From Polymyxa betae A26-41 (lineage: Eukaryota > Protista > Endomyxa: Phytomyxea), in the NCBI GenBank assembly GCA_003693705.1, contig RBZT01000098.1:1-40136 (forward strand): a stretch of DNA of 40,136 nt. The letters are read 5' to 3'. The notes below the pieces were generated by a model. That model saw only the letters and a program-made list of their open reading frames with translations. It was not told where the DNA came from and did not search any database. This document shows positions 1-40,136 of this stretch, piece after piece; position 1 is the first letter of the stretch, and each line of letters starts with the position of its first letter. The position numbers were made by a program, and so were the translations under genes.

Positions 1-290
1 GAGTTGAAAAGTCAAGTGGGAATTGATTATGATCTGTCTGTCTCCAAACGAACTGCTCATAACTGGCTTGTGAAATTAGATTTTCAATTTCAAGAATATC
101 GGCAAGGCAGCGCTTATGTGGACGGCCACGAACGGCCTGATGTTGTTGCACATCGAAATCGATTCGTTGTCGAAATGGCTGAATGGCAACGGCGAATGGA
201 AACATTTGTCGGAGACGAGATGGAAACCTGTATTCAGCCTGAATTAATTCCTGGAGAGAGTAAAGTTGTTCTCATTACTCAAGACGAGTG
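1..290 (+). pseudogene. IS630/Tc1-mariner-like transposase fragment
   Basis: Translation contains 'RTAHNWLVKLDF..AYVDGHERPDVVAHRNRF..VVLITQDEC'. The YxDGHER.DV and xTxDE (first catalytic Asp) motifs are typical of fungal/protist Tc1-like transposases. Followed by a GTATGG donor-like site and AT-rich DNA. Confidence 0.7.
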
Positions 291-1167
291 TATGGTTTCA
301 TTATTATATTTTTATATATGCTATATATAACCCCCTTATTACTGATAAGATAATTGGGAAAATCTTTTATGTATTCAGGTTCAATAATATCAGTCATTAT
401 TTTTAATAATATTTTCATTTTTTTAATATTATCCTGGATTAATCTTTAATATCATCACGGATAAATCGCCCCTGACTTGAATACCACCCATACCACAATG
501 ATATTATTGAAAAATTTTCCAAAAATATCACGTTATAAGACCTTTTACCGTGATTTTTTTGAAAGTGTTTTCCCCAAGACGACAGAAAATCAACGTTTCT
601 TGGTTAACATGATTTGCCCAGGCGGTAATTCAGCCCCAGTCGAGGGGTGCATTGCCTGCTTGGGACAGAAAATTGCTCGTGATTGGAGATGGAAGGACCA
701 GAACTTTTTCCCTTTCAAAAATTTACATGAATACAAAGGTATATGATTGATGGAAAGAACATCTTCTAGATGGCTTGCTCGCAAAAGGATTCTTTAAGAT
801 GCCTTGGAGCGTATGCAACTAACCGTTCCATTTTGAAAAACGGATATAATCCTCATCAGAATCGATAATTGATTGGGGATAACCAAAAACCTGCCAGGAA
901 TTCAGTTAGGGCCCATGCAAACTTGATCTCGATCTTTTTTACCGGGTTGTGCACAGGTGCCCATTTGATGCTTGGATTTCCCCGATCATTGATCCCAAAG
1001 ACATCCCGTCCTCAATCAGCAACACTGCAGCCTCTTCCTCCACGGCCTCAGCCGGACCCAAGTCCGAACGACCGTCCTGGCTACCGATGCTCATGGCGAC
1101 GCTGAATGGCATCAACCATTAGCTAGGCCAACTCGCGCAACTTCATCGCAACCCTCTACTCCGAAAT

Positions 1168-1588
1168 GTGACGGCCACACCAGGCACCAGCCCAATCCAA
1201 GTGCCGGTCCCTGTCACTCTGCCCACGTCTTCGACGGGCGCAGCCCTCACCACGGAGCGCACTTCTTCTGAAGCGCAGCCTCCGGCTATTATCGCCGTCA
1301 ATACGGAGATCCCTGAGCCCGCGGCTCCAGTGATCCAGGCTCCAGCCCACGGCGCAGCCCGCCACGATGCGGCCGACTACCACCTGGCACCAGGTTCGAT
1401 GCCCACCGCCGCTCCAGCAGAACCAGCTTCTGCGAGGCGTGAGCAACTTCATGATCTGGAAGGACCGGTTGACGAGCAGCCTGGCGTGCACCAATTTGAG
1501 CGCTTTCGTCTTCGGACATAAGCGCTGTCCAGCATCTGATTCGAGCGGTCTCACTTCTGTAACTGGTCGCGTGCCTGGTGATCAAGGT
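1168..1588 (+). pseudogene. Ty1/Copia gag N-terminal remnant, interrupted at 1589 by a DNA transposon
   Basis: 'LLRGVSNFMIWKDRLTSSLACTNLSAFVFG' matches the Copia gag N-terminal pattern L.G.N[YF]..W...L...L...V.G. It is preceded by a Pro/Ala/Thr-rich stretch. A PBS-like GTTAGGGCCCA (cf. GGTTATGGGCCCA) lies at ~905-915. Confidence 0.45.
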
Positions 1589-1649
1589 TAGACCACAAAA
1601 TAACTAACCACCCAAAATAATTAACCACTCCACTGTGGCGAATTTCAGA

Positions 1650-1678
1650 CCTCAAAACACCCGGTCACAGAGAGACCA
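1650..1678 (+). repeat. Subterminal 29-bp direct repeat, copy 1 (copy 2 at 4851-4879)
   Basis: CCTCAAAACACCCGGTCACAGAGAGACCA vs CCTCAAAACACCCTGTCACAGAGAGACCA, one mismatch. Confidence 0.9.
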
Positions 1679-1919
1679 AACTGTATATCAGGACTTTTTA
1701 CAGCCTGTCTCAGAGAGCCCAGGGCCCAAGGGACGAACAACAGACGGGCTGCGCCTCCGTTACTTGTCGATAGCGTTTCTGAAGATGTTTTTGACAGTGA
1801 TCATTCGTCGTTCGCCAGTTACACACTATTGCTTTATGAAATAAACAGACTAGTTCTAAATTCACTACTTAAACGTCAGATCTGTACTCTAGCTAGATTT
1901 TGAGCAGCTGTCTAACATT

Positions 1920-2833
1920 ATGAACGACGACGTGTCACGATTTTACCAATTCGGAATGCGCCTCGGTGGGAAAACGTTTATGCCGACTGACGTCCCGGCA
2001 AATGAAAACTGCCAGTTTCATTCGATTTTGCAATCAGGTCAGGGTTTTTACGACATATCTCTTTATAATATGATTCCGATTCTTACGATCTGAGACCAGG
2101 CCTAATACCACTGAATTCTGCAGAGGCTCTGCGCTCAAAAATGCTGGAGTTCTGCAAGTTTGAAGGCCATGATATAGCCGAAAGAACATTCGATTTGCTT
2201 TTTCCCACGATCCCTGGACGACGTCGCAGGTTGGACGAATATCTCGAACAGCACTTAGCCGTTCCTGGCAAGAGGGGTTGCAACTTTGAAATGGTAATTG
2301 AATCGGCGATTTCCTGCCTAGATTGCCAATGCATTTCAAATATATCGCCAAAACCAGCTGATTTTTAGTTTCTCGGCAGTTTCTAGAAACTCATATCAAG
2401 CAAGTAAACGTCGGATTTCAGGCCGGCTCGCCAGTCATTCACCTCTTCCATCATCTCTATATGCGACAATATTATTCCTGTTCCTCAGGATCTAGCTCAT
2501 CAGCTTAACCATTTCCTTTATTTGCGACCTTTCGGAATGGAACAACGAGACTTTCATCAAAACCTGAATCCAAGAATGGAATCGCCGGCTGTCGTTGCAG
2601 CTTTCGACAGCGACAAGCAAAAATTCCAACCAGAACGGGGCGCCACCCAGAAGAAAAAACCCGAAATTGATGTCGAATCAAGACAAAAAGATTGGATTAA
2701 CGTTTTTAAGCCAGAAGTGGAGCCAGTTCGCAAGCGGCAGCAAATGGCTGATATAGAAATCCAAAAACGAAAAGAAAGAAAAAGGCTTCTTATGGAAAAC
2801 TCGGACTTATATGTCAGAATCGCGAAATTGATA
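1920..2833 (+). pseudogene. OTU-like cysteine protease domain within the pogo element
   Basis: Removing intron 2038-2099 gives MNDD..DVPANENCQFHSILQSGLIPLNSAEALRSKMLEF..DEYLEQHLAVPGKRGCNFEMVIESAI. After frameshifts it reads ..HQLNHFLYLRP. This resembles the OTU Cys loop (VPxDGNC[QL]F), the WG..E segment and the His motif (NH[YF]). Confidence 0.6.
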
Positions 2834-2893
2834 GTTTGAAACATTGTAAATGATCGTAAATTTGAAAAACTCTAAATCCTAACTTGCTTCAAG

Positions 2894-4790
2894 GTCGAAA
2901 CAGTAATGGCATCAGGGTCTGGTCAACTGGCTCCATACAGGCCTCCTCCAAAACTTACTGTTATATCTGCTTCGGAAAAAAGAGAGCTTCCTTGGAGTGC
3001 ACGGTCAAAAATAATCTTCTTTTACTCCATCCATCGCTGGGAGGCAATGATCGCGAAATGAAGTCACGATACTTCGAAATTTGTCAGGGTACTGTGTAGT
3101 TGTCGAGCTAGCACACCAACTTGAAACTAAATTTGACACAGAAACTTTACGAGGATGGTTGAAACCTAAGAGCATTTTCAAATGGATGCAAGAAGTAAAA
3201 ATTTTGACTGTCAAAGATGTGGCGGTGTCAGACAGCTGTCTGTACCGGAAAACTTCGATCGACTTATCTGAAAGTTGACGAAGCGAGCAGGCTAGGAGAA
3301 TCTGCATTGAGATTGTATATTGACAAACTGCCTACTTCCCGAAAAACTTCTCAATGCCTGCTTACCAGAATCAGCCAAAACATGCTTAATATTCAGAAAA
3401 TGACTAGCTTAGTGACGCAAAGCAAAATTCTGCCTCTGCATCTATCGTTTACCTGAGAAGAGCTGATAAAAGAATTGTAGAGTCTGGACGAAAACTTGGA
3501 AAACCGTTAGGCTACCAGGACGAAAAGCAGTACCTGATCAAACTTCTACAAACTCAATATGAAAGAGGCATGCCAGTTGACGATGAGCAGCGCCAAACAT
3601 CAACTGTACATCCATTTTGCTGGAATCGCAATGACAGAACGTTTTCGAAAACTTGTGGCGAACAAAAACATTAAGACTATTGACAACATTTACAAATCAA
3701 TGAAACTGAAACACACGTACCGTATAGGTTTGATACATGGTTCAACAGAGTTCTGGAACGGAACCGATTGGCAAACAGAAAGCATACCGTGTCTCAAGTT
3801 GTCCCGAGCAACTGGAAAGAGATTGCAGGTCGCGATAGTCTGGAGATCAGGAAACTGTTCCGACAAGCTGACGTCGACCATGTTATTGCTATGGACGAAA
3901 CCTTCATCAGGTTTCACGAGGCTGATGATCGGGTACTCGTGCCGCAGGGTAAGAACCGTGTCGCAGGAGCGTTTCGTCCGCACGATCCAAAGTCTGGTGT
4001 CACGCTTGTCTGAGCAGCCGAACTGACGACACGTCGTTGTTGCCCGCTTTCAGCATAGGCACTGCAAAGTTTGGTGCCACTCTAATGAAACAGTGGGCGC
4101 ACTATAGTAAAAGTGCCGTGGTTTTCAATGAAAGCCACAGGATGATGCAAAAATTGCGATCATGTTTTTACATTTTCTGACCGTCCAATTAATTACCTAA
4201 TCGATCAATAGGTAACAATTTGAAATTCCAAGCAAATTGTATTGAATTTCGTCGGCAGGTTTGATGTGGGATCGTGCATCAACCCATTACGGCGCTGATA
4301 TTGAGCAATCGCTGCAACAGTTTAATGCGTCGCATCCAGCGAGCCAAATTTACGTTAAGTTTATTGCTGAAGGGATGACCTCCGTTATGCAAGTAAGAAA
4401 GTCTGACTAATCAACTTGTGATTTCAAAGAGATTTTGAAGGTTGGAGACATCGCCATTAATAAGCAACTTAAATCCTATATCCGTGAAAAATAAGAAAAC
4501 CTGCGTTGGAGCCGCATCGCAGACATTCCTGTTGCAGCTAAATTTGCAGTCAGCCGCGATGAGCTGATATCGCTTATCGAAAACGCGTACGCCCGATACG
4601 ATTCGGAGCATTCAAAACGTCGAACTGTCGCTGAGACATTCGGGCGTTGTGGCCAAGACCCTTTTATCGATGAAGATATAGCTCTCAAACGACTTGAAAA
4701 GCATTTGAATTCTATAGATGAATGTAGTTTTTTATCAAGCCATTGCAGCCCTTGATCTCTCTTAAATCTGAGAGTTTTTGTGACATAATA
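2894..4790 (+). pseudogene. pogo/CENP-B-like DDE_1 transposase with frameshifts, stops and introns
   Basis: DHVIAMDETFIRF (~3880), LMWDRASTH (4261), and FIAEGMTSVMQ|VGDIAINKQLKSYIR across intron 4393-4440. There are 42 residues between the 2nd and 3rd Asp. Confidence 0.8.
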
Positions 4791-5859
4791 CATTTTGTTT
4801 ACTGATAGCGTTACAGCTTACGTTACCAGCATGCTTGTGTCTGGTCTTTTCCTCAAAACACCCTGTCACAGAGAGACCACAGTTCGGGAGAAGCCTCAAT
4901 ATTCTAGCAGAGACCAGGAGCTGGACCCCTGGTTAGTTATTTTGTGGACTACGGTAGGTGAAGACGTCGAGCTTCGCCCCTGTTTAGCCGGCGAAGCGAG
5001 GAGTCGCGGCGCTTTGAGCGCGTGGAGATCGAGGACAGGCGAAAGAGTTCAGGCAAGGTAAGTACTCTCCCAACTGGCACCGCCGGCACCGGCCGAGCGG
5101 GGCCGGGGAGTCCCTGCGATGACGCCGACCAACTCTGGTTTCTGGCAAGCCCCAGCTTCAAGAGCATGCGGCGGGACGCCGGGCCGACCGGGCTGACGCC
5201 CGGTCCGGTTACTTTTGTCTTTCTAGCCCGAGATCAGCGCAAGCGATCCTCGGCAGAAGACGCGATATATTACGATCACGCATCGTGCGATTAAATAAAC
5301 ACACAAAAATTTTTCAAAAACATAAACTCTCTAACCCGAGATCTGCACAAGCGATCAAAGGCAATGGAGGCGAAATGCCACGAACGCAAATCGTGCGACA
5401 AACGGAACCGATCAGGTTCCACCGAATTGTAAAAAAACCTCTCTGTCTATATGAGTTTAGAACTCGCAGCAGGCCACCATTTACGGTCTCAACACTTCCA
5501 CAAACAATTAATAAGATGTATTACATAAAACAAGTAGACTATATACAACACCACAACAAGGAACCGAACCCTGGAAGTGTTAACAAATCCCTTACAGGGG
5601 CGTTACGAATTCAGTCAAAAACAAAAAATAAACGAAAAAACCAGCTGCCCGTCATACACATACAAAACTGCCTCAAACGTGAGGCTGCACTATTAAGGCG
5701 AACCGTGTGGCAATTGAAAAGTATTCAGCCATACAACGTTACAAAAAACGAGTTATAAAGAACCAAAATTCGCTGCGACCTTCATTATCCATTCTCCACG
5801 CCAGCACACATTCCGTGTCTCCGAAATCATGGCCTTATAATAACAACAATATAGCGACC

Positions 5860-6805
5860 ATGAACAACAACATCGATAACATGCAAATAGACAACGCCAA
5901 CAGCGACAGTCGTCAGCGTTCACTGCGGCTGCAGACCCCGCGACGGCAACCCACTGCTCCTAATAGCCGGCAGAAACGAGTAACGAATCCCAACCCTGCG
6001 ATTACAAATCGTAAACGATCACACATTGAAATACATCTCACTTGACACCCTAGACACGACGAACATCCCGAAAAAGATCCTTCGCGACACCAGCAATTAC
6101 CATTCAGCAGTAATTTACACCAAAAGGACGATGGGACACTGCCCGATCCCATTGAGCACCTGAAGTTCTATCAAGAACACGCCACCTTCCTGGAGAAATA
6201 CAACCTCCACCAAATGAGTTATCATGAAAGTGGACGCCTCGCGCAAGGTAACATTACACACAAAATAATTTACATCTATAGATGTAATGACAAAATTCAG
6301 GACAATTTCGACAGTTGGCCGAAGCAGCCAAAACCCTCAACAGACCAGACACCCCCATTACGATGCCAAATCAGACGAAAACCGACAGGTCGTCATTTTC
6401 CGCGTCCCTGAAGCACAAATCAACAAACATTTCCTCAAGTTCTTCCGAGATCCGGAAAAACCTGTTGAGCGCATCAAGCTCAAGCAGCCCAACACCGTCA
6501 ATGTCGTCTACAGCTACCCTGCCGACGCACAGGCCGTTATTGCCCGGAAATGTGTCACCGTCGGTGACAATCGCTACGCCGCTGCAGCACCGAAGACAAT
6601 ATGCAAGCAACGCCACACTATCGATTGTGAGCAACGGCATCGATGCAGAAAAGTGCGCTGCGGGATATGCGGGAAACCTCACAAGACCCAAGCCTGCAGT
6701 GAAGACCCCAACAATTTTTCACACTATCACCTGCATCTTGGAAGGGCATTTGGCCCCAGAATGCCATTTACGCGGACCACCAGCCAACTAAACAATCCAC
6801 AATAA
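5860..6805 (+). pseudogene. LINE ORF1 (gag-like: RRM-like region plus zinc knuckle)
   Basis: 'RQVVIFRVPE..VNVVYSYPADAQAVI' is RRM-like and 'CGICGKPHKTQAC' is a CX2CX3HX4C knuckle. Frameshifted. Confidence 0.7.
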
Positions 6806-7089
6806 ACCGCTGGATCCTTGCGTCAAACAACAATGCACTCATTTCCATACAAACTCTTACAAATAGTAGCCGAACTCTGATCAGTAACCGAAGTGACAGA
6901 CCACACCAGAAGCAATCTATCTAACAAGATGACAGACTCGATGAAGCGAGGGACTGCATTTACCGACTGCCCCCGCCCGGAAACACTCCAAACACAAAGG
7001 CCACAGACACTAATGACAAATTATTTCAGTACATGATCTGTTCAAAACACGACACCCACCCCCGCGGTTCTAACGTCGCAAAACGAAAC

Positions 7090-9845
7090 GCTAACTCTCT
7101 TAGAGTGGAACGCGCGATCCTTGAACTTGGCTAAGGCAACAGAGCTGTCACACCTCTACAAGAAAAAACAAATCGACATAATCTGCGTATCGGAGCTGGG
7201 CTCCAGGAGACAAATAACCGGTTTCCAACACTTTGATCATACACCTCGAGACCCACAAAGCGCCATTTTTTGGCGCAACGGGATTTCAGTTAAAATAATC
7301 ACTAAAGAGCTTGGACTGCAAACCACTTCCAGGATTCAGGTTCAAAGCATAGAAATAGAAGACGATATCACATTAATCCACGCATATATAAACCCTGACA
7401 CTACTATAGAAGACAGAACAAGTTTCTGAGACACAATCTATGAGCTAATTCTATACAATAAATTCAAAAAGAAGCTCATGATTACTGGCGACCTCAACAC
7501 ATTAGATTCTCGGTTCGGCATTAACCACCCTAACACATTCCAACATTTAGATGCAATATTATATCCAGCAGGTCCTTTACGAGTAATCAATGATCCCAAA
7601 AGGCTTTTGGGTTTTGGCAAAAGCAAAACTAGAGATGACAACATGCTCGACGTCACACTGGGCAGCAAAAAAGCGAAACACAGCGTCATCGAATGGAAAG
7701 TGCTGCATAAGTTAGATAGCGATCACTTCCTACTACATGCAAACTCAAAATCGAATCCAGCAGTCGCAACTTCCCTAAATGCGACTACCGTAACGAGATA
7801 TACGCAGTTTTGAATTGCAAAGAGACTTTTAAAAAACTGACAATAAGCCAGGCCTCGTTAAATTTGGCAAACTATTAATAGATGCCAAATTTATTAAAGT
7901 TAAGGAAAAAAATATGCCAAAAAGTAACCAGTAAAAATGATAGCGGTTTCGACCAGAAAACAAAGCTTCAACGATTGATACTCGTCATTCAGTCTATAGT
8001 GAAGTTTTTGGGCCTCTTTCGCCTGAGGAAATCGCTGGTCGTGAACAGCATGAGCATTCTGGGTCTTTTTCTGTCTTCCATGATGATGTTTCATGATTTC
8101 TTAAAGACCAAGGATTGTTTATTTCCGCAATAATAAAAAAAAACATGGCCGAATGGGATCAGCAAATTTGGCAACAAGAGCTGGGACAGCTTTTGGTGGG
8201 GTTTGTTGACGGAGTTGCAAAATTTTATGCATTGAGAGATTCGAAAACAACCCAATCGACCACTGCAATCCCACCGTTTTCCCCCAAAAACTTTGCCGGC
8301 TGCGTGGTCGTGAGTTTGGGATAATTATTGCACAATACCACGGCTTCATTCCGGCAATCATGGCTTCTGGTCAAAGACCCGCTTCCCCACACTGCAATCA
8401 TTTGCAGGAGCCTTGGCAACTCTGTTTCCAAATACTTCCACTGTCGAGTAGGACTTCTCCACTCTAAGGTGGAAAACGAGTACCGCCAGTCAATTGCTGA
8501 TCTTTTCACTTGAAAGAGTGATGAAATCAAAACAGTATGAAACAATCATGAAATTGATGATATAAAATTTAATAAACCACGCTTCCTGGCTGATTTTCTA
8601 GCAATTCCAAAAATACCAAAATTAGAGCCAGATCTGGTGCCAAAAATAAGCTATTTTTGGTAATTCTGGCATTTGCCAGGTTTAACGAGGCCTGCAATAA
8701 GCATGGCCGAAATCGATAGAGATGCCGTCGACCTAAGTCAAATAAAAGAACTGCTTAGCCAGGCGATCACTTAAAAAAAATATGAAACACAGACAAATGG
8801 ATTCTGGACAAAAGAATTGGTTCAGTCAAGACGAGCTCGTAATCGAGCCCGCACTGACATTATAAGAGCTAAAAAAAGAGGTCAGCAGATATCGCAACGA
8901 GTTATTAAATACAAAGAAAAGCGCAAACTGTTCGCAAAAGCTTTCTCCAAAGCACGAAGGCAGAACATCATCGCTATATTCCGCACCGCATGCGAAGACG
9001 AGACGGGAGCACAAATATCTCAACTTATAAAACAGATTGAACCATCACTCAACAAAAAAAGCACAACAAACTCCACAAAACAAGGTGAAGCCCAAGAGAC
9101 TGCCGAGCGCATCGCTGACCAATTCGAATCCATCTTCGACCAAAAAGATGTTCTTCCGGAAGACCGGGAACAACAGGAGCTGCAGCAAATATTGACAACC
9201 TGCAAGAACGTTCAAAAAACGAGAATCTGTCACCAATAAGTGAACGTGAACTATTACAAGCCCTTAAAGCAGCAAATAATCGTTCTGCACCTGGCCCAGA
9301 TAGGATCGCCAACAAATTTCTTAAGGTAGTCTGCAAAATAAAGACCTCCTACAACTGCTCTGCACTGCCATCAACAACCAGATTCTTAAAATCGGGACCT
9401 ACCCGAACGATCTCAAATCCGCTCGGATCGTCGCCCTCCCCAAGCCAAAACCGGGAGAATATCGTCCGATCAGCCTGCTTTCGAATCTATCAAAACTCAC
9501 CGAGTTCATAATACAAACTCGAATCCGAGACATAATCAACAATAAACTGCCACGAAACCAGTTCGGGTGCCGTACCGGACACTCAACCTCGCACGTTCTC
9601 ATACGCCTAATGCACTACTGCATGCGGTACAAGCGCGGCCAAATTTGAAAAATGAACGGTTTGGATGCATATGTTACAATTTCACAAAAGCAAATGACAG
9701 AGCTCCTAAACACATATTAGTCAAAAAAATGCTAAAACTTGGAATCCCACCTCAACTAGAATTAATAATTTATGACTGGTTATGCGAAAGAACTTTCACA
9801 GTAACACATAAAAACGCCCTATCTCAAATCCGAGAACAAAAGAAC
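7090..9845 (+). pseudogene. LINE ORF2 (AP endonuclease + reverse transcriptase), split by a hAT insertion
   Basis: APE motifs LLEWNARSL, DIICVSE, ITGDLN, LDVTL and SDH. RT motifs SAPGPDRI, YRPISLLSNLSKLTE, QFGCRTGHST and FTKANDRA. Multiple stops and frameshifts. Confidence 0.9.
7849..8694. mobile_element. Non-autonomous hAT element (846 bp) inserted in LINE ORF2
   Basis: TIR CAGGCCTCGTTAAA(TT/CC)TGGCAAA at both ends (14 bp perfect, 21/23 overall). Perfect 8-bp TSD CAATAAGC at 7841-7848 and 8695-8702. Confidence 0.92.
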
Positions 9846-10059
9846 AGCACTTCTACACTCTGGAGCGGCTCCCAGCGTCAATGAAAGACCTGCAAAGATC
9901 AATTAGATTTGGCCATCCCGAGATGCTGCAGCTTAGCAACGTCGTTACAGCCCTGATTCGCTACCACCAGAGTCAAGGACAGAATGAGTCTCGACCCGCC
10001 GAAGTCGCCGCCGTATCCAAGGACCGAAAGGGCAGGAAGAAGAAGGTTTATAAGGACGT

Positions 10060-10900
10060 TTTATACTTTTCTTCGTGGTGAGACAGTGAGGCAGTAACTA
10101 AGAACTGGCTGGTATTCATTCTGTTGATTTGGAGGATGAATGTTTTACTCAGTGCTTCTCCTTGGTTTTGTTCTCCGCCAAGGCAAAGTCGAAAACGCGC
10201 CGTTTCCTTCTCTAAAACCAAGCAAGAATTGTTTAATGTGAAATTGCTCAAAGTGGCCGTGACCCGACCAAGGCGTTCGATATAAGACCCATAAAAATCT
10301 GTCGATGCATGCCGCTTTCGAAGATATCGGTTTGATGAGCAAGGCTAAAACAGGCGAGATTTTCTGGTGCCCGAATAGCAGAGCTGTCCGGTGCCTCTGA
10401 AGACCAGATCCGTCACCTCGGCAAATGGAACAGTCAGGCCATGGAGAACTGCTATCTGAACTGTCTTCCACGAGATGCTATCAGTGCGCATGCTGGATTC
10501 TCATCAGGGCACTTTTTTATTTCACGCGCAGCGGCTGACCCCCCGAGCTTTGAAATGATGGTGTTTGTGGCAAACGATCAGCACCGGATATTACTATGAA
10601 ACGATTGCAGCGCGAGGCTTTTTGGAGCTTTTGAAAAAATCGAAAGCCGTGATCTTTCAACATTCCGTACTTTTGAAATCCAGATCATTGCCAATCTGGA
10701 AGAATGAGACTTTTCTCTTCGGAATTGTGTAGTGACGTTTCACGAAAACTGATTCAGGCATGCACGTGCCAGCTGTGACCCGCGCGGCCAAATCCCGTCT
10801 TCAGCAAGCCATGCCTTTACTGTTACAGAAGATTGATGATGCATCTGGATCTGAAGACTGCGATCGTTGCAAGCGTCGATGACTCAGGCACTGATGACGT
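10060..10900 (+). pseudogene. Crypton-type tyrosine recombinase remnant (NDC10 domain II-like)
   Basis: Frameshifted motifs LLRGETVR..ELAGIHSVDLEDE, FNVKLLK, AELSGASEDQIRHLGKWNSQAMENCYLNCLPRDAISAHAGF..FFISRA..PP and LQQAMP, characteristic of CryptonF recombinases. Confidence 0.8.
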
Positions 10901-11106
10901 TACAGAACAATCTCAACGACCTGCTCTCAGGTAGGGTTTAATTTATATCAAGGCCAATTGGGCCAGACATAGCTATCAGGTCCAACCCTGGTCAATGGCC
11001 TGCTCTTACGAATGATCGCGGTCTCCTTTTGATGTTCAGGTGGCCAACGCAACCATGCAGCATACGAGTCCAGTCATTTACAAGATGAGTAGAAGAATCA
11101 AGAATC

Positions 11107-11390
11107 GTAACAGAGGCGATCTGGTTACGTGGTCTTCTCGAGCTCAAGCAAGCGGGAGATGAATCTCGAAGGTACAGCCAGTCCACGATCGCTTTATCGG
11201 AAAACAGGCGGTTATCGCGGCGTTCGAAGCACATCGAGGCCCGCTACCACTATACACGGCAGAAGATCCAGGACGGAGTTATCAAACTGGTGTACTGCTC
11301 AGCTAAAGATAAGATTGCGGACATGATGACAAAGGCGCTGTCGCCGGAGGTCTACGTCCGTCTTCGCACTAAACTACTGCGTTCGGATTC
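11107..11390 (+). pseudogene. Ty1/Copia pol C-terminus (RNase H)
   Basis: EAIWLRGLLE..QSTIALSEN..RSKHIEARYHYTRQKIQDGVIKLVYCSAKDKIADMMTKAL, the canonical Copia RNase H end (KHI.RYH, ADxxTK). Confidence 0.92.
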
Positions 11391-11414
11391 CATCATTGGG
11401 AGTTCGGGCGGGAG

Positions 11415-11615
11415 TGTTGAAGTTGGTGGAACGCGTGCGACCTCCCACTGACGGGCCTCAACATTATGCCGGCGGTTGCGTGCGGAGCGAGCACCTGACC
11501 GGTCTTGGAGTACATGACGATCTTTGTTACTAAACTCACTTTGGTTTTGACCACTAACTGTAGACGACTGAGTTCTGAGTAGCTGGATGGCGAGCACTCG
11601 TTTTGCATCATCTCA
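11415..11615 (+). repeat. Probable 3' LTR of the Copia element (~200 bp)
   Basis: Polypurine tract GGGCGGGAG is immediately followed by TGTTGA. The likely end is ..CATCTCA at 11615, but this is uncertain and no second LTR copy is visible in the window. Confidence 0.6.
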
Positions 11616-12704
11616 GGCTAGAGACAGTTCGAACGGTTCAGCGGACAATCCAAGTCCGGACTCCGTGACTTTGAATATGGCGTAGCAGAGTCGTATCGAA
11701 CCTTCCCAGAGCCAGACAACTTCTCATTGCCACAGCTGGGGCGGGAGCGACTCTAGGGCGTTTATTATTTTAGAATTCGGGATGGGTGGCGAAACTCGAC
11801 AACTGAAATCTGGTCCAGAAAAGTGCGTGTGAAATATTTGAAAGCGGCAATTCGGTGTTATTGCCGGTTTCAATTATTATGCCCTATGGATGTGGAGAGT
11901 AAAGTGATAACGCAATTATGGGCTCCCTGAGAGGCCATTTATTTCAAAAGAGGATTTTGTCATCTAATAAACCGGATTTCACTTAAATTTCGTTTGCGAA
12001 TCGTGTGAATAGTTTTTTATGGTCTTGCAGCTTCTTGATATAAAAACAAGGATTTCTTTTTAAAGGCCAATGAGCTGATAGTTGACTCGGAGCAGTATTG
12101 GCAACTGTTCCGGTCCTCTTGAATAGCTCCGTCCGTCTTCGTAAAGACCTTTTAGGAACCCCAATAATTAAAGACACATTGGGAGCACGAATAGGTGAGT
12201 ATAGAACGAGGCATCTCCATCGATAATCTTGCCTAAGCATGAAGAAAGTTGTGCAAAAAATCACAAAATTGCCTTCAAAATCACAAAGTAGGGAAACCCA
12301 GGAGCGCTACGGAGAGGGGAGCAAAATGGCACCCTTGGATGTGGCCGAAATTGCTCGATTTGCTTTAATTCGGCATACTCGAAGCTCTTAATCCAGCATA
12401 CTATCCGGATTTACAAAAACTCACAGTCAATTTACTTTTTTAAACAAGGGGCTTCCACGTTTTTTAATCCGGGCTTCCACGCAGTAATTCCCGCCACGGA
12501 CATTGCTTAACCGGGGAAGTTTATTATGGCGAGTGACAGAATTCCTGAAAACGGCAATAAATCAAACCAGGACTAAACTGCTGCGCCGCTCTGTGAAGTA
12601 CCAGACACGCACTTTTGTATTGATTTCGGAGTTTCAAATAGGAAGCTGCGCATCCTCGGGAACCGGATTTGATTCTTGTCGCGAGGCGTATTCCAAAGCT
12701 GACA

Positions 12705-13420
12705 ATGCCCCGGCCGTCCAAACAAAAGGCTCACTGTCGAAAGCTTGCTGCTGCCGCTGCTTCAAGAGCCAGGCAAAGAAAAGAGCCTCAATCCAGCATC
12801 ACAGCCAATGCTGAGGATGCGATTGAACTGAAGGATTCCTGCAGCGGGTCTTCTGAATCACTCCGCGACGAGACTTTACCTTTAATCAAAGACATCGAAA
12901 CGATCAACGCAGAATCTGCTCAACACATTATGGAGTCTGATCATGCTAAGCCACTTGGCCATATTCTTTCACGGAAGGATGGAGCCGGTTCATCATTACG
13001 TCCTGCCTACACAGGAGAGAGCCGTACGACCGCTTGGAGGAGGGAACACAACAAGCAACGTCGCCTTCAGTCTGTGAAAGATGTTCCAAAATCACCAAGT
13101 TCTTCTCTTCCAATCGCGAAGGAGTCTTATAAACCGCGTCGTTTCTATTGATATCGCTCTTCACAGCTTGTTCAGGAGTGTCTGATGAAGTTGCTGAAAA
13201 ACAGCGACATAATATTGGTACTACTTATTGGGATATATTCCGGAAACCGGCTGCTCGTCATTTCCTGCTGTCGCTGAAACAAGAACGGACAATAATTGCA
13301 TCCTCTGAGCAAATCGCCACTTTTAGTTTCCTGGACGCAACGCAGAAAACATTGTGGAAACTGACATGATATTGGACTCAGTATATTTCCTCAGTGGTGA
13401 AAATTTCCATAATGCATTTA
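12705..13420 (+). pseudogene. N-terminal remnant of a Tc1-like transposase, probably the same broad family as 1-290
   Basis: MPRPSKQK.. start, 'RPAYTGESRTTAWRRE' and 'ARHFLLSLKQ..IASSEQIA' segments, which I recall preceding DGHER-type transposases. Frameshifted. Confidence 0.45.
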
Positions 13421-13699
13421 GCCTAGTTGTTTCATGTCAAGACCTGATTTCTCGGACTTCGTAGTTCCGGGTGTTTCCGGATTTTGCTGTAATCTATTGA
13501 ATACATGACACTGTCGCAAAACGCTATATAAGTTAATCCGAGAATCAGCAGAGTAAAAGAAAGAGCGGCATGAAATAATCGAATGAATAAAGAAGATTGT
13601 GTCATTGGTAAATATTATAACCAATCGACTCGCGGTGACTAACAGGGAGCCAACGGATTTGAAGGTAATAAAAGGATGTATTCAATACGGTTTGACAAT

Positions 13700-15990
13700 A
13701 GAGAAAACCGATTCTAAAATGAATCGGTTGTAGACAGGGTTGGGAAAGGTATATTGGCCGACTCATCTGCCGACATGGCTACTCAGGTGCTGTCTTCCAT
13801 CGCCATTACGAACTGCTGCGGCCCTTGAACGCCGCTCGGCTGTAGCACGTAGTGGGCGCTGGGAAGTTAGTGAAACTTCGAAAATTTTCAGAAACTTTCT
13901 CGTTATAATATCAGTTCACTCATTTTCATGTGGTAAGCAATCTTTTTTTGCTGAGTGATTCCAGCAGATATGGGCAATAAGAATTATGCTTTTAGATTGA
14001 GATTCAAGGAGTACGTGCCAGTCGTACAGCCCGAAGATTGCGACCTAAATGTCAGCTATGTTCTCAGAATCGCTTTCAATTTCGGAGATTTTAGCAGCAG
14101 CAGCATTAGTGACTTTTTGGGGCATTTTATGAGGGGTGAAAATAATAGTTTTGCTGAAGGCGGGCGTTTTTGGAGATCAAACCTTATGTGATAGCACTCC
14201 TGTCGTGAAGGTCGCATCACCAGCGGCTGGCTTTTTTCGGATGGCGCGAAGCCTTGAGCCCTCCGATCTTGCGGCTTCACGGTTCATCTGCTTTCAGTAA
14301 CAATAGAACGTCGACAATTGTCAATTTGCACTCACAGATCATCCTCTGCGGCGCTGTTCTTTTTATCGCACCAGTATCATAAATGTTGGGGGCCAGCATT
14401 CACCAGTGTTGACTGGCCTAACGTCCCGTGCAGATTCTAGGAACCCTTCAAGGTCAAGTGGCTTTTAAGAAACCAGCGCTATTAAGAGAGCTTCGTGAAT
14501 AAGATTCTGAGGTATCGAATAATAGGAGAAGAAGAGCTTAGAAAGTCTTGCTTTGTTGGAGATGGATCGCCGTCTATTTCCAGCCTGCTTGTCGGTCGTA
14601 TTGGGCTCATTGGAGCACCATGATCTTGATATGAAGCGAATGCCTCCGTGACTAATCCATCTGGCTGTGATTTTGTTGGTTGATAAGTTGGAATTCCTTA
14701 GAAGAATCTGTCGATCTATATATATATTCTAGCAGGCGTACAGAATCATTCAAATTGCTGGATAGCGAAAGCTCTACGAATGACAGTTTCAATCTTTTTC
14801 CGATTTCCGCCCTTTGAAGCGTTACATGACCTCTATCAGTGCCTATCTGGAGATGAACCAGAATCTTAAGCATGACAGCTTGCTCGCGCATGATCGTTCT
14901 TTGCCTGACTAATCTCATTACATAAACACAACTTTTCTTTGGAATGAATCGTACCACACCACCCTGATAAGTGATAACATCACTCGATAATTTGAGTCGT
15001 TTGGTTGATCTTTACAGGATCGTTTGACTTCGTTCTCAACAATCGAATAGAATGTCTATTAAGTTATATGATATGTACGTATGAATGAGCCTATTCTGAA
15101 TCCATCAAAACTTCTCCAAATGTTCGAGCCAAGAATGATTGTAGCTTCAAAGGCTGAACCAAAATCAGGCACGAAGAATTGTATTGTTGGAAGCCTTCCC
15201 TTATGATATAGATCTGCTTACCAAATGGAGCATTGAATTGCTTTTGACCTTCGCTCTTATTAAGTGCAGATATACTGCTGGCTAAAAGCAGTCGGATTTT
15301 CATGCAACAAAAGGCTGGTTGAATACAGTGTGCTTGATGTGATCAGGAGAAGCGGAGATCTGTCATAGAATGAATTTGTTTTTGCAATACTTTCGTTTTT
15401 AGGTTTCCAGTACATCAAGTCTTGCAGATTTAGCAAGCTACCACATCCCGCTCATCGCGGAGTCCGATATACGGACTTTGCCCTATCACATTACTCCTAT
15501 GGGCAATGGCCCTAATACACCTGCTGTGCTCATCCCCATTTTTACTCATCTTTTACTGTACGGCCGTCCGGGCCGTTTCCTATCATGAGTACACTCACTT
15601 GAATTTTCTCTCTGATTGCGCTCCCCTCGATTTCGAAGTGCACATACTACCTGGACAATTCCCATCTGAGTTTTGTCGAAATAATCTTTCAAGGATCAGG
15701 CAGTTCATGCTGCGGTGACCACCTGAATTTATGGTCTACATTCAGAGCAAAGCATCAGAGCTGTCCCATCATCGTCGCATTCTCCACAAAATCTCCTGGC
15801 GTGATGACCTACAATTTCAAGGAGCTATCACAACTGCATCGATGGGTTGAGGTCACCCATACCAAATAGAATTCTGAGGTATGATTTGCTTCCGAATTCA
15901 TTGAAGCCCTGCGACCATGTTCTGTAACTGCCAGCGAAACTGGTGAGAGCTCATTGCACTGCCTATGAAGTGAAAGTCGCCGGTAAACCG
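13700..15990 (-). CDS. Probable multi-exon gene of unknown function; model not resolved, possibly degenerate
   Basis: Several GT..AG-bounded exon-like segments, e.g. AG|MNREAARSEGSRLRAIRKKPAAGDATFTTGVLSHK|GT (~14288-14184), plus minus-strand ORFs 14652-14957 and 15091-15303. Confidence 0.3.
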
Positions 15991-16191
15991 TAAACAATGA
16001 GTTTATAAATAGAGATTGTGGTTTGAAATGATACCAGATTGAACGAACCGCAGGAAGCACTCACAGCGACACAAAGATAAGAGAACGATAAAATGAGAGA
16101 TGCTAAAGATTAAGCCACATAACGCCGACATTTCGCAGCAATCGCATTCTAAATTGCCTATCGACTCAAAAGTCAACATATAATTAAGTGC

Positions 16192-18303
16192 TCAAGACTG
16201 GTCGTATGGTCGTTCAGGAATGCCGGAATGAACATGGATTTTGATTCCGTTCTTCAGTGTATACTGGAACTCTCGGGGCTCTATAATCAGATTATCCAAC
16301 GAGATTGGAAGCACCTGCGTCTCCATCAATAGTAACAGAGCCACGGATAACGTCAGGACGCCGAACACGCCCAACAAAATTCCAATTTCCGTACTCCACT
16401 GATAATCGAGGGCCTCGGGGCCGGGAAACCCATTAAGATCCGACCTGATCAACGTCGCCGTCAACGGCTGTCCATCAACAGACGATACAGACACCAAACG
16501 AGGATCACAATTTGGATGCGCAAAGTGGCGGCGCACGATCATCTCCGGAGCCGGATAGTTGACGGGGGCGGCATGACGACCATCAGAAGGCGGCTCGGGT
16601 GGTACGACCTCCGAAAAGATAGGCGGTTCCGAATTCGGGTTTGCATCCGCGTCGTTGGACTGCAGGTCCGGTACTGGACCATCATCATCAACGGGATCAA
16701 TTTGGTGGTTGTTTTCGGATTGTGGAAGTACTGGACCAGCGTCAGCGGGATCGACATGGTGCTTGTCCTCGGATTGCGCGAATCGAGGCCCATCATCATC
16801 GACATCGGTATGGCGGTTTTCTTCCGATTGAGTAGGTACTGGCCCATCACTGCCGGGATCGATATGGTTGTCTTGAAATCGCGTATGGTGAACCTCGGGT
16901 GCGGAATTTTCCAAGAGTAGATCGACCTTGTTGTCCGTAAAATACGGCGGAGGCAGATGATGGTGATCTGCGGCGGGTGGCTCCGCATCCTGCGATTCTG
17001 TGTATAGCTGTTCGAGACCGTAATCGAAGTCAGACTCCGAGAAGCTGACCTCGGACGAGAACGACAAGAACATGTCGAGTTCATCATGATCGACAGGGAC
17101 GTGCTGGACCACGGACTCCAACAGGTCGTCAAGACTGATGTCCAATGAACCCGATGACGATAGCGAGTGGTATTCTTCAGATTTGTCGTCAGGATCCGAA
17201 CAGGGTTCTGTCGTGAACTTCTTCGAGGATCCCGAAACGTTGTCATCTAATAGGGTGCTCGTTTCCGGAAGGACCTCGAGCCTGCCTGGGTCAAAAGAGG
17301 TAGATGGAGGCGGTATTGCGGGGGTGGGGTTAGTGACAACATTATGCGACGAGAAGCTGATCTGGATAGGCGGACGCGGCGGACGCAGAGATGTCGAAAT
17401 TGGGATCTCGCTCGGACCGATAATGCCCAATTTACGTGAAGACATGCCGAAGTCCAGAGCTGTACTTGGCATATGCAGCTGCGGCGTTGTTCCGGATCCG
17501 GGAGGTAACCAGCTTGATTCAGTTTCTGAGAGACGTCAATCAATACCTTAGAATAGAACGTGGAACGCAAAAACAACATAAGCAATGATTAAGACAACAA
17601 GAGAACCATAATATATAAAATTTCGAAAAAAGGAATATCGGAAGAAACTTACTGATGAGGCCACGCGCTGACATGTATGAATTCAGTAAGCGGGGTGTGA
17701 TGAATTCCTTCTCATGAGGAAGTCGCCATGCATTCGGGTCCGGAATGTTCCGGTGCGGATAATCGCTGTAGTAATAGTGCAGGATATCGGCGAGGCGGTC
17801 CCAGTACTCAAGCGAATACTCGGCCATTATCCATGTAACGCGTGAATTCAATTCCGCCTGTAGCTTGGCATTGCTGAGACGTAACAGTCGAGCTTGCTCT
17901 ACAGAGTGCATGAAGTGTTTGCCCGGAAGCGGCGTCTGTAGGACCCTGAGCAGCTCACCATAGTATGGCTGAGATTTATGGATGCTAAGACCTAGAAACG
18001 GTTACCCTCTTTTTGAAATCGAAAGCACTAAAAGCTCTTAAAAATGCCGTAAAATTTGACAAAAACTTCCCAGATATCAAAGCAAAAAGGGAGAAAAATC
18101 AAGAACCTTTCTGAGCATAAGTTTCAATGCTTTGGGGATCCCTACAGCAGCATCCCGTCACCGAGAATTATTGCGATCAATGGACATAGCGCCTACGGAT
18201 TCGTGGCGGTAGTGCCAACCGTATCGGTACCGATAACGGACGCCAGCAGCAGTCCGATGAACAGCAGTGCGACGTCTAACCCAAACGCTCGTGCCGAAGC
18301 CAT
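16192..18303 (-). CDS. Signal-peptide, single-pass membrane protein with an acidic/Pro-rich repeat region (4 exons, ~600 aa)
   Basis: Exons 18303-18197, 18141-18107, 17991-17653 and 17525-16192 splice in frame. N-terminal MASARAFGLDVALLFIGLLLASVIG signal peptide, ~19-aa H.DP...GPV..QSE repeats, and a C-terminal TM helix IGILLGVFGVLTLSVALLLL. Confidence 0.7.
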
Positions 18304-20099
18304 CCGGGTCGGACGAGACCTCCGAGGTCGGGAGGTTGGTGTCCACCCGATTCGACACGACTAAATGGGAGAGTGAAATGACCCCTCATACAGAGCCGCC
18401 CTGCTGCCATACGCAGTAAATTGACTCTTCTCTCACTCACGCAGAGTCTGATTAGGGTTTCCATCTAATCTTGATGGGTTGCTCTGCCAACGTTACCCTG
18501 TTCAGCGGTCTATTAAAGAGCAGCTCGAGCAGAGGGCCGCCTCCCAGCTTGGAGCCAAGAAGTGGACCCTTTGGAAACTATCAATCCTGCCTTTGGGAGA
18601 ATCGCTGTCACTGATTTTCCTGCCGGAATGTATCCTGTTGATTAAGAAATCAATGAAGCTTCGCAAAGGTGCGCCGGTCGACGTCGTCTCCATGCTCGAT
18701 GGTTCCTGCTTCACATTCATTCAGACCTACATGACCTGTCGTTTCCATCTCCGAAATACAGGTTCGCCGACTGCTGGTTGGCTGATGGTGCCATAACTGT
18801 CGAAGGAATTCCTTTCACAGATTTCTTTTTTGATCTCGGGAGGGGTGTAGAGAAATTTCAGGGACAAGAGAGAAGATCGCATTATACAAAAGCGTTGGAA
18901 AAAAGACTTGAATGTCAAAGCCAGATTGCGGCATTATCGAGGAAACACCATCATCGATTTACTCCGACCCATTCTACTAATCGAAGGGAATACTTCTTCA
19001 GTCGCATCGACTTAGCGATCACAAAATCAGCCTTTTGTGATATGACCACGCTCAGTTTTGAGATAATCTATTTAGGATAGGAAGCACTCATCGGCCAAGG
19101 ACGATGGCTCAAGCGCTTTGAGCAATCCGTTTGGAGCCATTTGAATGTTCCAATTATGCAGAATCCAATATGTGATTGCCAGTTTGAAACAATGGCTGAA
19201 TCTGTGGTGTTTAGAGTCGCAGACGAATGATAAGTTTTTTCATATCCATGCCATCCAGATGAAGGCGATTTATAAAATGCAGAGCCTGAAGAGTAAAAAC
19301 TCAAACCTTCAACGGAATGCCGTTTGTCATTTTGGTCCTCTAATTGCGAAGGTTGAGAGACCTTTTGCTTCAACAAGATTGTCGGGAGCTATATTCTTGT
19401 GACATCGCCGGATAGCAATGCAATATACTGTATTTAATTAACCGAAAATACCCTCTCTAGAATTCGCAAAAAGATAATTTTAAATTATTGCTCTTTCGCA
19501 GGCTATCATTAACTTTTGTAGATCTGACACCATCAACCAATTCGAAGCTGAGAACGTTTAAATCCATATTTTCTAATCCATCATTGCAAAGTCCGATCAG
19601 ATATATCAGTCTAATAGTGCAGCCTAAGGCCATGGGCAATCTGCTTGCTGCTATCGCGTGACCGCTCTGACCTGCCCTTGGATAAAGCCTAGTAACTGAT
19701 GCGGCTCACGGACCCGGAACTGCCCAGGTCAAGCTCGCGACAGCCCTTTCCAAAAACCAGCGAGGCAAGCTAATGCGTTTCGCAGCACTGCGGGCTCCGA
19801 GCTACCTTCCAGCTACGGGGAATTTTGTGCGGCGGTCATTGCAGTTGATGAGCCCAAGGTCAGGACGCAGCCCACCACGTGGCATTTCGAGAAAGTTGCA
19901 GCTACCAAAACCTTAATGAGAAGGTGGACGGTTCTACCTATTAAAGTTGAGCGAAACCATTATCAGACTTTGTACTGAATATGATAGCTGGGTTAGGGAG
20001 AAGCCTAAAGAGGGATAGGGTAATGGGGTCCGGGGTCCCGGCTGTTAGATAGGACGGGTGTCTATCCTACATCTTCGGGGCTCCAAGAGATCCTACCAA

Positions 20100-20710
20100 A
20101 AGAGCAGAATCAATTATTGTTCTATACTGGGTGAAATACTGCCCGCTCTGGAAATGAGGTACGAACACCTGAGTTCGTTCATGTGAAAGATCCGACAAGG
20201 ACATCCGGAGTGGTTTTTTATCACCTTTGATGGTCGGAAAATCGGCTTTCACTCTAGCAAGTGTTCTGAAATACTGTAGCTATGCCTCAACAGAACATTT
20301 GTAGGGTTTGAACTCGCCCAGTGAACATCTTTCAGCGAAGCAAGCGTCTACAGCAGCTTTAGTATGTCGCTCGTCGTGGTATCCATCACGTAATGTACAG
20401 GAATCGTCCCCAATCCATTGGATATCAGCATCAGAAATTCCGTTACGATTCAGGCGCGCTTTCATTCGAAGAATGATCGAACCGATTTCAGATCCCCTGA
20501 ACTTGACAAGCTCTTATGGCGTGACAGGAGGGGTCTTGTTCTGCGATGCTTCATTGATGGCATCCCGTTCTGCAGCCACATTGGGAATACCATCCACCAA
20601 TTAAACAAAAAGCTGGGAGACTAACTTAGCAATGTTGTCTTGTTCTGAAACTGGAATCTGACGCATAGCTTTCATCACGTGCGAGCCTAGATCATAGATA
20701 AAATCACTGA
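20100..20710 (-). pseudogene. hAT-like transposase C-terminal remnant
   Basis: AERDAINEAS..PPVTP*ELVKFRG..RL.. and ..ARVKADFPTIKGDKKPLRMSLSDLS resemble the protist hAT C-terminus (T.TVE.DFS.IK.EK..R.SL.D.SLE). In-frame stops are present. Confidence 0.6.
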
Positions 20711-21099
20711 AAACAAAAACCTTTTTCTCCAAAAATGGAAATTAATTTAAAACACGAACTTTTTTTATAAGAAATCGCATTTTGACCACCCTTATTTAGG
20801 GCTCGCTGCGAGATTTATTTAGTGATATTTAAGTACCATCCCCATACAAGGGCCCTATTTAAAGAGGGCTGAGTGCGTACCGTAACTCTCTCTCTCTGTC
20901 ATCCCCAGGAGCGTCGTCAGCGGGGCCCAGCCACTCGCTGACCTATCTTCACCGGCCAATGATCGCTGGCCGGAACCCCACCAATGTACTGAAAACTGAA
21001 AGCAGTATGTTGCGAACTCTGGACATGGATTGTGAACTCTATTCGTAAAAGTTCGCACAGTTGTATAGAGAGTTTTCAAGAATGAATAGAAAACTGTGT

Positions 21100-24000
21100 A
21101 TTAGTTAAGTTACAAGTGCCTACAAAAGTTTGGCCAGCTTGTAAACTGGGCTGGTGTACCGAACATACGCAGTCTGATATTTCTGGAGAATATCGGACGC
21201 TTCCTGTCTTGTGGCAGGTTTCAGGAATCAGGAACCGCATCAGATTCTAAGACGCGAGCCAGATCATCTCCTACTGCGACCAACCATGATTTCCGGTTGT
21301 CAGGATCGACCGTGGCAGCCAGATTCGTCCATTCGGGTGCCACACCCGGGTTCTCACAAATGAAGAACCGACAGAGAACATCGAGCTCTGAAGTATGGAC
21401 TTCAGGGCTGCCGATGCGCTGCAGATAATTTTGTAGGTCTTCCGGCCTACATTCGCCAAAATTGGCGAAATGACTGCCATCTTCAATCTCCTGATGCTTT
21501 GAAGAAGGATTTCCACGTCCCTGTGATCATTGCTCAAAAACTCAGCGGTTTCATTTTCAATAATGCGATTACTCTGGAGAAAGCGCTTTTGCGTGCGCAT
21601 GAGAGCACTTGCGCAGTTTTACAAACCTACCCCCTCATCATCACTCTCAGCTTGGGCAGTATGGTCTGTCCGCTCCGATTTGGATTCCGTAATAGAATCT
21701 GTTGCAAAATTCATATTCTAATTCAAATATACAAAGTTCCATACCTTTTTCGTTGAACTGGGCCCATTGGAAGGAGCACGATCGATTCGGCGGTGTTATG
21801 TGCGTTACTTTTCGCCAAAACGTTTCTCAAGTGCAGTTGCGACTCTGGAAATCGCAATTCTTGTTACACACACTCCTTCAACACGGCCAGTTCATCAAAC
21901 GTCCAGGCGTCGAACGGCATATCTCTGAACACAGAATCTAGAGTCAGAAATCGCCATCAAAAAAGAATAGAGAATTCTACTCGGATTTCTGCAGGAAACC
22001 ATTAGACTTTAAACCTGTGTCGGCTTGAAGATGTCCGTTATCGTCAACAGATTGGGGCTGATAGATTTCACCGGCTGGAGATTTTATCAACTGACTCTTT
22101 AAATTGGCAAATTAATCCTTCCAATTTTTTTTCCTGAAGACAAACGTAAAACTTACTCTGTAACGGTGACTTTTTGCGCTTTTTCCGATACACATTCATC
22201 ATGAAGTCTCTTAGAACGTGTAGTATTTCTGGATTTTCAATTATGAATTATGATGAGCAAAGAAAATTATGAAGACTGATACCGTGTATGACGGAATGGA
22301 CTCCCTTCCTAGTTTGTTAGTTAGCCCGGCCCATCAAATTAATTCATTGTTCATGGTAAACAGACCCTGTGGAATCTGGTTCACAATCATGATCGGTAAC
22401 GATCCATTTAGTGCCCTGAGCCATAGTGAGCACTGTCCAAAGTGATTGACCGGAAGATTTGCGCTTGAAAACCTTGGCGATTATGGATATGGGCAGAAAC
22501 ACCCATTATACAGGTGATCGAGCGGTGCAAATCATCTCATAATTCATCAGACCCGGCTGCGGATCTTTGATCAGCTGGGCGACGGTACAACCCTGGAACC
22601 TCGGACTCGGGCTCCACACCGTTGTATATTCACCTGCGATTCCGCTGCCCACTTTTGGATTGCAGTTGGCACCGAGTTCTGGAGAATTGAGAGAGCGGCG
22701 GCTTTTTGTGCCTCCTCTGCTGCTCTCCTTTGTTCTGCCAGCTGCATGATACTCGGCGCTGGTAAAAAAGCTTGATCATGTTGAATGCAATCATCGCTCT
22801 CGATAATTACATCATTATCATGGTCTATACAAAAATCAGTGAAAGGTATAAGAGCCCGAATAGAAAGAGAAAACCCACAAATTAAAATCTCAAATAGGAT
22901 AAAATCACATATCAGATTCAGATCCGAAATCTTAAAAACTAATGCCGACCTGTGTTAGGCATCGACCTGTATAACAGGATGAAGCCTAACACATGATGCT
23001 CCCCGTTCTCGCTTGGTGCTACTCAAATCAGCGTCAGCAGAGACCGATCCCCCTCGACTCCGACCGCTCTCAGACATACTTTCACTGTCGCAGTCGCTCC
23101 GTGTCGCTCCTATCGTAGGTACATAGTCGTAGATAGCTGGTAAGAAGCAGATCTAGAATGAAAGGTTTAGCATTGAGTCATATCAATTAGTTAGATAGCG
23201 CCATGATGGCGCGTGCCTCCGGCGAGGACGGCCGGCCCTGTTGATTCCCAACACCCGTACAGTCCTGCTTCGGGCTGAAGAGATGCAGAACGCAGGATTT
23301 TCGCGATCTCCGGAACATACTGGACATTGCTGCCCTCCGCCACGTGCCACCCCTTCGATGTGAGAACATACGTACGTCACATAGCGAGCCCCAATTTGGG
23401 GCTCACAAACGCAGCAAATGAAAGCACATAGCTGGTACGGGCCCGAACTCGTCGGTAGTGGAGCTTCAAGATCTATTTGCAAACAGAGCTGAGACATAGC
23501 CCGGAGAATTATGGATTCACTTCCTGCTCACTGTCCTCGTTAGATGACGAAGTATCTGATCTCTAAAAAAAAATTATATTAAAATGAAATAAGGCTGTGC
23601 GTAATTGCTTACCCCAGAACGGCTACAGAGTTCCCAGCCCTAATTTGCTATCAGATACAAAAAAAACGATTTTGTACCAAGTCTGCCTACCTGATCTGTC
23701 TCCTGGGGGCATGATGCATCCTATAGGCTCGTAACCTGATCATGAAATTGTCAACGTTGCAGCCGTTTCCAAGGTAGTATCCACAGTACCTCAGCCTGAG
23801 GAAACAGCTGGGACAGCTGTAGATTGAGTTCTTCCTCAACTGGCTTTAACTTAAGGAAGAAAGTTTTCAAACTGACAGCGTTTGCCCAAACAGCAACGCG
23901 ATCGTGCTCTTGGGCCGTCAACGCCCACTGGGTTCTTTCCCGCAATATATTGTTCTCAGTGCAGCGAAAAATGAGAAAACATAGCCATTTTGCCCAGTGT

Positions 24001-24264
24001 CGTAGAAGAATCAAAGCCAATAGGGCCGAGCTTCTCGCCATCGAGCGCTTGTAGGACCAACTCCAAGCGCTGTTTCGACTGAGCTGTGTCATTTGGATGA
24101 TAGCTAGCCCACTCGAAGAGCAGACAACTATTCATACGGTCGTCGTGGATCGCATGACATAGGCCAACCATTGTTTCAACTGGCATAGACTCGGCCCAAG
24201 GCGTCTTGAGGGCTGTGAGACAGCCCTCCATCAGTTGTTCCAGTTTAGATCGTAGAGAGCTCAT
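21100..24264 (-). pseudogene. Degenerate multi-exon gene with a Cys-rich (zinc-finger-like) segment
   Basis: Chain of broken minus-strand ORFs (23956-24264, 23751-24092, 23183-23497 with CCVC..CSH..CPVC..C, and 21271-21600) with stops and frameshifts. No family recognised. Confidence 0.3.
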
Positions 24265-24312
24265 TAGGAAATGACAGTGAAATCCCCGGAACTAGCTCGA
24301 TTTGTCGATCGA

Positions 24313-24426
24313 TCTAGGGTTCCGATCGATACCGATACTACCCGACTACCGGCGCTCCGGTAGTCTCCCGGTCGGATACCGGTAGATGGGTGGTACCCGA
24401 CCCGACTACCGACACTACCGGCCTAG
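24313..24426. repeat. Short element built of CCGAC/CTACC/TACCG motifs in both orientations (MITE- or TE-end-like)
   Basis: CCCGACTACCG occurs twice, with several TACCG/CGGTA units, bounded by CTAGG...CCTAG. Confidence 0.45.
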
Positions 24427-25429
24427 GAATAGTGAGTGCTGGAAAATCTGCGTGGCGGACTTTCTTTGAAATCCTTTTGTATTCTTGTTTCATACACGGA
24501 AGCGGAGGGCTGACGCTCCACTGTGCCCCGTAAATGCACCTTTCCTTTGCGCCAATCTAAGGATTGAAGTTTTCGATCCTGTCGTGAATGATTACGAGCC
24601 CATAGCTTTGAGTGAGAGCTTCGGCAGTAGCCTTGTGTCCAAAAACATTATCGGTCCAACATCCTTGGAATATCATAGCTGAGAGAAAGAAATTGCAGCT
24701 CTGAAATAATCATATTTTACAGAGAGAAGACAAAGTCGATATCATCGAAGCGAGACACAGTGTAGGCAGACTCAATGGTATGATAGAGCCGGAAAGCAGC
24801 AGATTTCACCTGACGATCCTCCTGTGGAATGCATCCATAATAAATTCGGAAAAGCCGGCACAACTGCAGCTTTTAACATTAAATGCACTATAGATATCCT
24901 TTGCATATCAGAATTATGATCACATAGACAGATTAATGGATTTCCCAACAATTTACAGAATGATAAGAACTGATAGGGTAGGCACCCTCCTCAATCCAAC
25001 CGGGACTCGAACACTCATCTACTACTTCCTTACTAAAGTGATCAGCTTTCTACCTAATACAATATGATTTATTAGCTGGAAGATGACAGTTACCCAATTG
25101 GCTCGTTTTTGTTAAAGCTCTACCAGAGACTCATGGAGCCGCACCCTAAAGACCTGCGTTTACCATGTGAGAAGGCGATGTCTGAGCGCCATCAGCTCCG
25201 GTCGGATTGTTGAACATTATAGTGCTCGTTATTACGGCTGGATTGTTGGCCTCTATCTAAGATGCGTCGTCAGGGACTGAACAGTTGTCCTGTCAGGATT
25301 GGACCATTTGACCAGATTTAGACCAAAGCAGTTGGACTTCGGCGGCACGGAGTTTTCGACCATCTGGAGATCGTTGGCCGATTTCAGGTCCTATTCGATT
25401 GTCTTTATCCATACAGAACCCTGGTCACA

Positions 25430-26461
25430 ATGTTGAAGGGAGTTCTTCTGGTATCTGCAGTCATTGTGATTGCTCTGAGCACGGCCTCTGCCCGTACTGA
25501 CAACGGTATGTACAAACCCTAACCCTAACCCTACGGCTATTCCTTATACATCTACAGATGTGAATTCGGTCAGCACAGATGGATACGACTGGGAAGCGCA
25601 GACAACCTCACCCATTGAAGGAGAGCCTTCAGCCGCTCCAACAGAGGGAATTGGATCCTCTCCTCACGAGATTCTGGAGGCTGTCCTCTGCCATGCCCAG
25701 CCTGACCCAGCTCTAGAGGCAAAGCTCGCGGTGGTTAACAAGGCCCATTTCAGCATGGTCAAGGACAACCTCCGCCAGGAGCTCAAGCAGCGCCTGAGCC
25801 GGATCGTTCTCGAGCTCCCTTCGTCCCGAGACAGCTTCGTCCGCGACATCAAATGGCTGGTGGCGGCATGCAAAGATGCACCGCGGAATGTTTCCGTCCT
25901 GAGCGATCTGCTGACGGATGAGACGGCATCGCTGCTCCTGCATCGGCTGCTGTTGATCGTCGACGACGAACCCGACCTGGTCGTGGACCTGTTCGACGTC
26001 ATCGGGCCCATCAAATCCGTGGCCGAACTGACGCCCGGCTGGGTCGTCATCCTCCACGATCACCATTGGCTGCTCGTAAGCGATGACAGCAAGAAACGGA
26101 TGTGTCATCAAATCCTGAGCAAGACGCCCATCACCGACGCCTCTCCCTCAGCGACATTCCCGGCGCTATTCTCGACACAATCCTCCAGTACGAAGGCCGG
26201 ACTCCGGACAACCTTTCGATCCGGCGACGGCTGCCGGGCCCGTTCGCAGCAATCAAAAACGGGTCAGAATTCCGTGTCGCCAACAGCATCACCGTCCAGC
26301 ATGCGCCCCTGATCCGATCGCGGCCCGTACTGGCCCGAACGCTGTTCTTCCTCGGGACGCCCCTCCAACTGGACCTGATGTGGATCGCGGCGTTCACGGC
26401 CTCCGACCTGGAAACCCTGCTGCCGTTCGTCCTGTCGGTCGTATGCTGTGGCAGGTTCTGA
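25430..26461 (+). CDS. Secreted helical protein (effector candidate) with an apparent frameshift near 26140
   Basis: Exon 1 25430-25505 MLKGVLLVSAVIVIALSTASA is a signal peptide. The phase-1 intron 25506-25557 joins it to ORF 25560. Protein-like sequence continues in the shifted frame (ORF 26102-26461). Confidence 0.7.
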
Positions 26462-27821
26462 GATCCAGTCACTGTTTGACGACCCCAGAACCCATTGATG
26501 GAGAGGCCCCATCCACCCCAGAACAGGAAATCAACGATGTCTAACAGCAAATAAAATCAGCAATTCTGCTGTCAGGTATTTTCCGTGATAAAATGGCGAA
26601 TAAATCTGAAATTTGATGTAGAACCCCAATATCACCTCATCATACAAACTTTTATTAAGAAAAGTTGAAAAACGCTTCAGTAAGAAATTCTCAAAGAACA
26701 AGGTCAAGAAGAAGTCATTTTGCAAATTATCCGGAAAGATCCCCATTAGGTGATGGATATCTATGAGTTAGACATAGATGTGGATTCACAGATATCCCAC
26801 TTCAAATAGATGATGCAACTTCAAATTGGACACGAAAAGGCAGGCCATATTCGATGTAGAGTACACCTGAGGTTAATTGGATATAGAGCAGGATAATACT
26901 TCTAAGCATTGCAATTGATATTCCGAAACGATTGAGCATCAACTGATTTCGTGCACGTCGCTCAAAAACAAAATTGTGGAAATTTCGACGCAAGTACAAA
27001 AGACGAAGAATAGCAGATTTGAACTAAGCATTCTATAGACAAAAATCTAAGAAAGTTTCTAAGCGCAGGACATAAACACTGATGTTACAGATAACGAAAT
27101 GGAAGGAAAGCTGGACAACCAATAGGGATGGATTCTGAGGGGGAATGTTAGTCCATGTTAGATTAGGCAGGTGTCTATCATAGGTCCGGACATAGAAAGC
27201 CGAACACTGCTTAATCCTATACAAAACTGATGGAATAATGTCCATTCGGCAACTGAATAGTAGGAGATCCTAAAGTGACCATATTGTGTCCCTTAGGCCA
27301 TTTGTTAACGAACAGAACCGACTCTTCTTCCTTGATGAGAATCAGCGTTAATCCAAACCAATGAAATCACTCAGGTGCCGGTTCTGCTGGATTTGAGCAA
27401 ATCCAGAGGCAGGAGGTAATTGAGTGCAGCAGCTGCCATTACGATCTGTATAATTGGCTATACGAATGACGCATCCTGGCAAGGTTGTATCCAGATACCC
27501 ATAGAGGGAATCCACTGCAATTGTCATCCATAATGGATTCGTCTTTGAAGATTTCCTGCAAAGCGATCTAGCCAGCGATATCCGCCGCTCGCCAGTTATC
27601 TCCCGGAAGCAGAATGTGAACTTCCCAGATTGGGCCAGCTCGCATCCAAACCTCGAAACGATGGGCATTGAAGAAGGGCAGGAACTCGTAGACGGAAAGA
27701 AGAGCCTCTCATTGAATGTTCATGTTTTGAATCAGGCTTATCCGAATCACCTACAAAAACCCCAACATAACCAGTTGCCCAACAGGTGATATCTGCTACA
27801 CTAGATGATAAGTTTATTGAT

Positions 27822-28053
27822 CCACGACGCCATATGAACCATAGTATGACTTAGGGTTAGGGTTTTACATTTATCACCACTCACTCTTCTGTATTTCCTC
27901 TCATATTAAAGCATTCTCATCCACATGTTTGACTGGTTTATCACATCTTTTTGAGTGAGAATGCATAAAACGGTTTATGAGTGGAAATTACAGAAGGAGT
28001 GTGTGATGATAAATGTGAAAACGGGTCATTGGATGACCAATATGACGTCGTGG
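27822..28053. mobile_element. Fold-back/MITE-like long imperfect inverted repeat
   Basis: Left arm CCACGACGCCATAT..ATGAC..TTTTACATTTATCACCACTCACTCTTCTGTATTTCCTCTCATA pairs with right arm TATGAGTGGAAATTACAGAAGGAGTGTGTGATGATAAATGTGAAAA..GTCAT..ATATGACGTCGTGG. Confidence 0.75.
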
Positions 28054-28445
28054 GCAGGACAATTGGGTCAATCAATGTTAGGTTTCTAAGCTCACCGACC
28101 AACTGTAGCCGACGAATATCGATGTCTCATTCTACAGATTCCTCCGAATGATGGAATTGATGCCGGTAATTGCGGTACAGTACCAACATGATTGGTGCTT
28201 TTGGCGCTTTCAATGACAGTGTGGACAGATGAAGGTCATGAACTTTGGTCATTGTTTTTGCTATTTCGTTCAGTGAAGTTTTCCCAGAGCATTAAACATG
28301 GGAAACCGTTTAGGCTAGCAATCTAGCCACCAAGTTTGATATTGACGAAGAGCACGCATCCAGAGACAAGCAATCAAACCATCAGGATGACAGAAACGTC
28401 AAAATAATGTTTGAAGATCAAACGTAAAAGGTTTCTTAAGAAACT

Positions 28446-28517
28446 TCCGAAATAGTATAGTGGTTTAGTATTCGCCCCTGTCACGGGTGGGACCGTTGTT
28501 CAATCCCCGTTTCGGAG
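28446..28517 (+). tRNA. tRNA-Asp(GTC); T-stem has two mismatches
   Basis: Acceptor stem TCCGAAA/TTTCGGA, D-arm TAGTATAGTGGTTTAGTAT, anticodon loop CTGTCAC, T-loop TTCAAT, followed by a long oligo-T Pol III terminator. Confidence 0.85.
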
Positions 28518-28795
28518 ATGTTTTTTTTTGGGGAATCTGAAACCGAATATCAGTATTGTCAGAGTATCAACACGTGACGCAACCCTCTACTTGTCAATGT
28601 TAGATAGAGGCTTTCATCACGATGGAACAAGCGAGCTTGTGTGGCAGTTTCGCTATTCGCGAACCTTCAGAGATATTCTTTGAGCGTGTGACGGTCAGAT
28701 GAAGACGAAGGGACCTTGTTGTGGTGCCGCTGCCCGCTGCCGCTACCCTATGGCAGCTCGTTCCTGCCAGAACGATACCTCTGGTGCCACCAGCG

Positions 28796-30688
28796 ATGAC
28801 GATCCGCCCTGACGATGTCGCCGTCAAGATCGCTGATTCGCGACGTCGGCATACCTTCATGCTGCAAGGCGTCGGAAAGGATTTCACTGTCGACATTAAG
28901 GTCGGTTTCAGGCCAAGCGGTGTGATCGGATTACCGCCTTAATCGTCGACGATTTAGTATACCCCCATGAAGGTGCTTGGATCGGGAGCTTATGGTATAG
29001 TGGCAGCTGCATTTGATAACGATCTGGAAAGAAAAGTCGCAATTAAACAGGTTTGTCTTTTTTTCTCGCCTTATATCTGGTGTTAGGTTTTGCTTCAATC
29101 ATTTTGGTTAATCTGCTGATTGGTTCAGTCGATATTTGACCACTTTCTGCGGTTGTCTAAATTCATTCTTGACCGTAGCTGTAGGTTGCCAATGTCTTTG
29201 AAGACGAAACCGACGCCCTCCGTGTTTTACGAGAGGTTAAATTGCTGCGTCACCTTCGACACCCGAATATTGTGACATTGTATGATATTGAGCGACCGCT
29301 CACTATCGAACAGTTCCGCGATCTGTATCTAATTATGGAGCATATGGAAGCTGATCTGCATAAGTGAGTCTGGTCTTCTGTGGTCTGCAAGTTGCTTACA
29401 CAAGTTCAGAATTATTCATTCGAAACCGCGACAGTTGACTGAAGATCACATCCGCTACATTCTTGTACAGTTATTAAGTGGTGTGAAGCATATGCATTCA
29501 GCTGGTGTTATTCACCGCGATCTTGTATGGATCGTTTCAATGAATGCATCAACATGGGCTAAGCGTTTCGGTTGCTTAGAAACCGTCGAACATTCTATTA
29601 AACTCCAGCTGTGATTTGCGAATATGCGACCTTGGTATTAGACTTGACTCCATCTCTCCTCTCGAAATTCATCGCTTTTTAGGCCTTTCCCGTGGGCTCG
29701 AATCCAGTAGCGGCAAGAAAACACGATTGACAGAATATGGTAACTTCTCATTTATTACTTTGGATTTTGGTTTTGATTTGCCAAATCATCTGTGAGAGCT
29801 GTTTGCGTTTGTAGTCTTTCCGTGTTACCTTTATTATCGTGTAACTTTCTGCTACGTTTAGTTGTTACACGGTGGTATCGGGCTCCAGAAATTTTATGCT
29901 CATCGAACTATTCCTACCCTGTCGACATGTAGGCTCAATACGACATTTGTCTGCATTTTTTAACATCGACTTAGGTGGGCGATTGGCTGCATTTTTGCAG
30001 AGATGCTGCGTTGCGAAGCTCTGTTTCCTGGTGAGAATTCTGTTGATATGTTAAATCGAATTCATAAGGTACGACAACAGCATGATGAGGGTTTTTTATC
30101 ATTAATCTTGTCGATGTAGGTTTTCGGATCCAAGGAAATGAACGCTTTACGCGCTCATGCAACGCATCAGCGAGCGCACCAGTTTTTGGCAGACATGAAA
30201 TCATGCGACCCCATTCCGCTTGACCATGTTCGTAGCCGATGTGTTTCTAAGGCCCCGTTCTCCATATTCTGACCTTTGAATCTTTAGGTATGCTTTGGAG
30301 CTAGTCAGGAGGCACTGTCATTACTCGGCCGCATGCTTCGTATCTTGCCCGAAGAGCGCATCTCTATTGACCAAGCTTTAAACGATCCATTCCTGCAAAG
30401 ATTCAATTCCTGTCATATCGAAGCCGACGTAAGATTCGGTTGAATCCGCTTTCTCCATGCTGTTAATAGCATCACTATTTTCAGGTGGAGGTATTTCGAT
30501 TTGATTTTGAGAAAGAGGCTAAAGGCAAAGATACCATTCGTCGATTGATGTTCAACGAGATCCTAGATTTATCTGCCAAGAATTCTACAGTAAACCGTTC
30601 AGATGATGATGAATCAGGCATGGCTGGAGTCGACAATGTATGCGCTTCAATGCAAAATCTATCTGTTCGTCGCTCACGTTCTGGTTAA
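28796..30688 (+). CDS. Mitogen-activated protein kinase (TEY type), 11 exons
   Basis: The spliced translation has [56 protein letters not shown] and [12 protein letters not shown]. Ten GT-AG introns keep the frame. Confidence 0.95.
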
Positions 30689-31002
30689 TCAATGCTTGTC
30701 AGAATACTTAAAATATGATTGTTTAAATTAATACTTGAAATATTCTTGCCTTTCAGTAAACGCCATGAGCGATTTAATGTCGGTTTTCAAACAAAAGCTG
30801 GGATCAGACCACAAAGCCACTTCTGGTGAGAATATCACATAGCAACATAATCCTAGAGCGGTTTACTTTGATGTGAATGGTTGTGGACTATACAATAGCA
30901 GTTTAAAAGCAAAAATCAAGCCAGAATGTAAAAGATTATCTTCATTATTTAGCTTGTCAGAGCTGATCTAATTATATGAACGGCAGTCTGGCTGACTACT
31001 GC

Positions 31003-31923
31003 CTATGATTGGATATTACATGCGGATCCGCTCCAGCCTGATTCACAGATACAGGCTCCAGTTCCCGACTTGCCATCGTTGCAATGCCCATGTGGACCAC
31101 ACGGCACCGGACATAAGAGGCATTGCTTGCCCCAGTATCCAGACGCACACACCGAACAATCGGGGTTAGCATAACCATCATCGCATCGCGTACACTGTCC
31201 CGATCCGCTGTATCCGTCGTCGCATCGCATTCGCGCATTCGTACACGCGGGACACGGCTGACAATCGGAGCCGTACAGGCCGCTGACGCATTGGTCGCAG
31301 TGGAGGCCGTACTGGCCGGCGTGCGGGCATCCGCCGATCGGGCACTGCGTATTGCAAGTGGCCATGAAGCCGGCCACCGCGCAGAACGATTCCTGGATGG
31401 GTGAATGTCTCATGACCATCGCGCTGATGCCATACGCCCTTAAGCTCGAGCTCGTATCGTTCAGCCAGGATTTCAATCCGGCGTAGACTGAATCGAGATC
31501 GGCGACGTTCACGAACTCGACGGTGACCACCTGATTGTCGGCGCTGCTGCTGCCGACCACGCTGGTTGTCACATCCGGGAATCTTCTATTTAGCAGGACC
31601 TGGACCTGATCTCCTGATATGAAGCTGGTGCTGTGAAAATCCACCTGCCGATCGATATTCGGCGTCGTGTTGGAGATCGTGGGGTTCCATATCACCAGGA
31701 TTATGACAACAACGACAACGACGCCGGCCAAGATCAACAGGTTTCTTCTGCGGCGTTCCGAAGCGGTTTTTGGCTTCTTTGCCGGTGATGGCTCGATGTT
31801 TGCTGGAGGCGGGGAGTACGGCATGGAGATCGCATTAATCGAAGGCGGCGACGGTGGGATGATCCGCAGATCATAAGGTCGTGGTGGCCCCACCACCCCC
31901 TCAGGTCGCCCCTGATCCGCCAT
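31003..31923 (-). CDS. Type II membrane protein with C-terminal EGF/laminin-EGF-like repeats
   Basis: Pro-rich N-terminus, RRRR followed by a TM helix (LLILAGVVVVVVIILVIW), then Cys-rich repeats (CDQCVSGLYGSDC, CGPHGHCNDGKSGTGACICESGWSGSAC). First ATG at 31923. Confidence 0.8.
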   Translation of the reverse strand: MADQGRPEGVVGPPRPYDLRIIPPSPPSINAISMPYSPPPANIEPSPAKKPKTASERRRRNLLILAGVVVVVVIILVIWNPTISNTTPNIDRQVDFHSTSFISGDQVQVLLNRRFPDVTTSVVGSSSADNQVVTVEFVNVADLDSVYAGLKSWLNDTSSSLRAYGISAMVMRHSPIQESFCAVAGFMATCNTQCPIGGCPHAGQYGLHCDQCVSGLYGSDCQPCPACTNARMRCDDGYSGSGQCTRCDDGYANPDCSVCASGYWGKQCLLCPVPCGPHGHCNDGKSGTGACICESGWSGSACNIQS

Positions 31924-32302
31924 AGATTGAAATGTAACGAATGGCACGCGTGCCTAACAACATGCCAACCCTAACCCATATCAGGTTGTATCTGAGCCAG
32001 TTCTTGACTTCCACATCTTGACAAAGCGTCCTTCAGGCATCATCTTTGTGCTGTATTCATGATCCGATGCCGGAATGGCCCCGCTAACAAGCCTATTGAA
32101 CTCAGAAATTCTTCTGCTGAGAATCGTTCTCGAGCGATTTAGCGCAGCCCGGAGTCGCAGCCCCCTGCCTGTCTCGCTCGGGTCGGGCTTCTCGTCTTTC
32201 TTTGCAGGTCGCCCGCCGACTCTCATCTTTGTTGTCAGCATGGTGGCGACCAGGTCATTGAAGCGCGCCGAGTCTGCCCGCAAGCTGCAGTCCTCAGAAT
32301 GC

Positions 32303-34048
32303 ATGACCGGCGTCCTGCCCGCTTATGTCCTGATTCTGGCCCTGACCGTCATCCCACACTTCGTCGAAATCCCAGTTGCCGCTCAACTGATCCCGACTTC
32401 ACTTGTACTCTTGTATGCTCTGTTTTTGACTTTCTTCAAAACATTTCTTTCTTTTTTCAGCCTGTTATGCGTGTTATTACCTTTTTGCAATATTTTTGCT
32501 ACAGATTATTAGCTGCAATTACTTTCAAGCACTTTTAAGTGAATTGCAGCTATAATTAGAAGTCAATGCGTTCCTCTCACCAACGCTTTGTATTTCTATT
32601 ATCCCGTTTGTGGCTGTCTCGTTTTTGCGTTTTATTTCAGCTTGAACGTTTACCAGATCGTCTAAGTTTGGTTTAGATATGTTGGGTGCCACATTTCGCT
32701 TCGGAATCTGCATCGAGGTGGCAGTGAAGAAAGTCAGACAATTGGAACGAAGGATGCCTACATGGTTCCCGTCTTCGGCTCGATGGCACTTCTCTCACTT
32801 TACGCCGCTTACAAGTTCTTGCCGCCATACTATCTGAACCTTCTCGTCAACGGCTACTTCTTCCTTGTCGGTGTCATCTCTATGTCATCGAGCATCAAAA
32901 TGTGACTAATTTCTTATGTTCGGCTGTGGTTTCAATCTCGATTCTTACGAATTTTGCTGTCCTTTACCAGCTTGTTGACTTCGGTTCAGATTCAGCGGTT
33001 TCGCTTCTTTGTTATTGGGAATTTTTTCTTTAACTTTGTTATTGCTGTTCTCACCCTAATCGAACCGCTCAGATTGGTTTCGACTTTGCTCTGTCAGGAG
33101 AAGTTCAACTCTTTGAATGCCCCGATTATTCAGTTCCGGTTGCCTGCCATTTTGGCTAAGCTGCTCTGCGAGTCCAATAAGAAAGACGACGATCTGATTC
33201 AGATCTCCAAGCTCGATTTTCCATGTGCCTTTCTTGCATCGATCACCGCTTTCTGGTATATGAAGACAAAGAACCCGATGTCCAACAACTTGTTCGGAAT
33301 TGCTTTTACTATTCAAGCGCTGTCTCTAATCAGCGTTGATTCTTTCATGGCTGGCGCTGCTCTACTCTTGGGTCTATTCTTCTATGATATCTTCTTCGTC
33401 TTTGCCACTGATGTGATGGTATGTCATCATTTGTTTTCTGTTTGTTTGACAATTTTGGCAATGTGCAACTGTTTTATATTACATATACATTGCGTTTGGA
33501 TATCTTCTAGCTGTTCTTCAATCTGCTGTATTACAGTTTTTCATTATTGCAATAAATGCTCTTTGTTTGCAACAGATCAGTTTGTTAGGGTTCCAAGTTT
33601 TGTTTTTGCAAATTCTCCACTTCTTCTTGCACATTTCTAAATGTCTGTTCAGGTTACGGTAGCCACGAAATTTGATGCACCGATCAAGCTTCTGTTCCCG
33701 CGCGGTCTTGGCCAGCGCCCATCAATGTTGGGTCTGGGCGATATCGTCATACCAGGCATCTTCCTATCGCTTATGCTCCGTCTCGATCATCAAATTCATT
33801 GCAAGTCACGTCAGGCCAACACCTTCTCGAAGCCTTACTTCTGGTCATGTATGGGCGGTTATCTTATCGGTATTGCGGTCACGCTTTACATCATGTTCGC
33901 ATTCGAGCATGCCCAGCCGGCTCTTTTGTACCTGGTCCCTGGCTGCCTATTGTCGGTGATAACCTGCGGTCTTGTACGGCGCGAACTCATGACTTTACTC
34001 AAATTCAAAGACAATCCAGAAGTTGAGGATCGCGCGCATCAAGATTAA
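32303..34048 (+). CDS. SPP: Signal peptide peptidase (GxGD intramembrane aspartyl protease, HM13/SPP family), 4 exons
   Basis: Exons ~32303-32412, 32678-32901, ~33073-33418 and 33653-34048. Motifs KDAYMVPVFGS, LFFYDIFFVF, LGLGDIVIPG and QPALLYLVP. Confidence 0.93.
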
Positions 34049-34508
34049 ACCAATCTCTATCTTCAATGTCTTAAATTCTCTCTATACTTGTTGGTCTGGT
34101 GCATTATCTAAATAATATCACCGCTTGGGCTCATGAATGTTTTCAGTGCAAATCCATCAGCGGCATTTTTGGCAATCTGGTTTCACGTGCGTTGAATGAA
34201 GTCGAATAAGACTGGCTGCTTTTTTTTGCTGTTTATCTAATCATAAGCAGAAATCAGGAGGATCCTTGGTGGAGCTTTCAACACATTTTGATTGTTCCTG
34301 GTCAACTTTGTTTGCTTTGTTAAAGCAAGAATTGCCCAAGCTGTGGGCCGCAATTAACAGCTCGAAAGCTTCCAGTGAAGCTATGATGGCAGTATTGTGT
34401 CTGACAACCGGATAGGAGGAACCCACCATCAATTGGAATCGGATCGAATCGATTGGTATGACCCGGCGACTGTCATCTTTATCACAATGTCGCCAACATT
34501 CCAGAAAT

Positions 34509-34593
34509 GTGTTGGTGGCCGAGTTGGTCTAAGGCGCTAGCTTAAGGCGCTAGTTTCGTTCGCGGAGCGCGGGTTCGAATCCCGTCCGACACA
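34509..34593 (+). tRNA. tRNA-Leu(AAG)
   Basis: Acceptor GTGTTGG/CCGACAC, D-arm GCCGAGTTGGTCTAAGGC, anticodon arm CTAGC-TTAAGGC-GCTAG, long variable arm, GGTTCGAATCCC, downstream T-run. Confidence 0.93.
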
Positions 34594-34599
34594 GTCTTT

Positions 34600-34738
34600 T
34601 TTGTTTGGCCGCTCTGTCACATCTATCCTTTTCTTGATCAATCCTTTTGTTGATGGAATCGATTGGATACATCAATCCTTTCTTTCGGCCGCTCTGTTTC
34701 ATCAATCCTCTTTTTTGGCCGCTCTGTCACATCAATCC
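34600..34738 (+). repeat. Three degenerate ~30-bp repeats TTTGGCCGCTCTGT(CA/TT)CATC(A/T)ATCC
   Basis: Copies at ~34603-34628, ~34683-34708 and ~34714-34738, plus partial ATCAATCC units. Confidence 0.75.
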
Positions 34739-34826
34739 GGCTGCATTAGTCCCTGTCACGGATTGCGGCAATGACGAGTCCCTCGAACGTCATGTCGAAT
34801 TCCGTTGTCTCACTATCAAGTCAGTC

Positions 34827-36699
34827 ATGCTGTCTCGATCATTCCTGAAATGGGCCGCCATCAGCATAGGCATTGCGGTCGTGATCATGAACGCCGATCT
34901 ATCTCCGGCTCTGTCCGGTTCCTTGCCCGAACTTGCCGATCGCTTTGCTGGCCACGATGTAGCGCAACGACCCGAGTCATCGCTAATGGCCACATTGGAT
35001 AAAATGTTACAATTGGAAACCAACTCGCCCGAGTTGCGGGAGTTTGTTCAGACGAGCTTTAAGGCGCTGGCCTCTGTCGTAAGGTATGACCTGCGAAGAG
35101 CGGCCTCCGTCTCATACTGACACACGTTACCTATGTAGTGACCTGAATGTAACGGATCTGGAGATGGCGGCCGATTTCGTGGATCGTGCTTGGGTTGAGA
35201 ATATATTTCAGGATATCCACCATATCAACATGCTCTCTATCGCCTCCGCTCTTATGCGGCGTCTCAAGTACACCAGTTTTATCTCAATACGTTTTCCAAC
35301 TTTTCACGATTTTTTCTACAAAAAAATCTCATGTTTCTTATTTTTCCAAATACTTTTGCTTCTGTTGTATCTAACTTTTTGTGCTTTCTGGAGAGCCACG
35401 TTGTTCAAAGATTCTGTCTGTGTCACGTTACTGATAAACGTTACAGGTCTGTTACGGACACGGACGCCATCAATGCGCTGTGTCACATGCTGTCCCTCGT
35501 GGTCGCCTCACTGAATCGTAACAATGCGCTAAGTGCGGTGTTGAAGACGCCGGAATTCACCGATCTGGTCCAAGACGCGTTCGCGCTGGCCCGACGCCCG
35601 CTGTTTGCGATCCGTTTCGGACAGTTTTCGTATTGCATCATGGACGTCATCCTGGAGGTCATGCTGGGGACCGGGAACACCTTCTCCCCGCTGCTGGCGG
35701 ACCTGAAGAAACGCTACGACGAGTTCGAGATCGACGTTACCATGCTGACCGATATCATCCGGGACGTCCACTTCGATCGCGATGTCGAGTATCAGCTGCC
35801 GCTCGATTACGGGTACGACATGCGCGCCACGCAGATCAAGTTCTTCGCCGTCTCGGGGAGCGGATTACGGGACGGCGTGTGCCGGGCCGTCGAAGGCCTC
35901 TGGCTCACATGGGCGTCGTTTGTGCAACGTTTCAACCAGATAATGTCGCATTCGGAACTGGAGATGTTCGACGAACGCTGGCAACGGGTCATCCGCAGGA
36001 AAACCGTCGCACTGTTGCCGGAAGCGCGCTCCAAAACAGATCGCATCAGTCACGATTTGCAGCTGATTAACGATCCCGAATTGTGCGTGACTTTTCACCA
36101 ACTTTGCACTTTTCTACGCTCTTTTTTTTTCGTTTCTTCTTTCGCAGATTTTTTCTTTTGTTGTCTTTCCCGTCTTCCTTTTGCTGATTTTGGCAGCGTT
36201 TTTTTTTTAAGTTTCATTGTTTCGTTTCATAATTCTTTATTGTGCTAACTGCTCCTGGCAGGCGCGAGTCGCTCTTATCACTATCGGATCAGTTCACGGA
36301 ACCATCGGTGGAGACGGTCTCGGCCGTTGGCTCCCATCTGCATAGGTAACCGACCATTCACCACCGATCCGCGTCAATCTAATATCTGCTATCAGCTGCT
36401 CGGGCGACGATCTCGTCATTCTGATCCAGACCCTGGAGACATTGGTGTACCGGCTTCGGAGTCAGAACCCGGCCGGCGATCGCGCCATCGCCGATCTGTT
36501 ACGCTCACTCGATATGGAGCTGCGCCTCGCTGAACAAACCGCCGAAGCCGACAAATCGTCGCCCGAAGCCGTCGAGCTGGCTAAGGATGCTCCTATTCAG
36601 GCACCCAGGCATCAACCTACTGGACCCCGTCGTACGATTAGATGGAACTCTGAACTCGAACAAGTCCGTGAATTTAACAAATATGCGCCAGTCGCATAA
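34827..36699 (+). CDS. Secreted helical protein (effector candidate) with a C-terminal RVxF-type motif, 5 exons
   Basis: N-terminus MLSRSFLKWAAISIGIAVVIMNA. Four phase-2 GT-AG introns join ORFs 34647, 35086, 35331, an exon at ~36262-36345 and ORF 36442 in frame. The protein ends RRTIRWNSELEQVREFNKYAPVA. Confidence 0.75.
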
Positions 36700-36825
36700 T
36701 ACATTTATTCGGCGATTGTTTCGCGTGTTTCAAAATCGAAACGAGACCGACAGGATCATGGCGGTCTAACGACCTGGTTTTGCTTCACTCGTACAGGCCC
36801 GAGAATTCTGAAATTTGATTTGTTT

Positions 36826-38679
36826 TTATTCAGAATCCGGTACAATATCGCCTTCTTCAATCTCGTCGTTGTCCTCTGCGGAGGTAGAAGTAACAGCGGA
36901 ATCAGGTCGGACGGCGGTTGATGAAACTTCGACGCTGTCTGTTGCCTGAACGGCATCTATCTCATCATCGCGAATCTCTCCATCTTCGTAAACATCGTTA
37001 TCCGAATGCCAATCCCCATCTCGACTCACAACATATATTTGATCGGTCTACAACATTGAATAAACCCTAAACCCTAACCAATTCGCAATAGTCACGGACC
37101 TGTGGTGGCGACCTTTGCATTTCGTCGTGGTGACCCGACTTGCAATCATGATTGTGATCCGCGGCTTTTACATGATGATCGCCCTAAAATTTCGATCAAA
37201 ACCCTAAACCCTAATTGTCGGCCCCTGTGGTACCAATTGTTGCCTTTCGGCTTCATTATTATCCGTTTTCCAATCATCATTTGAACGCGCGCACTACAAT
37301 ACTCATAAGAACTTGAGCCCTTATAGAAGACCGTCACCGACCTGAGGCAGCCACCATGCCATTTCGGCTTCGTCAACTTCTTCATTCTTCATGGATCCCT
37401 AAGACACAACAGTGAGCTCTAAACCCTAGCCCGACGCATCCACCGACTTGTTGTATCCGAAACTGCCTTTCAAAATCCTCATACGTCGTCATAGCACCAA
37501 ATGGACACTTCGGATACGCTCGACGATGCACCTATGTTTTATGTTGACAACCCTAAACCCTAACCAAAAGGCGCAGATTACCTCACGCTGTAAACGTCGC
37601 AATTCCAATAACTCGTGATCCAGGCTCCAGTGGTAATCGTTGTTCTTCATATAAACTGGATGATGGGCCTACGAAATTCGATTAAAACCCTAAACCCTAG
37701 ACAAGGCAACCGCTACGTGAGTTGGCAGCCGCCGTTTCATTCTTGCAATCTTTCGGAAAGCCAGACTTTGTGTCGGGTCCGATTCCTCCAACAAGTCGTC
37801 ATCGCTTTCTTCGGACTCCGGCTGGGAGTCCGTCGCCGCCTCAAGATCGCTCCAATCCAGGTCCGGGTCCGGATGCGGACTCGACGCCCGCAACGACCGC
37901 TGTTCGTGCGTGAAATCCGGCTGGGCGAACAGCTCATCGAACCCGACGCCGAGATAATTGGGCGAATTCGTCGGAGGTCGTAGATCTGCAAGGAACTCAT
38001 TCAATCTCGTAGTGATTTCCATAGCTGAGGGAGTTGAGAGATGCAGCGGATCTCGGTTACGTCCAGAACCTGAGCGAGCTTCATTTGGAGGATCAACGGG
38101 TGTCTGTTGAAGGAGAGGCGGTGCTGATACACGACGAGCTGGTGTATCCGGCACGGCCGGGAACAATCGCGAAAACGACTCGGTGAGAGACGGGCTTGGC
38201 GGTGACCGCGGCCCATCCAATTGTGCCTCCGCCTGGCTATCCGGACTGTAATACGGCGAACTATCCCACTCATCATCAGCGCCATCCGAAGGTGTGATCG
38301 TCAGGGTGATATTCGGATCGGGGTGCGGCGGGAATCCGCTACAGTAGCACCGGGCTCGAGGGATAAGATCCGACAAGCTGTCCCATAGAATGCCGAGATC
38401 GCCATACAGATTGACATTGCAAGGCGAGTCTTCGGAGTCCCAACCGCGGCGAGCTGGTGGAGAATCGGAGTAGATTGGAGGCGGAGTTAAGGGCGGCAGA
38501 GTCGAACTTGAAGAGCGCGAAGATGATATTGAGAATGATGGGTCCGAGCGCGGGCTTGCGAGCGCATGCGGTGGGCTTGGCGCGGAAATAGGGCTGCGAG
38601 AGCGGGAGTTGCGTTCGGCTTGAGCGTCCCAGCAAACGAACGACGACCCATTCTCATCGAGATCAGAGATGTCGCTCAT
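36826..38679 (-). CDS. Largely disordered Ser/Pro/Asp-rich protein (~518 aa), 7 exons
   Basis: Exons 38679-37717, 37668-37582, 37531-37448, 37398-37342, 37293-37234, 37183-37100 and 37047-36826 are all multiples of 3 with no internal stops. The start codon is uncertain because the ORF is open to 38829. Confidence 0.8.
37061..37700 (-). repeat. Cluster of interstitial telomeric motifs (TTTAGGG), one per intron
   Basis: AAACCCTAAACCCTA-type motifs at 37061-37079, 37198-37214, 37420-37429 (single unit plus a degenerate one), 37549-37565 and 37684-37700. Confidence 0.9.
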
Positions 38680-39884
38680 GAAGAAATCGTTCTGAGCAAA
38701 TATCTTCTGTAACGGCGTCTCATAATCAATGACGAGTTGTTCGACGACTTCGGACGGCGACTGGGACGTCTCGATCCTGGTCTTGCCAGTTTGCACTTTG
38801 TAGCAACTCCAAATCGTTGCTGAGCTCACGCCATATCAGATTGTGTGCCGACTAGCAGACTGCCTTCAGCTCTTGCAATCTCAGGTCCTTACTATTTTTG
38901 AGAAGTGCTCTATTGAGCCATGATCGTGCCAGTTGGCACTCTTCAGCAGATGAGAAGTTCAATCCCCGTTGACGTTTCTGAGACATTTCTGCTAGCAATA
39001 ATGATTTGCCGTCGCAACGGAAAACCCACTCGTTTTCCAGTCCTACCCTCGCAGTTTACAGATAGCTGTAAAAATTTTACCGTTTTCCGTCATGGGGTGG
39101 AACCAAAAATCTGTATTTTTTACTGAAAATTACAGTTACCGCGGCATTTTCGGTCCGCTGGTTAGCATGTCGCTCGGTGTTATCAAAATGTCCGTAATAT
39201 TTGTCCGTAAATCTCGCTGTTTTCGCAATTGCCGCCAATCTGAATTTGGGAATCAAAATCTGAATTTGGGAATCTACCGTAGCGATTGCTGTTTGATAGT
39301 GCTAATCGCTCCCTCTACTGCCAAGCAAAGACATCAGCGATTTCGCACACAAGTTTGACCTGCAATGTTGTTATGGACTACGTCTATGTTATGACCCCGA
39401 ACAAATGTGTAATGTTTCATCAGGCTAAAAAATTAGGCAAAATTCAACATCGCACACTGTAAGCAGCAATAGACAAATCCCAACATCGACATAATCCAAC
39501 AGTCATCGTTCACGTCATCAAAGTTTTGTCAAATTTTCGCAAATCGAGTTCGCTGTCAATGCGTATGTCGATTCTGATGGCTATACGAATGTGTCTGGTT
39601 AAGTCCATTACGACAATTCTGGATACGCGGCCGACGATGCTGTTGAACATCGTAGATTTGGTTTCACGAATTGTGAATCCAACACTGCCTGTATAGGTAC
39701 AATTGGATTGGATTTTGTCTAGTTCGTTGATTTTGCCAACAAAAGGCGCGATATCCAAAGCGATAGGCCAATAGTATCTTGGCATTGCCTTGATAGCTAT
39801 CAGTGCAGCAACTACCAATATTGGAGCTATATACTCCTATATGATCATAGTAGGACTCGAATCCTACTACGAATCCTGATGACC

Positions 39885-39905
39885 GGGTTTTTAGGGTTTT
39901 AGGGT
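39885..39905 (+). repeat. Interstitial telomeric repeat (TTTTAGGG-type)
   Basis: GGGTTTTTAGGGTTTTAGGGT. Confidence 0.8.
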
Positions 39906-40136
39906 CTGATGGATGGCAACTCGGCCCTATCAGCAGGACCTGTGAGAGTCTCTAATACTCCCCTACTGGTTTCCCAGTATAATATCGTCCTTATATAAGG
40001 CAGCCTTTCTTGTGTGCGCAGGCCAGGTATTTGGCCATGAATGTTTCGTGTGTGTATTAGAGCTTATTGGGAATTTCAAATTCTTCGTATTTCTCTCTCT
40101 GATTCCTGAATCTTTTTCGTTTAATCAGTTTGTGTT

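What the first reader, a model, noticed from the sequence alone, without database searches (positions are those of the whole stretch)
37048..37716. A gene with six uniform phase-0 mini-introns, five carrying a positioned telomeric TAGGGTTT motif
Seen: splicing the 36826-38679 gene requires six introns, 37716-37669 (48 nt), 37581-37532 (50), 37447-37399 (49), 37341-37294 (48), 37233-37184 (50) and 37099-37048 (52). All are GT..TAG and phase 0. Four contain TAGGGTTTAGGG, intron 3 has TAGGGTTTAGAG, and intron 4 has a degenerate TAAGGG at the same offset. The motif starts ~18-23 nt after the donor, just upstream of a branch-point-like site. Two acceptors themselves read TTAG|GG. The motif is absent from the exons, and no dimer is seen in the ten MAPK introns. 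Known: TTTAGGG is a plant/protist telomere repeat and telo-box, UAGGGU is the high-affinity hnRNP A1 site, and telomere-like repeats in introns have been described in a few protists such as Eimeria. Inference: this may be a class of telomere-repeat mini-introns. They could arise by telomerase- or repair-mediated insertion, by duplication of an exon-intron unit (introns 1 and 5 share 3' ends; 3, 4 and 6 share GTC[GC]GTG starts), or be kept as binding sites for a telomere/telo-box protein or splicing factor.
Basis: partly seen in the sequence, partly recalled or inferred. Interest (0 to 1): 0.85.

Follow-up and report, generated by a model that had tools for sequence, protein, structure and literature searches.

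The report
Duplicated mini-introns carrying telomere-like repeats
Six tiny, really spliced introns in one gene of a beet-root parasite look alike because one exon-plus-intron block carrying a short telomere-like repeat was copied in tandem; such repeats are scattered through this genome's introns and gene spacers in both directions, and this gene's copies are kept unusually intact.

Summary
Six GT..AG, phase-0 introns of 48-52 nt lie at the stated coordinates. Assembled contigs of two public runs skip exactly these six stretches. Four introns carry TAGGGTTTAGGG, one has a single mismatch, and one has a decayed copy at the same offset.

The uniform size, phase and motif offset are best explained by tandem duplication of a 105-137 bp exon-plus-intron module. 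The exons are related to each other, and one 41-nt repeat crosses an exon-intron border.

The genome is almost surely the unannotated Polymyxa betae draft. It holds about 1,400 short telomere-like dimers with the same T2-4AG3 unit mix as its contig-end arrays. They have unique flanks. They occur in introns in both orientations, two of them validated by protein homology, and in at least one intergenic site. This argues against an introner family and against a general sense-strand RNA signal.

One thing remains unexplained. The motif is 83% identical between the paralogous introns, against 42% for intron flanks and 44% for exons. That suggests selection or regeneration of the motif.

Unchecked first-reader notes of this scan report the same motif in introns elsewhere in this genome. 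The closest known cases are intron-enriched interstitial telomeric sequences in Caenorhabditis elegans and plant telo-boxes.

The parts
36826..38679 (-). Protein-coding gene of 7 exons (518 codons plus stop). It is lineage-specific: no Pfam domain, no detectable homologue and no paralogue in the genome.
   Evidence: Reading frame. Transcript-like contigs of X1 and X2. No Pfam hit for exon 1 or exon 7. No homologue of exon 1. Only a self-match in the own genome.
37669..37716 (-). Intron 1, 48 nt, phase 0
   Evidence: contigs skip 48 nt
37532..37581 (-). Intron 2, 50 nt, phase 0
37399..37447 (-). Intron 3, 49 nt, phase 0
37294..37341 (-). Intron 4, 48 nt, phase 0. Its motif is decayed, yet it is still spliced.
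37184..37233 (-). Intron 5, 50 nt, phase 0. Its donor lies 9 nt upstream of the position homologous to the donor of intron 6.
37048..37099 (-). Intron 6, 52 nt, phase 0
37688..37699 (-). Telomere-like dimer TAGGGTTTAGGG in intron 1
37551..37562 (-). Telomere-like dimer in intron 2. A 19-nt stretch around it is identical to that of intron 6.
   Evidence: (family D1)
37417..37428 (-). Dimer with one mismatch (TAGGGTTTAGAG) in intron 3
37312..37323 (-). Decayed copy of the dimer in intron 4 (TAAGGGCTCAAG), at the homologous alignment columns
37202..37213 (-). Telomere-like dimer in intron 5
37065..37076 (-). Telomere-like dimer in intron 6
36961..37803 (-). Array of six diverged exon-plus-intron modules (105-137 bp each) plus the head of exon 7. 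This is the duplicated region.
   Evidence: Repeat families D3-D7. Exon-exon similarity 430 against 326 +/- 13. Alignment A3. Peptide repeat.

Best explanation
The six introns are genuine, spliced mini-introns of a lineage-specific gene. The genome is almost surely the Polymyxa betae draft (a plasmodiophorid root parasite of sugar beet). The introns resemble each other in length, phase and motif position because the 3' half of the gene arose by tandem duplication of one symmetric (phase 0-0) exon together with its adjoining intron. That ancestral intron already held a short interstitial telomeric sequence of about two and a half units of the organism's own T2-4AG3 telomere repeat. Each copy inherited the intron, its phase and the repeat at the same offset. 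One copy (intron 4) has since decayed, one (intron 3) has a single change, and one donor (intron 5) has slid by 9 nt.

Such short telomere-like dimers are a genome-wide feature. There are roughly 1,400 of them, dispersed, with unique flanks and with the same 6/7/8-nt unit mix as the arrays at contig ends. They lie in introns in either orientation and also in intergenic DNA. The duplication, the splicing and the genome-wide spread are shown here.

Two further points are inferred. The repeats probably originate from telomerase or telomere-templated repair. In this gene the motif appears to be kept by selection: it is far better conserved than its intron flanks or the exons. The most likely role is as a double-stranded DNA site for a telomere-repeat-binding (Myb/telo-box-type) factor, and a splicing role is less likely.
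For: Splicing: contigs of X1 and X2 skip exactly the six introns, and the spliced frame is open.

Duplication:
- Exon-only pairwise local alignment scores sum to 430, against 326 +/- 13 for codon-shuffled exons (0 of 300 shuffles reach it). The best pairs are e5-e6 (z 5.9) and e4-e6 (z 4.6).
- At peptide level, e2-e7 has z 4.0 and e5-e7 z 3.5, with a shared [ND]-D-x-W-[HK]-[ST]-D-N-like core.
- A 41-nt, 73%-identical repeat spans the end of exon 4 plus the start of intron 4, and the end of exon 6 plus the start of intron 6 (family D4).
- Introns 1 and 5 share their 3' parts and the first codons of the next exon.
- All exons are symmetric, phase 0-0.

Genome-wide counts (observed against the reversed-pattern control):
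- 7-nt-spaced dimer 558 vs 8.
- 6-nt-spaced dimer 529 vs 22.
- 8-nt-spaced dimer 318 vs 7.
- The 9-mer TTAGGGTTT 2597 vs 453.
- Trimers of the 7-nt unit only 16.
- Contig-end arrays C97:2-81, C125:10224-10341 and C649:143-308 show the same unit mix and telomere-consistent strand.

No shared flanks: mean flank alignment score 10.3, against 10.3 for shuffled flanks.

Both orientations in introns:
- The L001 PCMT gene has a 47-nt intron with the G-strand in sense. The Pfam profile runs 46-144 | 146-171, and a 74%-identical protein is contiguous across the junction.
- The L012 short-chain dehydrogenase gene has an 84-nt intron with the C-strand in sense. The profile runs 13-104 | 107-158, and Spongospora protein P0121 runs 166 | 167 across the junction.
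- The heuristic calls give 10 sense and 7 antisense.

Intergenic example: L003, between an Mpp10 gene and a Ten1-like ORF.

Constraint: pairwise identity between the six modules is 83% in the 12 motif columns, 42% in the intron flanks and 44% in the exons.
Against: - The modules are old and diverged (about 44% exon identity in the multiple alignment). Homology of modules 1-3 is weaker than that of modules 4-7.
- Tandem Repeats Finder sees no long-period array.
- Descent of the motif from one ancestral intron is inferred, not shown. Parallel insertion at a shared hotspot would look similar.
- The genome-wide sample is small: 28 dimers outside the window, most classified only by an open-frame and codon-usage heuristic. 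That heuristic% of random positions intron-like.
- Only two introns elsewhere are validated by homology.
- Genome-wide, perfect dimers (about 550 above control) against one-mismatch dimers (about 384 above control) is not far from neutral birth and decay. Selection is therefore indicated only within this gene.
- The species assignment rests on matching contig number, assembly size and GC content to a paper.
- X1 and X2 are not on record as RNA.
Confidence: 0.7

Rival explanations
1. The motif is a selected double-stranded DNA element, a telo-box-like site for a telomere-repeat-binding Myb-type protein. It would act on transcription or chromatin of the host gene, and this role would be the reason the repeats persist in introns and promoters. 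This is compatible with the duplication origin. It differs from the best explanation in making function, rather than neutral insertion, the main cause of the genome-wide pattern.
For: - Orientation does not matter genome-wide.
- The repeats occur both in introns and in at least one site upstream of an ORF (L003).
- Dimers far outnumber trimers (558 against 16).
- The motif is far better conserved than its flanks in this gene.
- The single 9-mer telo-box is 5.7-fold over its control.
Against: - No binding protein was identified here.
- Unit spacing is free (6, 7 and 8 nt are all common). That fits a telomerase product better than a fixed binding site.
- In this gene the sites lie in the 3' half, unlike plant telo-boxes, which cluster near the transcription start.
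- The genome-wide ratio of perfect to one-mismatch copies is near neutral expectation.
Confidence: 0.3
2. The motif is a sense-strand RNA signal. It would be a G-triplet or UAGGG-type intronic splicing enhancer (hnRNP A1/H-like, or pairing with U1) that helps define 50-nt introns whose donors are very weak.
For: - All five copies in this gene are in the sense orientation, 3-6 nt upstream of branch-point-like yTnAy sites.
- The donors are weak: GTAGCG, GTAATC, GTCGGT, GTACCA, GTCCGT.
- The motif is conserved.
- In L004 six same-strand clusters sit at open-frame junctions, several of them at the donor.
Against: - Elsewhere the repeat is found in introns in the antisense orientation: L012 is validated, and the heuristic gives 10 sense to 7 antisense.
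- One gene in L008 has two sense and two antisense copies.
- Intron 4 has lost the motif and is still spliced.
- The ten or so neighbouring MAPK introns have equally weak donors and no motif.
- The sense orientation of all copies in this gene follows from common descent.
Confidence: 0.12
3. The introns were each created or re-made by telomerase- or repair-mediated insertion of telomere repeats. The repeat itself offers GT and TAG, so this would be a mechanism of intron gain producing a class of telomere-repeat mini-introns.
For: - The repeat contains donor-like G|GTTAGG and acceptor-like TTTAG|G.
- Thirteen of 32 dimers are preceded by GT, and several putative introns begin GTTAGGGTTTAGGG.
- The acceptors of introns 3 and 5 read TTAG|GG.
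- The unit-length mix equals that of the terminal arrays.
Against: - In this gene the real donors lie 17-23 nt upstream of the motif, in unique sequence, and the acceptors 13-19 nt downstream.
- The exon-intron borders themselves are paralogous, so the introns were copied, not made anew.
- GT before the motif is just as common at antisense sites, where it cannot be a donor (L012, L018).
- No empty orthologous site could be examined.
Confidence: 0.08
4. The introns belong to an introner-like mobile family that spreads copies of itself into genes.
For: Introns 1 and 5, and introns 2 and 6, share sequence beyond the core motif.
Against: - Flanks of 32 dimer sites are no more alike than shuffled sequence, apart from pairs within this gene.
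- The 978-bp module region has no other match in the genome.
- The similarity extends into the exons.
- At 48-52 nt there is no room for terminal repeats.
Confidence: 0.02

Closest known systems
Interstitial telomeric sequences of Caenorhabditis elegans (PMC6800518)
   Same: These are short, partly degenerate copies of the organism's own telomere repeat, dispersed on chromosome arms. [quoted passage not shown] Here too the repeats avoid long open frames. They fall in intron-like contexts about twice as often as random positions.
   Different: Here the introns are only 45-85 nt long, so the repeat fills a quarter to 40% of the intron. The repeats are nearly all two units long. The organism is a rhizarian with a heterogeneous T2-4AG3 repeat. 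Within one gene the repeat is multiplied by module duplication and is conserved. Chromatin and small-RNA links could not be examined.
Short interstitial telomeric sequences inserted during double-strand break repair in mammals (PMC2246262, PMC7215372)
   Same: A few exact telomere units flanked by unique sequence at internal sites. The unit-length mix copies that of the true telomere, as expected of a telomerase product.
   Different: In mammals insertion was shown by comparison with empty orthologous sites. The density is far higher (about one dimer per 20 kb) and the arrays are shorter.
Plant telo-box (AAACCCTA) bound by TRB Myb-like proteins (bioRxiv 10.1101/2022.11.23.517682; PMC6508855)
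   Same: Same sequence, the TTTAGGG-type repeat, as short interstitial copies that work in either orientation as protein-binding sites in and near genes.
   Different: [quoted passage not shown] Here five sites lie in 3'-half introns of one gene. No binding or regulatory evidence exists for this organism.
Tandem exon duplication of symmetric (phase 0-0) exons
   Same: Repeated, mutually similar exons of similar length, all bounded by introns of the same phase, encoding a repeated peptide. The introns are copied along with the exons.
   Different: Nothing unusual, except that the copied intron carried a telomere-like repeat, which stayed intact while the rest diverged.
Telomere-like TTTAGGG repeats in Eimeria tenella (bioRxiv 10.1101/2021.12.01.470736, citing Reid et al. 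2014)
   Same: The same heptamer, abundant at internal sites of a protist genome.
   Different: In Eimeria the repeats form repeat-rich bands along the chromosomes together with CAG repeats. Here they are isolated two-unit sites.

Membership tests
Interstitial telomeric sequence (short ITS) | Sequence equals the organism's own telomere repeat | tested here: met
   Arrays at contig ends are built of TTAGGG, TTTAGGG and TTTTAGGG units with the G-strand pointing to the contig end: C97:2-81 (minus), C125:10224-10341 (plus) and C649:143-308 (minus). The intronic motif is two such units. Caveat: the ends were seen only as pattern matches and could not be fetched.
Interstitial telomeric sequence (short ITS) | Internal location, few units, unique flanking sequence | tested here: met
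   The copies lie inside a transcribed gene. There are 558 dimers but only 16 trimers. Flanks are no more alike than shuffled sequence.
Interstitial telomeric sequence (short ITS) | Arose by insertion (an empty orthologous site exists in a relative) | not testable with these tools
   No related genome is reachable. The only close relatives found are transcript-derived proteins (P0001, P0121).
Tandem exon-intron module duplication | Exons mutually similar beyond chance | tested here: met
   Summed pairwise score 430 against 326 +/- 13, reached by 0 of 300 codon shuffles. Peptide-level z up to 4.0.
Tandem exon-intron module duplication | Similarity runs across exon-intron borders, and all borders have the same phase | tested here: met
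   Repeat family D4: 41 nt at 73% identity across the borders of introns 4 and 6. All introns are phase 0. Alignment A3.
Introner / introner-like element | Many near-identical intron copies in unrelated genes, similar over their whole length | tested here: not met
   no other copy of the module region in the genome, and no flank similarity among 32 dimer sites.
Sense-strand intronic splicing enhancer (G-run / hnRNP A1 site) | Acts as RNA, so it should lie on the transcribed strand of introns | tested here: not met
   A validated intron with the antisense copy in L012. The heuristic gives 10 sense to 7 antisense. All copies are sense in this one gene, but by descent.
Sense-strand intronic splicing enhancer (G-run / hnRNP A1 site) | Needed for, or enhances, splicing of its intron | tested here: inconclusive
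   Intron 4 has a decayed motif and is spliced in the contigs. Contigs cannot show splicing efficiency.
Plant-type telo-box cis-element | Core AAACCCTA, over-represented in the genome | tested here: met
   The 9-mer occurs 2597 times against 453 for the control.
Plant-type telo-box cis-element | Concentrated near transcription starts and bound by TRB-type Myb proteins | not tested
   There is no annotation and there are no binding data. One dimer lies just upstream of a Ten1-like ORF, but in the finding's gene the sites are in the 3' half.

The most novel reading that the evidence does not exclude
In this parasite, two-unit telomere repeats would be working parts of genes rather than repair scars. 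They would be kept intact by selection inside 50-nt introns, and at promoters, as sites for a telomere-repeat-binding factor that tunes transcription, chromatin or splicing. Gene-internal copies of the chromosome-end sequence would then form a regulatory layer in a rhizarian. A weaker variant is that telomerase-made insertions are a steady source of new intron sequence and splice sites.
Probability: 0.3. Interest if true: 0.7.

Novelty: new member of a known kind. Interest (0 to 1): 0.45.

Why it matters
Interstitial telomeric sequences enriched in introns are known from nematodes, and their origin and role are still open. This case adds a distant lineage (Rhizaria). Here the introns are so short that the repeat makes up a large part of each one. 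A natural experiment also exists in this gene: six old paralogous introns let the repeat's conservation (83%) be compared directly with neutral-looking flanks (42%). That makes it testable whether such repeats are merely tolerated or are used. It also warns annotators and later readers of this scan that the striking regularity of these introns comes from module duplication, not from a new kind of intron. The Polymyxa betae assembly has no gene annotation. The transcript-like contigs found here show that public data exist to build one.

Tried and rejected
- Two home-made gene finders, meant to give an unbiased intron set for the 217 kb in hand, failed. They missed the RNA-confirmed introns and predicted too little coding sequence, so they were dropped.
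I did not try to harvest flanks by padded patterns. The genome-wide sample is therefore 28 dimers outside the window.
It was replaced by a script that derives everything from the stored files.
- Exon 1 (321 aa) found no homologue, and exons 1 and 7 have no Pfam domain. The gene's function stays unknown.
- The joined, spliced protein was never sent to any search. Exons were searched one by one by reference. Joining was done only inside a script, to count stops.
- Intron comparison with relatives failed. The best PCMT relative (P0001) sits on a 910-nt metagenome record of unknown kind. The only dehydrogenase relative (P0121, Spongospora) comes without a contig. No Plasmodiophora gene with introns could be reached.
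- Tandem Repeats Finder found only the 7-nt repeats, not the diverged 105-137-bp modules.
- ORFs of L004 gave no Pfam family, so the strand of that multi-repeat gene rests on codon statistics alone.
- Runs X9 and X12 had no reads on the stretch, which is no test.
- The L009 amino-acid permease 'intron' was rejected. The repeat lies in a frame that stays open through it, so it may be coding.
- Literature searches found no report of telomere-like repeats in plasmodiophorid introns. The held library is incomplete, so this is not proof of novelty.
Full report
**What is there**

On the minus strand of the window a gene runs from 38679 to 36826. Removing six stretches gives an open 1557-nt frame with a single stop at the end. 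The stretches are 37716-37669, 37581-37532, 37447-37399, 37341-37294, 37233-37184 and 37099-37048, of 48-52 nt, all GT..TAG. Every exon length is a multiple of three, so all introns are phase 0. The unspliced frame has 12 stops.

TAGGGTTTAGGG occurs four times and TAGGGTTTAGAG once. All five are inside these introns, on the sense strand, 17-23 nt after the first intron base. They are the only matches in 40 kb, where 0.06 are expected by chance. Intron 4 has a decayed copy at the same alignment columns.

**Splicing is real**

Of the runs offered, X1 and X2 hold the stretch as assembled contigs. Both come from one study, and their kind is not on record. One contig in each matches all exons without a difference and skips 52, 50, 48, 49, 50 and 48 nt exactly at the predicted borders. 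Six precise GT-AG deletions in a contig that otherwise follows the genome into the 3' flank are what spliced RNA gives. Two raw RNA runs with the same species label had no read here and are no test.

**Which genome**

The assembly has 1001 contigs and 27,085,814 bases. The announcement reports no gene annotation. The identification is an inference from these numbers. The closest protein relatives found are a Spongospora subterranea protein and an unnamed metagenome protein, which fits.

**Why the six introns look alike**

The exons flanking them are related to each other.
- Pairwise local alignment scores of the exon sequences alone sum to 430, against 326 +/- 13 for codon-shuffled exons. None of 300 shuffles reaches that value. 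The best pairs are e5-e6 (z 5.9), e4-e6 (z 4.6) and e4-e5 (z 3.2).
- At peptide level e2, e5, e6 and e7 share a core like [ND]-D-x-W-[HK]-[ST]-D-N.
- The repeat finder gives a 41-nt, 73%-identical pair that covers the end of exon 4 plus the start of intron 4, and the end of exon 6 plus the start of intron 6. It also gives further families in mid-exon.
- Introns 1 and 5 share their last about 20 nt and the first codons of the following exon.
- In the alignment of the six exon-plus-intron modules, the sequence ACCACAGG, which ends exon 6, lies inside intron 5. The donor of intron 5 has therefore slid 9 nt upstream.
- The upstream 876 nt of exon 1 hold no further module, and the genome holds no second copy of the region.

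A tandem duplication of one symmetric exon with its intron explains the equal phase, the near-equal length and the equal motif offset without any special intron-making process.

**The motif in the whole genome**

| Pattern | Observed | Reversed control |
|---|---|---|
| 7-nt-spaced dimer (TAGGGTTTAGGG) | 558 | 8 |
| 6-nt-spaced dimer | 529 | 22 |
| 8-nt-spaced dimer | 318 | 7 |
| 9-mer TTAGGGTTT | 2597 | 453 |
| Trimer of the 7-nt unit | 16 | 0 |
| 7-nt dimer, up to one mismatch | 1073 | 139 |

The last row gives about 384 one-mismatch copies above control, against about 550 perfect ones. That is close to what steady insertion and neutral decay would give.

Arrays at contig ends mix 6-, 7- and 8-nt units, and their G-strand points to the contig end. 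They are C97:2-81, C125:10224-10341 and C649:143-308. The telomere repeat of this organism therefore appears to be heterogeneous T2-4AG3, and the interstitial copies mirror it. This fits a telomerase or telomere-templated origin, but that origin is inferred.

**Where the other copies lie**

- The flanks of the 32 dimers in hand are no more alike than shuffled sequence (mean score 10.3 against 10.3). The only top pair on the 3' side is introns 1 and 5 of this gene. This is not a mobile or introner family.
- Dimers avoid long open frames: 28% are covered by a frame of 100 codons or more, against 61% of random positions.
- Two further introns are validated by homology.
  - In L001 a PCMT gene is interrupted between profile positions 144 and 146 by a 47-nt intron with the G-strand in sense. 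A 74%-identical protein runs 156 | 158 across the junction, with the split codon between.
  - In L012 a short-chain dehydrogenase is interrupted between profile positions 104 and 107 by an 84-nt phase-0 intron with the C-strand in sense. The Spongospora protein runs 166 | 167 across it.
- A stricter open-frame and codon-usage heuristic sense and 7 antisense intron-like sites among 58 telo-box clusters outside this gene. In L008 it finds two of each orientation in one gene.
- The same heuristic% of random positions intron-like, against 29% of the clusters (p = 0.007). That is roughly a twofold enrichment, with a crude tool.
- Offsets vary. The repeat is at the very donor in several L004 junctions, in the middle in L001, and elsewhere in others.
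- One dimer is intergenic, between an Mpp10 gene and a Ten1-like ORF.

The positioned, sense-strand pattern is thus a property of this gene, inherited by descent, and not of the genome's introns.

**What remains unexplained**

Between the six modules, pairwise identity is 42% in the intron flanks and 44% in the exons, but 83% in the twelve motif columns. Four copies are perfect. At 42% flank identity, a pair keeping 12 of 12 positions by chance has a probability near 3 in 100,000. So either the motif is kept by selection, or it is renewed by some process, or it was inserted in parallel at a shared hotspot. I regard selection as the most likely of these, at about even odds.

Because orientation is free elsewhere, a double-stranded DNA site for a telomere-repeat-binding factor fits better than an RNA enhancer. 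Intron 4 shows that the motif is not essential for splicing.

**Comparison with what is known**

In C. elegans 63% of interstitial telomeric sites lie in introns, a nearly twofold enrichment, and they are almost absent from exons (PMC6800518). Mammalian short interstitial telomeric sequences are repair insertions (PMC2246262, PMC7215372). Plants use the same heptamer as the telo-box, bound by TRB proteins. Eimeria has abundant internal TTTAGGG repeats. I found no report for plasmodiophorids. One paper lists CCCTAAAA as the putative telomere motif of Plasmodiophora brassicae. The case is therefore a new member of a known kind, with an instructive twist.

**Limits**

- The spliced protein was not sent to any search.
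- First-reader notes of this scan on other pieces of the same genome report the same motif in introns, at donors, at promoters and at gene ends. They are unchecked. I saw matching examples only in my own loci.

Noticed in passing
G000 contig ends: C97:2-81 (minus), C125:10224-10341 (plus), C649:143-308 (minus): The terminal arrays mix TTAGGG, TTTAGGG and TTTTAGGG units. The telomere repeat of this organism therefore seems irregular (T2-4AG3) rather than a single heptamer. A published table lists CCCTAAAA for Plasmodiophora brassicae.
   Followed up: partly
L003:4689-6873 (G000:C1:228000-237999), dimer at L003:5013-5024: A telomere-like dimer lies between the 3' end of an Mpp10 gene (PF04006, E 1.4e-109) and a downstream same-strand ORF with a borderline match to Ten1_2, the telomere-capping CST subunit (PF15490, E 1.7e-6, 28.1 bits against a cut-off of 27).
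   Followed up: partly
L004:1-10000 (G000:C7): There are sixteen TAGGGTT cores on the minus strand against one on the plus strand. They form six clusters at junctions between open frames, and several clusters begin right at a GT donor. There are no large internal repeats, and the ORFs have no Pfam family. This may be a second multi-repeat gene that is not explained by duplication, or a subtelomeric contig.
   Followed up: partly
L008 (G000:C19:30300-40299), sites near 2558, 4029, 4986, 5541: One apparent minus-strand gene has four intron-like gaps with a telo-box, two in the sense and two in the antisense orientation.
   Followed up: partly
window:39888-39905 (+): Two TTTTAGGG units in tandem lie about 230 nt from the end of the window, which is probably the contig end.
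   Followed up: no
window:28445-28518 (+) and 34508-34594 (+): tRNA-Asp (GTC) lies just upstream of the MAPK gene. tRNA-Leu (AAG) lies next to the gene that converges on the finding's gene.
   Followed up: yes
window:37048-37716 and 28900-30500: Donor sites show almost no consensus beyond GT (GTAGCG, GTAATC, GTCGGT, GTACCA, GTCCGT in RNA-confirmed introns). How 50-nt introns are recognised in this organism is an open question in itself.
   Followed up: no
window:36500-36826 and beyond: The X1 and X2 contigs continue more than 1.5 kb past the stop codon into the neighbouring convergent gene. The two transcripts probably overlap at their 3' ends, or were merged by an unstranded assembly.
   Followed up: no
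L013:4572-4901 (+): An ORF with a Myb/SANT-like DNA-binding domain (PF12776, E 7.6e-7) lies 121 nt from a telomere-like dimer. This is probably coincidence.
   Followed up: no
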